The translations under genes were made by a program, and so were the position numbers. 64,000 nucleotides of DNA from Rhodocyclaceae bacterium (GTDB lineage Bacteria > Pseudomonadota > Gammaproteobacteria > Burkholderiales > Rhodocyclaceae): NCBI GenBank assembly GCA_031556405.1, contig JAVBTC010000032.1, positions 2,433 to 66,432 of the forward strand, in the 5' to 3' direction. The notes beneath the pieces are model-generated. The model saw only the letters and a list, made by a program, of their open reading frames with translations. It did not search any database and was not told the DNA's origin. Below are positions 1 to 64,000 of the stretch, piece by piece (within the stretch, counting starts at the first letter, position 1; each line of letters begins with the position of its first letter).

Positions 1-933
<933 letters not shown>

Positions 934-994
934 ACAGCGTTCGGAGCGTCGGAGGTACGTGCGAACGAACGCCCTCTGCGAAAACCCATTATCA

Positions 995-1945
995 TTATCT
1001 CTGGCTGCTGGACACTTTCGTACCGACTATTGGTCCTTTGTGCCCTCCCCACGATGATTCATCTTCCCACCATTTAATTGAGGCAATGCTGAAATCCGCC
1101 TCACTGCGTTCGATTTCCGCGCCGATGCGCCGGTCGCCAATGTAAAGCAGCATGCCGACAAACGTTCCTTGGCGGGAGCCAAGGTTGATCGTTACCTGGA
1201 CGCTTGACCGGGTTTTATGTCTGGGCGGCATCGGCGGATGGGAAAGGTTGAATGTTTCCCGAGTGATGGGACTTACCTGCATCACTTCGCCTTCAAGGGG
1301 GTGCTTCAGAATGCGGGACGCGTATTTGGAAGGCAGATGATCGCACAGAGGAACCGTCTGTTCGATGGCCGGATCCGTTTCACGGTTTTTCGGAATCAAG
1401 CGATCTCTCAAATCGCTGAGTGGAAATGGCTGCCCTGTGGATGTCTTCCCCTCGTTCTTGATTCCGTCGACCCGGTGCAGGAACTCCCATACATTGGTAG
1501 CGCATGGAGCGTAATCATTGACTTGATTCACGTACAAGAGCAGCGCCGTATCGTCAAGCAGTAAACGGTGGTTGTCTACCGCGATGGCGGCATAACGGTA
1601 TGACTGATCGGAACAGGCTGCTTTCCCGTCTTCTGCTGTGTCAGTAACGGTGTCGAAACGCAACACGATTTCTCCGTCAACGTAGGAAGCTTTTCCTGCA
1701 CCATAAACCCGACTGAGGGTACCGCTGTCCCCTGGAGCATCCCAGACTTCCCACTTGAAGTGTCCATTAGCGTCGATGCGCAAAACGTCCAAGTGTCTAT
1801 GGTATACCCCAGCCCAATCTGACAATCCCTGATCTGTAGCTGCGGTGTTGCTTCCGGCGCAGCCGGCGAGGATGGGTAACCCCATCAATATAACTGCAAT
1901 GGAAAACGGCACTTGGTGCTCGTCCCCTTGTTTCGAGACGATCAT
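995..1945 (-). CDS. Hypothetical lipoprotein (orphan) in a low-GC island
   Basis: 316-aa ORF. The N-terminus has a hydrophobic stretch ending in a lipobox-like LAGC. I recognise no family. GC is visibly lower than in the neighbours. Confidence 0.5.
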   Translation of the reverse strand: MIVSKQGDEHQVPFSIAVILMGLPILAGCAGSNTAATDQGLSDWAGVYHRHLDVLRIDANGHFKWEVWDAPGDSGTLSRVYGAGKASYVDGEIVLRFDTVTDTAEDGKAACSDQSYRYAAIAVDNHRLLLDDTALLLYVNQVNDYAPCATNVWEFLHRVDGIKNEGKTSTGQPFPLSDLRDRLIPKNRETDPAIEQTVPLCDHLPSKYASRILKHPLEGEVMQVSPITRETFNLSHPPMPPRHKTRSSVQVTINLGSRQGTFVGMLLYIGDRRIGAEIERSEADFSIASIKWWEDESSWGGHKGPIVGTKVSSSQR

Positions 1946-2090
1946 TGTATTATGACTTATGGTTTTTATTTCGGTGCGGAAAAAGTGTTCTGGTTCGTGT
2001 ATTTTTTTGTTTGAGAGTTAAAGGTATTAGTTTCATTCTCTCAAAAAAGGAAAGCACGGAATGGTCTAGTCTCATGGAGGTAATGTCGTG

Positions 2091-3338
2091 TCAATTGGCA
2101 TGGGCCAAATGTTTCACATCCACTAGAAACTGATCTGATGTCATATATATAATAAAACGCTCGAAAGCGCTGTCTATATTCAAGGAAGAGAGTTCAGTGT
2201 TTTCCCAGTTTTTCTTGTAACCATTTTCTCGATGATAACGATCCCAGAGTGCCTTGATCCAGTCGTTTTTCTGTGTTCGGTCAAAAGTACCGGCCATCAC
2301 GAGACGGCTTAACAGTTCCCAAGGCAGAAAATCATTGTTCTGCTGCAATCTATCGAGCTGCTGATTGGAAAGGACTAGTGGAGCAACATCTTTCACGCGG
2401 GCCACGGTATCAAGGAGAGGGAGTATTTCGTCGGCAAAAAAAGTATTAAATAGATCGAGCCAACGATCGATTTCGGCCAGTGATCTCCAGGCTGGCGCTG
2501 TCCAGTAATGCCCAAAACGCCGTGCCAAGACACTTGGCATCGAGAACAGTTCGTCGGTGTTAAGAGAAAAATCTCTATCTGCTGCACCGCGTTTTTCTTC
2601 TCTGGCCAGATACGGAACGATGGTATTGCCCAGCGCATTCTTCCATATTTGGGATACTGCAGGGCACCCTAACGAAAGAGTGGCCCGAAGGATTGCTCCA
2701 CCCAAATATCTTTCCGGGCCTGGGTCTTTATGCTCTTTGTGTGCAAAAAATACGACAGTTTGTTTAACCTCTCCTATTGTTCTTGCAATAAAAAAACGAA
2801 TTGGGGACGAAGCGCTGAATTTGAAACCATGGGAAGCGAAACGCTGGCAAAAACTATCTTTGGCATAGTTCAGGATATCTTTTTTCGTAATCTGGACGAA
2901 GGGGATGTCATACAAGCGTGGTTGAATATCCAATGGCGTTTGAAGTGGTGTTTCGTCTCCGTTCATATCCACCACCATCCGGTCGATGCGATAGAGCAGG
3001 CCGTTTTGTTGGTCCAATATATGCAGTTGCGCTCGTGCGGCAGCATTCCCGATATGTGACATCAAATTTGCATCGATAAGATCTGTCCGGAGAGCAACTA
3101 CATAAACTGTATCGTCATCATCGGAGAATTCGTTATTTAACCCTTCCGGCCAAATATTTTCCTGGCTATCAGAGCCTTGGCCGGAATAATCGGGGTAAAT
3201 GGCGGTGATATCGCTGATGAATTGTCGGAATCGTGCGAAATCAGCCTTCGTGGCTTTTGGAGGGTTATTTATAAATGCTACAGCCTCATCAATAGTAAAA
3301 ATATCTTGAGCATGAAAAAAATCGAGAAGAAAACTCAT
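2091..3338 (-). CDS. Hypothetical cytoplasmic protein (orphan) in a low-GC island
   Basis: Long ORF. I prefer the internal start MSFLLDFF (ATG at 3336-3338) because a GGAGG Shine-Dalgarno lies about 9 nt upstream. No recognisable domain and no signal peptide. GC is roughly 40-45 percent by eye. Confidence 0.5.
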   Translation of the reverse strand: MSFLLDFFHAQDIFTIDEAVAFINNPPKATKADFARFRQFISDITAIYPDYSGQGSDSQENIWPEGLNNEFSDDDDTVYVVALRTDLIDANLMSHIGNAAARAQLHILDQQNGLLYRIDRMVVDMNGDETPLQTPLDIQPRLYDIPFVQITKKDILNYAKDSFCQRFASHGFKFSASSPIRFFIARTIGEVKQTVVFFAHKEHKDPGPERYLGGAILRATLSLGCPAVSQIWKNALGNTIVPYLAREEKRGAADRDFSLNTDELFSMPSVLARRFGHYWTAPAWRSLAEIDRWLDLFNTFFADEILPLLDTVARVKDVAPLVLSNQQLDRLQQNNDFLPWELLSRLVMAGTFDRTQKNDWIKALWDRYHRENGYKKNWENTELSSLNIDSAFERFIIYMTSDQFLVDVKHLAHAN

Positions 3339-3437
3339 ACTGAAATCCTCCAGAGGTGAGCGTCGTTTACAGAAATGCATTCAAACAGTGTGAGAACAAT
3401 AATTTGTGTGACTCAAAAATAAAGACATTGGTCACAT

Positions 3438-4739
3438 TTATTCAGTCGTCACCCTTCGCCAGAACCCAGAAGAAAACTTCGGATCGACATAAGCGCGGAA
3501 TTCCTCCCAGCGCGGATAGCCGGAACGGAACAGTGCTCCCGGCATGCGTGCGTCCTTGGCGGGATAGAGCCGCCCGCTGGCGCTGGCGACGACGCCGTCC
3601 AGGTGCGTGAACAGATCGAGCGTCGCGGCGCCGCGGTTCGGGAAGTCGAGCGCCAGCGTGGTTCCGGACATCGGAAAGGAGAGCATGCCGCAGGCGGGCT
3701 GGTTGCCGAAGGTCTTCAGCACGGCGAGGAAGGAGCCCTGGCCGCTGCCGGAAATGATGTCGAGCATTTCGGCGATCGCGTCGGGCGCGGCGCGCGGCGG
3801 AATGACGCACTGGTATTGATAGAACCCCTTCCCGCCGTAGATGCGGTTCCAGTGGCCGATGGCGTCGAGCGGGTAGAAATAGGGCGGATACGGCACGCGC
3901 GCCCGGGGCGGCCACGGTTTGCGGTAGTAGGCGCAGTTGAAGGCTTTCAGGCTGGCGCGGTTGATCGTGGAGAAAGGCGGCGCGAACGGGACGGTCAGGC
4001 GCGGCGGATCGGCCATTCGGGCCTTTCCGCGCGGCGGCGGCAGTGCGTCTTCCTCATGGTCGCCGGCCATCAGCACGCCGCGCGGCGTCGCGGCCAGGCA
4101 GTCGATCCAGGCGACGGCGTACTCGTGCTCGCGCTCGGCGGCGGCGTTGAGGGCGAAGAATTCGTCGAGTCCGGTGAAGCGCTGGTTATGGACGTCGATG
4201 CCGGAGCTTTTGACGGCTTTCAGTTGCAGTTCGGCCTGGACGATCAGGCCGGTGAGCCCGAGACCTCCGACCGTCGCGGCGAACCAGTCGGGATGTTCCT
4301 GCGCCGAGCAGAGACGGCGCGAGCCGTCGGAGCGCAGCAGTTCGAAGGAGCGCACCCAGGCGCCGAAACTGCTGGCGCCGTGATGGTTCTTTCCGTGCAC
4401 GTCGTTGGCGAGGGCGCCGCCGACGGTGACGTAGCGCGTTCCCGGCGTCACCGGCAGGAACCAGCCGCGCGGCACGGCGAGGTCGAGAATGTCGGCGAGC
4501 AGGACGCCGGCCTCGCAGCGCAGGATGCCGCGTTCGGCATCGAAGGCGATGAAGCGGTCGAGTCCGCGCGTGCGCAGAAGCCCTTCGCCGGGGTTGAGGC
4601 CGACGTCGCCGTAGCTCCGGCCGTTGCCGTAGGGAATCAGCGTTTCAGAGACATCGGGCAGCGGCGCCGAGCGCCGGAAACAATCGTATTCGGCGGCGGC
4701 GGGAGGCCAGGGCAGCGCGCCCCAGGAAGTGGAAGGCAT
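3438..4739 (-). CDS. FAD-binding (PCMH-type) oxidoreductase, DprE1/alditol-oxidase-like
   Basis: The motifs GNGRSYGD, VTVGGALANDVHGKNHH and a long C-terminal cap domain are typical of the FAD-linked oxidase family. Confidence 0.75.
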   Translation of the reverse strand: MPSTSWGALPWPPAAAEYDCFRRSAPLPDVSETLIPYGNGRSYGDVGLNPGEGLLRTRGLDRFIAFDAERGILRCEAGVLLADILDLAVPRGWFLPVTPGTRYVTVGGALANDVHGKNHHGASSFGAWVRSFELLRSDGSRRLCSAQEHPDWFAATVGGLGLTGLIVQAELQLKAVKSSGIDVHNQRFTGLDEFFALNAAAEREHEYAVAWIDCLAATPRGVLMAGDHEEDALPPPRGKARMADPPRLTVPFAPPFSTINRASLKAFNCAYYRKPWPPRARVPYPPYFYPLDAIGHWNRIYGGKGFYQYQCVIPPRAAPDAIAEMLDIISGSGQGSFLAVLKTFGNQPACGMLSFPMSGTTLALDFPNRGAATLDLFTHLDGVVASASGRLYPAKDARMPGALFRSGYPRWEEFRAYVDPKFSSGFWRRVTTE

Positions 4740-5022
4740 GAGCGTCGGTCAGTCCATGCGATGAGAGGGAAAGTGCGGAGATAACGGAAGGCCGGGAACG
4801 TCCCCAGCATCGGCCAGCGCGATATTGTCGCCATGATACCCGTAGCGGCGCCGGAATAGACTCGACTCCGGAATGGCCTCCGAAAAATTATCCGTCATTG
4901 CCGTGGCTTCGTTCATTGACATTTGCGTGGCCTTCTCCAACAATCCGCGCTTCCCTGGAGGCTGTCCCGACGGCGGCGGCCGATGCGCGACGATCGCGCA
5001 GGAAATTAATGGAGATAAATCG

Positions 5023-6630
5023 ATGCGCATATTCCTGGCGGTTTTTTTCTCATGTTTCTTGCTGGCGTTCGCACCGGCGCACGCCGCGTCCGCAGATGAA
5101 GGAACGCGAAGCGACGAAGGAGAAACGGCGGCGATTCTGAAAGCGCGGGAGGGCCTGGTGGATCTCACCGCCTACATGGCGACCCGGCCGGATCTTTTTC
5201 CGCTGCGCCCGCCGACGAAAAAACGGGTTCTGACGCCCGCGCAGAGCCAGGAGGTGCGCGATCTCTGGGGGCGTTTCCTCGATTACCAGTTGATGCTCGA
5301 TGCTTCATGGCGGCGCTTGGATGAGCACCTGAGCGAACGTGGGGAAGAGAACGGGCGAAGCAGATCGGAAGACGCCGCGCGCTTCGCCACGCGTTACGCC
5401 GCCTTCCTGACGCGCTATCGCTATGCGCTCGAATTCATCCGGCTGGCCGATGCCGATCCGGCGGTGCGCGTCGTGCTCAACGAGCCCGCCACCGAAATCG
5501 GCCTGCCGGAGCGCGGCTACGCCGATTTCAAATTCCGCTTCCTGCATGTGGCGATGGCGGGCGAGTTCACGTCGCTGTCTGCTGCACACTCCGCTACTTA
5601 TTCCACCATGTATTCATCCGCGTCGCCGCGCCGCTGCGGTGAGAAAGCGGCGCCGCTGGACCGGGCCATCCGGGAAGACGAACGCTATCTCTGGCGGGCG
5701 GGCAGGGCGCACGGCCTGGTGAACACGCTGCGCAACGCCGGGCAGATCGCCCGGGAAGGCGGTTCGAAGCTGGTCTTTCCGCTCCAGAAGGGTGTTTCCG
5801 AATGGATGGGGCAGACGCGGGTGGCGAGCGGCGATCATTTCCTGATTTCCGCCGACCAGATTGCCGCGCTGCGTCCCCGGTTGCATCCCGGCGACATTCT
5901 GCTCGAACGGCGGGAATGGTATCTCTCCAACATCGGCCTGCCCGGATTCTGGCCGCACGCGGCGCTGTACATCGGCGATGTAGAGGAACGGAGCGCGTAT
6001 TTCGACACCCCGGAAATCCGTACCTGGGTTCAGGCACAGGGGATTTCCGACGGCCGTTTCGAAACCTTGCTGCAAACGCGCCATCCGCGCGCCTACCGCC
6101 TCAGTCAACAGCCGGATGGCGCGGGTGATACGCCGCGGATCATCGAGGCGATCGGCAAGGGCGTCAGTTTCACCTCGCTCGAGCATTCGGCGGCGTCGGA
6201 TTCCCTGGCGGTGCTGCGGCCGCGCCTTTCGCGCCTCGAAATTGCGCGGGCGGTGCTGAAATCCTTCGATTATTTCGGCCGGCCGTACGATTTCGATTTC
6301 GATTTCCGCACCGACGGGGAACTGGTCTGCACGGAGCTGGTGTTCAAGTCGTACCGCCCGGAAGGTAATGGTCAGGATGGCCGGCAGGGCCTCGACTGGC
6401 CGCTGACCAGTGTCGCCGGCCGCCCGGTGCTCACCGCCAACAATATCGTGCGGTATTTCGACGAAACCTGGCAGATGCCCGCGCAGCACCTCGATCTGGT
6501 GGCATTTTTCGACGGCAACGCGCGCACCGGACGCGCGGAGGAAAGCGACCTGGAAAACTTCCGCGCCAGTTGGCGCCGCCCTAAATGGCATATCTTCGTG
6601 CAGGAGGACGGTCGCCGCGCCCCCCAGTAA
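5023..6630 (+). CDS. Secreted YiiX/YaeF-like permuted papain-fold (NlpC/P60 clan) protein with a large N-terminal extension
   Basis: The signal peptide MRIFLAVFFSCFLLAFAPAHA starts at 5023. The C-terminal part has GDILLERREWYLSNIG..WPHAALYIG and ..LVCTELVFKSY, resembling the C92/YiiX family. Confidence 0.55.
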   Translation: MRIFLAVFFSCFLLAFAPAHAASADEGTRSDEGETAAILKAREGLVDLTAYMATRPDLFPLRPPTKKRVLTPAQSQEVRDLWGRFLDYQLMLDASWRRLDEHLSERGEENGRSRSEDAARFATRYAAFLTRYRYALEFIRLADADPAVRVVLNEPATEIGLPERGYADFKFRFLHVAMAGEFTSLSAAHSATYSTMYSSASPRRCGEKAAPLDRAIREDERYLWRAGRAHGLVNTLRNAGQIAREGGSKLVFPLQKGVSEWMGQTRVASGDHFLISADQIAALRPRLHPGDILLERREWYLSNIGLPGFWPHAALYIGDVEERSAYFDTPEIRTWVQAQGISDGRFETLLQTRHPRAYRLSQQPDGAGDTPRIIEAIGKGVSFTSLEHSAASDSLAVLRPRLSRLEIARAVLKSFDYFGRPYDFDFDFRTDGELVCTELVFKSYRPEGNGQDGRQGLDWPLTSVAGRPVLTANNIVRYFDETWQMPAQHLDLVAFFDGNARTGRAEESDLENFRASWRRPKWHIFVQEDGRRAPQ

Positions 6631-6670
6631 TGAATTGACGAACGGAAAAGAGGCGTCGCCGCGTTCAGGG

Positions 6671-6755
6671 ATATCTGTATTCCATTATTGAATGAAATTC
6701 AATTTGGTATGTGTAGCCATATATATGCTCAAATTATTTCATTTATGTTTTTGTG
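6671..6755. repeat. AT-rich intergenic element, copy A (degenerate member)
   Basis: AAATTCAATT (6695-6704) is identical to 11852-11861 in copy B. Palindrome TTGAAT-GAA-ATTCAA at 6688-6702. A CATATATAT core resembles the one in copy E. Confidence 0.35.
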
Positions 6756-6953
6756 CCGTAACGCCGTGATCCGTATCTTTCGCGTATCCCGGGTGAAGGG
6801 CGCCAAGCCGTGAGGTGCGTATAGAGGCGGGGCGGGTTCTGGTCTAAAAACGCTTCTTCTGCCATGATAAAAAATTGTTGCTCTCGCTCTGGTATGGTTT
6901 TTTTCCGGTTGCGGTTTTCCTCATGACGGATTTTTCCTCTCTCTTTCATCGGC

Positions 6954-8474
6954 ATGCTTGAATCCTTGCGCAAAATATTCGGCCGCAATCCGGCTCCGGA
7001 GAGAGCGACGGAGCCGGCGCGCCAGCCGCATCCACAGCCGCCGTTTCAACCGCCGCCGGAAAGAAGCAGCGCGGATATGGCGGTGAAGGCGGCGAGCAAT
7101 GCGGTGGCGAATGAAAAAGAGCCTTCCGCCTTCGTTTGTCACGAAGCACTGCTGGGGCGCGATCAGCGGATCGTCGGCTACGAATTCGGCCATTCGCGGC
7201 AGTTGCAGGCGCGCATGATGGACAAGCACGCCCGGATCCGCCGTTTTTACGATGAAGTCCTGCTCCAGCATCTGTCTTCCCTGCAAATCGATTCCCTGCT
7301 CGGCGCGCGCCTGGCGTTCGTCGAGATATCCCCCGATTCGCTCGCGCATCCCGCGCTTTCCCGTCTGCCGAAGCGGAACCTTGCGCTGTTGCTGACGTTC
7401 GCGGAAGCGCTGGAATATTCCGATCCCCAAATCGCCGCCAATATCGTCGCGGCGCTCGCCGTGTTGCGTGCGCAGGGCGTGCGCGTCGGGCTGAAGTGGC
7501 AGCGGGAGTGGGGACGGGAGTGGGGACGGGGGCAGGGCCGTTCCCGGGGCGGAGCGGGATTTCTGCCCTGGGCGGATTTCGTCCAGATATCGTGGCACGA
7601 GTATGCCGGAGGCGCCGCCGAGCACGCGCTCACCGAGGAAATCGCGCGGCTTCGCCACCGGGCCGTGGATGCGGAAGGCGCGCAGGAAGCGGCGCAACAC
7701 AACGCGGCGCCGTTGCGGCTGATTGCCGGCGGATTGCAGAACCCGAACGACTTCAGTCTTTGCTACCGCTTGGGTTTCGATTTCTTCCGCGGACCGTTCG
7801 TCAACAGCCGCGACCAGTGGACGCCGCAGCAAAGTTCGATCAATCGCCTGCGCGTGGTGCAGCTTCTGAACGGCGTCCGCCGCGATGCCGATACCACGCG
7901 CCTGGTGCAGGAATTGAAGCAGGACCCGGTGCTTTCCTACAAGCTGCTGCGCTACATCAATTCGCCTGCCATCGGCCTGCAACGGGAAATCACGACGCTC
8001 GACCAGGCGGTCACTATCCTGGGGCGGGAAAATCTGTACCGCTGGCTGTCGCTGCTGCTGTTCAACATGACCGACCCCGGCTACCGCGAATGGGCGCTCA
8101 CCGAGCAGGCGCTGGCGCGCGCGGCGCTGATGGAACGGCTGGGCCGCGAAGCCAAGCGGAGCGGACAGCAGGCGCCTGTATCCGACGCGCTCTTTCTCAC
8201 CGGGCTGTTTTCACTGCTCGACCAGTTGCTCGGTGAACCGCTCTCGATGCTCACCGCGAAAATCCAGTTGCCGCCGGAAATTTCCATGGCCCTGGTCGAA
8301 CGCCGGGGCGTGCTGGCCGCGTTTCTCGCGCTGGCCGAAGCCTGCGAGGCCGAAGACCCGCACGCGATTGCCGCGTGCGCGAAGCCGCTGGGATTCTCCG
8401 CCGCCGTCGTCAACCACGCCGTTTTCGATGCACTGGCCTGGGCGCATGAGATGACGGAAATTTCGGCGTCGTGA
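6954..8474 (+). CDS. Signal-transduction protein with a degenerate EAL-like N-terminal domain plus an HDOD domain (COG3434/YuxH-like)
   Basis: The C-terminal half has the HDOD hallmark LLRYINSPAIGLQREITTLDQAVTILGRENLYRWL. The N-terminal half has an EAL-family layout (..VGYEF.., ..FAEALEY.., ..GFDFFRGPF). Confidence 0.75.
   Translation: MLESLRKIFGRNPAPERATEPARQPHPQPPFQPPPERSSADMAVKAASNAVANEKEPSAFVCHEALLGRDQRIVGYEFGHSRQLQARMMDKHARIRRFYDEVLLQHLSSLQIDSLLGARLAFVEISPDSLAHPALSRLPKRNLALLLTFAEALEYSDPQIAANIVAALAVLRAQGVRVGLKWQREWGREWGRGQGRSRGGAGFLPWADFVQISWHEYAGGAAEHALTEEIARLRHRAVDAEGAQEAAQHNAAPLRLIAGGLQNPNDFSLCYRLGFDFFRGPFVNSRDQWTPQQSSINRLRVVQLLNGVRRDADTTRLVQELKQDPVLSYKLLRYINSPAIGLQREITTLDQAVTILGRENLYRWLSLLLFNMTDPGYREWALTEQALARAALMERLGREAKRSGQQAPVSDALFLTGLFSLLDQLLGEPLSMLTAKIQLPPEISMALVERRGVLAAFLALAEACEAEDPHAIAACAKPLGFSAAVVNHAVFDALAWAHEMTEISAS
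7504..7527 (+). repeat. Perfect 12-nt tandem duplication GGGAGTGGGGAC x2 inside the EAL-like domain (encodes REWG-REWG)
   Basis: Read directly from the sequence at 7504-7515 and 7516-7527. Confidence 0.9.
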
Positions 8475-8572
8475 CAGCGCTTTTTTCGCTTGCGGGGAAG
8501 AATTTTCAGGGCGGTTTTTCAAACGAGCACGTTTGATTCCGCGTGGGCACGCTGCGGGTGCGTGGTATTTCG

Positions 8573-9730
8573 TCAAACGATGATCCCGCCGCCCAGACAA
8601 ACACGGGATTCATAGAGCACCAGCGATTGCCCCGGCGTCACCGCCCATTGCGGCGCGGCGAAGCGGACGCGGATGCGGGATTCCTTGCCGTCCGATGTTT
8701 CCCTCGGCTCGATTTCGCACGGCGCGTCTGCGGTGCGGTAACGGGTTTTCGCCGTATAGACCCAGTTGGAGTGAGGCATGCGGCCGTTGACCCAGGAAAG
8801 GTCGGCGGCGGTCACGGTGTCGGCGGCGAGCGCCGGATGATCGTGTCCCTGCACGACATAGAGCACGTTCGCGGCGACATCCTTTTTCGCGACGAACCAG
8901 GCGTCGTGGTCGCCGCCGCCGCCTTTCTGTCCGCCGATCTGCAATCCCTTGCGCTGGCCGATGGTGTGGTAGGTCATGCCGTCATGCGTGCCGAGCACGC
9001 GGTCCGTATCGAGGTCGCGGATCTCGCCCCGGCGCGGCGGCAGGTAGCGCATCAGGAATTCCTTGAACGGGCGCTCGCCGATGAAACAGATCCCGGTCGA
9101 ATCCTTTTTGGCGGCGACGTGCAGCCCCGACTCGGCGGCGATCTTGCGCACGTCGCGCTTGTACAGGCCGGCCAGCGGAAAAAGCGTGCGCGAGAGCTGT
9201 TCCTGGTTCAGCCGGTAGAGAAAGTAGCTCTGGTCCTTGGTGCCGTCTTCGGCTTTGAGCAACTGGAATTCACGGCCATGGTCGCCGTCGGCTTCACGTA
9301 CGCCGGCGTAGTGGCCGGTGGCGATTTTTTCGGCGCCGAGCTTGAGCGCATGATCGAGAAAGGCGCGGAACTTGATTTCGGAGTTGCACAGCACGTCCGG
9401 GTTCGGCGTGCGTCCGGCTTCGTATTCGCGCAGGAATTCGGCGAACACGCGTTCCTTGTATTCGCGCGCGAAATTGACGACCTCGACGTCGATGCCGAGC
9501 GTGTCGGCGACACTGACGACGTCGAGCAGGTCCTGGCGCGAGGCGCAATATTCGTCGTCATCGTCGTCCTCCCAGTTCTTCATGAACAGGCCGACGACGC
9601 GATAGCCCTGGCGTTTCAGGAGCAGCGCGGCGACGGCGGAGTCGACGCCGCCGGAGAGGCCGACGACGACGGTGGAGGATGAGGAAGATGGGGAGGGATT
9701 ATTCGTCGATGACATCGGGTTCGTTTCCAT
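8573..9730 (-). CDS. mnmA: tRNA 2-thiouridine(34) synthase MnmA
   Basis: PP-loop [13 protein letters not shown], then CNSEIKF, GHYA and the C-terminal barrel. The ORF is open back to 9886, but the family length fits a start at METNP (9730) or MSSTN (9715). Confidence 0.9.
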
Positions 9731-10427
9731 TGAGCCATTCCTGTAACGGGAACACGGCCGCCGGCTGGCCGTTGTCGAAATACCAGCTGTCGACGACGAA
9801 GCGGCGGTCGCCGGGTTCCGCCGCAACGGGTTCCGCCACAATCCCGCCGGTATCGGTACGGGTTCCGGGAGCGGCATTTGCCACATTCGCCGTATTTGCG
9901 GCCAGAGTGTTTCCGGCCACGGCGGGGACGATTTCCTCGATCACCGCCGAGTAATGCTGGAAGATCACGAAGCGCAGGCGCTGATACGGCGGCAGTACCC
10001 GGTGCCAGCGCAGCATTCCGCGCGCTTCGAGCATCTTGAGCAGTCTCGTCGTCGTCGTGGAATGATCGATGCAATCCATGCGGCCACGGACGCCGTGATC
10101 GGAATAATTGCCGCCGCGATCGGCGGAAATCGGCGTTTGTTTACCGGCCCATCCGAGCAGGCGGCCGATGGCGAGCGAGATCTTTTCGCGCTCTCCGGCG
10201 GCATCGCGCGCTTCTCGCAGAAGGGCGCGGATTTCCCGCAATTGTACTTCCGAATAGATGACGGGTTCCTGCGCGGCGCAGCCGTAGTTGTAGCAGACGG
10301 TGACGGTTTCGTCGGCGGCGGCGTGGAAAGAGAGACAGAGACAAAAAATGCCCATGATGGCCAGCGCGGGCCGGCGGAGGCACAAACAATGAAGAACAGA
10401 AAATGGGTTCATGGCGGAATGCTGCAT
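9699..10427 (-). CDS. Hypothetical exported protein
   Basis: 242-aa ORF with an N-terminal signal-like segment (..[17 protein letters not shown]). It sits between the NUDIX gene and mnmA. No family recognised. Confidence 0.5.
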
Positions 10428-10444
10428 TGTCGCCGTGTGCGGGA

Positions 10445-10500
10445 AGATGAAAGGAAAAAAACGAAAAGGAGAAAACGCGCCGACGCCTCAGGCCGGCGCG
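10445..10500 (-). terminator. Possible intrinsic terminator overlapping the NUDIX stop codon
   Basis: 7-bp GC stem CGCGCCG/CGGCGCG (10476-10482 / 10494-10500), followed on the minus strand by a T-rich run (complement of 10445-10470). Confidence 0.35.
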
Positions 10501-10940
10501 TGGTAGGTCAGAAGATCGAGCGGATAGCGCCGCCCTGCCTGCCAGTCCGCGATGGCGCGCGCCACCAGCGGGCTGCGGTGGTGCGGCGTCAACGCTTCGA
10601 CTTCCTCCGGCGCGAACCAGTGCGCGGCGACGATGCCGGCATCGAGCGTGCGGCCGGCTTCGTGTCCGTCGATGTGGCCGCCGAATGCGAAGCGCAGCCA
10701 GGTGATTCCGTCCGGCGTATCGCGCCAGTGGTAAATGCCGACCAGGTATTCGGGGACGAAGCGGTAGGCGCTTTCCTCCAGCGTTTCGCGCGCCACCGCG
10801 GCGCACAGGGATTCGCCGAATTCCAGGTGCCCGGCCGGCTGGTTGTAGCGGATACCCTCCTTCGTTTCCTCTTCGACGAGCAGAAAACGGCCTTCCCGTT
10901 CGACGACGGCGGCAACGGTGACGTTGGGTTTCCAGATCAT
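10488..10940 (-). CDS. NUDIX hydrolase (NudJ-like; sits beside mnmA, which I recall is also the E. coli nudJ arrangement)
   Basis: Nudix box GHLEFGESLCAAVARETLEESAY. Start chosen at MIWKPNVTVAAVV (ATG at 10938-10940). The longer ORF N-terminus is low-complexity read-through. Confidence 0.8.
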   Translation of the reverse strand: MIWKPNVTVAAVVEREGRFLLVEEETKEGIRYNQPAGHLEFGESLCAAVARETLEESAYRFVPEYLVGIYHWRDTPDGITWLRFAFGGHIDGHEAGRTLDAGIVAAHWFAPEEVEALTPHHRSPLVARAIADWQAGRRYPLDLLTYHAPA

Positions 10941-11071
10941 GGGGATTCGAAGCCGGCGGCGCCGGGGGATAACCGGGAGCGCCGCGAATGAAAGGGGAGC
11001 ACTATAGCATGTCTGGACATCGGCTATGATCGGGCATTCCGGCGGTTGTCGGTTGTTGATGGGGGTTCGCA

Positions 11072-11782
11072 ATGATGAAAAAAGCGACGAAAAAAGCGGT
11101 GAAAGCGGTAGAAGCGGTAGAAGCGGTAGAAGCGGTCGAGGCGAAGAAGGAATCCGTTCCCGGATACTGGGGGAGGGCAACGCGCGCGCTGGCGCGCGAG
11201 GACGAAACGATGGCGGCGCTGATCCGGCGTTACCGTGGCATGGGACTGGTTTCGCGCGGCGAGCCGTTTACGACGCTGGCACGCTCGATCGTCGGCCAGC
11301 AGATTTCGGTGAAGGCTGCCGACGCGGTGTGGACGCGCTTTTCCGCCGCCGTCGGCGCGGTGAATGGAACGGTCGAGCCGGAAGCGGTGCTGGCGGCGGG
11401 AATGGAGGGGCTGTCGAATTGCGGCCTGTCGGTACGCAAGCGGGAATACGTGAGCGATCTCGCCGCGCGTTTCGTCAACGGCGCGGTCGAGCCGGAACGC
11501 TGGAATGCGATGGAGGACGCGGAAATCATCGCCGAACTGTGCGCCGTGCGCGGCATCGGGCGCTGGACGGCGGAAATGTTCCTGATCTTCAATCTGCTGC
11601 GTCCGGACGTGTATCCGGTCGACGATCTGGGCTTGCAGAAAGCCTTGTCCCTGCTTTATTTCTCCGGAGAAAAACAGCCGCCGCGCGCGCTTGCCGCGTT
11701 CGGCGAGCGCTGGCGTCCGTGGCGCACCGTGGCGACGTGGTATCTGTGGCGCAGTCTCGATCCGGTGGCGGTTGCTTATTGA
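11072..11782 (+). CDS. DNA-3-methyladenine glycosylase II family (HhH-GPD, AlkA-like)
   Basis: ..FTTLARSIVGQQISVKAADAVW.. and the HhH-GPD segment VRGIGRWTAEMFLIF, followed by PVDDLGLQKA. Confidence 0.8.
   Translation: MMKKATKKAVKAVEAVEAVEAVEAKKESVPGYWGRATRALAREDETMAALIRRYRGMGLVSRGEPFTTLARSIVGQQISVKAADAVWTRFSAAVGAVNGTVEPEAVLAAGMEGLSNCGLSVRKREYVSDLAARFVNGAVEPERWNAMEDAEIIAELCAVRGIGRWTAEMFLIFNLLRPDVYPVDDLGLQKALSLLYFSGEKQPPRALAAFGERWRPWRTVATWYLWRSLDPVAVAY
11096..11140 (+). repeat. In-frame 9-nt tandem repeat, GCGGTAGAA x3 perfect plus two degenerate flanking units (A-V-E)n
   Basis: Read directly. The three perfect units are 11105-11131; the degenerate units are 11096-11104 and 11132-11140. Confidence 0.9.
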
Positions 11783-11800
11783 AAAAAGAGAGGGTTGTTT

Positions 11801-11871
11801 TTCTAAATTTAAATTTAATTATTAAATATATGTGATTACATGTATGTAAGTAAATTCAATTAAATTTATAA
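11801..11871. repeat. AT-rich MITE-like intergenic element, copy B (71 bp)
   Basis: Ends TTCTAAATTT (11801-11810) and AAATTTATAA (11862-11871) are a 9/10 inverted repeat. The interior GTAAATTCAATTAAATTTATAATAAA is shared with copies C, D and E. GC is under 20 percent in a roughly 63 percent GC context. Confidence 0.6.
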
Positions 11872-11985
11872 TAAATGCATTGGTGATCGCAAAAACCGGC
11901 GAATACAAAAACAGAAATCGCCGCCATCGAATGCCTGGGCGCGATGGCTATGTAAGGATGAGGCCGCGTTGTACGGACGAAAAGA

Positions 11986-12011
11986 AACGCCGGAGAATTC
12001 CGGCGTTTTTT
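11986..12011. terminator. Bidirectional intrinsic terminator between the convergent glycosylase and sucB genes
   Basis: 9-bp stem AACGCCGGA/TCCGGCGTT with a GAAT loop. T6 follows on the plus strand, and an A/T-rich run precedes it (T-rich on the minus strand). Confidence 0.7.
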
Positions 12012-12149
12012 CTGTGGTCATTTTTATAGCGTCATCAACAAGCGTGCTGGAAACGATCACGGCGAATCTGGCACGTTCGCCGGATTCGCCGTTCATCGTA
12101 CGAAACACCGGAAATCCGGTTTCCGTGACGGCAAGTCAGCCGCGTCGAT

Positions 12150-13451
12150 TTAAACGCCGAGCAGCAGCCGCGCCGGATCTTCCAGGGCCTCTTTCATCGC
12201 CACCAAACTCAGCACCGCCTCGCGGCCATCGATGATGCGGTGGTCGTAGGAGAGCGCCAGGTAGTTGATCGGGCGCACGACGACCTGGCCGTTCTCGACG
12301 ACGGCGCGGTCCTTGGTCGCGTGGATGCCGAGAATCGCGGATTGCGGCGGGTTGATGATCGGGGTCGACAGCATGGAGCCGAAGACGCCGCCGTTGCTGA
12401 TCGAGAAGGTGCCGCCGGTGAGTTCCTCGATCGAGAGCTTGCCGTCTTTGGCCTTGGTGCCGAATTCGGCGATCTTGCGCTCGATGTCGGCGATCGAAAG
12501 CTGGTCGGCGTCGCGGATGATCGGAACGACCAGCCCGCGCGGACTGCCGACGGCAATGCCGATGTCGACGTAGCCGTGGTAGACGATGTCGTTGCCGTCG
12601 ATCGAGGCGTTGACCACGGGGTATTTCTTCAGCGCCGCGCAGGCGGCCTTGACGAAGAAGCCCATGAAGCCCAGGCGCACGCCGTATTCTTTTTCGAAAC
12701 GGTCGCCGTACTGTTTTCTCAGGGCCATTACCGGAGCCATGTTGACTTCGTTGAAGGTGGTGAGAATGGCGTTTTCGTTTTTCGACTGGATCAGGCGCTC
12801 GGCGATGCGGGCGCGCAGGCGCGACATCGGCACGCGCTGTTCGGGACGGTTGGCGAGCACGGCCTCGACGTTGACCGCAGGCGGCGTCGGCAGCGCGGGA
12901 CGGGCCGCAGCGCCGGTGCCGGCGGAAATGGAAACCGGCGGCGTTGCCTTGAGCTGCGCGTTCTTCGCGTCTTCCTTGGTGACGCGTCCGCCGCGGCCGG
13001 TACCGACGACGTCGGTGGGCGCAATGCCTTTCTCGGCAAGAATCTTTCGTGCCGCCGGCATCGCGACGCCCGGTGCCGCCGGGGCGGCGGGAGCGGAAGG
13101 CGCGGGGACGGCGGCAGGCATGGGCACCGAGGGCTCGGCGACGATGACCGGCGCCGGCGCGGCGGTGGGTGCGGATTTTGGTGCACCGGCCGGGGCGGCA
13201 GCGCTGGCCTTGGCCTCGGTGTCGATGCGCGCGATGACTTCGCCGGAAACGACGGTGTCGCCGTCGCCCTTGACGATTTCCATCAGGACGCCGCTGTCGG
13301 GCGCGGGCAGTTCGAGCACGACCTTGTCGGTCTCGATGTCGATCAGGTTTTCATCGCGGGTGACGGGGTCGCCCGCTTTTTTGTTCCAGGTGAGCAGCGT
13401 CGCCTCGGCGACGGACTCGGACAGTTGCGGAACTTTGACGTCGATGATCAT
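12150..13451 (-). CDS. sucB: 2-oxoglutarate dehydrogenase E2, dihydrolipoyllysine-residue succinyltransferase
   Basis: Lipoyl domain (..[13 protein letters not shown]..), Ala/Pro linker, and a catalytic domain ending ..[13 protein letters not shown].. Confidence 0.95.
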
Positions 13452-13504
13452 GGTATCTCCGATATTTATTCTGAACTCAATCTGAACTCAAGAGGCGGTT
13501 TCCG

Positions 13505-16345
13505 TTAGTAATCGATCTTGCCCAGAGCGGATTCGAGCAGGGCTTTTTGCTGTGCGATGTGCTTGGTCGAATAGCCGGCCGCCGGCGAGGCGGAGGCGGG
13601 ACGCGCCACGAGCAGCAGGCGATGCTTGTCGTCGACCGAGCGCAGCAGGTGCTGGCGCGAGGCGAACCAGTACCAGGCGCCCTGGTTGCGCGGCTCTTCC
13701 TGGACCCAGACGACCTCGACGAGCTTGGGATATTTCGAGAGTTCGGCGCGGATCATTTCTTCCGGGAACGGATAAAGCTGTTCGAGGCGGAGGATGGCGA
13801 TGTTGGCCTTCTTCTCGGCGCGCGCGGCGATGAGATCGTAATAGACCTTGCCGGAGCAGAGGATGGCGCGCGTCACTTTCTTCGCGTCGATCTTCCCGGT
13901 TTCGCCGATGACGGTATGGAATTGGCCGCCCGCCAGTTCTTCCAGGGTGGAAACCGCTTCCTTGTGGCGCAGCAGCGATTTCGGCGTGAAGACGATCAGC
14001 GGCTTGCGCTGTTTCCGGATCGCCTGGCGGCGCAGCAGGTGGAAGATTTGCGCCGGCGTCGTCGGCTGGCAGACTTCCATGTTCATTTCGGCGCAGGCCT
14101 GCATGTAGCGCTCGATCCGTGCCGAGGAGTGTTCCGGCCCCTGCCCTTCGTAGCCGTGCGGCAGGAGCATGACCAGGCCGCAGGCGCGGCCCCACTTGGA
14201 TTCTCCGGAGGAGATGAACTGGTCGATGACGACCTGGGCGCCGTTGGCGAAGTCGCCGAACTGGGCTTCCCAGATGTTGAGGTCGTAAGGCGTGGAGGAG
14301 GCGTAGCCGTACTCGAAGGCGAGCACGCCTTCTTCCGACAGCACGGAGTCGTAGCATTGCAGCAAAGCTTGGTTGTCCTGCAGGTGCGCCAGCGGGTAAT
14401 AGGTGCCCTTGTCCCAGTGCTCGCGGTTCTGGTCGTGGATCGCGGCGTGGCGGTGGAAGAAGGTGCCGCGGCCGACGTCCTCGCCGGTGAGCCGCACGCC
14501 ATGCCCGGAAACGAGCAGCGAGGCGTAGGAGAGGTTTTCCCCCATGCCCCAGTCGACCGGCAATTTTCCTTCACCCATCGCGCGGCGGTCGTCGATGATT
14601 TTTTTCACCCGCGAATGCAGCGCGATGTTGGAGGGAATGTCGGTGAGCCGTGCCGCCAGCCGCTGCAATTCGGCCATCGGCACGCTGGTGTCGATGTTTT
14701 CGATGTAGTACTTGGGCAGGTACGGCGCCCAGTCGATGACCAGCGGATGTTTGTAGCCGGCGATGACCGGGTTATAGAGCAGCTCGCCTTTGTCGAGGTG
14801 GTCGCGGTAGTCGCGGATCATGTCGTCCGGGCCATTCGGCGACACTACGCCCTCGGCGACCAGCTTGTCGGCGTAGAGTTTGCGTGTACCGGGGTGGGCA
14901 GCGATTTTCTTGTACATCAGGGGCTGCGTCACCATCGGCTCGTCCTGCTCGTTGTGGCCGAGCTTGCGGAAGCAGACGATGTCGACGACGACGTCCTTCT
15001 TGAATTTCTGCCGGAATTCGACGGCGATCCTGGTAACCAGCGCCACCGCTTCCGGGTCGTCGCCGTTGACGTGGAAGATCGGCGCCTCGGACATCTTGAA
15101 GATGTCGGTGCAATAGAGCGAGGAACGATAGTCGCGCGGATCGGAGGTAGTGAAACCAATCTGGTTGTTGACGACGATGTGCACCGTGCCGCCGGTGCCG
15201 AAGCCGCGCGTCTGCGCGAAGTTGAGCATTTCCTGGTTGACGCCCTGGCCGGCGACGGCGGCATCGCCGTGGAGCAGCACCGCCAGCACCTTGTCCTTGC
15301 CTTCGGCGCCACGCCGCACCTGGTGCGCATAGACCGAGCCGGCGACGACCGGGTTGACGATTTCGAGGTGCGAGGGGTTGAAGGCCAGCGAGAGGTGGAC
15401 CGGGCCGCCCGGCGTGGCGACGTCGGAAGCGTAGCCCATGTGGTATTTGACGTCGCCGGCGGAAAGATCGGAGGCTTTCTTGCCTTCGAATTCATCGAAC
15501 AGCATCGACGGCGCCTTGCCCAGCGAATTGACCAGCACGTTGAGACGGCCGCGGTGCGCCATGCCGACGAATACTTCGTCGACGCCGTAACCGCCGGCCA
15601 CGCGCACCAGTTCGTCCATGGAGACGATCAGCGATTCGCCGCCTTCGAGCGAGAAGCGCTTCTGGCCAACGTAGCGGGTATGCAGGTAACGCTCCAGCGT
15701 TTCGGCGGCGGTCAGGCGTTCGAGGTAGCGTCTTTTTTCTTCCGGCGTCGGATCGTTGATCGCGTGGATCGGTTCGAGGCGTTCCTGGATCCAGCGTTTC
15801 TCGGCGATTTCGGAGAGGTACATGTATTCGACGCCGATCGAGCCGCAATAGGTTTTTTTCAGCGCCTCGTGAATCTGTCCGAGCGTGGCTTCGCCGGGGA
15901 CGCCACGGAAGGAACCGGCGCTGAACGTCACGTTCAGGTCGACGTCGGAAAGGCCGTAGTGCGAAAGCTCGAGCTCGGGCAGCGCCGGCCGGGGAATGCG
16001 CTTCAACGGGTCGAGATTGGCCCAGCGCGTGCCGAGGAAGCGATAGGCATTGATCAGTTGCAGCACCAGCACCTGGCGCGGGTCGCCGCCGCGCACCGCG
16101 GCGATATGCTGCGGCCCCTGGTTCTTCGCCTGTTCGACGAAGGCGGCGATGATCGGCGCGTGGGGGACGTCGCGCGCGGTATTGCCCGGCATCTGCGCCA
16201 GTTTGTCGAAATAGTCGCGCCACTGGTCGGGCACGGCGGTGGGATTGTCGAGATAGGTTTCGTACATTTCCTCCACGAACGGCGCGTTGCCGCCGAAAAG
16301 GTAGGAATTGCCGAACATCTGCATCATCATGGTCATGGCTGTCAC
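13505..16345 (-). CDS. sucA: 2-oxoglutarate dehydrogenase E1 component
   Basis: 946 aa. N-terminus ..FGNSYLFGGNAPFVEEMYETYL.., ThDP-binding region, collinear with E. coli SucA. The exact start among several N-terminal Met codons is uncertain. Confidence 0.95.
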   Translation of the reverse strand: MTAMTMMMQMFGNSYLFGGNAPFVEEMYETYLDNPTAVPDQWRDYFDKLAQMPGNTARDVPHAPIIAAFVEQAKNQGPQHIAAVRGGDPRQVLVLQLINAYRFLGTRWANLDPLKRIPRPALPELELSHYGLSDVDLNVTFSAGSFRGVPGEATLGQIHEALKKTYCGSIGVEYMYLSEIAEKRWIQERLEPIHAINDPTPEEKRRYLERLTAAETLERYLHTRYVGQKRFSLEGGESLIVSMDELVRVAGGYGVDEVFVGMAHRGRLNVLVNSLGKAPSMLFDEFEGKKASDLSAGDVKYHMGYASDVATPGGPVHLSLAFNPSHLEIVNPVVAGSVYAHQVRRGAEGKDKVLAVLLHGDAAVAGQGVNQEMLNFAQTRGFGTGGTVHIVVNNQIGFTTSDPRDYRSSLYCTDIFKMSEAPIFHVNGDDPEAVALVTRIAVEFRQKFKKDVVVDIVCFRKLGHNEQDEPMVTQPLMYKKIAAHPGTRKLYADKLVAEGVVSPNGPDDMIRDYRDHLDKGELLYNPVIAGYKHPLVIDWAPYLPKYYIENIDTSVPMAELQRLAARLTDIPSNIALHSRVKKIIDDRRAMGEGKLPVDWGMGENLSYASLLVSGHGVRLTGEDVGRGTFFHRHAAIHDQNREHWDKGTYYPLAHLQDNQALLQCYDSVLSEEGVLAFEYGYASSTPYDLNIWEAQFGDFANGAQVVIDQFISSGESKWGRACGLVMLLPHGYEGQGPEHSSARIERYMQACAEMNMEVCQPTTPAQIFHLLRRQAIRKQRKPLIVFTPKSLLRHKEAVSTLEELAGGQFHTVIGETGKIDAKKVTRAILCSGKVYYDLIAARAEKKANIAILRLEQLYPFPEEMIRAELSKYPKLVEVVWVQEEPRNQGAWYWFASRQHLLRSVDDKHRLLLVARPASASPAAGYSTKHIAQQKALLESALGKIDY

Positions 16346-16401
16346 CTCGAAAGCGGGTGTGGATTCTTTAGAAAAAACGTTTTATTGCCGATCAAAGAAA
16401 C

Positions 16402-16427
16402 AAGGGCGACCTATTCCGGCCGCCCTT
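16402..16427 (-). terminator. Intercistronic hairpin (attenuator or terminator) between gltA and sucA
   Basis: 7-bp stem AAGGGCG/CGCCCTT with T/A-rich flanks on both sides. Confidence 0.4.
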
Positions 16428-16441
16428 CGTTTTTTACTGGC

Positions 16442-17740
16442 TCAGGCACGTTTGTCCAAGGGTACGACGTCGCGCTTGGGCGCGCCGATGTACAACTGGC
16501 GCGGCCTGCCGATCTTGTATTCGGGGTCGCTGATCATCTCCTCCCATTGCGCCATCCAGCCGACGGTACGGGCCAGCGCGAAAATGCAGGTGAACATCGT
16601 CGTCGGAATGCCGATCGCCTTCTGCACGATGCCGGAGTAGAAATCGACGTTCGGATAAAGTTTCTTCTCGACGAAGTATTCGTCTTCGAGCGCGATCTTT
16701 TCCAGTTCCATCGCCAGTTTGAACAGGCGGTCGTTTTCCAGTCCCAGTTCGGACAGGACGTCGTTGCATACCTTGCGCATCAGCTTGGCGCGCGGATCGA
16801 AGTTCTTGTAGACGCGGTGGCCGAAGCCCATCAGCTTGAAGCTGTCGTTCTTGTCCTTGGCGCGCTCGATGTAGTGCCCGACCTTCGAAACGTCGCCGAT
16901 TTCCTCGAGCATCTTGAGGCAGGCTTCGTTGGCGCCGCCGTGCGCCGGACCCCACAGGCAGGCGATGCCGGCGGCGATGCAGGCGAACGGGTTGGCGCCG
17001 GAAGAACCGGACAGACGCACCGTGGAGGTGGAGGCGTTCTGTTCGTGGTCGGCGTGGAGTGTGAAGATGGTGTCGAGCGCATGCACCAGGACCGGATTCG
17101 GCTTGTAGGCCGCGCAGGGCGTTCCGAAAATCATGTGCATGAAATTGGCGGTATAGGGCAGGTCGTCGCGCGGGTACATGAACGGCTGGCCGGTGTTGTA
17201 CTTGTAGGCCATGGCGACGATCGTCGGCAGCTTGGCGACGAGGCGGTGGAAGCTGACGGTGCGGTGCTCGGTGTCGGAGAAATCGGCGGCGTCGTGGTAG
17301 AACGCGGAGAGGGCGCCGACGACGCCGACCATGACCGCCATCGGGTGCGCGTCGCGGCGGAAACCGTGGTAGAACTTGACCAACTGTTCATGCACCATGG
17401 TGTGCTTGGTGATGATGTTTTCAAACGCCAACTTTTGCTGGGGGTTGGGCAGTTCACCGGTTTTCAGGAGATAGGCGACCTCAAGAAACGTACATTGCTT
17501 GGCCAATTGCTCGATCGGATAGCCGCGGTACAGGAGCTCGCCTTTGTCGCCGTCGATATAGGTGATCGACGATTTGCAGCTGGCGGTCGAAAGATAGCCA
17601 GAATCGTAGGTGAAGAATCCCGTCTTGCCGCCCAGCGCGCGAATGTCGAGGCATTCGTTGCCCTGCGTCGGCGTCAGGATCGGAAGATCGATGGACGTGC
17701 CGCCATCGATGGTCAATGTCGCTTTTCTTTCGTTTGTCAT
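16442..17740 (-). CDS. gltA: Citrate synthase (type II, hexameric class)
   Basis: 432 aa with ..[14 protein letters not shown].. and other citrate synthase signatures. Confidence 0.95.
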
Positions 17741-17842
17741 GGTATGTCCCTATTTTATATGGTCCGTCTTAAATCGTATTTCTGACAAACCGGGCAGGCC
17801 GCTCTCTCGCGGCGGCGCCCTGCTGCCGCTGTTCCCATGCCA

Positions 17843-18100
17843 TTACTGGCTTCTTATCTCCGTCCGGCGCACCAGGGCGAGTACCTCCGCCCAGTGTGGG
17901 TTCGTGCATTCCTCCTTGCCGTTGACGAGCGGCCAAAGCTGGTGGTCTTCCATTTCCGCCAGATCGACGAAGACTTTCTGCTGTTCCTCGTCCAGATCCT
18001 GGAATCCCGTGGCAAGGAATTGTTCCAGGATCAGGTCGAGTTCCAGAAAGGCCCGCCGGGTACAACGCCAGCGAAGGCGGTTGAAGGCTGCTCGGTCCAT
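17843..18100 (-). CDS. sdhE: Succinate dehydrogenase flavinylation/assembly factor SdhE (SDHAF2/YgfY family)
   Basis: 85-aa product MDRAAFNRLRWRCTRRAFLELDLIL.. contains the RGxxE-type motif context. It sits between sdhB and gltA. The 192-aa track ORF is an upstream extension overlapping sdhB. Confidence 0.75.
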   Translation of the reverse strand: MDRAAFNRLRWRCTRRAFLELDLILEQFLATGFQDLDEEQQKVFVDLAEMEDHQLWPLVNGKEECTNPHWAEVLALVRRTEIRSQ

Positions 18101-18147
18101 CGGCTTCTTGTCTCCTCGTTGTCTCTTCCTTGAAATTCCGCGGAAGC

Positions 18148-18861
18148 TCAAACGAAACGCCGCGTCATCATTTCCTTGATCTTGCCGATCGCCAGCGTCG
18201 GGTTCAGGCCCTTGGGGCAGACGTCGACACAGTTCATGATCGAGTGGCAACGGAAGAGACGGTACGGGTCTTCCAGGTTGTCGAGACGTTCGCTGGTCGC
18301 CTGGTCGCGGGTATCGGCGAGGAAGCGGTAGGCGTTCAGCAGACCGGCCGGGCCGACGAATTTGTCCGGATTCCACCAGAACGACGGACAGGAGGTCGAA
18401 CAGCACGCACACAGGATGCATTCGTAGAGGCCGTTCAGTTCCTCGCGGTCTTCCGGCGATTGCAGACGCTCGCGTTCCGGCGGCGGGTCGTTGTTGATCA
18501 GATACGGCTTGATCGAATGATACTGTTTGAAGAACTGCGTCATGTCGACGATCAGGTCACGGATGACCGGAAGGCCGGGCAGGGGACGCAGCGTGATGGG
18601 CGTTTTCAGGTCCTTGATTTCCGTCAGGCACGCAAGGCCGTTCCTGCCGTTGATGTTCATCGCGTCGGAGCCGCAGATGCCTTCGCGGCAGGAGCGGCGG
18701 AACGCGATCGAATCATCCTTCGCCTTCAGCTTGACCAGCGCGTCGAGCAGCTTGCGGTCGTGATTGTCGATCTCGACCGAAATGTCCTGCATATAGGGCG
18801 CCGCGTCTTTATCCGGGTCGTAGCGGTAAATCTTGAATTGCAAGGTACGGGTGGTCGTCAT
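18148..18861 (-). CDS. sdhB: Succinate dehydrogenase iron-sulfur subunit
   Basis: Cys clusters CREGICGSDAM, CILCACCSTSCPS and CHSIMNCVDVCPK. Confidence 0.95.
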   Translation of the reverse strand: MTTTRTLQFKIYRYDPDKDAAPYMQDISVEIDNHDRKLLDALVKLKAKDDSIAFRRSCREGICGSDAMNINGRNGLACLTEIKDLKTPITLRPLPGLPVIRDLIVDMTQFFKQYHSIKPYLINNDPPPERERLQSPEDREELNGLYECILCACCSTSCPSFWWNPDKFVGPAGLLNAYRFLADTRDQATSERLDNLEDPYRLFRCHSIMNCVDVCPKGLNPTLAIGKIKEMMTRRFV

Positions 18862-18885
18862 CTTCTTTAACTCCTTCCCGGGCGG

Positions 18886-20661
18886 TCAATAGGAACGCGT
18901 TTTCAGCGCGATGGTTTCGACGGAGATCGGCTTCAGGGTCACGGGCTTGTACTGCACCCGGTTACCGTCGCGGAACCACAGCGAATGTTTCAGCCACTCC
19001 TTGTCGTTGCGGCCGTTCGGGAATTCCGGCGTGTCTGGTGCATCGTCGCGCACGTGCGCCCCGCGCGATTCCTTGCGCGTGTCCGCGCAGACCATCGTCG
19101 CCTTGGCCACTTCGATCAGATTGTCGAGTTCCAGCGCTTCCATGCGCGCGGTGTTCCAGACCTTGGACTTATCCTTGATCTCGGTCGCCTGTACCTGCTT
19201 CTCGACGTCGAGGATCATGCGCACGCCTTCGTCGAGCTTGTCCTTGAAGCGGAACACGCCGCAGTGGTTCTGCATCACGCGCTGCAACGCGAGCCGCGTT
19301 TCGTGCACGCTGGCGCCGTTCGACTGTTTTTCCAAGCGGTCGAGCCGCGCGAGCGTCTTGTCGATTGCGTCCTTGGGCAGGTCCTTGTGCGCTTTCGGCA
19401 TGCTCTTCAGGTCGGCGATCACGCTGTCGCCGGAGGATTTGCCGAAGACGAGCAGGTCGAGCAGCGAGTTGGTGCCGAGGCGGTTGGCACCGTGCACCGA
19501 CGCGCAGGCACATTCACCAGCGGCATAGAAGCCGGTGACGATCGTGCCGTTTTCGTCGACCACCTGGCCTTTGTAGTTGGTCGGGATGCCGCCCATCTGG
19601 TAGTGGCAGGTCGGCACGACGGGGATCGGCGCCTTGATCGGGTCGACACCGGCGAACTGGATCGAGATCTCGCGGATACCGGGCAGGCGCTTCATGATCG
19701 TTTCCGGCGGCAGATGCGTGATGTCGAGCAGCACGTAATCCTTGTGCGGCCCGCAGCCGCGGCCTTCGTTGATCTCGGTGACCATCGCGCGCGAAACGAC
19801 ATCGCGCGACGCCAGATCCTTGGCGTTGGGGGCGTAGCGTTCCATGAAGCGCTCACCCTTGTCGTTACGCAGGATGCCGCCTTCGCCGCGCACCCCTTCG
19901 GTGATCAGCACGCCGGCACCGGCGACGCCGGTCGGATGGAATTGCCAGAATTCCATGTCTTCCAGCGGGATTCCAGCGCGTGCCGCCATGCCGAGGCCGT
20001 CGCCGGTATTGATGAAGGCGTTGGTCGAGGAATAGAAAATGCGTCCGGCGCCGCCGGTGGCGAAAACGACCGCCTTGGCGTGGAAAATCACGATTTCGCC
20101 GGTTTCCAGTTCCAGCGCGGAAACGCCGATGACCTGGCCCGATTCGTCGCGGATCAGGTCGAGTGCCATCCATTCGACGAAGAATTGCGTGTTGGCGCGC
20201 ACGTTGCGCTGGTAAAGCGCGTGCAGCATCGCGTGTCCGGTACGGTCGGCGGCCGCGCAGGCGCGGTGCACCGGCTTTTCGCCGAAGTTGGACATATGTC
20301 CGCCGAACGGGCGCTGATAAATCTTGCCGTTGTCGGTACGGTCGAACGGCATGCCGAAATGCTCGAGTTCGACGACGACTTCGGGCGCCTGGCGGCACAT
20401 GAATTCGATTGCGTCCTGGTCGCCGAGCCAGTCGGAACCCTTGACGGTGTCGTACATGTGCCAGAGCCAATGATCTTCCTCGGTATTGCCGAGCGAGGCG
20501 GAAACTCCGCCCTGAGCCGCGACGGTATGCGAGCGCGTCGGGAAAACCTTGGACAGGACGGCCGTTTTCAGGCCGGCCTCGGATAATTGAATCGCAGAAC
20601 GCAGCCCGGCGCCGCCGGCGCCGACGATAACCGCGTCGAATTTACGAACCGGAATACTCAC
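18886..20661 (-). CDS. sdhA: Succinate dehydrogenase flavoprotein subunit
   Basis: FAD dinucleotide fold VIVGAGGAGLR, the covalent-FAD His context RSHTVAAQGG, and HGANRLG. Confidence 0.97.
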   Translation of the reverse strand: MSIPVRKFDAVIVGAGGAGLRSAIQLSEAGLKTAVLSKVFPTRSHTVAAQGGVSASLGNTEEDHWLWHMYDTVKGSDWLGDQDAIEFMCRQAPEVVVELEHFGMPFDRTDNGKIYQRPFGGHMSNFGEKPVHRACAAADRTGHAMLHALYQRNVRANTQFFVEWMALDLIRDESGQVIGVSALELETGEIVIFHAKAVVFATGGAGRIFYSSTNAFINTGDGLGMAARAGIPLEDMEFWQFHPTGVAGAGVLITEGVRGEGGILRNDKGERFMERYAPNAKDLASRDVVSRAMVTEINEGRGCGPHKDYVLLDITHLPPETIMKRLPGIREISIQFAGVDPIKAPIPVVPTCHYQMGGIPTNYKGQVVDENGTIVTGFYAAGECACASVHGANRLGTNSLLDLLVFGKSSGDSVIADLKSMPKAHKDLPKDAIDKTLARLDRLEKQSNGASVHETRLALQRVMQNHCGVFRFKDKLDEGVRMILDVEKQVQATEIKDKSKVWNTARMEALELDNLIEVAKATMVCADTRKESRGAHVRDDAPDTPEFPNGRNDKEWLKHSLWFRDGNRVQYKPVTLKPISVETIALKTRSY

Positions 20662-21009
20662 TTATAACCTCCCCAGAATCAGCGATACCCAGCCGGTGTA
20701 TCCCACCAGTACGGCGACCGTCACCAGCATCAGCGTCAGGCGGATGCGCGGGCAATTGACGTAGTCCATCCAGATGTCGCGTATGCCGATCCAGGCGTGG
20801 TAGAACAGGCTGACGAAAAAGAGAAACGTGGCGAATTTCATCAGGCCGTGGGCGAAAATGGCACGCCAGGCTTCGAAACCGGCAGGCTGCGCGATGCACA
20901 GGATGCCGAGAAAAATCAGGGTATAAAGCGCCATCACGATGGCCGTGCAGCGCTGAATGATCCAATCCTTGAGGCCGTAGTGCGCCCCGACGACGATACG
21001 GTTCAGCAT
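20662..21009 (-). CDS. sdhD: Succinate dehydrogenase membrane anchor subunit
   Basis: 115-aa three-TM protein starting MLNRIVVGAHYGLKDW. The start overlaps the sdhC stop (ATGA-type junction at 21003-21009). Confidence 0.85.
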   Translation of the reverse strand: MLNRIVVGAHYGLKDWIIQRCTAIVMALYTLIFLGILCIAQPAGFEAWRAIFAHGLMKFATFLFFVSLFYHAWIGIRDIWMDYVNCPRIRLTLMLVTVAVLVGYTGWVSLILGRL

Positions 21010-21401
21010 ATGATTTTCACTCCCACGATCAGGGTCAGAACGATACTGACGACAAAGACGATCTTGCTGCTCAGGCGGGCGTTGGGCAGGTCGATGCCGA
21101 CGTGGGCATCGAGCAGCAGGAAACGGATGCCGGCACAGAAATGGTGCATGTAAAGCCAGAGCAGGCCGAACAGAACGATCTTGACCAGAACGTTGTTCAT
21201 GCACTCCTGCACTGCGGCATAGGTTTCGGCCGAGGTCAGGCTCATCTGGAAAAGCCAGAGAAGCACCGGCAAGAGAAGGAAAATCACGCCCCCGCTGATA
21301 CGATGCAAGATGGACAGAATCGCCGGCAGCGGCTGCCGGATCACCATCAGATTGAGATGCTTCGGGCGCTTTTTAATCGCAGTTTCCGCCATGAATATCA
21401 T
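21003..21401 (-). CDS. sdhC: Succinate dehydrogenase cytochrome b556 subunit
   Basis: 132-aa membrane protein ..KKRPKHLNL..ILHRISGV-like, first gene of sdhCDAB. Confidence 0.85.
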   Translation of the reverse strand: MIFMAETAIKKRPKHLNLMVIRQPLPAILSILHRISGGVIFLLLPVLLWLFQMSLTSAETYAAVQECMNNVLVKIVLFGLLWLYMHHFCAGIRFLLLDAHVGIDLPNARLSSKIVFVVSIVLTLIVGVKIIC

Positions 21402-21639
21402 CCTTTTTAGGTTGAATGTTGTAATAGAGCATTTCTCGATCGAGCTGTCCCGGCGTTACGGCCCTCTTGCTGTGCTACTACTTGTACTGCTGCCTGTATG
21501 GGCCACGCCTTGGTACAACTCAATCGCGGAGCGCTCCAGATGCCAGAACATCCTCCGGCGGGAAAAACCGCCGGGCAGAACTAAAAATTATAACCGTAAC
21601 TCTCCCTTGAGTTTATGGCATTGCCGGGAAGCCTCCCTT

Positions 21640-22371
21640 TCAGCTCAATTCATTATGATAATGATGTTTTCGCGTCGAGTAGAACCCGCGCCGCCATTCG
21701 ACCGGTTTATTGCCATAGGTGAAGGCGACGCGCTCAACGAGCAGCAGCGGCGAGCCTTCTTCCACTTTCAGATGTTGCGCCGCGATGCCTTCGGCGGCGA
21801 TGGCGAACAGCCGTTCGTCGGCACGGATCATTCGTACGCCATATTTGCTCTCGAAAAGGCTGTAGAGCGATTTGTCGCTTTCTTTCAGTATTTCCTGCGA
21901 AAGATCCGGGAAAAGGTCGCCCGGCAAATAGATTTCGTCGAATACCACCGGTTCTTCGCCGAAGCACAGCAGGCGGCGCACGATAATGATTGCGGCGCCC
22001 TGTTCCAGCCCCAGTACCTGCGCCACGTCGGCACCCGCCCGGGCGCGGCCGCACTCCAGAGGAATGCTGTGCGAAAGAGGCAATTCTCCTTCGTTCGCGG
22101 CAAGGCGCAGAAAACGGAAAAAAGAGTGGGGGTCGTTATGCGTGGCGACGAAGGTTCCCTTTCCCTGCCGCCGCACGAGCAGATTTTCCGCGGCCATTTC
22201 GTCGACCGCCTTGCGCACCGTTCCCTGGCTGACGCCGAAGCGCAGCGCCAGATCGGCTTCGCTCGGGATCGCGTCGCCCGGCCGCCATTCTCCGGAGGCC
22301 AACTGTTCCATGATCAAATTCTTGATCTGCCGGTACAGCGGGCTGAAAGTGGGCGAAGAAGAGAGGCTCAC
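21640..22371 (-). CDS. GntR-family transcriptional regulator (HutC/UTRA subfamily)
   Basis: Winged HTH ..SEADLALRFGVSQGTVRKAVDEMAAENLLVRRQGKGTFV.. plus a UTRA-like C-terminal domain. It lies upstream of sdhCDAB, which I recall is a common betaproteobacterial arrangement. Confidence 0.85.
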   Translation of the reverse strand: MSLSSSPTFSPLYRQIKNLIMEQLASGEWRPGDAIPSEADLALRFGVSQGTVRKAVDEMAAENLLVRRQGKGTFVATHNDPHSFFRFLRLAANEGELPLSHSIPLECGRARAGADVAQVLGLEQGAAIIIVRRLLCFGEEPVVFDEIYLPGDLFPDLSQEILKESDKSLYSLFESKYGVRMIRADERLFAIAAEGIAAQHLKVEEGSPLLLVERVAFTYGNKPVEWRRGFYSTRKHHYHNELS

Positions 22372-22489
22372 GGGTGGAAAAGGGAAAGAAGGTAAAAAGA
22401 GGAATGGGTCACGGGGTGGGATTTCATCATAAAAAAAATCGGACGTCTATCCTTAGATTTATATCTTATATAAAACAATTGTTGAAGCA

Positions 22490-22518
22490 TTGACAGTGCC
22501 TTTTCCCCCTTCTATGAT
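22490..22518 (+). promoter_or_regulatory. Near-consensus sigma70 promoter upstream of mdh (TTGACA-17 nt-TATGAT)
   Basis: TTGACA at 22490-22495, a 17-nt spacer, and TATGAT at 22513-22518. This implies a leader of about 215 nt before the mdh ATG at 22740. Confidence 0.5.
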
Positions 22519-22739
22519 CTTTCGCTTGTTTTCTTCGCCGGGTTTTATCGCAGTTTTTTGCTTTTCGGCGTTCGCGTGTTTCGTCGTATTCCACGCGCGG
22601 AATCGGATCGGAATGCCGGTCTTCGGATTGCACCAAGGTATTTCCAGAAGCACATCCGGGAGGACGGTTTCCATTCTCCGACTGTTCCGGCTGTTCGTGC
22701 CCGGTCTTTTTTACTCAAACTCTCAACAGGAGCCGCACT

Positions 22740-23726
22740 ATGTCTAAAGCCCCCATGCGTGTCGCCGTCACCGGCGCCGCAGGTCAAATCGGTTACAGCC
22801 TGCTGTTTCGTATCGCTTCCGGCGAAATGCTCGGCAAGGATCAGCCCGTCATTCTGCAACTGCTCGATCTGCCGCAGGCGCAACAGGCGGTTCAGGGCGT
22901 GATGATGGAACTCGACGACTGCGCTTTCCCGCTTCTGGCCGGCATGCTTGCCAGCGATGATCCGAACGTCGCTTTCAAGGATGCCGACTGCTGTCTTCTG
23001 GTCGGCGCCCGGCCGCGGTCGAAAGGAATGGAGCGTGCCGATCTGCTGTCGGCCAACGGTGCCATCTTTACCGTGCAGGGCAAGGCCATTGCCGAGAACG
23101 CGAAGGAAAACGTCAAGGTGCTGGTGGTCGGCAATCCCTGCAATACCAATGCGCTGATTGCCGCTTCCGCCGCGAAGAAGGTCGGACGTACCGATCCTCG
23201 CAACTATCACGCCATGTTGCGCCTGGATCATAATCGCGCGCTTTCTCAACTCGCGACGAAGATGGGACGCCCGGTTTCGTCGATCAAGAAGATGGTCGTC
23301 TGGGGCAATCACAGTCCGAGTATGTACGCCGACTATCGGTTTGCCGATTCCAACGGCGATCCGGTCAAGTCGCTGGTCAACGACGCGAAGTGGAACAACG
23401 ATGTTTTCCTGCCGACGGTCGGCAAGCGCGGTGCTGCGATCATTGAGGCTCGTGGGTTGTCCTCCGCTGCTTCCGCCGCCAATGCCGCAATCGACCACAT
23501 GCACGACTGGGTGCTTGGTTCGAGCGACTGGGTGACGATGGGCATTCCTTCCGATGGTTCCTACGGCATCCCTGAGGGTATCGTGTTTGGCATGCCTTGC
23601 GAGTGCAAGAACGGCGACTATCAGATTATCCAGGGACTGGAAATTGACGATTACAGCCGCGAAAAAATCAACCTCACTTTGAAAGAACTCGAAGAAGAAC
23701 GCGCCGGCGTTGCCTCGATGCTGTAA
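22740..23726 (+). CDS. mdh: Malate dehydrogenase (NAD-dependent, LDH-like family 2)
   Basis: [21 protein letters not shown].. and the ..VWGNHS.. motif; 328 aa. Confidence 0.95.
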
Positions 23727-23756
23727 TTTTTGCCGTACCGCGCCGTACCGATAAAA

Positions 23757-23788
23757 AAGCCGCGAGAAACGAATCTCGCGGCTTTTTT
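23757..23788 (+). terminator. Rho-independent terminator of mdh
   Basis: Stem AGCCGCGAGA/TCTCGCGGCT with an AACGAA loop, followed by T6. Confidence 0.85.
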
Positions 23789-23822
23789 ATGTTCATTCTT
23801 CCCATTTCGGATGGGACGATGC

Positions 23823-23853
23823 AAAAAGGGCGACCGTTACTGACCGATCGCCC
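23823..23853 (-). terminator. Rho-independent terminator of the downstream phasin gene
   Basis: Stem GGGCGA/TCGCCC (23828-23833 / 23848-23853) with a U-run on the minus strand (A5 at 23823-27). A second hairpin CCTGTTATTC..GAATAACAGG lies at 23866-23890. Confidence 0.7.
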
Positions 23854-23903
23854 TTTGTGATGCTCCCTGTTATTCGGAAAGAATAACAGGCGTATTATTT
23901 CTT

Positions 23904-24458
23904 TTACTTCTTGCCACGCGGTGCGGCGGAAGATACCGCTTTCGTGGTGGCACTGCTGGCGGCCTGGATATTGGCTTCAGTGATTTCGGCCATTTGCCGC
24001 GAGATTCCCTGCATTTTTTCGAATGCCTGATTGGTGGCGCTGAGGAGCGATTTCATGGTCGCTGCAAAAACGTCGCCGCCTACCGGAGCGTTGGCGGAGG
24101 TTTTTTCGATGGCACTCGAAGCAGTGCGGGAGAAGTTGCTATAGCTCGATTCCATAACCGTCGTAACTTCTTTCTGCATCTGTGTCATCAGATCGTAGAC
24201 GTTACGGGAATATTCCATCATTTTCTGCATGTTCGGATGCGATAGCGGGTTGTTGACGCGGATGAGTTCCTGCGGATCTTTCGCGTTCATCATTTGCTGC
24301 GTACCGGCAACGGAGTTGTTGAACAGTTCGCGAGTGGCGGCGATATTGAGGGCGGCAAGCTGCTCCATTCCCTGAAACGCAGTACGCATCAATGAGACCA
24401 TGACTTCGATGTTGGCCTTCTGGACAGCGGTGAATTGTTCGATGTTCGGGTTCGACAT
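23904..24458 (-). CDS. Phasin family protein (PHA granule-associated)
   Basis: 184 aa from MSNPNIEQFTAVQKANIEVMVSL.., which is a typical phasin N-terminus. GAGGAAG Shine-Dalgarno upstream. Ala-rich C-terminus. Confidence 0.8.
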   Translation of the reverse strand: MSNPNIEQFTAVQKANIEVMVSLMRTAFQGMEQLAALNIAATRELFNNSVAGTQQMMNAKDPQELIRVNNPLSHPNMQKMMEYSRNVYDLMTQMQKEVTTVMESSYSNFSRTASSAIEKTSANAPVGGDVFAATMKSLLSATNQAFEKMQGISRQMAEITEANIQAASSATTKAVSSAAPRGKK

Positions 24459-24651
24459 TATTACTTCCTCCAGTCTGTGTGTCAGATGAAAACAGGGATC
24501 TGTGGAGCACAACAACATACTACGATGTTTTGTTACGGAATTGTGTTTCGATGCGCGGCCACTTTTTCTAAATACATCATTGGGGTGTTCTTGGCAAGAG
24601 GTAATATTTTCCTGTCGTTTCTCACCCGATCTACATCAGCAAAATTCTTCC

Positions 24652-24682
24652 AAAAAATAAACCCTCGGTTGGCCCGAGGGTT
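24652..24682 (-). terminator. Rho-independent terminator of the upstream phasin gene
   Basis: 9-bp stem AACCCTCGG/CCGAGGGTT, followed on the minus strand by a T-rich tract (TTATTTTTT, the complement of 24652-24659). Confidence 0.85.
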
Positions 24683-24702
24683 CATTCGCAGTCATCCGGT
24701 GA

Positions 24703-25266
24703 TCAACTGGATTTCTTTTTGCCGGTGGAGGCAGCACCGGCGCCGACTGCCTTGACGGTGGCGTTCGTCGCGGCGGCAACGTTGGCTTCGGCGATTTCGG
24801 CAACCTGCTTGGCTGCTTTATTCATGCTGTCGAACGCGGAGTTGGCGGCAGCGATGGCGGACTTGACCGCGGCGACGGCAACGTCGGAACCGGCGGGAGC
24901 GCTCTTGGCGGCTTTGTCGAGCAGGGAAGCGACTTGCTTCTGGAATTCGCCGAACTGGCTTTCAAGCAGACGGGAGAATTCTTCCTGAGTCTGGGTCGAA
25001 ATTTCATAAATGCTGCGCGAATAAGCAACGGCCTTTTCGACATTGGGCTGTGCCAGCGAGGCTTGCAGCGAAAGCGCTTCCTGTACGTCCTTGGCGCCCA
25101 TCAGCGCTTTCGTGCTGCTGACGCTGTCTTCCAGGAAGGAACGGGCGGTGTTCAGGTTGAGGGCGGCGACGCGTTCAGCGGAAGCCAGCGCGGTGTTCGC
25201 GAGGGAAAGCAGGGATTCCACGGTGGCTTTGTTGGCGGCGGCGAATTGTTCGGGGGTGGTGAGCAT
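24703..25266 (-). CDS. Phasin family protein (PhaP-like)
   Basis: MLTTPEQFAAANKATVESLLSLANTALASAERVAALNL.. is characteristic of the phasin_2 family. Confidence 0.85.
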   Translation of the reverse strand: MLTTPEQFAAANKATVESLLSLANTALASAERVAALNLNTARSFLEDSVSSTKALMGAKDVQEALSLQASLAQPNVEKAVAYSRSIYEISTQTQEEFSRLLESQFGEFQKQVASLLDKAAKSAPAGSDVAVAAVKSAIAAANSAFDSMNKAAKQVAEIAEANVAAATNATVKAVGAGAASTGKKKSS

Positions 25267-25351
25267 TACGATCTCCTGAGGATATGGAAATAAGGAATAC
25301 GTTGTGTTAGAAATTTTCCGGCAATTTTTTCTTGCCGGATGTGTTTTGCTT

Positions 25352-25433
25352 ATCGCATGCTGCGATGCAACAATTTCAAGATTATAGGAACGTCTCGACT
25401 GGTGTCAAGCTTTTTTTGTGCGTTGCACAAAAA
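25352..25433. promoter_or_regulatory. Two palindromes upstream of the phasin gene (candidate operator sites)
   Basis: ATCGCA-TGC-TGCGAT at 25352-25366. TTTTTGTGC-GTT-GCACAAAAA at 25413-25433. They lie 86 and 147 nt upstream of the phasin start. Confidence 0.35.
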
Positions 25434-25621
25434 GTACGTTCCTTTTCGAAGAGTGCCGTATTTTCCCTCTTGGTTCCCAATAGGGAGAAATTTCTTCGGA
25501 TTTTCTTTTTTTATTCTATTTTCAGTTAAGTTTGTTTTCTTTCATGTATTAACATACAGGAAAGAATTGTTTTTTATTTGAACGGCATTAAATTATTTTG
25601 TTGTGACGCTCCAAAATACCA

Positions 25622-25657
25622 GAGAGGCTGCATCCCGTATTTAGGGGGCAGCCTCTC
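25622..25657 (-). terminator. Hairpin downstream of the acyl-CoA dehydrogenase gene
   Basis: 10-bp stem GAGAGGCTGC/GCAGCCTCTC with a 16-nt loop. The U-tract on the minus strand is weak. Confidence 0.45.
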
Positions 25658-25689
25658 GCAATGAAACGAATCGAATAAACGAGTCGAAC

Positions 25690-26826
25690 TTAGTCTTCGG
25701 CAATGGCGCGGCCAATGACGAGGCGCTGAATGTCGTTGGCACCTTCGTAAATCTGGCTGATGCGCACATCGCGGTAATGCCGTTCGACCGGAAAGTCGCG
25801 GGTATAGCCACAGCCGCCGTGAATCTGGATGGCGTCCGAACAGACTTTTTCGGCGATTTCGGAAGCGAACATTTTTGCCATCGAGGCTTCCTTCAGGCAG
25901 GGCTGTCCCGCATCTTTCATCGTCGCCGCGCGCCAGACCATCAGTCGCGCCGCATCGAGCTGCGTCGCCATGTCGGCGAGTTTGAAATTCACGGCCTGGT
26001 GCTGGATGATCGGAACGCCGAAGGTTTCACGTTCTTTCGCGTAGCGTACGGCCGCCTCAAACGCGGCGCGCGCCATGCCCCCGGATTGCGCGGCGATTCC
26101 GATGCGGCCCGCTTCAAGGTTGGAAAGCGCGATACGATAGCCTTCGCCGGGCTTGCCGAGCATCATCGATGCGGGTACGCGGCAGTTTTCGAAAACGATC
26201 TGAGCGGTGTCGGAGGCATGCTGGCCCATCTTGTTTTCGATCCGGGCGACGATGTACCCCGGCGTGTCGGTCGGCACGAGGAAGCAGGAAATGCCTTTTT
26301 TGCCCGCGCTCTTGTCGGTGACGGCAAAGACGATGGCGACTTTGGCGTATTTGCCGGTGGTGATGAACTGTTTGACTCCGTTCAGGACGTAGAAATCGCC
26401 ATCCTTTTCGGCGCGAGTGGTGATCGCTGCGGCATCCGATCCGGTATGCGGTTCGGTGAGGCAGAAGCAGCCGAGGATTTCGCCCTTGGCCAACGGCTTG
26501 AGATATTTTTCCTTTTGTTCGTCGGTGCCGTATTTCAGCGTGATACCGCAGGCGAGTGAATTCTGCACACTGACGATGGTCGAGGTGGCGCCGTCACCGG
26601 CGGCAATTTCTTCGATCGAAAGCACCAGGCTCATATAGTCGAGCCCGGCACCGCCCCATTTTTCCGGTACGACCATGCCGAGCGCACCCAGATCCCCCAG
26701 TTCCTTCAGTGCTTCGGCGGGAAAAGTATGGTTGCGGTCCCATTCGGCGGCGAACGGCGCCAGCCGTTCCTGGGCAAATGCGCGCATGGAATCGCGGATC
26801 ATGGTCTGTTCTTGAGTCAGTATCAT
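25690..26826 (-). CDS. Acyl-CoA dehydrogenase (short/medium-chain type)
   Basis: 378 aa. ..GCFCLTEPHTGSDAA.., ..QIHGGCGYTRDFPVERHYRDVRISQIYEGANDIQ.. Confidence 0.9.
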   Translation of the reverse strand: MILTQEQTMIRDSMRAFAQERLAPFAAEWDRNHTFPAEALKELGDLGALGMVVPEKWGGAGLDYMSLVLSIEEIAAGDGATSTIVSVQNSLACGITLKYGTDEQKEKYLKPLAKGEILGCFCLTEPHTGSDAAAITTRAEKDGDFYVLNGVKQFITTGKYAKVAIVFAVTDKSAGKKGISCFLVPTDTPGYIVARIENKMGQHASDTAQIVFENCRVPASMMLGKPGEGYRIALSNLEAGRIGIAAQSGGMARAAFEAAVRYAKERETFGVPIIQHQAVNFKLADMATQLDAARLMVWRAATMKDAGQPCLKEASMAKMFASEIAEKVCSDAIQIHGGCGYTRDFPVERHYRDVRISQIYEGANDIQRLVIGRAIAED

Positions 26827-26974
26827 GAAAACTCCCTTGGTTTTTGCAAATGTGGATTCTTGAACTGTCCGTAAACCCCGGGCCGGAACGGCCGTGATTT
26901 TTCTCCGCGAAAGCGGCGATATCCCGGCTGTTCCGGCCCGAAGGCGTTTTGCTGACGTTCCGGACAGGACGGTA

Positions 26975-28165
26975 TTACAGTAATTCCACCGCCAGCGCAG
27001 TTGCTTCGCCGCCGCCGATGCAGAGGGAGGCGATGCCGCGCTTCTTGCCGTATTTTTTCAGTCCGCCGAGCAGAGTGGCGACGATCCGGGCGCCGGATGC
27101 GCCGATCGGATGTCCAAGGGCGCAGGCGCCGCCGTGAACGTTGACCTTAGCGTGATCCAGCTTGAGGTCGTGCATGGCGGCCATCGTCACGACGGCAAAC
27201 GCTTCGTTGATTTCCCACAGGTCGACGTCGTCGACCTTCCAGCCGGTCTGCTGCAGCAGTTTTTGCATCGCTCCGACCGGTGCCGTCGTGAACCAGCGCG
27301 GCTCATGTGCGAAGGAGGTGTGGCCGACGATACGGCACAACGGCGTCAGGCCGCGTTTCTGGGCTTCGGAAGCGCGCATCAGCACCAGTGCCGCAGCACC
27401 ATCGGAAATCGAAGAGGAGTTCGCGGCGGTGACCGTGCCGTCTTTCTTGAAAGCCGGTTTCAGCGACGGAATCTTGTCGGGGTTGGCCTTGTCCGGCTGC
27501 TCGTCCTTGTCGATGATGACATCGCCTTTTCTGCCGGGAACCGTGACCGGGGTGATTTCCCATGCGAAAGAACCGTCGGCGATGGCTTTTTGCGCGCGCG
27601 TCAGCGAGGCAATGGCGAAATCGTCCTGATCCTTGCGGCTGAATTTGTATTTTTCGGCGCATTCTTCGGCGAAAGTACCCATCAGGCGGCCGCGGGTTTC
27701 GGGGAAGTAGGCGTCTTCGAGGCCGTCGAAGAACATGTGGTCAAGCACCTGGCCGTGGCCGAGGCGGTAACCGCCACGCGCTTTCGGCAGCAGATAGGGA
27801 GCGCTGGTCATCGATTCCTGGCCGCCGGCGACGATCACCTGCGCGGTGCCGGCCACGAGTTGGTCGTGGGCGATGATGATCGCCTTCATTGCCGATCCGC
27901 AGACCTTGTTGACCGCGGAACAGCAAACGGACTGCGGCAAACCGCCGTTGAGGGCGGCCTGACGGGCGGGCGCCTGGCCGACGCCGGCGGTCAGCACGTT
28001 GCCGAAAATCAGTTCCTGTACCGCGTCCGGCGCCAGCTTGGCGCGTTCGACCGCAGCGCGGACGGCGGCTCCGCCGAGTTGCGGCGCCGTCAGACTGGCG
28101 AAATCGCCTTGGAACCCTCCCATCGGGGTGCGGGCGACAGATACAATGACAATGGGGTCGGACAT
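26975..28165 (-). CDS. Acetyl-CoA C-acyltransferase / acetoacetyl-CoA thiolase (PhaA/BktB-like)
   Basis: Active-site contexts ..VNKVCGSAMKA.., ..NVHGGACALGHPIGASGARI.. and ..CIGGGEATA.. Confidence 0.9.
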   Translation of the reverse strand: MSDPIVIVSVARTPMGGFQGDFASLTAPQLGGAAVRAAVERAKLAPDAVQELIFGNVLTAGVGQAPARQAALNGGLPQSVCCSAVNKVCGSAMKAIIIAHDQLVAGTAQVIVAGGQESMTSAPYLLPKARGGYRLGHGQVLDHMFFDGLEDAYFPETRGRLMGTFAEECAEKYKFSRKDQDDFAIASLTRAQKAIADGSFAWEITPVTVPGRKGDVIIDKDEQPDKANPDKIPSLKPAFKKDGTVTAANSSSISDGAAALVLMRASEAQKRGLTPLCRIVGHTSFAHEPRWFTTAPVGAMQKLLQQTGWKVDDVDLWEINEAFAVVTMAAMHDLKLDHAKVNVHGGACALGHPIGASGARIVATLLGGLKKYGKKRGIASLCIGGGEATALAVELL

Positions 28166-28646
28166 GTTTGCTCTCCTTTGAAAAAAACACCACTAAAAAC
28201 GCGCGGCACGAGTGGCGGACGGTTTTTAGAATCGGGGTCGGGGCCAACCGCTGTCGCTCCCACGACATTCCGCCGTGGCGACGAAGGGTTGTCCAGGTTG
28301 AAGGGACAGCGCAACAACGAAGGCCTAACCGAACGGATGCCCGTATGTGCAACGGCATGCGAGCGGTTCAGCCAGCGCTATTCAATGGCACGAGTACCAT
28401 CCATCATGATACTCAAGGACGGCGCATAAAGCACCTCATAATCTTCGCCAGGCGCGTTGGCCGCCTTGAGGTAAAACAAAAACAGAATATCCCTGGGTTG
28501 GATGGAAATGGGAGCGGGAACAGCCGAAAAAATGGCCGTTTTGGCGCCGGAAGTGTGCCGCGGTAAGAATGGAGTAAGTCTTGGCGACAAAGATTTATAC
28601 TTCGCACCGGTTTTTCCGGATCGGTATCAAAAATCGGAAATTACCG

Positions 28647-28668
28647 AATGCGCGCCGAATGTGCGCCG
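28647..28668 (+). repeat. Tandem 11-nt direct repeat AATG(C/T)GCGCCG x2, about 40 nt upstream of the MBL/phaC operon start
   Basis: Read directly: 28647-28657 and 28658-28668 match at 10 of 11 positions. Confidence 0.8.
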
Positions 28669-28705
28669 GAACCGGCGCCCCACCAATCCAGAATAGAAGA
28701 CGAAC

Positions 28706-29758
28706 ATGCAGCTTGATTTTCCTTTTGCGACTCCGCCCGGACCGGGCGAATTGATCGAGGTCGCTCCCGGTATTCTCTGGCAGCGGATGCCGCTGCCGTT
28801 CGCGCTCGATCATGTCAACCTCTGGTTGATCCGCGACGGCTCGGGTTGGGCAGCGGTTGATTGCGGTTACGGGCTCGACGCGGTGAAAGCGCAGTGGGAG
28901 CAGACGCTGGCCCGGCTCGACGGGCCGCTGACCCGTATCATCGTCACGCATTTTCATCCCGACCACCTGGGGCTGGGGCAATGGCTGCGCGAACGGACCG
29001 GAGCGCCGCTGGCGATGACCGCCGCCGAATATCTGACCGCGCATCTGATGGCGCGACAGGAAGGAGGTCTGGGCACTCCGGCGATGATCGGGCAGTTCCG
29101 CCGGCACGGACTGGAGGAGGAACGCTTGACGGCGCTGGAGCGGCGCGGCAATGCCTACATTCTCGGCGTGCCGTCGTTGCCGGACCGTTACGAACGCCTG
29201 TTTCACGGTGACGAAATCGTCATCGGCGCCGGAGCGGACGCGCGGCGCTGGCAGGTGCGCGTCGGCTATGGACATTCGCCCGAGCACGCGGCGCTTTACT
29301 GTGCCGGGGCCGGCGTGCTAATTTCCGGGGACATGTTGCTGCCTAAAATATCGACGAACGTCAGCGTGTATGCCGTTACGCCGAACGCCGATTCGCTGGC
29401 CGATTATCTTGCTTCGATCGACCGTTACACGGAATTGCCGCCGCAGACTCTGGTGCTGCCGTCGCATGGGTTGCCTTTTGTCGGCATCCAGGCGCGGGTC
29501 GCCGCGCAGCACAAACATCACGAAGAACGTCTACAGGCGCTGCTCGATGCCTGCGGCGAACCGAAAAGCGCCGCCGACCTGTTACAAACCCTTTTTGCCC
29601 GTTCCCTCGATACGCATCAGGTGATGTTCGCGATGGGAGAGGCGATTGCACACCTGAACCACCTCGAACGCGCCGGGCGGCTTGTCCGCCTCCGCCGCGA
29701 GAACGGCGACGGCGTTATCCGTTTCATCCGGGGCGATACCCGTGAACTCCTTCATTAA
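28706..29758 (+). CDS. MBL-fold metallo-hydrolase
   Basis: HxHxDH motif (VTHFHPDHLG) plus downstream His/Asp ligands. It is immediately upstream of phaC. Confidence 0.8.
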   Translation: MQLDFPFATPPGPGELIEVAPGILWQRMPLPFALDHVNLWLIRDGSGWAAVDCGYGLDAVKAQWEQTLARLDGPLTRIIVTHFHPDHLGLGQWLRERTGAPLAMTAAEYLTAHLMARQEGGLGTPAMIGQFRRHGLEEERLTALERRGNAYILGVPSLPDRYERLFHGDEIVIGAGADARRWQVRVGYGHSPEHAALYCAGAGVLISGDMLLPKISTNVSVYAVTPNADSLADYLASIDRYTELPPQTLVLPSHGLPFVGIQARVAAQHKHHEERLQALLDACGEPKSAADLLQTLFARSLDTHQVMFAMGEAIAHLNHLERAGRLVRLRRENGDGVIRFIRGDTRELLH

Positions 29759-29769
29759 GGTTACCGAGA

Positions 29770-31647
29770 ATGTCAAATCTGAATACGAACACCGAGAAAA
29801 CGGCCGAAAAACCGGAAGTGATGCTGGCCAACGCGTTGCAGAAGGCGCTGCCCAATCCCGCCGAAATGGCGCGTACCTATGCCGAGGTGGCGCAGCGCGC
29901 TTCGCGCGTTCTGGCGCAATACATCGAACGCAGGGCGGAAGAAGGTATTTCGATGCCCAGCGACGAACTGGGTATTGCCAAGGCGTTCATGGATCTTTCG
30001 GCGCGGCTCTGGGCCAATCCCTATCGTCTTGCGCAGGTGCAGATGAGCATGATGCGCGATTATTTCTCACTCTGGCAGAGAAGTTCGATGCGCATGATGG
30101 GCATGCCGCTGCCGCCGGTAGCGGAGCCGGAGAAGTCGGACAAGCGCTTCCGCGACGAATGCTGGGAAGAAAATTTCCTCTTCGACTACATCAAGCAGTC
30201 CTATCTCATCACCGCGCGCCACATCCACGACACCGTGTGCTGCGTCGAAGGGCTCGACGAGCAGACGCAGCAGAAAATCAACTTTTTTACCCGGCAATAT
30301 ATCGACGCGCTTTCGCCGAGCAATTTCGCGCTGACCAATCCGGAAGTCTTCCGCGAAACGGTCAACTCGAACGGTCAGAATCTGGTCAAGGGGCTGAACA
30401 ACCTGCTCGGCGACATTCTTTCCGGCAATGGCCAGTTGCGCATCCGCATGACCGATACCGAAGCCTTCGAACTGGGAAAAAACATTGCCACGACGCCGGG
30501 CAAGGTCATTTATCAGAACGATCTGATTCAGTTGATCCAGTACGAACCGACGACGAAAACGCAGAAGAAGCGCCCGCTCCTGATTCTGCCGCCGTGGATC
30601 AACAAGTACTACATTCTCGATCTGCGCGAGAAAAACTCCTTCGTCAAGTGGGCGACCGACCAGGGATATACCACTTTCATCATCAGTTGGGTCAACCCCG
30701 ATGAACGCCTGGCCAACAAGCGTTTCGAGGATTATCTGCGGGAAGGTTCGCTGGCGGCGATGGATGCGGTGGAAAAGGCCACCGGCGAGAAGGAAATCAA
30801 TCTCGCCGGCTACTGCCTGGGCGGGACGCTGCTGATGTGTACGCTGGCCTATCTCGCGGCGAAAAAGGACAAACGCGCGGTTTCGGCCACTTTCCTCACT
30901 TCGCTGGTCGATTTTTCCGAACCGGGCGAACTGGGCGTCTTTCTCGACGAGCCGAGCATTTCCGGACTGGAGAAAAAGATGGCCGAGCGCGGTTATCTCG
31001 AAGGCGCGGAAATGGCGGTCACGTTCAACATGCTGCGCGCGAACGACCTCATCTGGTCGTTCGTGGTCAACAACTATCTGATGGGCAAGAGCCCGTTCCC
31101 GTTCGATCTCCTGTTCTGGAATTCGGATTCCACGCGGATGCCGGAGAAGATGCACAGTTTTTACCTGCGCAACATGTACCAGCGCAATCTGCTGCGCGAA
31201 CCGGGCGGCATCACGCTGCTCGATACACCGATCGATATTTCCAAGGTCAAGGTGCCGTGCTATTTCGTCTCTACCCTTGAAGACCACATCGCACCCTGGA
31301 AAACGACCTATCTCGGCGCCCTGCTGCCGCACGGTCCGGTCCGTTTCATTCTCGGCGGTTCCGGCCACATCGCCGGTATCGTCAACCCGCCGGTGGCGAA
31401 CAAATACGCTTATTGGACCAACGACAGCGACAAACTGCCCGCCACTGCGGATGAATTTCTCGACGGCGCGACGCAGCATCCGGGGTCGTGGTGGACCGAC
31501 TGGGACAAGTGGCTACAGGCGCTGCCGGGCAATACCGAGCAGGTGCCGGCGCGTAAACCCGGCAGCGGCACGCTGAAGGCGATTGAAGACGCACCGGGTT
31601 CGTTCGTCAAATTCCGTCTTGACCAGTCGCAGTCGCAGGCAGCCTGA
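29770..31647 (+). CDS. phaC: Class I poly(R)-hydroxyalkanoate synthase
   Basis: 625 aa. Lipase-box GYCLGGT with the catalytic Cys, a PhaC N-terminal domain, and conserved ..WNSDSTRMP.. and ..GHIAGIVNPP.. Confidence 0.92.
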   Translation: MSNLNTNTEKTAEKPEVMLANALQKALPNPAEMARTYAEVAQRASRVLAQYIERRAEEGISMPSDELGIAKAFMDLSARLWANPYRLAQVQMSMMRDYFSLWQRSSMRMMGMPLPPVAEPEKSDKRFRDECWEENFLFDYIKQSYLITARHIHDTVCCVEGLDEQTQQKINFFTRQYIDALSPSNFALTNPEVFRETVNSNGQNLVKGLNNLLGDILSGNGQLRIRMTDTEAFELGKNIATTPGKVIYQNDLIQLIQYEPTTKTQKKRPLLILPPWINKYYILDLREKNSFVKWATDQGYTTFIISWVNPDERLANKRFEDYLREGSLAAMDAVEKATGEKEINLAGYCLGGTLLMCTLAYLAAKKDKRAVSATFLTSLVDFSEPGELGVFLDEPSISGLEKKMAERGYLEGAEMAVTFNMLRANDLIWSFVVNNYLMGKSPFPFDLLFWNSDSTRMPEKMHSFYLRNMYQRNLLREPGGITLLDTPIDISKVKVPCYFVSTLEDHIAPWKTTYLGALLPHGPVRFILGGSGHIAGIVNPPVANKYAYWTNDSDKLPATADEFLDGATQHPGSWWTDWDKWLQALPGNTEQVPARKPGSGTLKAIEDAPGSFVKFRLDQSQSQAA

Positions 31648-31663
31648 GCCGGTAAGAATCGAA

Positions 31664-31690
31664 GGGCGTCGGTGATACGGCGCCTTTTTT
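31664..31690 (+). terminator. Rho-independent terminator of phaC
   Basis: 7-bp stem (31665-31671 / 31678-31684) with a 6-nt loop, followed by T6. Confidence 0.7.
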
Positions 31691-31695
31691 CCAAC

Positions 31696-31765
31696 ATAAA
31701 AATAATTTCTTATTAAATCTCTCTACTGTAGAGAGAGTAAATTTAATTATTATTTATAATAAAAG
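31696..31765. repeat. AT-rich intergenic element, copy C (degenerate member; contains a 17-nt palindrome)
   Basis: Right half GTAAATTTAATTATTATTTATAATAAAAG matches copies B and D. The central palindrome CTCTCTAC-T-GTAGAGAG is at 31719-31735. Confidence 0.45.
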
Positions 31766-31775
31766 TCCGCTTTCC

Positions 31776-33065
31776 ATGTCTGACGATGCTCGCGCCGATC
31801 TTTCCGGCTTTTGTCTTCCCGATTACGGCGGCGGCAGTCTGGTCAATCTGATGCGGACTCTGGGCGACGCCTGCGGCGCGCCGGCATTGCCGTACGCACC
31901 CTCGCATCCACTGCGCTTTTCCCTTCCTCCGCAGGCGCTGGCTGCGCGCAACCTGATGCTTCTTGTCGTCGACGGGCTTGGTTACGAAATGCTTGCCGCG
32001 CGGGCGAGCGGCGCGTTGCGGCAGGGACTGCGCGGCGCCCTGAGCTCGGTTTTTCTTTCCACCACCGCCTGTGCCGTTCCTACCCTTATGACCGGCTTGG
32101 CACCGGCGCGGCACGGGCTGACCGGTTGGTTCATGTATCTTGAAGAGCTCGACGACATCCTGGCGATTCTGCCGCTGGCACCGCGCGGCAGCCGGCAGCC
32201 GGCAGGCGGAAAAGAGGAAACGAAGGAAGCGAAAGAAAAGACAACGTCGAACGCAACGGAAGGAATACCGGAAATCACTCCGGAAATGGCGGAACAGTTG
32301 CCGCAACGCCTGTTCGATCACGCCACATTTTTCAGCACGCTGGCGCGGCCATCGTTCGCGGTGTCGCCCTCCTGGCTCGGCGGCAGTCCTTTCAACCGTT
32401 ATCACACGGCCGGCGCCGAACGCGTCGGCTATGACCGGCTCGACGGGCTGTTTGTCGCTGTGACGGACATTCTGACGGCGGGGGGAAAAGATTCCGGCGA
32501 AAAATACGTCTATGCCTACTGGCCGGAATTGGATGCCGTTGCGCATCATACCGGCTGCGCGAGCGAAGAGACGGCAGCGTTGCTGGAAACGTTTTGCACC
32601 GCCTTCAACCGTTTCCTCGCCGGACTTGCCGGCAGCGACACCACGGTGATCGTTACCGCCGATCACGGATTCATCGATTCACCGCCGGAAAAAAATATTT
32701 TTCTTTCCGAGCATTCGCAACTTGAGGCGCTGCTTGCACGTCCGTTGTGCGGCGAGCGCCGGGCGGCGTGGTGCTACCTGCAACCCGGCGCCGGGGCGGA
32801 ATTCGAGCGCTATGTGGCGCGCCATCTGGGCGACCGCGCCGTCGCCATTCCACGCGCGCGCCTGATCGAAGAAGCGTGGCTCGGTCCCGGGCCGATGCAT
32901 CCCAGACTGGCCTCGCGCATCGGCGACTACGTGCTTCTGATGCGGGAAAACTGGACGATCCGGGATCTCGTCGAGGGCGAAGAGCCGTATGAGATGCTCG
33001 GCGTCCATGGCGGTCTTTCCGCGGCGGAAATGCGCGTGCCGCTGGTGCTGTCGCATATCCGATAA
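31776..33065 (+). CDS. Alkaline-phosphatase superfamily protein (type I phosphodiesterase/nucleotide pyrophosphatase-like)
   Basis: ..LLVVDGLGYEML.., ..VTADHGFID.., ..HGGLSAAEMRVPL.. resemble the metal-ligand motifs of this superfamily. Confidence 0.6.
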   Translation: MSDDARADLSGFCLPDYGGGSLVNLMRTLGDACGAPALPYAPSHPLRFSLPPQALAARNLMLLVVDGLGYEMLAARASGALRQGLRGALSSVFLSTTACAVPTLMTGLAPARHGLTGWFMYLEELDDILAILPLAPRGSRQPAGGKEETKEAKEKTTSNATEGIPEITPEMAEQLPQRLFDHATFFSTLARPSFAVSPSWLGGSPFNRYHTAGAERVGYDRLDGLFVAVTDILTAGGKDSGEKYVYAYWPELDAVAHHTGCASEETAALLETFCTAFNRFLAGLAGSDTTVIVTADHGFIDSPPEKNIFLSEHSQLEALLARPLCGERRAAWCYLQPGAGAEFERYVARHLGDRAVAIPRARLIEEAWLGPGPMHPRLASRIGDYVLLMRENWTIRDLVEGEEPYEMLGVHGGLSAAEMRVPLVLSHIR

Positions 33066-33223
33066 TCCCGGATCGCCCTGTATCGCGACTTTCAAAAATC
33101 CCGAACGCGAAGACGGACCGCAGACAATACGAACGGTACGGCAAGGCGAAGCCAGCAAAGTATGGGGATTTCCGGGAATCGCTATAATCGGGGCATCGAC
33201 AACATTTCTCCTTACCTGTTTCC

Positions 33224-34309
33224 GTGACTTCCCCATCTTCCGCGACACCCCAGGCTTCGGCCGCGACCCTGACGCTGACCCGTCCCGACGATTGGCATGT
33301 ACATCTGCGCGACGGTTTCGCGTTGCAGGTGGTATTGCCGCATACCGCAAGGCAGTTCGCGCGGGCGATCGTGATGCCGAACCTGCAGCCGCCGGTGACT
33401 ACTGTCGCGTTGGCCGGAGCGTACCGTCAGCGCATTCTTTCGGCATTGCCGCAGGGAATGTCCTTCACGCCGCTGATGACGCTTTATCTCACCGACAATA
33501 CGCCGCCGGACGAAATCCGCCGCGCCGTCGATTCCGGATTCGTTCACGCGGTCAAACTCTATCCCGCCGGTGCCACGACGCACTCCGATGCAGGCGTCAC
33601 CGACCTGGCCAAATGTGCCGCCGCGTTGGCGGAAATGGAGAAAGTCGGGTTGCCGTTACTCGTCCACGGTGAAGTCACCGATCCGGCGGTCGACATCTTC
33701 GACCGCGAAGCGGTATTCATCGAACGCGTACTCACGCCGATGCTGAGCCGCTATCCGGGACTGCGCGTGGTCATGGAACACATCACCACGGCCGATGCCG
33801 CCGCCTCTGTCGCTTCCGCGCCGGAAAACGTCGCGGCGACGATCACCGCGCATCATCTGTTGTACAACCGCAACGCCATCTTCCAGGGCGGCGTGCGCCC
33901 GCACTGGTACTGCCTGCCGGTGCTGAAACGCGAAACGCACCGCCAGGCGCTGATCCGGGCGGCCACCTGCGGCAGTCCGAAGTTTTTTCTCGGCACCGAT
34001 TCCGCGCCGCACGCGCGCAGTGCCAAGGAGGCGGCCTGCGGCTGCGCTGGCTGTTATACCGGTGGCCAGGCACTCGAGCTTTACGCCGAAGCGTTCGAGC
34101 AGGCAGGCGCACTCGAAAATCTGGAGGCCTTTGCCGCGTTTCACGGCGCCGATTTTTATCGCCTGCCGCGCAACCGCGAACGCGTCGTATTGCGGCGGCA
34201 GGCACAGCGTGTGCCCGAATTCTATGCCTATGGCGAAAACGATGCCCTGGTGCCGCTGCGCGCGGGGGAAAATCTGACCTGGAGTTTCGTCGCCAACGAT
34301 CTGTCGTAA
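33224..34309 (+). CDS. pyrC: Dihydroorotase (homodimeric class II)
   Basis: Collinear with E. coli PyrC as I recall it: [50 protein letters not shown]. Confidence 0.93.
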
Positions 34310-34320
34310 GGAGCCGATTC

Positions 34321-34857
34321 ATGCGCCGTCCATCCGCACCTTTTTCTCTGTTTTTTTTGCCGCCACTGCTCGTCCTGACCACCGTCCTGCTTTCCGGCTG
34401 TGTGAACGACGCTGCCTCGTACCAGATCAACGGGCGTGAGCACGCCCTGGTGCTGACCCGGGATCAGAACTGGTTCTGGCAGAAAAAGGTAGAACTCGCC
34501 GTCGTCGTTTCGAGGCTGCCGGATTGCCAGCGCAAGCACAAAATGCATCCGGCGGCGATCAAGAGTTTCAAAGTCGAACTCTGGCAGCCGGGCGGCGGTA
34601 CCTACGTGCTGCGTCAAGGCAACAACCTCTATCTCACCGAGACGCAAACCTGCGAGGGATTCCAGGAGCTCGACAAAGAACCTCCAGGTGGTCTCGGGCG
34701 TCTTCTGGGAACGTTCCGGCAGGTTTCCGGCAAGCTGACTTTCGTTCCCGAACCGGTGCCTGCGGCTGGGGCTGCTGAGCCGTCTTCCGCTGCCGCTTCC
34801 GCCAAAACACCGGCGGAAACGGGCATCAAAGCGGACGGCAAAGCGGGCAGCCGTTAG
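34321..34857 (+). CDS. Hypothetical lipoprotein
   Basis: Signal peptide with lipobox LLSGC; Ala/Pro-rich C-terminus. No family recognised. Confidence 0.5.
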   Translation: MRRPSAPFSLFFLPPLLVLTTVLLSGCVNDAASYQINGREHALVLTRDQNWFWQKKVELAVVVSRLPDCQRKHKMHPAAIKSFKVELWQPGGGTYVLRQGNNLYLTETQTCEGFQELDKEPPGGLGRLLGTFRQVSGKLTFVPEPVPAAGAAEPSSAAASAKTPAETGIKADGKAGSR

Positions 34858-34889
34858 GCGAAAACCGTCAAGCCGGTATAATCGTCGCC

Positions 34890-35260
34890 GAAGCTGGCCA
34901 GGCAACCGCCGGGTGCGCCGTTTTGCGGCGCGCCGGGAGGAAAGTCCGGGCTCCGCAGAGCGGGATGCCGGTTAATGGCCGGACGCCGCGAGGCGATGGA
35001 AAGTGGCACAGAGAACAGACCGCCGATGGCCCCCGTGATTTTCACGGCGGGATCAGGCAAGGGTGAAACGGCGAGGTAAAAGCTCACCGCGGACGTGGTA
35101 ACACGGACGGCACGCTAAACCCCATCCGGAGCAAGGCCAAATAGGGAAGCATCGGCGTGACTCGCGCCGCTTCCGGGTAGGCTGCTTGAGCGGCGCGGCA
35201 ACGCGTCGCCTAGAGGAATGGTTGCCCACGACAGAACCCGGCTTATCGGCCAGCTTCACT
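34890..35260 (+). ncRNA. rnpB: RNase P RNA, bacterial type A
   Basis: 5' GAAGCUGGCCAGGCAACCGC pairs with 3' ..GGCUUAUCGGCCAGCUUC (P1). The universally conserved GGGAGGAAAGUCCGGGCUCC, ..ACAGAAC.. and AGGGUGAAA.GGUG.GGUAA blocks are present. Confidence 0.9.
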
Positions 35261-35271
35261 TCTTTTTCTGA

Positions 35272-35299
35272 AAAACCCCGGGATCTCTCCTGGGGTTTT
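35272..35299 (+). terminator. Rho-independent terminator after rnpB
   Basis: AAAACCCCGGG-ATCTCT-CCTGGGGTTTT hairpin with a U-tail. Confidence 0.75.
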
Positions 35300-35405
35300 C
35301 CCTGAATTTTCCCCTTCCATTCTTGCTGCCTGTACGTGGCTTCGTCGCGGCGCGCGCTGTTGCCCCGGACGCTTCGGACGAACCTACGATCCGCGAAAAA
35401 CAAGC

Positions 35406-35437
35406 AAAAAAAAGCGCGACCCTGAAAGAGTCGCGCT
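35406..35437 (-). terminator. Orphan rho-independent terminator (minus strand)
   Basis: 8-bp stem AGCGCGAC/GTCGCGCT with a 9-nt loop, followed by U8 on the minus strand (A8 at 35406-35413). The nearest upstream minus-strand gene (coq7) ends 410 nt away. Confidence 0.75.
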
Positions 35438-35575
35438 GAATCCACACCAAAGGAGGAGGGTGGAGGAGACAACCGTAAGAATTTCCAAAGCCGCAAAAAT
35501 TATCGGAACCGACAGCGCCGCTTTGAAACCTAAAAAACTATCGCGGCACAGCCTTGGAAATCTGAACAGTCCTCA
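35406..35575 (-). ncRNA. Candidate small RNA (5' end undefined)
   Basis: On the minus strand: an 11-bp long-range helix (35551-35561 with 35481-35491), then the single-stranded CU-rich tract CUCCUCCACCCUCCUCCUUUGG (complement of 35447-35470), then the terminator above. No promoter was confidently located. Confidence 0.35.
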
Positions 35576-35582
35576 TTATGGA

Positions 35583-35665
35583 CATATCTAATTCGGAAAG
35601 CAAGATTTTTTTGTGCGCCGCACCAGATATTTATTTAATAGGTTCATAAATAAATTTTATCCAAG
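35583..35665. repeat. AT-rich intergenic element, copy G (degenerate member)
   Basis: The 15-mer GATATTTATTTAATA (35626-35640) is identical to 58529-58543 in copy F. CATAAATAAATTTTAT resembles CATAAATTTAAT in copy E. Confidence 0.4.
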
Positions 35666-35846
35666 GATTCGTGGATGATCTGGCAAGTGGGTTATTTTCA
35701 GGCAAATAGATTGTTGTGGGAATAAGTATTCCTTGAAAAGTTCAGAAAAAAGTGAAACAGGTCACAAAAGACATGTTGCAATGCAGCATGTTCGTTACAA
35801 GAAAAAACCATTCTGAATCAAGGGGAAAGACTGAAAATAATCCCGA

Positions 35847-36497
35847 CTAAAGATAGTAGGTGGTTCGCACCATGAAACGGGCGGCCAATTTCATTGTTTT
35901 TTTCACGAAAACAGGAAGAGGCCGGGCGCCGAGCTGAACCGCAGTTTGCGCATGTTGTATTTCGTCCTCTTTCATTTGTTTGAGGACTGCCCGCGATTTC
36001 CTGTCTTCCTGTGGCAGGTGTTCGAGGTGACCGGCAAGGTGCGTTTCCACCTGACGCTCGGTCTCGGCGAGAAAACCCAGGTTCCATGAATCTCCGAGTC
36101 GGCCTGCAAACGCGCCCATCGCCAGTGCTCCGGCGTACCAGAGCGGATTCAGCAGGCTTTTGCGTCCGCCCAGTTCCGCAATGCGTTCCTCGGTCCAGGC
36201 CAGATGCTCGGTTTCTTCATCCGCTGCTTGCCGCAGCGTGTCCTGCACCGTGGCTTGCCGCGATGTCAGGGATTGTCCTTGATAAAGCGCCTGGGCGCAG
36301 ATTTCGCCTGTGTGGTTGATGCGCATCAGCGCGGCGGCGTGACGGCGCTCCGTCTCCGACATTTCCGCCTCGGGACAATCTCTGCCCGGTGTCGGACGTG
36401 CCGGGCGCTGCGGAAAATGACGCAAACCGGCTGCTGCCGGCAAGGCGACGGTGCGCAGAGCGCGGTCGAATTCGATGATCCAGCGGTCGATATTCAT
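35847..36497 (-). CDS. coq7: 2-polyprenyl-3-methyl-6-methoxy-1,4-benzoquinone monooxygenase (demethoxyubiquinone hydroxylase, Coq7 type)
   Basis: Di-iron carboxylate motifs ..[14 protein letters not shown].. and ..EETEHLAW.. are repeated in the second half (..EDEIQHA..). Confidence 0.85.
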
Positions 36498-36563
36498 GGC
36501 GCAGAAAAGGACGCGGAAAAGGCAAAAACAAGGGGCAAAAACAAGGTGAAGAGTGTGAAAAAG

Positions 36564-37121
36564 TTATGGTGTGACTCGCGTGATCGATCCGGGGTTGCCA
36601 CCCTCGCGTAACACGGCGCGCGCTTTTTCGGCACTGTCGACGCTGTTTCCCGGTGTACAGAAATACTCGGAATTCAATGCGGCGTGGTAACGATTCATTT
36701 CTTTTGCCTGGATTTTGTGCCAGGCACTGTTGCGTGCCTTGGACCAGGTGCCGTCGGAACGGCCGAAGGCATAGATCCGCCGTTCCCCCGTGGCGCAACG
36801 GATTCCTTCGTAACTGACGTTGCGCGCTCCCGCCGGGCTGATGATGACGAGGGTGTAGCGGACGACATCGTCTTCCGCCACGCTCAAGGATTCCTCGTCG
36901 ATCAGGAAGCGGTTGTTCGTGGTCGGACTGACGTAAAAAGGCAGTAGATGCTGATCCTGCGGCGGTGCCGGATAAGCGACTTCACCCTCCTGCCACGGCG
37001 CTTCTTCATCGTCGTCAACGGCGAGCGCAGCTCCGGAAAATAATGTGAATATGCAGGAAAGAATGCCGGCGGCGAAAAGCCGCCGGGATTTTTGGGCGAA
37101 GAATGTGTTCATGATCGGCAA
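36564..37121 (-). CDS. CNP1-like family exported protein
   Basis: Signal peptide, then ..LLPFYVSPTTNNRFLIDEESLSV..DDVVRYTLVI.SPAGARNVSYEGIRC..., which I recall as the CNP1-like uncharacterised family. Confidence 0.55.
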   Translation of the reverse strand: MPIMNTFFAQKSRRLFAAGILSCIFTLFSGAALAVDDDEEAPWQEGEVAYPAPPQDQHLLPFYVSPTTNNRFLIDEESLSVAEDDVVRYTLVIISPAGARNVSYEGIRCATGERRIYAFGRSDGTWSKARNSAWHKIQAKEMNRYHAALNSEYFCTPGNSVDSAEKARAVLREGGNPGSITRVTP

Positions 37122-37124
37122 ACG

Positions 37125-37646
37125 CTATTTTTGCGGATTGCGCGGCGCTCCCATTCCCGAGGAAGGGCGCCGGTCCGTGTCAACGTAACGCACCAACTCG
37201 GACAGCGCGCGTTGGTAAACGTCGCGCTTGAATTCGATGACGGAGTCGAGCGGAACCCAGTATTCGTTCCACCGCCAGGCGTCGAATTCGGGATGTTCAC
37301 TGGCGCGCAGCGAAACGTCGGAGTCGCGTCCAACCAGACGCAACAGAAACCAGATCTGCTTCTGGCCTTTATAACTGCCGCGCCATTCGCGTTTGATCCA
37401 GTGTGTCGGCACATTGTAACGCAGCCATCCGCGGGTCCGGCCGAGGATGCGCACGTGTTCGGGACGCAAGCCGATTTCTTCGTAAAGTTCCCGGTACATG
37501 GCGGCTTCCGGAGTCTCTCCGCGCTTGATCCCACCCTGGGGAAATTGCCAGGAATGTTCTTTGATGCGTTTGCCCCAGAAGACCTCGTTTTTCGCGTTAC
37601 ACAAAATGATGCCGACGTTCGGGCGGTAGCCTTCACGGTCGAGCAT
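37125..37646 (-). CDS. rppH: RNA pyrophosphohydrolase (NUDIX)
   Basis: [17 protein letters not shown]...[28 protein letters not shown].. is the classic RppH N-terminus and Nudix box. The start is at ATG 37644-37646. Confidence 0.9.
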
Positions 37647-37967
37647 GAAAAAAACCTGAAAAATGATGAGTTGAAGACATTCTTTCATATTTTGACGGGT
37701 GTGAAAAGCGTGCTCCAGGCGTGCCATGATCGCTTTCGAAGCCATATTTCATACCGCGTCCCATGTGCCGCCGTGGCAAAAAACATAATGGCTATGAGCT
37801 AAAAATTCTTTTTGCGTATCACGTCGGCGTAGCGGGGGTATGATCTTCGGATTGAGCCGTCACTTTCCGGGGGAAAGACAGTATGCGACGAGAATTCGGC
37901 GCAACCGATTTTTCCTTTTTCCGGTCTACCCGTTCTCTTTTCGTTTTCTTTTTCTCTTTCCGCCGCC

Positions 37968-40900
37968 ATGGATCTGAAAAATATCCGCAGCCTGTTGATT
38001 GCCAACCGCAGCGAAATTGCCATTCGTATCATGCGTGCCGCCGCCGAACTGGGTATCCGCACGGTGGGCATTTATTCCAACGAAGACCGTTTTGCACTGC
38101 ATCGTTTCAAGGCGGACGAGAGTTATCTGGTGGGCGACGGCAAGAAGCCGGTCGGCGCTTATCTCGATATTCCCGGCATCGTCCATGTCGCCAGGCTGGC
38201 CGGAGTGGATGCCGTCCATCCCGGTTATGGCTTTCTTTCCGAGAATCCGGAATTTGCCGGCGCTTGTGCCGCCGCTGGTCTCGTTTTCATCGGGCCGCAG
38301 CCGGAAGTGATGCGGGCGTTGGGCAACAAGGTGGCTGCCCGCGCGCTGGCGGAAATCGTCGGCGTGCCCGTGGTACCGGCGACGGGCGCATTGCCCGGCG
38401 ACGCGGAGGAATGCCGCGCGCTGGCGGCGGCGATCGGTTATCCCCTGATGCTCAAGGCGAGCTGGGGCGGTGGCGGTCGCGGCATGCGTGCCATCGAGAG
38501 CGAAAGCGAACTGCTTCCCGCCATCGCGGCGGCGCGCCGTGAAGCCGCCGCCGCGTTCGGAAACGACGAGGTTTTCCTGGAGAAGATGGTGGTTCGCGCC
38601 CGTCACGTGGAAGTCCAGGTGCTGGGGGATACGCACGGCAATCTGGTGCATCTGTTCGAGCGCGATTGTTCGGTGCAGCGCCGCACTCAGAAGGTCGTGG
38701 AACGGGCGCCCGCTCCGTATCTGCTGCCGCGGCAGAGGGAAGCGCTTTGCCGGGCGGCGCTGAAGATCGCGGAGGGTGTCGGCTACACGCACGCCGGTAC
38801 TGTCGAATTCCTGATGGATGCCGATTCGGGCGATTTCTACTTTATCGAAGTGAATCCACGCATCCAGGTGGAGCATACCGTCACCGAGGAGGTCACGGGG
38901 CTGGATATCGTCAAGGCGCAGATCAGGGTCAGCGAGGGCGGGCGTATCGGCGCCGACGATTATCTGCCGGCCCAGGACGACATTCGTTTGTCCGGCCACG
39001 CATTGCAGTGCCGGATTACCACCGAGGACCCGGAAAAAGGCTTTGCGCCCGATTACGGGCGGCTTTCCGCCTACCGCAGCGCCGCCGGCGCCGGTATCCG
39101 CCTCGACGCCGGCACTGCGTATACCGGCGCGGTGATCACGCCGTTTTACGATTCCCTGCTGGTCAAGGTCACCGCCCGGGGGCACGACCCCGATGAGGCT
39201 GTCCGCCGCATGCACCGGGCGTTGCGGGAGTTTCGCATCCGCGGCGTGTCTTCCAATCTGGCATTCCTCGAAAGCGTCATTACCCATCCCAGTTTCAGAA
39301 ACGGCGAGTACACCACTCGCTTCATCGATACCACGCCGGAGTTGTTTACGTTCGAGCCCAAGCAGGACAGGGCTTCCCGGCTGCTCGAATTCATCGGCGA
39401 GGTGACGGTCAACGGCAATCCGGAAGTGAAAGGACGCACCGGGCTCGCGCATTTTCCAGCGCGGCCGCCGCTGCCGGAGATCGATTTCTGCGCACCGCCG
39501 TCTCCCGGCAGCCGGGATCGGCTCAAAGCGCTGGGGCCGCGGCAGTTCGCCCAGTGGATGCGCGCCGAAAAACGCGTTTTGTTGACCGACACCACGTTGC
39601 GCGACGCGCATCAGTCCCTGTTTGCCACCCGCATGCGGACCGCGGACATGATCGCCGTCGCGCCGCATTACGCCCGTTTGCTGCCCGAGCTGTTTTCCCT
39701 CGAATGCTGGGGCGGCGCCACCTTCGATGTGGCCCTGCGTTTTTTGAAGGAAGATCCCTGGCTGCGCTTGGCGCAGCTGCGGGAAGCAGTTCCCAATATT
39801 CTGCTGCAGATGTTGCTGCGCGCTTCCAATGCCGTTGGGTATACCAATTACGCCGACAATGTGGTGCGGTATTTCGTCCGCCAGGCGGCGGCAGGCGGCA
39901 TCGATGTTTTTCGCGTGTTCGATTCCTTCAACTGGGTCGAGAACATGCGCGTGGCGATGGACGCGGTGATCGAGGCCGGTGCCGTCTGCGAGGCCGCGAT
40001 CTGCTATACCGGCGATCTGTTCGATCCGGTCCGGCCCAAATACGGCCTGAAGTATTACGTCGACCGGGCGCGGCAATTGGAGCGGGCCGGTGCTCATATC
40101 ATCGGGATCAAGGATATGGCCGGCGTTTGCCGCCCAGCAGCGGCCAGGGCGTTGGTCAAGGCCTTGAGGGAAGAGGTGGGCCTGCCGATCCATTTTCATA
40201 CCCACGATACCAGCGGCGGCGCCGTGGCTTCGGTGCTGGCCGCCGTGGAAGCGGGCGCGGACGCGGTGGATGGCGCCATGGACGCGATGAGCGGCCTCAC
40301 CTCGCAACCCAGCCTGGGGGCCATCGTCGCCGCGCTGGAGCATACGGAGCGCGATCCGGGCCTGACCCATGGGCGCATCGCACTCTTTTCCCGTTATTGG
40401 GAAGCGGTGCGCCATTTTTACCGTCCGTTCGAGGCCGACATGCGCGCCGGCACCTCGGACGTTTACCGCCACGAAATACCCGGCGGCCAGTACACCAACC
40501 TGCGCGAGCAGGCCCGCAGCATGGGGATGGAGCATCGTTGGAACGAGGTGGCGCAGGCGTATGCCGATGCGAACCGGCTGTTCGGCGACATCGTGAAAGT
40601 AACACCGTCTTCCAAGGTGGTGGGAGACATGGCGCTGTTCATGGTGGCAAATGACCTGGCACCGGAAGATGTGGCGGATTCGGGGAGGGAAATCGCTTTT
40701 CCCGAATCCGTGGTGTCGATGATGCGTGGCGAACTGGGTTATCCCGCGGAAGGGTTTCCCCGGGAAATCCAGGAAAGGATTCTCAAGGGACAACAGCCGG
40801 TCGAGGGCCGCGCCGGGGTTCATCTGCCGGCGGTGGATCTGGAAGCGGAACGGGCAAAAGCGGAACAGGCAACGGGACGTCCGCTCGACGATGCCGATCT

Positions 40901-41417
40901 GGCGAGTTGGCTGATGTATCCCAAAGTGTTTGCCGACTATGCCGCACACGCGCGCAGGTACGGCGACGTTTCGGTATTGCCGACGCCGGTGTTTTTTCAC
41001 GGACTGCCCGAGCGGGAAGAGATCGCGGTCGAGATCGACCGGGGCAAGACGCTGATTATCAGTCTCACCGGCAAGACCGCCGTGGACGAAGAAGGCGAAG
41101 TGGAACTCTTTTTCGAACTCAACGGCCAGCCTCGAACCACGCGCATCGCCAAGGCCGGCATGGAAGGGGCGAAAAAGGCGCGGCCCAGAGCCGAGGAGGG
41201 CAACGACCGCCACGTCGCGGCGCCGATACCGGGCACCGTCTCCACCGTCGCGGTGAAGCCCGGCCAGAGAGTGCGAAAGGGCAATCCGCTCGTTTCCATC
41301 GAGGCGATGAAAATGGAAACTTCCATCGCCGCCGACCGGGATGGCGTCGTCGGCAGGGTGCTGGTCGTTCCCGGCGACAGGGTGGAAGCGAAGGATCTTT
41401 TGCTGGAAATCGAGTGA
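37968..41417 (+). CDS. pyc: Pyruvate carboxylase (single-chain)
   Basis: 1149 aa. Biotin carboxylase ATP-grasp domain, carboxyltransferase TIM-barrel (..LLQMLLRASNAVGY..), and C-terminal biotinyl domain with the AMKMET motif. Confidence 0.95.
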   Translation: MDLKNIRSLLIANRSEIAIRIMRAAAELGIRTVGIYSNEDRFALHRFKADESYLVGDGKKPVGAYLDIPGIVHVARLAGVDAVHPGYGFLSENPEFAGACAAAGLVFIGPQPEVMRALGNKVAARALAEIVGVPVVPATGALPGDAEECRALAAAIGYPLMLKASWGGGGRGMRAIESESELLPAIAAARREAAAAFGNDEVFLEKMVVRARHVEVQVLGDTHGNLVHLFERDCSVQRRTQKVVERAPAPYLLPRQREALCRAALKIAEGVGYTHAGTVEFLMDADSGDFYFIEVNPRIQVEHTVTEEVTGLDIVKAQIRVSEGGRIGADDYLPAQDDIRLSGHALQCRITTEDPEKGFAPDYGRLSAYRSAAGAGIRLDAGTAYTGAVITPFYDSLLVKVTARGHDPDEAVRRMHRALREFRIRGVSSNLAFLESVITHPSFRNGEYTTRFIDTTPELFTFEPKQDRASRLLEFIGEVTVNGNPEVKGRTGLAHFPARPPLPEIDFCAPPSPGSRDRLKALGPRQFAQWMRAEKRVLLTDTTLRDAHQSLFATRMRTADMIAVAPHYARLLPELFSLECWGGATFDVALRFLKEDPWLRLAQLREAVPNILLQMLLRASNAVGYTNYADNVVRYFVRQAAAGGIDVFRVFDSFNWVENMRVAMDAVIEAGAVCEAAICYTGDLFDPVRPKYGLKYYVDRARQLERAGAHIIGIKDMAGVCRPAAARALVKALREEVGLPIHFHTHDTSGGAVASVLAAVEAGADAVDGAMDAMSGLTSQPSLGAIVAALEHTERDPGLTHGRIALFSRYWEAVRHFYRPFEADMRAGTSDVYRHEIPGGQYTNLREQARSMGMEHRWNEVAQAYADANRLFGDIVKVTPSSKVVGDMALFMVANDLAPEDVADSGREIAFPESVVSMMRGELGYPAEGFPREIQERILKGQQPVEGRAGVHLPAVDLEAERAKAEQATGRPLDDADLASWLMYPKVFADYAAHARRYGDVSVLPTPVFFHGLPEREEIAVEIDRGKTLIISLTGKTAVDEEGEVELFFELNGQPRTTRIAKAGMEGAKKARPRAEEGNDRHVAAPIPGTVSTVAVKPGQRVRKGNPLVSIEAMKMETSIAADRDGVVGRVLVVPGDRVEAKDLLLEIE

Positions 41418-41452
41418 CTATCCGAATGACTGCCGGTGTTTCAATAGGCTGG

Positions 41453-41526
41453 ATTTGTTATTAAATAATTTCAGCTTAAAATTTACTATAGTAGCTGATG
41501 TAAATAATATTTTATAATAGAAAAAC
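41453..41526. repeat. AT-rich intergenic element, copy D (degenerate member)
   Basis: GTAGCTGAT (41491-41499) is shared with copy F (58523-58531). The right end GTAAATAATATTTTATAATAGAAAAA parallels copies B and C. Confidence 0.45.
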
Positions 41527-41685
41527 AGGAAATGAATCCTCGCCGTCGTCTCCATTTTGCGTACCGGCAGTATCCATTTCATGCCATGCTGATGATCCGC
41601 CATTTTCCCGATTTCCGCGCCGGCTAGCTAAATGGCGCCATAAAAGAAGATAATCGCTCTTTTGTGCATTCCGGCGGAGCTCTCC

Positions 41686-42774
41686 GTGACACGACCCCGT
41701 AACGATACTTTTCTGCGCGCGCTTCTCAAGGAACCGACCGATTACACGCCGCTCTGGCTGATGCGCCAGGCGGGACGCTATCTGCCCGAATACCGGCAGA
41801 CGCGCAAGCGCGCCGGGAGCTTTCTCGACCTGTGCAAGAATCCGGCGCTTGCCTGCGAAGTCACTCTGCAGCCGCTGGCACGCTACGAACTGGATGCGGC
41901 GATCCTGTTTTCCGACATTCTCACGGTTCCCGACGCGATGGGCCTGGGGCTGTATTTCGCCGAGGGGGAAGGACCGAAATTCGAGCGTCCGCTGACCGAG
42001 GAATGGTCGATCCGCGCGCTGACCGCACCCGATCCTTGGGATCACCTGCGTTACGTGATGGATGCGGTGAGCGAAATCCGCCGTGCGCTGGACAATTCCG
42101 TGCCGCTGATCGGGTTCTCCGGCAGCCCCTATACGCTCGCCTGCTACATGATCGAGGGCGGTGCTTCCGACGATTACCGGCGCATCAAAACGATGCTCTA
42201 CGACCGTCCCGATCTGTTGCACCGGATTCTGTCAGTCACTGCCGACGCGGTACTGGCGTATCTGAACGCGCAGATCGAAGCCGGCGCGCAGGCCGTGATG
42301 ATTTTCGATTCCTGGGGCGGATCGCTGGCCGCCGGAGCGTACCGGGAATTTTCGCTGGCCTACATGGAGCGCATTCTCGCCGGACTGACCAGGGAAAAGG
42401 ACGGCGAACGCATTCCGTCGATTGTGTTTACCAAGGGTGGCGGGCTGTGGATCGAAGCGATCGCCGCGAGTGGCTGCGATGCCGTCGGACTCGACTGGAC
42501 GATCGATGTCGGCGAGGCGCGTCGGCGCGTCGGCGACAAGGTGGCGTTGCAGGGAAATCTCGACCCCTGCGTACTTTTCGCGGCACCGGAAAAAATCGCC
42601 GCCGAGGCGGTCCGGGTTCTGGAAAGTTTCGGGCCGGGCAATACCGGGTATGTCTTCAATCTCGGCCACGGCATCTCGCAATTCACCCCGCCGGAACACG
42701 TCGTTGCGCTGGTCAATTCCGTTCATGAACATAGTAAAAAAATGCGTCAGGCAAGGCCACAATGCGTTACATAA
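41686..42774 (+). CDS. hemE: Uroporphyrinogen decarboxylase
   Basis: Collinear with E. coli HemE as I recall it (..[23 protein letters not shown].., ..[14 protein letters not shown]..). Likely GTG start at 41686; the ORF opens at 41662. Confidence 0.93.
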
Positions 42775-42803
42775 AGAGCACAAAGTGCGTGCGCCCCCTT
42801 GAC

Positions 42804-42812
42804 TTATGCACA
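42804..42812 (+). promoter_or_regulatory. DnaA-box-like 9-mer TTATGCACA
   Basis: Matches the TTATNCACA consensus. It abuts a TTGACT hexamer at 42798-42803. Confidence 0.4.
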
Positions 42813-42955
42813 GAAACATCGTTGCGTTCCTCGGTTGCCGGAAAAATCCCTGAAAAATCAGGGGTAGTTGTTAAATCATTGATTTAAAAGAATTAGTTTT
42901 TTGCCCGATTTTCAGGCAACGCAAGGAGAAGCCCGGTGAAAACGGGGTTTGCGCA

Positions 42956-43003
42956 TTTTTCACAGAAGAAATTCACAAAGTTATCCACAGTTTTTGTGAA
43001 CAA
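42956..43003. promoter_or_regulatory. Cluster of four DnaA-box-like 9-mers, including one perfect TTATCCACA
   Basis: TTTTTCACA at 42956-64, AAATTCACA at 42969-77 and TTATCCACA at 42981-89 (perfect). TGTGAACAA at 42995-43003 is the reverse complement of TTGTTCACA. An AT-rich tract at 42865-42915 lies upstream. Confidence 0.5.
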
Positions 43004-43153
43004 CATGGAAAACCCTGGTCTACCATCGACTTGCGTGTTTTTTTGAGAATCGGTCTTAACAATCGCGCTTAAGTTGAAATAAGGGACGGCGCTATTTCCT
43101 CCTCGGGTTCTTCCTCTTTTTCTTCCGCCTCTCCGCCTGGTTCCGTTTCTACC

Positions 43154-45274
43154 GTGGCGTCCGCGCATTCTTCCGGCACCGTCGTCCGCGTCGCGCTCGG
43201 CGTGCCGCTTCATCGTTTGTTCGACTATCTCGCGCCGCAGGCAAGTCCCGGGGATATCGGGCGCCGGGTGTGCGTGCCGTTCGGCGACAGAACGCGCATC
43301 GGCGTTATCGTCGCCGTTGGAGTGGAAAGCGAAATCCCGCCGGAACAGCTCAAGCCGGTGTGCGAACTCCTTGCCGATCTGCCGCCCTTGCCGCCGGAAT
43401 GGCTGCGGTTGTGCGAATTCTGTTCCGGGTATTACCACGCGCCGCTCGGGGAAGTCATGCTTGCCGCGCTGCCGGCGGGGCTGAAACGTGCAGCGCCCGT
43501 GAAGACGCGGCGGGTAAAAACCAAGGCCGTTGCCTGTTCCGTGGCGGAGTCGCTGCCGGAACTCACGGTGGAACAGGCGGCGGCGCTCGCGTCCATCCGG
43601 TCCGCGGGGCGGGGCTTTCATCCGTTTCTGTTGTTCGGCGTGACCGGCAGCGGTAAAACCGAGATCTATCTGCGTCTGATCGAGGATACGCTGGCGGCGG
43701 GCGGGCAGGTGCTGCTCCTGACGCCGGAGATCAATCTCACGCCGCAGCTCGAGGCGCGCATCGCGGCGCGCTTCCCGGCGACGCCGCCGGTCAGCCTGCA
43801 CAGCGAGCTCTCCGAGGCCATGCGCACGCGCCATTGGCGTGCCGCGTTCGCGGGCGAAGCGCGCATCGTGCTCGGTACGCGGCTCGCCATTTTCACGCCG
43901 ATGCCGGACCTGGCGTTGATCATCATCGACGAGGAACATGATCCTTCCCTCAAGCAGCAGGACGGAATCCGCTATTCGGCGCGCGATCTCGCCGTGTTCC
44001 GTGCGCGGCAGCGCGGAATTCCGATCGTCCTGGGATCGGCGACCCCGTCGCTGGAAAGCTGGGCCAACGCGCATGGGCGCCGCGCGCCGGCCAGGATATC
44101 GGGAAACACGCCGAAAAAAATACCGGGAAAAATGCCAGGAACTGCGCCGACAAACCTACCGGATACCGCGGCAGCCGATGTCGCTGGCCGTTACCGGCTG
44201 CTTACGCTGACCGGACGCGCTGCCAGCAACGCCCGTCTGCCTGCCGTGCGTTGCCTCGATACCCGGCGGGAAACGATGCACGAAGGTTTGTCCGCTTCCC
44301 TGATCGACGCCCTGGCCGAGCGCCTTGAGCGCGGCGAACAAAGCCTGGTTTTTCTCAACCGGCGCGGATTCGCCCCCGTGCTCGCCTGTCCCGCGTGCGG
44401 CTGGATTTCGCACTGCAAGCGTTGTGCCGCCAATCTCGTCCTGCATCTGGCGGACCGCCGCTTGCGTTGCCATCACTGCGGTTTCGAGGCGGGGGTGCCG
44501 CGGGCCTGTCCCTCCTGTGGCAATCTCGACCTGCATCCGTTCGGGCGCGGCACGCAGCGCCTGGAGGCTTTTCTCGCCGAGCGTTTTCCGCAGGCGCGCA
44601 TCCTGCGCGTCGACCGCGACGCGGCCAAAAGCCGCAGGCAATGGGAAGCCATGCTGGACAGAATTCACGGCGGCGATGCCGATATTCTCGTCGGCACCCA
44701 GATGCTGGCCAAGGGGCATGATTTTCCCCGCCTCACGCTGGTCGGTGCCGTTGGTGCCGACGCGGCGCTGTTCGCCGCCGACTGGCGGGCGCCGGAACGA
44801 CTATTCGCGCTCCTGATGCAGGTTGCCGGGCGGGCCGGACGGGCCGATCTGCCGGGAGCGGTGCTGATCCAGACGCAGTATCCGGATCATCCGCTGTATG
44901 CGGCGCTGGTCGCGCACGACTATCCTTCCTTTGCGTTCGCGCAGCTCGCCGAGCGTAAAAATGCCGGGTTTCCTCCTTACAGTCACCAGGCCATATTGCG
45001 CGCCGAGGCGTCGGAGATGGCGCAATCCATCGCTTTTCTCACCAGCGCGCGCGCGGAGGCGCGGATGCGGGAACATCCCGCCGTCGAGTTTTACGATCCG
45101 GTGACGATGCGTCTTTCACGGCGTGCCGACCGGGAGCGGGCGCAGATGCTGATCGAATCGTTTTCGCGTCCGGCGCTGCAGATTTTCCTCAAGGATTGGA
45201 TGCCAGTGCTGGCGCGGATAAAAATTCCCGGCCGGCTGCGCTGGCATTTGGAAGTCGATCCAATCGAATTCTAA
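43154..45274 (+). CDS. priA: Primosomal protein N' (replication restart helicase PriA)
   Basis: Walker A GVTGSGKTE, DEEHD box, Cys-rich zinc region CPACG..CKRC..CHHCG..CPSCG, and the C-terminal domain. Confidence 0.93.
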   Translation: MASAHSSGTVVRVALGVPLHRLFDYLAPQASPGDIGRRVCVPFGDRTRIGVIVAVGVESEIPPEQLKPVCELLADLPPLPPEWLRLCEFCSGYYHAPLGEVMLAALPAGLKRAAPVKTRRVKTKAVACSVAESLPELTVEQAAALASIRSAGRGFHPFLLFGVTGSGKTEIYLRLIEDTLAAGGQVLLLTPEINLTPQLEARIAARFPATPPVSLHSELSEAMRTRHWRAAFAGEARIVLGTRLAIFTPMPDLALIIIDEEHDPSLKQQDGIRYSARDLAVFRARQRGIPIVLGSATPSLESWANAHGRRAPARISGNTPKKIPGKMPGTAPTNLPDTAAADVAGRYRLLTLTGRAASNARLPAVRCLDTRRETMHEGLSASLIDALAERLERGEQSLVFLNRRGFAPVLACPACGWISHCKRCAANLVLHLADRRLRCHHCGFEAGVPRACPSCGNLDLHPFGRGTQRLEAFLAERFPQARILRVDRDAAKSRRQWEAMLDRIHGGDADILVGTQMLAKGHDFPRLTLVGAVGADAALFAADWRAPERLFALLMQVAGRAGRADLPGAVLIQTQYPDHPLYAALVAHDYPSFAFAQLAERKNAGFPPYSHQAILRAEASEMAQSIAFLTSARAEARMREHPAVEFYDPVTMRLSRRADRERAQMLIESFSRPALQIFLKDWMPVLARIKIPGRLRWHLEVDPIEF

Positions 45275-45344
45275 TTATAAAAAAATAATTTTTACTTGTA
45301 TATGCCTACATATATATACATAAATTTAATCAATATTTAGAATT
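45267..45344. repeat. AT-rich MITE-like intergenic element, copy E (78 bp)
   Basis: Perfect 8-bp terminal inverted repeats AATTCTAA (45267-45274) and TTAGAATT (45337-45344). The left repeat contains the priA stop codon TAA (45272-45274). Confidence 0.6.
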
Positions 45345-45845
45345 TGTACCAAGAAGAACGCTTTTTCGGAAAGCGGCCATAGCGGGTTATCCATTTCAGG
45401 AATTCGGCATTTCGACTGGAGAAGCCGCCGGCTCTGGATTCTGGCGCGCCGGTCGGCAAATTCCCATCCTTTTCCCGGAAACGCGAGGCACAAAAAAATC
45501 CGCTTCCCGAAACGTCGCGCCAGCCGGTCGATTCGTGGCCTGCTGGAGAGAGTTTCGGCACAAGGGTAAGGTGATCTTACGCTCAAGCGTACCGTTCGGC
45601 AGGTTACATGCCGGCGGGAATTGTACGATTCTCGGCGGGCATTATTCTATTGTCATATAAGGAGTGTGTCCCGCCGAGCCGTGCCCGGTAGACGAAAACG
45701 GATACGGCAGGCAAAGCACCGGATGAATGCTTAACGGCAGGAGAATCCTCTTGTCCCGCGACGCACCGTTACAAAGATTGGCGTTGGAGCGCTCCACTAC
45801 CGGGGATCGTACGCATCTTTTCAGTTCCTTTTTGTGGAGAAAACA

Positions 45846-47138
45846 ATGAAAAGCAATACCGTCCCGTTACGCACTTCTCGCACTTTTTCCAACGCCGTAT
45901 TGCCCGATTTCCTCGAAACGAGAGTCGAGCGCTATTACCGCGACCGGGTCCGCAATACCTGGGAAGGAGGGCATATCATGCGCGGCCGCACTCCGGACGA
46001 AACCGCGCTGCATTTGTCGAGCAACGACTATCTCTCCGTTGCACGCCATCCGAAAGTCATCTCGGCCATGGCGGAGGCTTTGCGGGAAAGCGGCAACGGT
46101 CTGCTGATGTCGGGCATTTTCCTGCATGGCGAGTGCCCGCAACTGGCACTGGAAGACCGGCTGGCGGCGTTCATGCATGCCGAATCCGGCGTGCTGTGCC
46201 AGTCCGGCTGGTGTGCGAACACCGGGCTGGTTCAATCGATTGCCGACGAGCGGACGCCGGTATATGTCGACATGCTGGCGCACAATTCGTTGTGGGAAGG
46301 CATCCGTTCCGCTGGCGCCAAGGCGGTCAGCATTTTCCACAACCACCCCGAGCACCTGGAGCGGCAGATTCTCCGCTACGGTCCCGGCGTTGTCCTGATC
46401 GATTCGGTCTACAGCACCAACGGCAGCGTTGCCCCCTTGCCGGAAATCGTCGCCATTTGCGAAGCGCAGGGATGCATTCTCGTCGTCGACGAATCGCACT
46501 CGCTCGGCACGCACGGCCTGCACGGGGAAGGAATGGTCGCCGCGCTGGGGCTTTCCGACCGCGTCCATTTCCGTACCGCCAGCCTCGCCAAGGCCTTTGC
46601 CGGCCGCGCCGGATTCATTACCTGCTCGAAGCGGTTCAACGAGTATTTCAAGTTCGAGTCGAATCCGGCGATCTTCAGTTCGACCCTGTTGCCGCATGAA
46701 ATCACGGGCCTGAGCGCGACGCTGGAAGTTATCCGCCGGGAAGATTGGCGGCGGGAGCGCCTGCGCGAAATCGGCGATTATGTGCGCGACAATCTGGAAG
46801 CGCAGGGCTACAACCTCAACGACAGCCAGAGCCAGATCGTTTCGCTCGAAGCCGGTACCGAGCAGCAGACGATCGTGTTGCGCGATGCACTGGAAGCGCG
46901 CGGTATTTTCGGTTCGGTATTCTGCGCCCCGGCGACGCCGAAAAACCGTGCGCTGATGCGCTTCTCGCTCAACGCCGGGTTGACCGACGACGAAGTGGAG
47001 CGGGTCGTCCGTGTCTGCCGCGAAATCCGCGACGAAGTCGGCCTTGCCAATTGGCCGTCGTCACGCCGCAGACGTGGCGCAACCCAATCCACCGAGCCTG
47101 CCGAGCCGTTGCGCCGCGAAGCGGTTGCGGTGGCTTGA
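45846..47138 (+). CDS. CqsA/LqsA-family alpha-hydroxyketone autoinducer synthase (PLP-dependent, AONS-like)
   Basis: Block-by-block resemblance to Vibrio CqsA as I recall it: SNDYL, QSGW.AN.GL.QSI, VY.D..AH.SLWEG, PG...IDS.YST.G..APL, VVDESHSLGTHG..G.G, HF.TASLAKAF (PLP Lys), PAIFSSTLLP.E..GL..TLE.I, GIFGSVFC.PATPKN. ATG at 45846 with GGAG upstream. Confidence 0.8.
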   Translation: MKSNTVPLRTSRTFSNAVLPDFLETRVERYYRDRVRNTWEGGHIMRGRTPDETALHLSSNDYLSVARHPKVISAMAEALRESGNGLLMSGIFLHGECPQLALEDRLAAFMHAESGVLCQSGWCANTGLVQSIADERTPVYVDMLAHNSLWEGIRSAGAKAVSIFHNHPEHLERQILRYGPGVVLIDSVYSTNGSVAPLPEIVAICEAQGCILVVDESHSLGTHGLHGEGMVAALGLSDRVHFRTASLAKAFAGRAGFITCSKRFNEYFKFESNPAIFSSTLLPHEITGLSATLEVIRREDWRRERLREIGDYVRDNLEAQGYNLNDSQSQIVSLEAGTEQQTIVLRDALEARGIFGSVFCAPATPKNRALMRFSLNAGLTDDEVERVVRVCREIRDEVGLANWPSSRRRRGATQSTEPAEPLRREAVAVA

Positions 47139-47213
47139 GGGCAGGTGGTTCGTCCTGGAGCGGCACGGCGGAAGGTCGGTCCGGTGTTTTCGTCTGTGAC
47201 GTTTTTTTGTTTT

Positions 47214-47249
47214 CGCCCCTCCACCGTATTGGCGGAGGGGCGTTTTTTT
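47214..47249 (+). terminator. Rho-independent terminator of the cqsA-like gene
   Basis: 9-bp stem CGCCCCTCC/GGAGGGGCG followed by T7. Confidence 0.8.
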
Positions 47250-47474
47250 GCAACGTTCATTATCGCGTTCCGAATTTCCGGGCAAGGACGGAGACGGATA
47301 GCCGCGAGGATAGCCATAACGGGGCGGAGCCGTTTGCGGCGTCAGTAGGATATGGTCACGGGTCACGGCGACGTTGAAGCCGACGCTGGATGTCGCCCGA
47401 TACGCGGAGACAACTCTTCGCGCCGATTCGTACCAATATTCGTACCAACCGGCGCAAAATGAATTCCTACCGGA

Positions 47475-48833
47475 TCAATGCGGCATGCCCGGCATGATGC
47501 CTTTCATTCCCCGCATCATTTTCGCCAGGCCTCCCTTGGCGAAGTGCTTCATCACTTTCTGCGTCTGCTCGAACTGCCGCAGGAGGCGGTTTACTTCCTG
47601 CACCTGAACGCCGGCACCGGCGGCGATGCGCCGCTTGCGGCTGGCCTTGATCAATTCCGGCCTGGCGCGCTCGGTCGGGGTCATCGAATTGATGATGCCT
47701 TCGATGCGACGCACCATCTTGTCTTCCATCCCCGCCGGAAGCTGGCCCGCAGCCTGCGCGAAGCTGGCCGGCAGTTTGTCCATGAAGGAGGACATTCCGC
47801 CCATCTTGCGCATCTGCACGATCTGTTCCTTGAAATCGTTGAAGTCGAAGCCCTTGCCGGTTTTGAGCTTCTTGGCGAATGCCAGCGCCTTTTCCTCGTC
47901 GACGCTTTTCCGCGCTTCCTCGAGCAGCGAAAGCACATCGCCCATGCCGAGAATCCGCGAGGCCATCCGCTCGGGGTGGAACGGCTCCAGGCCGTCCAGT
48001 TTTTCCCCGACACCGGCGAATTTCAGCGGTTTTCCGGTTATCTGGCGTACCGACAGCGCGGCGCCGCCGCGCGCGTCGCCGTCGAGCTTGGTAAGAATGA
48101 CGCCGGTCAAAGGCAGCGCCTCGTTGAATGCGCGGGCGGTGTTGACCGCGTCCTGCCCGAGCATGGCATCGACGACGAACAGCGTTTCGATCGGGTTCAG
48201 CGCCGCATGGAGCTCGGAAATCTCGCGCATCATCGCTTCGTCGATCGCCAGCCGCCCGGCGGTGTCGACCAGCAGCACGTCGTGATAATGGCGCTTGGCC
48301 CAGTCGCGCGCCGCCTGTGCGATGGCGACGGGCTTGTCGCTCGCCTCGGAAGGGAAAAAGTCAGCACCCGCTTGCCCGGCAACCGTTTGCAACTGGGCGA
48401 TCGCCGCTGGACGATAGACGTCGCAACTGACCACCAGGACTTTCTTTTTCTGCTTTTCTTTAAGAAATTTTGTCAGCTTGCCGACCGTCGTCGTCTTACC
48501 CGCGCCCTGCAGCCCCGCCATCAGAATCACCGCCGGCGGCTGTGTCGCCAGGTTCAGACCGTCATGGACTTCGCCCATCACGCGCGTCAGTTCGCGGTGT
48601 ACCACGCCGATCAGTGCCTGGCCGGGCGAGAGCGAACCGATGACTTCCTCGCCGACCGCTTTTTCCTTTACCGCGGCGATGAAATCCTTGACCACAGGTA
48701 ACGCGACATCGGCTTCGAGCAGCGCCAGCCGCACTTCGCGCAAGGCGTCCGCGATATTGCTTTCGGTCAGGCGCGCTTCGCCCTTGAGTGTTTTCACGAC
48801 GCGCGCCAGGCGCTGGGTCAGGTTGTCGAGCAT
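47475..48833 (-). CDS. ffh: Signal recognition particle protein
   Basis: N and G domains (GLQGAGKTTT, DTAGR, TKLDGD) and a Met-rich M domain ending ..MMRGMKGIMPGMPH. Confidence 0.96.
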   Translation of the reverse strand: MLDNLTQRLARVVKTLKGEARLTESNIADALREVRLALLEADVALPVVKDFIAAVKEKAVGEEVIGSLSPGQALIGVVHRELTRVMGEVHDGLNLATQPPAVILMAGLQGAGKTTTVGKLTKFLKEKQKKKVLVVSCDVYRPAAIAQLQTVAGQAGADFFPSEASDKPVAIAQAARDWAKRHYHDVLLVDTAGRLAIDEAMMREISELHAALNPIETLFVVDAMLGQDAVNTARAFNEALPLTGVILTKLDGDARGGAALSVRQITGKPLKFAGVGEKLDGLEPFHPERMASRILGMGDVLSLLEEARKSVDEEKALAFAKKLKTGKGFDFNDFKEQIVQMRKMGGMSSFMDKLPASFAQAAGQLPAGMEDKMVRRIEGIINSMTPTERARPELIKASRKRRIAAGAGVQVQEVNRLLRQFEQTQKVMKHFAKGGLAKMMRGMKGIMPGMPH

Positions 48834-48888
48834 AGGTTTTCCCGCTTGATGATAGACTTACTGAATATTAGGTATTCTACTGTACCTC

Positions 48889-49731
48889 ATGCCTCCCACT
48901 TCTCCCTTTTCCGTTATCCCCCATATTCTGGCGGCAGTTCTGTACGCCTTTCTCGCTTTTCATTTTTGGCGTACCCGCTGGCGCGAATCGGATCAGCCGG
49001 TGGCGGCGCCGATGCTCGTGTGGGAACGCGGCGTGCTCGGCATCGCGCTGGCGTTGCATGGCATTGGTCTTTATTTCGGTCTGTTCGGCAATGTCGGGGA
49101 AATGCGTTTCTCGTTCGCGCTGGCGCTTTCGTTGATGCTCTGGCTGGCGGTTTTCATTTACTGGCTGGAAAGTTTCCGTTCGCACATGGAAGGACTGCAG
49201 CCGATGGTATTGCCGCTTGCCGCCTGTTGCGCGGCATTGCCGGCGGTGTTTCCGCAGGTACGCACCATTACCCACGCCGGAACCTGGGGCTTCAAATTAC
49301 ATTTTCTTGCCGCGATGCTCGCATACAGCCTGTTTACGCTATCGGCACTGCACGCAATTTTTATGGCATACACCGAGCGCAAGCTGCATCAGCGCGTGTT
49401 TACCAAGGGCCTCGCCAGCCTGCCGCCGTTGCTGGCGATGGAAAACCTGCTTTTCCGCATGATTTTCGTGGCTTTTCTCTTCCTCACCGGAACGCTTGCT
49501 AGCGGGGTTTTTTATTCCGAAGAGCTCTACAGCAAGGCATTCATTTTCGACCACAAAACTCTTTTTGCTTTCGCTTCCTGGGGTATTTTCGCGGTCCTGC
49601 TGGTCGGGCGTCATGCCCGCGGTTGGCGCGGACGCACCGCGCTGCGCTGGACCATGACCGGATTCATGATGCTTCTCCTGGCTTACGTGGGAAGCCGTTT
49701 TGTTGCCGAAGCGATTCTTGGCCGCACCTGA
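48889..49731 (+). CDS. Cytochrome c assembly family inner membrane protein (YpjD/CcsA-like)
   Basis: Polytopic membrane protein divergent from ffh, which I recall is the E. coli ffh/ypjD arrangement. Confidence 0.7.
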   Translation: MPPTSPFSVIPHILAAVLYAFLAFHFWRTRWRESDQPVAAPMLVWERGVLGIALALHGIGLYFGLFGNVGEMRFSFALALSLMLWLAVFIYWLESFRSHMEGLQPMVLPLAACCAALPAVFPQVRTITHAGTWGFKLHFLAAMLAYSLFTLSALHAIFMAYTERKLHQRVFTKGLASLPPLLAMENLLFRMIFVAFLFLTGTLASGVFYSEELYSKAFIFDHKTLFAFASWGIFAVLLVGRHARGWRGRTALRWTMTGFMMLLLAYVGSRFVAEAILGRT

Positions 49732-49734
49732 ACG

Positions 49735-50901
49735 ATGGCATCGGATACCGTGCCGCTGTTTTTCGCCGTCGGCAGCGTGTTGCTGTTAGTCGTTGCGGGC
49801 CTGGGGTCGCTGGCCGCAGCCGCGGTGGACAATCTGCGCCGCCATCGTCTGCGTCACTTGCTGCGCGGTGAAAAATACCGTGGCTTGCGGCGGGTGCTGC
49901 TGGAGCAATCGGAAAGGTGGCAGCGTTTCGTTTCCCGTTTCTGGCTGACCTTTATTACCGCCGCTGCGGTTTTCTTTGCCATTGCCGCGGTAGCGGGTTT
50001 CGGCCGGGAGCATCCCGGCGCCGTACTTCTCGCAGCCATTTTCCCCTTATTCGTTCTGATCGAAATCGTGTGCAGGGAATTTGGTGCACGTTATGCTCAC
50101 CGTATTGTGGCGACACTGATTCCGGTCCTGGCGGCCGGTACCGGATTTTTCGCCGCACGGCGGAATGCGATGAACACGGTTTCTGCGGAAAGAGTTGTTT
50201 TCGAACCGTCCGTTTTCAGGGCATCCGACCTGGAAAATATTTGTGTCGAAGACGTCATGACGCCGCGAGCGGCTATCGAAGCAATCGATCTGGAGGTGTC
50301 CTGGGGCGATGTTCGTGCCCGCCTGGTCAATGGCTACCATTCCTATGTGCCGGTGTATCGCGACGATCTGGGCAATCTCGCCGGAATCCTGTATTTGCAA
50401 CGCGTCGTCGCGCCCGCCCTGCGCGGAGATCTGTCGTTGGAGACACTGACGGGGCTTTTGCAAACGCCTTATTTCGTCCCGGCCAATACCGATCTCTTGT
50501 CTCAGCTTCACTTTTTCCGGGAAAACCACCAGCATCTGGGACTGGTTGTCGATGAATACGGGGAAATTCTCGGACTGGTCACTCCCGAAGACATCGTCGC
50601 GGAAATTTCCCGGATCGCCGCGACTTCGCCGACGAAGGTTGGAAAGGGGAAGAGTGGCTGGAATGACGACGGTACAGCACTGATCGACGGCAGCAGAACC
50701 CTGCGTGAGATCAACCGGGAATTTGGCCTCGACTTTCCGCTTGACGGGCCAAAAACGCTGAACGGACTCATCCTCGAACATTTTCAGGATATTCCGGAAG
50801 CGGGAATCAGCCTGAAAATCGGGCATATTGCTGTCGAAATCGTGCAGACTCAGGACAAAAGCGTGAAAATTGCTCGTGTTGTCCGCCCTCGCGACGGATG
50901 A
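49735..50901 (+). CDS. CNNM/DUF21-CBS-CorC_HlyC family transporter protein (CorB/YfjD-like)
   Basis: N-terminal TM region, a CBS pair (..VEDVMTPR.., ..HLGLVVDEYGEILGLVTPEDIV..), and a C-terminal transporter-associated domain (..IDGSRTLREINREFG..). Confidence 0.75.
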   Translation: MASDTVPLFFAVGSVLLLVVAGLGSLAAAAVDNLRRHRLRHLLRGEKYRGLRRVLLEQSERWQRFVSRFWLTFITAAAVFFAIAAVAGFGREHPGAVLLAAIFPLFVLIEIVCREFGARYAHRIVATLIPVLAAGTGFFAARRNAMNTVSAERVVFEPSVFRASDLENICVEDVMTPRAAIEAIDLEVSWGDVRARLVNGYHSYVPVYRDDLGNLAGILYLQRVVAPALRGDLSLETLTGLLQTPYFVPANTDLLSQLHFFRENHQHLGLVVDEYGEILGLVTPEDIVAEISRIAATSPTKVGKGKSGWNDDGTALIDGSRTLREINREFGLDFPLDGPKTLNGLILEHFQDIPEAGISLKIGHIAVEIVQTQDKSVKIARVVRPRDG

Positions 50902-51110
50902 ATACTCCATTTTTCACAAAGTCGGTGCATCATTTCCGCTTGACGTTCTTTTCCTCCTTTCCATTCGTCTTTACAAAGATACCGGTGCGTTGCATTATTA
51001 TTGAATCTAAGCAAAGCGATTAGGTTGATTGCATTTTCTCCGTTATTTTGGTTCTACCTCTTTTTCACCCGCACCGTGCCCATAAGCCCCTAAGTTAATG
51101 ATATAGCATA

Positions 51111-52823
51111 ATGGAAGAAACTGATCAAACAACGCATATTTCGGGACTGGCACGCGCGCTGGTGCAGGCAGGGTTGTTCAAGGAAGCCGAAATCGGCGCT
51201 TTGCTCACCCTGGCGGCCAATAACAATACCAGTTTCATTACCCAGTTGCTGCAGACGAAAAAAATGACGGCGCTGGAAGTGGCCCGTTTCGCCGCGAAAT
51301 CCTTTTTTTGTCCGCTTCTGGATCTCGACGCTTACGATGAGTCCTATCTGCCGGTCAAAGTTGTCGACCGCAGAATCATCGCCACGCACAAGATCGTTCC
51401 CCTGTATCAGCGCGGCAATCGTCTCTCGATCGCCATTTCCGACCCGACCAACCAGCGGGCGCTCGATGAAGTCCGGTTTCAGACCGGCTTGGCCGTCGAT
51501 CCAGTGGTCGTGGAAGAGCCCAAATTGCTGCCGCTGGTCACGAAATATTCGGCGGGTGCCGAGGATGCGCTCAAAGGATTGGCCGACGACGAGCTCAACC
51601 TCGAATTTCTTTCGGACGAAGGCGCCTCGGGAGAAGAGGGCGGCGATGTGGACGATGCGCCGATCGTCAAATTCGTTCACAAGATGCTGATCGACGCGAT
51701 CAACGACGGAGCGTCCGATATCCATTTCGAACCCTATGAAAAATTCTATCGGATCCGTTTCCGCACCGACGGCATTCTTCACGAGGTGACGAACGTACCG
51801 TTGACGTTGAAGGAAAAAATCGCCTCCCGCCTGAAGGTTGTCTCGAAACTCAACATCGCGGAAAAACGGGTCCCCCAGGATGGGCGGATGAAACTGGCGC
51901 TGTCGAAGAGCCGCGCCATCGATTTCCGCGTAAGCACACTGCCGACATTGCACGGCGAGAAAATCGTGCTGCGGATTCTTGATCCGACTTCGGCGACCCT
52001 GGGCATCGAAGCCCTCGGGTACGAACCCGAACAGAAAGCGTTGTTGCTCGATGCCATTAAACGCCCTTACGGCATGGTACTGGTGACCGGCCCGACCGGT
52101 TCCGGGAAGACAGTTTCGCTTTATACCTGCCTCAATATTCTCAACGCCCCGGGGGTCAATATTTCGACAGCGGAGGATCCGGCGGAAATCAATCTCGCCG
52201 GAATCAACCAGGTCAACGTCGACGACCGTGCCGGGCTCACGTTCGCCTCGGCGCTCCGGGCCTTTCTACGGCAGGATCCGGACATCATCATGGTGGGGGA
52301 AATCCGCGACCTGGAAACGGCGGAAATCGCGATCAAGGCGGCGCAGACCGGCCACATGGTGCTTTCGACGCTGCATACCAACGACGCGCCGCAGACGTTG
52401 ACGCGTCTTATGAACATGGGTGTGCCGACGTTCAATATTGCTTCCAGCATTCTCCTGATCACGGCACAGCGCCTGGCGCGGCGTTTGTGTTCCTGCAAGG
52501 TGCCGATGGAAGTGCCGACGGAATCGCTGTTCAACGCGGGGTTTACCGAAGAGGATCTCGACGAACCATGGACGCTGTACGGCCCCAACCCGGAAGGGTG
52601 CGATGTCTGCAAAGGTTCGGGTTACAAGGGACGGCTCGGTATTTACCAGGTGATGCCGGTCTCGGAGGAAATTCAGCGTATCATTATGGCAAACGGTACA
52701 GCTCTGGATATTTCGGAGCAGGCAGTACGCGAAGGGGTCAAGGATCTGAGACTGTCAGGTTTGCTCAAGGTCAAACAAGGATTGACTTCTCTGGAAGAAG
52801 TATTGTCTACCACCAACCAATAA
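51111..52823 (+). CDS. pilB: Type IV-A pilus assembly ATPase
   Basis: GSPII_E N-terminal domain, Walker A GPTGSGKT, Asp/His boxes, tetracysteine motif (CSC..C..C..CKGSGYKGR). Confidence 0.93.
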   Translation: MEETDQTTHISGLARALVQAGLFKEAEIGALLTLAANNNTSFITQLLQTKKMTALEVARFAAKSFFCPLLDLDAYDESYLPVKVVDRRIIATHKIVPLYQRGNRLSIAISDPTNQRALDEVRFQTGLAVDPVVVEEPKLLPLVTKYSAGAEDALKGLADDELNLEFLSDEGASGEEGGDVDDAPIVKFVHKMLIDAINDGASDIHFEPYEKFYRIRFRTDGILHEVTNVPLTLKEKIASRLKVVSKLNIAEKRVPQDGRMKLALSKSRAIDFRVSTLPTLHGEKIVLRILDPTSATLGIEALGYEPEQKALLLDAIKRPYGMVLVTGPTGSGKTVSLYTCLNILNAPGVNISTAEDPAEINLAGINQVNVDDRAGLTFASALRAFLRQDPDIIMVGEIRDLETAEIAIKAAQTGHMVLSTLHTNDAPQTLTRLMNMGVPTFNIASSILLITAQRLARRLCSCKVPMEVPTESLFNAGFTEEDLDEPWTLYGPNPEGCDVCKGSGYKGRLGIYQVMPVSEEIQRIIMANGTALDISEQAVREGVKDLRLSGLLKVKQGLTSLEEVLSTTNQ

Positions 52824-52847
52824 AACTCATTCGACGACGGGGGCGTA

Positions 52848-54104
52848 ATGGCGACTCAGGCACGAACCACCACGACAAGGAAACCGGCGAGAAGGATTTC
52901 TCCTGTAAACAAGGATCAGCTTTACCTTTGGGAAGGCAAGGGTAAAGACGGGAAAATCATTCGCGGCGAATTGCGTGCGCAAAGCGAGGCGCTGGTCAAT
53001 ACGACACTGCGCCGGCAGGGGATTGCCGTTCGCAAGGTCACCCGGCAAAAACTGAAACGCGGCGGCAAGATCAAGGAGAAGGACATCACGTACTTCACCC
53101 GCCAACTGGCGACGATGATGAGAGCAGGGGTGCCGTTGCTGCAATCTTTCGATATCGTCGGGCGCGGACACGCAAACCCGGCGGTTGCCAGGTTGCTGCT
53201 GGAAATCAAGGCCGATGTCGAGACCGGGACATCGCTGTCGCAGGCATTTCGCAAGCATCCGCTGTATTTCGATGCGTTGTACTGCAACCTGGTCAGTGCC
53301 GGTGAACAGGCAGGTATTCTCGACACTCTGCTGGAGCGGCTGGCGACATACAAGGAAAAAATCCTGGCCCTGAAAAGCCAGATCAAGAAGGCGATGTTCT
53401 ATCCGATTGCCGTCATCATCGTGGCGACCATCGTGACCATCATCATCATGCTGTTCGTCATCCCGGTGTTCAAACAGGTGTTTTCCAGTTTTGGCGCCGA
53501 TCTGCCGGCATTGACGCTGGCGGTGATCAGCATGTCCGATTTCCTCGTTGCCCACTGGTGGTGGATGATTCCGCTCGCGATCGCCGCCATCTTCGGGTTT
53601 TTCTTCGCATGGAGGCGCTCGGAGAAAATGCAGATCGTGATGGATCGCTTCTTCCTGCGCGTGCCCATCTTCGGTCCGCTGATCCGAAAATCCGTCATCG
53701 CTCGCTGGAGCCGGACGCTTGCGACGATGTTCGCCGCCGGGGTTCCACTTGTCGAATCGCTCGAATCGGTGGGCGGGGCTGCCGGAAACTACGTTTATAA
53801 ATCCGGTACGCAACAGATTCAGAACGAGGTCAGTACCGGTACCAGCCTTACCGTCGCGATGCAGAATACCGATCTGTTCCCCAATATGGTGGTGCAGATG
53901 GTTTCGATCGGGGAGGAAACCGGCGCGCTCGATTCGATGCTGTCCAAGGTCGCCGATTTCTTCGAACAGGAAGTCGAGGATACCGTCGCTGCCCTGTCGA
54001 GCCTGCTCGAGCCGTTGATCATGGTGTTCCTCGGGGTTGTCATCGGCACCATCGTGATTGCGATGTACTTGCCGATCTTCAAGCTGGGTTCGGTCGTGGG
54101 TTAA
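52848..54104 (+). CDS. pilC: Type IV pilus platform protein (GspF family)
   Basis: Two T2SSF repeats and three TM segments; it follows pilB directly. Confidence 0.9.
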   Translation: MATQARTTTTRKPARRISPVNKDQLYLWEGKGKDGKIIRGELRAQSEALVNTTLRRQGIAVRKVTRQKLKRGGKIKEKDITYFTRQLATMMRAGVPLLQSFDIVGRGHANPAVARLLLEIKADVETGTSLSQAFRKHPLYFDALYCNLVSAGEQAGILDTLLERLATYKEKILALKSQIKKAMFYPIAVIIVATIVTIIIMLFVIPVFKQVFSSFGADLPALTLAVISMSDFLVAHWWWMIPLAIAAIFGFFFAWRRSEKMQIVMDRFFLRVPIFGPLIRKSVIARWSRTLATMFAAGVPLVESLESVGGAAGNYVYKSGTQQIQNEVSTGTSLTVAMQNTDLFPNMVVQMVSIGEETGALDSMLSKVADFFEQEVEDTVAALSSLLEPLIMVFLGVVIGTIVIAMYLPIFKLGSVVG

Positions 54105-54139
54105 GCCCGGTCTCGCACGGCTTCCGCATTTTCGTTCTC

Positions 54140-54994
54140 ATGCTTGATCTGCTCGCCTATCCGCCGCTGTTTGCAGCGGCGGCCCTGGTGTTGGGGCTGC
54201 TTGTCGGCAGTTTCCTCAATGTCGTCATTCATCGCCTGCCGCTCATGATGGAACACGAGTGGCGGAACCAATGCGCCGAAATGCGCGACGAACCGCTTGA
54301 GGAAACGACGCTGACGCTGGCGAAACCGCGCTCGCGTTGTCCCGTGTGCGGACATTCGATTACCGCGCTGGAAAATATTCCCGTTTTCAGCTGGCTATTC
54401 CTGCGTGGGCGCTGTTCCGCCTGCCGTGCACCGATCTCCATGCGTTATCCGCTGATTGAAACCATCACCGGAGTGCTGACCGCGTTTGTCGCATGGCATT
54501 TCGGATTCGGGTGGCAGGCGCTGGGCGCGTTTTTCTTGTTGTGGTCGCTGATCGCGCTGACGGGGATCGATTTCGACACGCAATTTCTGCCCGATTCGAT
54601 CACGTTGCCGTTGTTGTGGCTGGGATTGTGCTTCAACCTGTTTTCCGTCTATACCTCGCTCGAATCGGCCGTGATCGGCGCTGTCGCGGGTTATCTCATT
54701 CTCTGGTCGGTATATTGGGCATTCAAGCTGATCATGAAAAAAGAGGGGATGGGGTATGGCGATTTCAAGCTGTTGGCGGCGCTGGGAGCGTGGCTGGGCT
54801 GGAAAATGCTGCCTTTCATCATTTTGTGCTCTTCTTTTGTCGGTGCCGTCGTTGGTATTTCGCTCATCGTCTTCGCCCGGCACGGGCGCAACGTACCGAT
54901 CCCGTTCGGCCCATACCTCGCAGCGGCGGGATTTATCGCCCTGATCTGGGGAGAGTCACTGACACGGGCGTATTTTTCGACATTACAGGGGTGA
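54140..54994 (+). CDS. pilD: Prepilin peptidase / N-methyltransferase (A24 family)
   Basis: N-terminal CxxC..CxxC methyltransferase region and catalytic Asp contexts, including GMGYGDFKLLAALGAWLG. Confidence 0.9.
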   Translation: MLDLLAYPPLFAAAALVLGLLVGSFLNVVIHRLPLMMEHEWRNQCAEMRDEPLEETTLTLAKPRSRCPVCGHSITALENIPVFSWLFLRGRCSACRAPISMRYPLIETITGVLTAFVAWHFGFGWQALGAFFLLWSLIALTGIDFDTQFLPDSITLPLLWLGLCFNLFSVYTSLESAVIGAVAGYLILWSVYWAFKLIMKKEGMGYGDFKLLAALGAWLGWKMLPFIILCSSFVGAVVGISLIVFARHGRNVPIPFGPYLAAAGFIALIWGESLTRAYFSTLQG

Positions 54995-55260
54995 GTGTTC
55001 CCGCCCGGGGCTTCCGGGAATTGCCCGGTACTTGTTGAAAAACGTTCCCGGCATCCCAGTTTTCCCAACTCCACGTTTCCACTTCCGGATAACGGAGTTG
55101 CAGCGGATACCGTTCCGCTATCAGTCATAGCGGGTTACGCAAGAATCCGTACTCTGCCGCTTTTGCATTGCCGCATTGCCTGTACTATCTGCGGCCTGTC
55201 TTTGCGTCTGAATTCTTGCGTGAACCTCTATATAATTCACTGTTTTTGGAGCGTTTTTTT

Positions 55261-55536
55261 ATGCCAATTTACGAATACCGGTGCGATTCCTGCGGGTTCG
55301 AGCAGGAGCACCTGCAAAAACTGAGCGATCCTGTTCTGACCACATGCCCGCATTGTCATGCGGACGCTTATATCAAGAAAATTTCCGCGGCAGGGTTCAA
55401 ATTGAAGGGCAGCGGCTGGTACGCGACCGATTTCAAGGGTGGCGGCGCCTCGTCCGCAACGAAAGGCGAGAAAAGCGATTCGCCTGCTTCCCCGCCGCCC
55501 TGCCAGGGCGGGCACGGCGCCTGTTCGTGTTGTTGA
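55261..55536 (+). CDS. FmdB-family zinc-ribbon putative regulatory protein
   Basis: MPIYEYRCDSCGFEQE...CPHC... is the characteristic CxxC..CxxC N-terminus. ATG at 55261. Confidence 0.75.
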   Translation: MPIYEYRCDSCGFEQEHLQKLSDPVLTTCPHCHADAYIKKISAAGFKLKGSGWYATDFKGGGASSATKGEKSDSPASPPPCQGGHGACSCC

Positions 55537-55561
55537 GCGGACCAGACCTTAACTACCGCCG

Positions 55562-56170
55562 ATGCGTCGTTACTTCATTACCGGTCTTTTGATCTGGGTG
55601 CCGCTGGCGATCACCGTCTGGGTGTTGTCGCTGGTGGTCGGCCTGATGGACCAATCCTTGCGTTTGTTGCCGTCGGCGCTGCATCCGAAGAATCTGTTCG
55701 GTTTCGATATCCCGGGCGTCGGCACGGTACTGACGCTGCTGATGGTATTCCTGACCGGCATATTTACCGCCAACCTGATCGGGCAGCGGCTGGTGGTCTG
55801 GTGGGAGCGGCTGCTGGCACGGATTCCGGTCGTCAATTCGATTTACAACAGCGTCAAGCAGGTTTCCGACACGCTGTTTTCGCAAAACGGACAGGCGTTC
55901 CGCAAGGCGCTCCTGGTGCAGTATCCGCGCCAGGGATTGTGGACGATCGCCTTCCTGACGGGGAAACCGGGCGGGGGCGTTGCCAAACATCTGCCGGAAG
56001 AGCACGTGAGCATTTATGTGCCCACGACGCCGAACCCGACCTCCGGGTTCTTTCTGATGCTGCCCAGGAGCGAAGTGATCGAGCTCGACATCAGCGTCGA
56101 CGAAGCATTGAAATACATCATTTCCATGGGGGTGGTCACGCCTCCGGAACGTCATTCCAAAATCACCTAA
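55562..56170 (+). CDS. DUF502 domain membrane protein
   Basis: Two N-terminal TM helices and the conserved ..IP.VNSIY..VKQV.. block. I recall FmdB-DUF502-aspS as a conserved arrangement. Confidence 0.7.
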   Translation: MRRYFITGLLIWVPLAITVWVLSLVVGLMDQSLRLLPSALHPKNLFGFDIPGVGTVLTLLMVFLTGIFTANLIGQRLVVWWERLLARIPVVNSIYNSVKQVSDTLFSQNGQAFRKALLVQYPRQGLWTIAFLTGKPGGGVAKHLPEEHVSIYVPTTPNPTSGFFLMLPRSEVIELDISVDEALKYIISMGVVTPPERHSKIT

Positions 56171-56191
56171 GAATTTCTTCAGATAAATATC

Positions 56192-57970
56192 ATGCGTACT
56201 CATTACTGCGGCCAGCTCAATTCTCAACATATCGGTCAGGAAATCTCGCTTTGCGGCTGGGCGCACCGGCGGCGCGACCACGGCGGCGTGATTTTCATCG
56301 ACCTGCGCGACCGCGAGGGCATGGCCCAGATCGTTTGCGATCCGGATGTTCCGGAAATGTTCGCGATCGCCGAATCGGTGCGCAACGAATTCTGTCTGCG
56401 GATCACCGGCAAGGTGCGCGCGCGCCCCGAAGGCACGGTGAATCCCAACCTTCCCTCCGGCGAGATCGAAGTGCTGTGCCACGAAATCGAGGTGCTCAAT
56501 GCCGCGCAGACGCCGCCGTTCCAACTCGAAGACCAGAACCTGTCCGAAACGGTGCGGCTCACGCATCGCGTCATCGATCTGCGCCGCCCGCAGATGCAGC
56601 ACAACATGATCCTGCGCTACAAGGTGGCGCGGGCGTTCCGCCGCTTCCTCGACGATCACGGCTTTCTCGACATCGAAACGCCGATGCTCACCAAGAGCAC
56701 GCCGGAAGGCGCGCGCGACTATCTCGTGCCGTCGCGCGTGCATGCCGGCGCCTTCTTCGCGCTGCCGCAATCGCCGCAACTGTTCAAACAGCTTCTGATG
56801 GTCGCGGGATTCGACCGCTATTACCAGATCGTCAAATGTTTCCGTGACGAGGATCTGCGCGCCGACCGCCAGCCGGAATTCACGCAGGTCGATATCGAAA
56901 CCTCGTTCATGGGCGAGATGGAAATCACCGCGCTGATCGAAGAATTGATCCGTTACGTATTCAAGGAAAGCATCGATGTCGAACTGCCGAATCCGTTTCC
57001 GCGGCTTTCTTACGCCGAGGCAATGCGCCGTTACGGTTCCGACAAGCCAGACCTGCGCGTCACGCTCGAGCTCACCGATGTCACCGATGCGGTGAAGGAC
57101 GTTGCCTTCAAGGTGTTCAGCGGCGTTGCCAACGCCGCCGACGGCCGTGTCGCGGCGCTGCGCATTCCCGGCGGCGGCGCGCTCACGCGCGGCGAGATCG
57201 ACGCCTATACCCAGTTCGTCGGCATCTACGGCGCCAAGGGGCTAGCCTACATCAAGGTCAACGACATCGGACAGCTCAACGAAACCGGGCTGCAATCGCC
57301 GATCGTCAAGAACCTGCACGAGGCCGCGCTGAAGGCCATCGTCGAACGCACCGGGGCGCAGAACGGCGACCTGATTTTCTTCGGCGCCGACAAGAACAAG
57401 ATCGTTGCCGATGCGCTCGGCGCGTTGCGCGTCAAGATCGGGCATGAGAAAGGGTTCCTCACCGGAGCGGCCTGGACGCCGGTGTGGGTCGTCGACTTTC
57501 CGATGTTCGAATACGATGCCGACGCCAAGCGCTGGGTCGCCTGCCACCACCCCTTCACCAGCCCCAAGGACGAACATCTGGAACTGCTTTCCAGCGATCC
57601 GGGCAAATGCCTGGCGAAGGCCTACGATCTGGCGCTGAACGGCTGGGAAATCGGCGGCGGCTCGGTGCGGATCCACCGCGCCGACATTCAGCAGCAGGTT
57701 TTCGAGGCGCTCGCCATCGGTGAGGAAGAGGCGCGCGCGAAATTCGGCTTCCTGCTCGATGCGCTGCGCTATGGCGCGCCGCCGCACGGCGGGCTGGCAT
57801 TCGGGCTGGACCGCATCGTGACGATGATGACCGGTGCCGAATCGATCCGCGACGTCATCGCCTTCCCGAAGACGCAACGCGCCCAGTGTCTGCTGACTGA
57901 TGCGCCGTCCATGGTCGACGCGAAGCAGTTGCGCGAGTTGCACATCCGGCTGGACCGGAAAAGCGAGTGA
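56192..57970 (+). CDS. aspS: Aspartate--tRNA ligase
   Basis: 592 aa. OB-fold N-terminus (MRTHYCG.L.....G..V.L.GWV), class II motifs 1-3 (..[16 protein letters not shown].., ..GGGSVRIH.., ..GLAFGLDR..), and a GAD insertion. Confidence 0.96.
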
Positions 57971-58013
57971 ACGTGGTAGGCAATGCTGATCAGCCTATTA
58001 TTCTAAATGAGAA

Positions 58014-58406
58014 ATGATGAATGGTCTAGCGGAGCCACCTCTGTACTTTCGGATCGCGCAAGTTGCCGTATCGCTGCAATTGATTGCCTTCACCGTGTTT
58101 TCGTTTCGTGGTGGCGCGGGTGGGATATTTCTTATAGTCAACTTTTTTGCATTGCTCGGATTGTGGCTTCGTGTGGCATGGGGACGCTTTTTGTGTTCTT
58201 GTGCCATTATTTTTTACGCCGTTGTCGTTGTTGCCCATTTGTTACCCGATATTGATGACCAGGGGACAAGTTTGCTGGAAGGGTGGTTCGGGACGATACC
58301 GCCCCTTTGGTTGTCTCTGCCCATTATATTGAGGAGCGTAGTGGTCATGCTGATCCCTCTGGTGTTGCTGGGCTGGTATCGAGATGGTTTTGAAAAACGC
58401 TGGTAG
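58014..58406 (+). CDS. Hypothetical small membrane protein in a low-GC block
   Basis: 130-aa ORF with about four hydrophobic segments and low GC. No family recognised. Confidence 0.4.
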   Translation: MMNGLAEPPLYFRIAQVAVSLQLIAFTVFSFRGGAGGIFLIVNFFALLGLWLRVAWGRFLCSCAIIFYAVVVVAHLLPDIDDQGTSLLEGWFGTIPPLWLSLPIILRSVVVMLIPLVLLGWYRDGFEKRW

Positions 58407-58481
58407 TAAAGCGTTGCGTGCCCCACGTCCTGAACTGGATAGAAAGAACAAATAACGATACGAGAGCAGGAGGAGATGGGG

Positions 58482-58553
58482 TTCTAAATTAAAATATTAA
58501 TTATAAGTTTTATGCGAATACGGTAGCTGATATTTATTTAATAAAATTTAGAA
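58482..58553. repeat. AT-rich MITE-like intergenic element, copy F (72 bp, best-defined)
   Basis: Perfect 9-bp terminal inverted repeats TTCTAAATT (58482-58490) and AATTTAGAA (58545-58553). The interior shares GTAGCTGAT with copy D and a 15-mer with copy G. Confidence 0.65.
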
Positions 58554-58632
58554 AAATAAGCCGGTTCACATTGATGCGCGAATGCGCTGTGCGTTTACTT
58601 ACTGATTTCCGGCGTTTCGAAATTGCGCCGCC

Positions 58633-59493
58633 TCAATGCCCCGCCTGCGCCTTCTTATCGAGGCGATAGAGCATGTCGTCGGCGAGGTCGCTGATTTCCT
58701 GGTCCGTGCGCCCGAAATAGGCGGCGACTTTCCTGGCCGCCTTCTGCCATTCCTTGTCCTGATTCAGCCGCAGATGCTGGCCGGTGATATGGTCGGCGAG
58801 TGCGCTGATGGCGATCAGCGCGCGGGATTCTTCAGGAAGCCCTGCATCGTCGCGCAGCACGTCGTAATCGTGGTGGCACAGGATTCCGGTCGTCACCGTC
58901 TGCGGCAGTTTCCATGAGCGGGCCAGCAGATAGCCGATCACGGCGTGATTGGTGTTGATGGCGTCGTCTTCGACCGCCGTGAAGTTGCGGTCCAGGCTTT
59001 CGTTGGCCCGGCGCAGAATGTCCTTGTAGTTCGGGAATCTCTGCACCAGCAGCGGGATGCCGCAATCGTGGAAGAGGCCGAAGGTGTACGCCGTCGCGGG
59101 CGAGGTTCCGCCGAGGATGCCGGCCAGGTCGGAACTCACCGAGGCGGTGTGGGCGGAATTGTCCCAGAAGCGTTCCAGGGAGGCTCCCTGCGCCGCGACA
59201 TTTCTGCGCAGCAGCCCTTCGTAAATCAGGTTGGCGAGTGTGCCTAAACCGATCAGTTCGATCCCGTCGGAAACCGAGCTGATTTCGCCGCTGCCGCCGA
59301 AGAGCGGGGAATTCGCGAATTTGAGAATGATGGCCGCCAGCCCGACGTCCTTGCCGATGATCCGGGCGACGCGCTGGTGATCGGGGGCCGGGCTGCGCAA
59401 TTCCGTCGTCAGTTCGGTGAGGACGGCGGGGCTCGACGGAATCGGAATACCTTTCAGTACTTCCTGAAAACGCTGGTTTTCAAGAGGCTGCAT
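58633..59493 (-). CDS. HDOD domain-containing signalling protein
   Basis: ..IPSSPAVLTELTTEL..DVGLAAIILKFANSPLFG...ISSVSDGIELIGLGTLANL.. plus an HD-like region (..GLFHDCGIP..). Confidence 0.8.
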   Translation of the reverse strand: MQPLENQRFQEVLKGIPIPSSPAVLTELTTELRSPAPDHQRVARIIGKDVGLAAIILKFANSPLFGGSGEISSVSDGIELIGLGTLANLIYEGLLRRNVAAQGASLERFWDNSAHTASVSSDLAGILGGTSPATAYTFGLFHDCGIPLLVQRFPNYKDILRRANESLDRNFTAVEDDAINTNHAVIGYLLARSWKLPQTVTTGILCHHDYDVLRDDAGLPEESRALIAISALADHITGQHLRLNQDKEWQKAARKVAAYFGRTDQEISDLADDMLYRLDKKAQAGH

Positions 59494-59717
59494 GCTTTCG
59501 ACCTCCTTCGTTATATGTAGCGGTTATGCTACCGTTTCTCTCGCGGCGCGTCGACAGAGGGCGCTACCATGGATGAGCGGCGCCTGCCGCCGGTATTAGG
59601 ATGTATTCCAGGTTCAAAAAATAATTACAAGATAAAACCCGCTACGTTGATATAGATAAAGTTAATCCATATCTGGAAAATTCATGCTATATTCATGCCA
59701 TATCCGGCCCGGCGCAA

Positions 59718-61709
59718 TCAACTCGGCGCATTGTCTCCGCCCAGCAAAGCCCGCATTGCCGCCAGCCGTGCGCTGGCGGTGGCCTTGTCGGGCAGGGCGG
59801 CGGCTTTCGTGCCGGAAAACTTGAGATCGTCGCGACCCATTTCGTCGATGAAACGCGACGGCTCGACGGCGACCCATTCCCGCCCCTGGCTGCGTTTTTC
59901 GCAATAGGAAAGCGAAAGACTGCGTTGCGCGCGGGTGATGCCGACGTACATCAAACGCCGCTCCTCCTCGATTTTCTCCGGTGCCAGCGATTCACGGTGC
60001 GGTAATAGCCCCTCTTCGACTCCGACAAGAAACACATGCTTGAATTCCAATCCCTTGGCCGCGTGCAACGTGGAAAGCTGAATACCGTCGAATTCGCTGT
60101 CCTCCTTGTCGAGCAGATTGATCAGCGCCACGGTCTGCGCCAGGTCGAGCAGGGTCTTTTCGTCCTCCTCGCCCTTTTTCGTCAGCCAGGCGCAGAATTC
60201 CTGCACGTTGCCCCATTTCGTCTGTGCCGGCTGCGGGTCCTCGTGGTCGAACAACCAGGCCTCGTAGCCGATCGCCGCGATCAGGTCGGAGAGTACTTCC
60301 CCCGCCGCTTCCTTGGCCGCACGTGTCTCCATGCGGTTGATGAAATGGCAGAACTCCAGAAGCGGCTCGCTCTGCCGCGCGGAAACCCGTTGCGCGAAGC
60401 CTTCCTCGAACGCGGCGGCGAACAGCGAAAGATGGCGCTCGCCGGCATAGGCGCCGAGCGCTTCCAGCGTCTGCCCGCCGACCCCGCGCCGTGGCGTCGT
60501 GACGGCGCGGATGAACGCCGGATCGTCGTCGGAATTCACCAGCAGGCGCAGATAGGCGCAGATATCCTTGATTTCGCTCTTGTCGAAAAATGACTGGCCG
60601 CCGGAGATGAGGTAAGGCGCGCGCTGGTTGCGCAACTGCTGCTCGAAAAGCCGCGCCTGATGGTTGCCGCGATAAAGGATCGCGTAATCGGCAAAGCGCG
60701 TGCGGTGCTCGAACTTGTGCGCCAGCAGCTTCATCACCACGCCTTCCGCTTCCGCCTCCGGGTCCTTGTGCGCGCCGACCTGAATCGCGTCGCCGTGCCC
60801 GAGCTCGGACCACAGCCGCTTCTCGAACAGTTTCTCGTTGTGTGCGATCAGCGTGTTGGCGGCCTTCAGGATGCGCACCGTCGAGCGGTAGTTCTGTTCG
60901 AGCTTGATCACCTTGAGTTCCGGATAGTCGCGCGGCAGATTGCGCAGGTTCTCGATGTCGGCGCCGCGCCAGCCGTAGATCGCCTGGTCGTCGTCGCCGA
61001 CGGCGGTGAACTGCGCGCGCACGCCGGTCAGAAGCCGCAGCAACTGGTACTGGCAGGCGTTGGTGTCCTGGTATTCGTCGACGAGCAGGTAACGCAGGCG
61101 GTTCTGCCATTTCTCGCGGATTTCCGGGTGCGTCGACAACAGCGTCACCGGCAGCATGATCAGATCGTCGAAATCGACCGCCTGATATGCCTTGAGCGTT
61201 GCCGCATAATTGCGGTAGGCGCGCGCGGCGAGCGCCTCGGCCTCATCGGCGGCGTTTTTGGCGGCATGGTCGGGAGAGATCAGCGCGTTCTTCCAGCCGG
61301 AAATGATGTGTTGCAGCTTCCGGATCGTCGCCTTGTCGACGCTGCTCGCCAGTTCGGAAACGATGCCGTAGGCGTCGGTGGCGTCGAAGATCGAAAAACG
61401 CGGCTTGTAGCCGAGCGCCTGCGCCTCTTCGCGCAGAATGCGCACGCCGAGCGCATGAAACGTCGACAGCGTCAGTCCTTCCGGTTTGCTCTTCAACAGC
61501 GTGCCGACGCGCTCGCGCATTTCGAGCGCGGCCTTGTTGGTGAAGGTAATCGCCGCGATATGCGCCGGCCTGAAGCCGCACTCCTCGATCAGATAGGCGA
61601 TTTTCTGCGTGATGACGCGCGTTTTTCCCGAACCGGCGCCGGCAAGCACCAGAAGGGGGCCGTCGAGATAGCGGACGGCTTCGCGTTGCGCGGGATTGAG
61701 CATAGGCAT
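59718..61709 (-). CDS. rep: ATP-dependent DNA helicase Rep (UvrD/Rep superfamily 1)
   Basis: LNPAQREAV....GPLLVLAGAGSGKTRVIT.KIAYLI, DEYQDTN, YRS, and VTRA-type motifs; 663 aa. Confidence 0.88.
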   Translation of the reverse strand: MPMLNPAQREAVRYLDGPLLVLAGAGSGKTRVITQKIAYLIEECGFRPAHIAAITFTNKAALEMRERVGTLLKSKPEGLTLSTFHALGVRILREEAQALGYKPRFSIFDATDAYGIVSELASSVDKATIRKLQHIISGWKNALISPDHAAKNAADEAEALAARAYRNYAATLKAYQAVDFDDLIMLPVTLLSTHPEIREKWQNRLRYLLVDEYQDTNACQYQLLRLLTGVRAQFTAVGDDDQAIYGWRGADIENLRNLPRDYPELKVIKLEQNYRSTVRILKAANTLIAHNEKLFEKRLWSELGHGDAIQVGAHKDPEAEAEGVVMKLLAHKFEHRTRFADYAILYRGNHQARLFEQQLRNQRAPYLISGGQSFFDKSEIKDICAYLRLLVNSDDDPAFIRAVTTPRRGVGGQTLEALGAYAGERHLSLFAAAFEEGFAQRVSARQSEPLLEFCHFINRMETRAAKEAAGEVLSDLIAAIGYEAWLFDHEDPQPAQTKWGNVQEFCAWLTKKGEEDEKTLLDLAQTVALINLLDKEDSEFDGIQLSTLHAAKGLEFKHVFLVGVEEGLLPHRESLAPEKIEEERRLMYVGITRAQRSLSLSYCEKRSQGREWVAVEPSRFIDEMGRDDLKFSGTKAAALPDKATASARLAAMRALLGGDNAPS

Positions 61710-61993
61710 GAAACGGAAAAATACGTGGAAAACCCTTGCCGCGTGCGCCGGGAAACCTGGGCGCAGGGTGAAGCGGTCGGAACGGAATAAAAAATCAGGA
61801 AAGGGGCAAAAAAAGGAGCGTCATTTTACCCTCCGTATGCCGAAAATAATCGGCAGCGGTCTTGCGTCATGATAAGGTACGCATTGCCTGGAGCCTGCGG
61901 CAGCCTCAAACGGACCATTCCGTTCCCGAAGCGGCGCGATAAATCTTTCAATCCAGGCGTTTTTCCCCTATCACCCTTCCCCGCGAGTGCAAG

Positions 61994-63088
61994 ATGGAAG
62001 AGAACGTTCAATCCCCCGCATCACAATCTCCCTCCCAACCCCCCTCTCAACCCGCGTTCGGTTCCCCGCCCGGCAGCCTCAACAACCCCGGCGGCGATCC
62101 CGGATATCCGCGCGGCACTTCGGGCAACGCTTCGGGCAGTATGGCGGGCGGAGTTGCCTGGGAGCGCGCGCTGCTTGAAAAACTGGCGATGGAAAGCCTG
62201 ATCGAGCAGCGCAAGAAACGGCGCTGGGGAATCTTCTTCAAATGCCTGGGATTCGCCTACTTCTTCGTGCTGCTGCTGCTCCTGTTCGCGCCCGCCGGAT
62301 CGGAAAAACTTTCTTCCGACGGCCGCCATACCGCGCTGATCAACCTCGAAGGCGTCATCGAGGCCAAGGGCCAGGCCAACGCCGAAAACATCAATGCCGC
62401 GCTGCGCGACGCGTTCAAGGACAAGAACACCGCCGGCATCGTCCTGCGGATCAACAGCCCGGGCGGCAGTCCGGTACAAGCGGGCATGATTCACGACGAA
62501 ATCCTGCGCCTGCGCGCGAAATATCCGCAGATCCCGCTTTACGTCGCGGTCGAGGACATGTGTGCTTCCGGCGGCTATTACGTCGCCGTCGCCGCGGACA
62601 AGATCTATGTCGACAAGGCGAGCCTGGTAGGTTCGATCGGCGTGCTGATGAACGGTTTCGGGTTCACCGGCACGATGGATAAGCTCGGCATCGAACGCCG
62701 TCTCATGACCGCCGGCGAAAACAAGGGCTTCCTTGATCCCTTCTCGCCGCAGGACGCGAAACAGAAACAATTCGCGCAGAAACTGCTCGACGAAATCCAC
62801 ACCCAGTTCATCGACGTCGTGAAGAAGGGGCGCGGCGAGCGCCTGAAGGAATCGCCGGAAATTTTCACCGGACTGTTCTGGACCGGCAAGCAGAGCATCG
62901 ACCTGGGGTTGGCCGACGGCGTAGGCACTGTCGACAGCATCGCCCGCGACGTGATCAAGGCCGAACAGGTGATCGATTTCACCGTCAAGGAAAATGTCGC
63001 CGAACGCTTCTTCAAGCGCCTCGGCACGCAGACGGCGCAGAGTCTGTCGGCGAAGCTGCTGGGGGATGAGGGGCCGAATCTGCGGTAA
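61994..63088 (+). CDS. sppA: Signal peptide peptidase SppA, 36K type (S49 family)
   Basis: N-terminal Pro/Ser-rich tail, one TM segment, then S49 blocks ..GIVLRINSPGGS.., ..MCASGGYY.. and ..GSIGV.. Confidence 0.85.
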   Translation: MEENVQSPASQSPSQPPSQPAFGSPPGSLNNPGGDPGYPRGTSGNASGSMAGGVAWERALLEKLAMESLIEQRKKRRWGIFFKCLGFAYFFVLLLLLFAPAGSEKLSSDGRHTALINLEGVIEAKGQANAENINAALRDAFKDKNTAGIVLRINSPGGSPVQAGMIHDEILRLRAKYPQIPLYVAVEDMCASGGYYVAVAADKIYVDKASLVGSIGVLMNGFGFTGTMDKLGIERRLMTAGENKGFLDPFSPQDAKQKQFAQKLLDEIHTQFIDVVKKGRGERLKESPEIFTGLFWTGKQSIDLGLADGVGTVDSIARDVIKAEQVIDFTVKENVAERFFKRLGTQTAQSLSAKLLGDEGPNLR

Positions 63089-63136
63089 ATATCCGTGCCG
63101 AGCGGGCATCATCCGGTGCCGCAGGCGAGGTTGAGA

Positions 63137-64000
63137 TTGAACGACACTGTCGCCAAGACTGCGGTCTTTGAAGGTCTGCTTCTGGGGACTGCCGTGGGTG
63201 ATGCCATCGGGTTGCCCCGCGAAGGGTTGTCGAAAGCGCGCGCGGAAAAATTTTTCGGTAAAAGCGCCTTGCGCCATCGCTTTCTCGGTCCGTACGGCCT
63301 GTGCAGCGACGATACCGAGCATGCCTGCATGACCGCGCAGGCCTTGCTCGCGGCGGCGGACGATCCCGAACGTTTCGCGCGTCGTCTGGCGTGGCGTCTG
63401 CGCGGATGGTTTCTGACCCTGCCGGGAGGAATGGGGCTTGCCACCGGCCGCGCGTGCATCCGTCTGCTGCTTGGATTTCCGCCCAGGCGCAGTGGCATTC
63501 ATTCGGCGGGCAACGGTCCCGCCATGCGCGCGCCGGTCATCGGTGCTTTCTTTGCCGATGCGCCGGCATCCATTCCCGTTTTTGTCCGCGCCGCGACACG
63601 GTTGACGCATACCGACCCGAAAGCGGAAGAAGGCGCTTTGATCGTGGCACACGCCGCCGCCATCGCGGCCCGGACAATGGAACAGCGGATATGTGCGGAT
63701 TCTTTTTTTGCTTCCGTGCTTCCGGCGGTACAAGGCGAAGAACTGCGGAACGGCTTGCGGGTCGTCCAGCAGGCATTCGCCGAACGATCAAGTGTCGCGG
63801 AAACCGCGCGACGGCTCGGGTTGAACGAGGGAATCGGCGGTTATATCAACCACACGGTTCCGATCGTGATTCATGCCTGGCTCCATCATTACGGGGATTA
63901 TCGCGCGACCGTGGAAAGCCTCATCGAGCTGGGCGGAGATACCGATACCGCCGGTGCGATTGCCGGCGCATTGGCGGGAGTTTCCTGCCGCAAGGAGGGC
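63137..64000 (+). CDS. ADP-ribosylglycohydrolase family protein (3' end outside the window; start uncertain)
   Basis: The frame is open from 63089 to the window end, so it is absent from the ORF track. Translation gives ..GLLLGTAVGDAIGLP.., ..SDDTEH.., ..GNGPAMR.., ..[16 protein letters not shown]. Candidate starts are GTG 63095, GTG 63116, TTG 63131 and TTG 63137. Confidence 0.8.
   Translation, partial: MNDTVAKTAVFEGLLLGTAVGDAIGLPREGLSKARAEKFFGKSALRHRFLGPYGLCSDDTEHACMTAQALLAAADDPERFARRLAWRLRGWFLTLPGGMGLATGRACIRLLLGFPPRRSGIHSAGNGPAMRAPVIGAFFADAPASIPVFVRAATRLTHTDPKAEEGALIVAHAAAIAARTMEQRICADSFFASVLPAVQGEELRNGLRVVQQAFAERSSVAETARRLGLNEGIGGYINHTVPIVIHAWLHHYGDYRATVESLIELGGDTDTAGAIAGALAGVSCRKEG

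Follow-up and report, generated by a model that had tools for sequence, protein, structure and literature searches.

A Family of Short AT-Rich, Probably MITE-Like Inverted-Repeat Elements in Rhodocyclaceae of the Termite Gut

Introduction

Bacterial MITEs are non-coding elements of less than 300 bp that are bounded by terminal inverted repeats and occur as dispersed intergenic copies with sharp ends, forming subfamilies and showing variable occupancy between related genomes. Among the repeats of the Betaproteobacteria, the Correia elements of Neisseria (CREE/NEMIS) belong to the ~100 bp size class, combine terminal inverted repeats with an AT-rich internal segment and are present as hundreds of intergenic copies near gene ends. 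The Correia elements can give rise to promoters and be bound by IHF, and they end in 26-bp repeats, TATAG(T/C)GGATTA..., with a duplicated TA. REP, BIME and REPIN elements are short intergenic palindromic repeats, often located by terminators, and are usually GC-rich hairpins headed by the motif GTAG; IHF or gyrase may bind to elements of the REP type. ERIC (IRU) and RUP/BOX elements are imperfect palindromes of ~100-130 bp, transcribed or intergenic, the copy number of which varies by lineage. Finally, bacterial group IIC introns, kilobase-sized retroelements with a reverse transcriptase, insert at a short fixed distance past intrinsic terminators.

Here we describe a family of intergenic repeats that came to light in the window, i.e., the whole 64,000-nucleotide stretch of Rhodocyclaceae DNA analyzed in this work. 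A sequence-only reading of the window had singled out seven extremely AT-rich patches and had proposed that they could be relics of non-autonomous, MITE-like transposons, nucleation sites for nucleoid proteins or a new class of 3'-end element. The first of these proposals is the one that we favor, for five of the seven patches: with a probability of roughly 0.7, they represent diverged members of a ~78-bp, MITE-like, non-coding inverted-repeat family.

Results

Genomic Setting of the Window and Its Relatives

The window carries core chromosomal genes (sucB, phaC, phasin, pyruvate carboxylase, hemE, priA, ffh, aspS, and rep), and the Rfam search at the gathering threshold identified in it an RNase P RNA (class A) and a "Betaproteobacteria toxic sRNA." Homologues of PriA, Pyc and PhaC from Azospira, Propionivibrio, Accumulibacter, Azovibrio and Ferribacterium (~68-82%) place the window in the Rhodocyclaceae. 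The near relatives are uncultured only, namely the 190-kb JGI contig Ga0123357_10000010 (hereafter L082), which was picked solely via PriA (82% identity), and the ENA contig ERZ27257292 k141_134818 (L204), which was found via PhaC (88%). Two further loci entered the comparison, a relative's locus with the sucB spacer (L193) and, as an outgroup, a 71%-GC Rhodocyclaceae MAG (L203) that has the same hemE-priA gene order as the window. The JGI sample 3300009784 is the metagenome of gut segment P4 of the higher termite Embiratermes neotenicus (PMC7800795).

Exact searches returned almost nothing beyond the window itself: the exact product of its PriA gene (P0001) had no gene on record in the collection searched, and the sole match in the exact look-up of the HDOD gene was a 3-kb Logan contig identical to the window. 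A contig scan with pyruvate carboxylase yielded no close relative, the closest among the matches listed being 72% identical, and the homologue search with this protein did not single out the sister lineage because the protein is too conserved. The 1.6 Mb of proteobacterial loci obtained from the scan served as the negative control for the profile searches described below.

The Seven AT-Rich Patches

All seven AT-rich patches were found where they had been reported (Table 1). The mean GC content of the window is 59% (59.3% overall), compared to the background of ~63% that had been assumed, and the range of 10-20% GC that had been given for the patches holds for five of them, which fall at 10-17%, whereas patch 6671-6755 reaches 25% and patch 35583-35665 reaches 30%. 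The strings quoted for the patches are all present, including the terminal inverted repeats, GTAGCTGAT, AAATTCAATT and the 15-mer GATATTTATTTAATA; the letters assigned to the copies in that reading are inconsistent with its own list of coordinates. As had also been observed, the elements lack a GC-rich terminator stem.

When the best local alignment scores between patches are added up, the total exceeds that of dinucleotide shuffles (z = 6.5), several patch pairs score above all 200 shuffles, and patches 11801, 31696 and 45267 are colinear over 58-64 columns. The outstanding pairs in local alignment are 11801/31696, 11801/45267, 11801/58482, 31696/45267, 35583/58482, and 6671/45267. Because these scores exceed those of the shuffles, the relatedness is real for a subset of the patches, beyond shared composition. 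When RNA folds were compared to those of shuffled sequences, copies C (z = -3.7) and F (z = -5.1) and the unconfirmed patch A (z = -3.1, a strong local hairpin) folded significantly better, and copies B and G did not.

A Family of Elements in Termite-Gut Relatives

Five AT-rich patches that are clearly alike are present within 22 kb of L082. A metagenome scan with the pattern TTTTCTAAATT-N40-70-AATTTAGAAAA, in which perfect 11-mers were required, recovered at least 120 stretches, approximately half of them from 55-65% GC contigs of Ga0123356/Ga0123357, with a uniform span of 76-77 nt. The consensus of 53 oriented and aligned copies reads ATTTTCTAAATTTACTTAAATAATGTTTCGCTACTGTAGTGATTTTTAA..AGAATTATTACAGTAATTTAGAAAAT, and the nhmmer profile made from these copies detected at least 67 distinct copies in ~0.5 Mb of retrieved 55-65% GC termite-gut loci. 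Sixty-four of these are essentially full-length (76-78 nt); they are non-coding and leave no room for a gene-sized ORF. A rough extrapolation from the five copies in 22 kb suggests that the clade probably harbors hundreds of copies.

The element in the relatives is 77-78 bp long, with ~18% GC, and is bounded by the terminal inverted repeats ATTTTCTAAATT / AATTTAGAAAAT, which extend to ~15 bp with one bulge. Conservation reaches at least 90% in the terminal repeats, in one arm and in the core CGCTACnGTAGTG, and the ~12 nt that follow the core are variable among the copies. The strong conservation of the ends and the core is partly an ascertainment effect, given that the scan required perfect 11-mers; the terminal repeats are present also in the copies that were found independently of the pattern (n = 5 in L082 and n = 3 in L204). 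Over the inner columns, the mean pairwise identity is 0.71 and the mean identity to the consensus is 0.80. That the ends and the core are far better conserved than the interior could reflect host selection as opposed to recent transposition.

The ends of the element are sharp, with the arrangement AT/TTTCTAAA...TTTAGAAA/AT in 61-63 of 63 copies and unrelated sequence in the flanks, where neither similarity nor complementarity across the copies was higher than in permuted controls. The AT that invariably borders the element on either side may represent a duplication of 2 bp or belong to the repeat itself; the search for target-site duplications, suggested in the sequence-only reading, turned up no direct repeats of more than 2 bp at the copies. 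Two or three subfamilies can be discerned, in which left- and right-arm variants are linked (25 vs. 38 copies), a pattern that points to copying from master elements.

None of the 67 copies is intragenic by GC3-based gene calls. The 49 classifiable copies are distributed over tandem (11 + 14), convergent (14) and divergent (10) spacers, counts that depend on these crude gene calls, and their orientation shows no link to gene direction. The location just downstream of plus-strand gene 3' ends, claimed for all patches, applies to six of the seven patches in the window but not to the family in the relatives. A tie between orientation and the upstream gene was likewise considered and rejected, being true of the five window copies and absent among the 49 copies of the relatives. 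A second repeat in the relative lineage, which is GC-rich, 125 bp long and unrelated to the AT-rich element, has 6 of its ~19 copies within 40 nt of an AT-rich element and adds to the mobile-element load of that lineage; the window has none.

Several candidate identities were tried and rejected. An uptake sequence is contradicted by the 11-mer, which never occurs solo outside the elements in the window or the ~0.5 Mb of relative loci. The ends are unlike the R''/R' core sites (RYYYAAC ... GTTRRRY) of integron attC sites, and the neighbors of the elements are housekeeping genes, kilobases apart. Inspection of the consensus by eye showed no consistently present IHF site, LexA box or sigma-70 site. 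No Rfam family matched at the elements, either in the window at the gathering threshold or in L082 at E <= 1.

Five Window Patches Belong to the Family

Membership of the window patches was assessed with a profile built solely from the relative's copies and run with the composition null off. Five patches score 16.7-47.4 bits, compared to a best score of 7.8 bits in the 1.6 Mb of control DNA; each of the five beats 300 of 300 of its own dinucleotide shuffles (shuffle maxima 12-16 bits), and column-by-column homology to the family is visible in the hmmalign alignment. These five window patches are diverged members of one repeat family. The relatedness that had been claimed for all seven patches is therefore upheld, at full length, for five and is unconfirmed for 6671-6755 and 35583-35665.

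The window copies are ~54-73% identical to the consensus over the inner columns; despite this divergence, they retain an aligned length of ~66-74 nt and 10-17% GC. All five have the same orientation. They have in common TAATTAAATTTAC before the core and TTTATAAT in place of TTTAGAAAAT at one end, derived features that mark them as a diverged subfamily of their own. The central palindrome persists, with altered sequence, in copies B, C and F.

Table 1. AT-rich elements, other patches and adjoining terminators in the window. The strand given for the copies is the orientation of the family profile.
Feature	Positions	Strand	Score (bits)	Profile positions	Description
Patch A	6671..6755	+	6.5	26-66	Doubtful member; heavily degraded, opposite orientation
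Copy B	11799..11871	-	22.3	4-77	Full-length
sucB terminator	11985..12008	-			Canonical, GC-rich; 10-pair stem with 6 GC pairs; in the spacer of copy B
phaC intrinsic terminator	31665..31690	+			GGCGTC...GGCGCC then TTTTTT; read directly from the sequence
Copy C	31689..31756	-	22.0	7-75	Full-length
AT-rich patch	35583..35665	.			Between the toxic-sRNA gene and COQ7; own small palindrome
Copy E	41459..41524	-	21.4	2-66	
Copy F	45269..45342	-	16.7	4-75	Full-length
Copy G	58482..58555	-	47.4	2-75	Best-preserved in the window, full-length
Possible partial relic	59608..59647	-	9.3	34-73	Upstream of the HDOD gene; core-distal half

Copy G keeps both terminal repeats (TTCTAAATT / AATTTAGAA) and the core GCTACCGTA, and its alignment to the profile is ungapped and significant even with the default null of nhmmer (E = 5.6e-6). 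Copy B scores only 13.0 bits on the opposite strand; one of its terminal repeats, TTTTCTAAATTT, is intact, the other is worn to AAATTTATAA, and a different AT-rich palindrome occupies the place of the core. The core of copy C is a perfect 9-bp palindrome, TCTCTCTAC-A-GTAGAGAGA, flanked by eroded terminal repeats. Copy E keeps one arm and the core CAGCTACTATAGTA and has lost the far terminal repeat. Copy F has the terminal repeats AATTCTAA / TTAGAATT, one of which contains the priA stop codon TAA (45272-45274).

The remaining patches are more problematic. The score of patch A is at noise level; its pairwise similarity to the reverse strand of copy F is above that of all shuffles. Patch 35583-35665 gave no profile match, so that its membership is not demonstrable, and has only the 15-mer GATATTTATTTAATA in common with copy G. 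The possible partial relic, which the sequence-only reading had not listed, is marginal, barely exceeding the control maximum of 7.8 bits (p = 0.01 vs. shuffles). Another AT-rich patch (25500-25599, upstream of the phasin gene) was rejected as a member, its 7.4 bits being at noise level.

Occupancy of Orthologous Spacers

Comparison of orthologous spacers reveals presence and absence, differences in placement and shared occupancy. The search for empty orthologous sites that had been recommended for the patches produced one, the mdh-phasin spacer, where L204 has a 77-bp copy between two terminators and the window keeps both terminators, separated by 32 nt, with no element. This is the single clear case of presence/absence; after removal of the L204 element in silico, the spacers can be aligned, though not well enough for a target duplication to be read base for base. 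Placement differs in the phaC spacer, where the element of L204 begins at the stop codon, before the terminator, and copy C of the window comes after the terminator. The sucB spacer of L193 holds an element (7555-7631) in the orientation opposite to that of copy B, ~230-270 nt from the sucB stop.

The priA and aspS/HDOD spacers each contain a copy in L082 as well as in the window, with matching orientation. The L082 copy after priA (11997-12073) lies 6 nt past the priA stop and has the orientation of copy F, and the copy in the aspS/HDOD spacer (13311-13386) has that of copy G. Shared occupancy of these two spacers, which were reached without bias from the pattern scan, is also what would be expected of a conserved functional element.

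Taken together, the variable occupancy and placement are more in line with repeated insertion into permissive spacers than with a signal that is fixed and inherited. The family belongs to a small group of termite-gut Rhodocyclaceae with ~59-61% GC, and the outgroup locus is without copies, with neither an AT-rich patch nor a profile match in 22 kb of L203. The search for a cognate transposase, also recommended for the patches, found none with the terminal repeats of the family, and there are no solo, widely spaced or longer elements with these repeats in the window and the ~0.5 Mb of relative loci, which represent partial genomes.

Association with Intrinsic Terminators

Ordinary terminators composed of a GC-rich hairpin and a T-tract are located beside the elements. 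Within the 60-nt flanks, 24 of the 31 A5/T5 runs begin 4-10 nt from the end of the element and represent T-tracts that point at the element, with C/G-rich sequence further outward; at least one such T-tract is present in 22 of the 62 copies. The share expected by chance is 12.5% (seven positions of ~56), so that the excess is far beyond chance, and we read this bias as a preference for insertion just past terminators, to which selection for harmless sites may contribute. Insertion into palindromes, which would leave the flanks as inverted repeats, seemed plausible on visual inspection but was rejected (own flanks 6.16 vs. permuted 6.16).

The phaC terminator directly precedes copy C, which lies 5 nt past its T-tract; the simple terminator scan missed it because the stem has one mismatch. 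Given that a canonical terminator adjoins copy C, the element itself is not the terminator. More generally, the possibility that the element is an intrinsic terminator was rejected, as it is without a GC-rich stem and separate canonical terminators lie alongside.

Discussion

Multiple lines of evidence, namely the profile test, the sharp ends, the linked subfamilies and the variable occupancy of orthologous spacers, suggest that the AT-rich patches are diverged copies of a MITE-like family. We propose that a transposase supplied in trans used the 12-15-bp terminal inverted repeats to spread the copies, and that the preference for targets a few bases beyond terminator T-tracts would be a trait of the insertion mechanism. 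The genome of the window presumably no longer renews its copies, which would be drifting neutrally, such that the terminal repeats and the core erode and the length and AT-richness persist. Effects on neighboring genes, through outward promoter-like hexamers or DNA bending, would be a by-product. The family is well preserved in the Embiratermes-gut lineage and is possibly still active there.

The alternative that survives best, although we consider it unlikely, is that the elements are a host-selected or domesticated module, the AT-rich arms, bendable in nature, and palindrome of which serve as a target for a DNA-binding protein, nucleoid-associated or other (IHF, an H-NS-like protein or gyrase), in the manner of REP/BIME and Correia elements, and that would punctuate transcription units just past terminators. 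The persistence of length and of 10-17% GC in the window copies, the retention by copies B, C and F of a central palindrome whose sequence has changed, the filled priA and aspS/HDOD spacers in both lineages, the far greater conservation of the core and one arm compared to the rest among 64 copies, and the short fixed spacing from terminator T-tracts are all compatible with such a role. However, presence/absence and differing placement at orthologous spacers, random gene context and orientation, and subfamilies typical of replicative spread argue against it. Moreover, AT-biased mutation would push unconstrained DNA toward AT-richness, and palindromes arise easily in a two-letter sequence, with two of the five copies folding no better than shuffles. 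This possibility retains a small weight because the sampling relied on perfect ends and the gene calls were crude.

A specific form of such selection, to which we assign a slightly lower and likewise small probability, would be chromosomal "punctuation" kept ~10 bp past terminators as a site at which a nucleoid protein or topoisomerase binds or bends the DNA, by analogy with the IHF- and gyrase-binding BIMEs. If this were the case, it would explain why length, AT-richness and the palindrome persist in the window copies despite ~30-45% divergence and why some spacers are filled in every lineage examined.

It is still less probable that the repeats are REP/REPIN-type elements moved by a RAYT protein (TnpA_REP, a Y1 transposase) and not by a DDE transposase that works on the terminal repeats. 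The core CGCTAC-n-GTAGTG does hold GTAG, head to head on both strands, and the elements resemble many REPs in being short, abundant, intergenic, palindromic and located beside terminators. However, GTAG is found only in the central core (CTAC-n-GTAG), neither half forms a hairpin of its own, and the conserved inverted repeats lie at the outer ends, unlike REP hairpins. Furthermore, no RAYT-like ORF was detected in the window or in the ~0.5 Mb of relative loci, a sample that is small compared to a genome: the best match in tblastn with an E. coli RayT sequence had E = 0.07, and the ORFs with such weak matches had no Y1_Tnp Pfam match.

An element that acts at the RNA level at 3' ends, such as an unusual AU-rich terminator, an mRNA-stabilizing hairpin or a small RNA, is highly improbable. 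Such a function could be inferred from the location of six of the seven window patches after plus-strand genes, from the better-than-shuffled folds of copies C and F and patch A, and from a core that pairs with G-U on one strand only. Yet the window strand transcribed from the upstream genes carries an A-C mismatch in place of the G-U, orientation is random in 49 copies, 10 of which lie in divergent promoter spacers, and canonical terminators adjoin the elements. RNAalifold applied to 64 copies yields only the invariant terminal stem, whichever strand is folded (-2.0 and -3.5 kcal/mol), with no covariation. The new class of 3'-end element entertained in the sequence-only reading likewise finds no support, given the occurrence of the 67 relative copies in all types of spacers and in both orientations and the adjoining terminators.

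There is next to no likelihood that the patches are unrelated AT-rich spacers that share chance words in a two-letter alphabet: single shared 9-15-mers are indeed near chance at 15% GC and two of the seven patches do not pass the profile test, but five can be aligned end to end with a profile derived from a different organism, at scores far above those of shuffles and controls, and the patches are colinear with each other, so that this explanation is refuted for the five and possible for 35583-35665 and 6671-6755.

With respect to the implications, the family accounts for the puzzling islands of 10-17% GC in a 59% GC genome, and the repeat now has a name and a profile for a clade of uncultured termite-gut Rhodocyclaceae. 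Knowledge of the family helps annotation and assembly, as MAG contigs are broken by repeats of this type; the elements are also possible strain and lineage markers. Moreover, the pairing of a lineage with intact ends and a decaying sister can be used to study MITE extinction, the preference for insertion beside terminators and possible domestication.

Comparison with Known Systems

The sequence-only reading had not recognized the patches as REP, ERIC, Correia or another named element, and the family differs from these three in its ends, structure or sequence. BLAST searches of plasmids and phages with the consensus gave only chance partial matches in AT-rich genomes, and a full-text literature search for the terminal-repeat strings returned primers and unrelated sequences only.

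ERIC/IRU and RUP/BOX elements are comparable in being short imperfect palindromes with a lineage-dependent copy number, but they show no sequence similarity to the family, occur in other hosts and are not markedly AT-rich for their genomes. Group IIC introns provide a parallel in target choice only, namely insertion a short fixed distance past an intrinsic terminator, and are much larger elements that encode a reverse transcriptase. The resemblance to REP, BIME and REPIN elements extends to the palindromic, intergenic, terminator-proximal character and the GTAG in the core; here, however, GTAG is central and the conserved repeats are terminal.

Within the Betaproteobacteria, the family is most similar to the Correia elements of Neisseria, with which it compares in size, in architecture (terminal inverted repeats, an AT-rich interior) and in its genomic habit of intergenic copies near gene ends. 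In contrast to the Correia elements, it begins with ATTTTCTAAATT, is flanked by the dinucleotide AT and has no consistent IHF consensus, and the host family and habitat differ; given that its ends are unrelated to the Correia repeats, it is not a Correia family. With bacterial MITEs the family shares the small, non-coding, inverted-repeat-bounded unit, the dispersed, sharp-ended intergenic copies, the subfamilies and the variable occupancy; it departs from them in that no parent IS or transposase was found in the window and the ~0.5 Mb of relative loci, in a target-site duplication of at most "AT" and in the contrast between an element of ~18% GC and a host of 59-61% GC. The family thus does not call for a new category of genetic element and most likely represents a small mobile element of a familiar type that had not been named before.

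Copy F and the priA 3′ end

The AT-rich element, an approximately 78-bp, MITE-like family with terminal inverted repeats that is intact in termite-gut relatives and diverged in the window, meets a coding sequence at copy F, whose terminal repeat contains the priA stop codon (GAA TTC TAA; window 45267-45274, TAA being the stop). In the relative, priA ends at its own TGA, six bases ahead of an intact element. About 12 nt therefore appear to have been lost in the window, so that priA termination now falls inside copy F.

Neighboring genes and RNAs

The spacer between aspS and copy G holds a 130-aa open reading frame for which a Pfam search gave no match, and which is annotated as a gene in a Logan contig identical to the window. 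No counterpart exists at aspS in the relative contig L082, where the aspS terminator directly adjoins the AT-rich element. The fourth patch (35583-35665), which is not a demonstrable family member, lies immediately upstream of the promoter region of a toxic sRNA with a strong terminator of its own, in the neighborhood of the RNase P RNA gene (see the table).

Features of the window and of retrieved loci (L-numbers)
Feature	Location	Strand	Score
130-aa open reading frame	window 58014-58406	+	
Class-A RNase P RNA	window 34890-35261	+	311.8 bits
'Betaproteobacteria toxic sRNA'	window 35406-35471	-	67.5 bits
Strong terminator of toxic sRNA	window 35413-35437	-	
125-bp GC-rich repeat	L184 3322-3446; L190 565-689; L113 614-738; L162 14101-14226; L109 8063-8187; L148 1680-1804; more copies elsewhere		
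125-bp repeat with ~52-bp nested insert	L158 3320-3493; L134 5845-6017; also L098, L104, L186		
Palindromic repeat of 37-46% GC contigs	L085 7513-7586; L089 465-531; further loci L094, L107, L122, L141, L146, L155, L161, L165		
80-nt sequence	L088 117-196; also L095, L114, L115, L119, L120, L123, L125, L153 and others		
GC-rich hairpin	L082 6827-6910		
GntR-regulator/mdh AT-rich patch	window 22419-22506; L204 2983-3021		
AT-rich stretch upstream of phasin gene	window 25500-25599		
Sigma-70-like hexamer pairs in copies F, E, B	window 45274-45343, 41455-41482, 11825-11854		

Other repeats in the relatives and among the matches

Besides the AT-rich element, the relative lineage carries a second dispersed repeat, GC-rich and about 125 bp long (TTGAACACCTGTCGAGCGCAATCCCCGCC...GGTTGGGGTGACTCAA), with copies 90-100% identical to one another. 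About 19 copies occur among the matches listed, and for six of them an AT-rich element is no more than 40 nt away; the 64-kb window has none. In some copies a GC-rich palindrome of about 52 bp is nested as an insert at position ~90. L082 also has a long GC-rich hairpin, separated from an AT-rich element by some 60 nt, whose Rfam matches to microRNA precursors stay below threshold (mir-761, 35 bits). This hairpin probably represents either a further palindromic repeat or a terminator acting in both directions.

The search pattern also retrieved a different palindromic repeat in contigs of 37-46% GC, apparently from termite-gut data sets too, which holds the same 11-mers as the AT-rich family (TTTTCTAAATT...AATTTAGAAAA) within a longer conserved inverted repeat (ACAATATAAACCAACAAAATGCACA and TGTGCATTTTGTTGGTTTATATTGT); the shared 11-mers may stem from common ancestry of the ends, from horizontal spread or from coincidence. 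An invariant 80-nt sequence (TTTTCTAAATTATGTTTTTCTTATGAACAGATTGTGAATG...CGGAAAAATTTAGAAAA), recurrent across contigs of about 55-62% GC that come from human-gut assemblies where record names give a source, has no relation to the family; the search pattern alone brought it up.

AT-rich patches outside the family

In the divergent GntR-regulator/mdh spacer, an AT-rich patch keeps its sequence between the window and the relative contig L204 (TATCTTATATAAAA...). As a conserved promoter/operator region of the ordinary kind, it contrasts usefully with the mobile AT-rich patches. The 100-bp stretch upstream of the phasin gene (20% GC), with a 12-pair hairpin (TCTTTCATGTA...TACAGGAAAGA), was rejected as a family member at 7.4 bits; L204 has no AT-rich equivalent.

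Promoter-like hexamers and comparison with Correia elements

Copies F, E and B contain sigma-70-like hexamer pairs, among them TATACA-17-TATAAT (10/12, minus strand) and TATACA-17-TAGAAT, the latter directed toward the downstream aminotransferase gene. Such hexamers are to be expected of AT-rich DNA; by analogy with Correia elements, the pairs could act as outward promoters.
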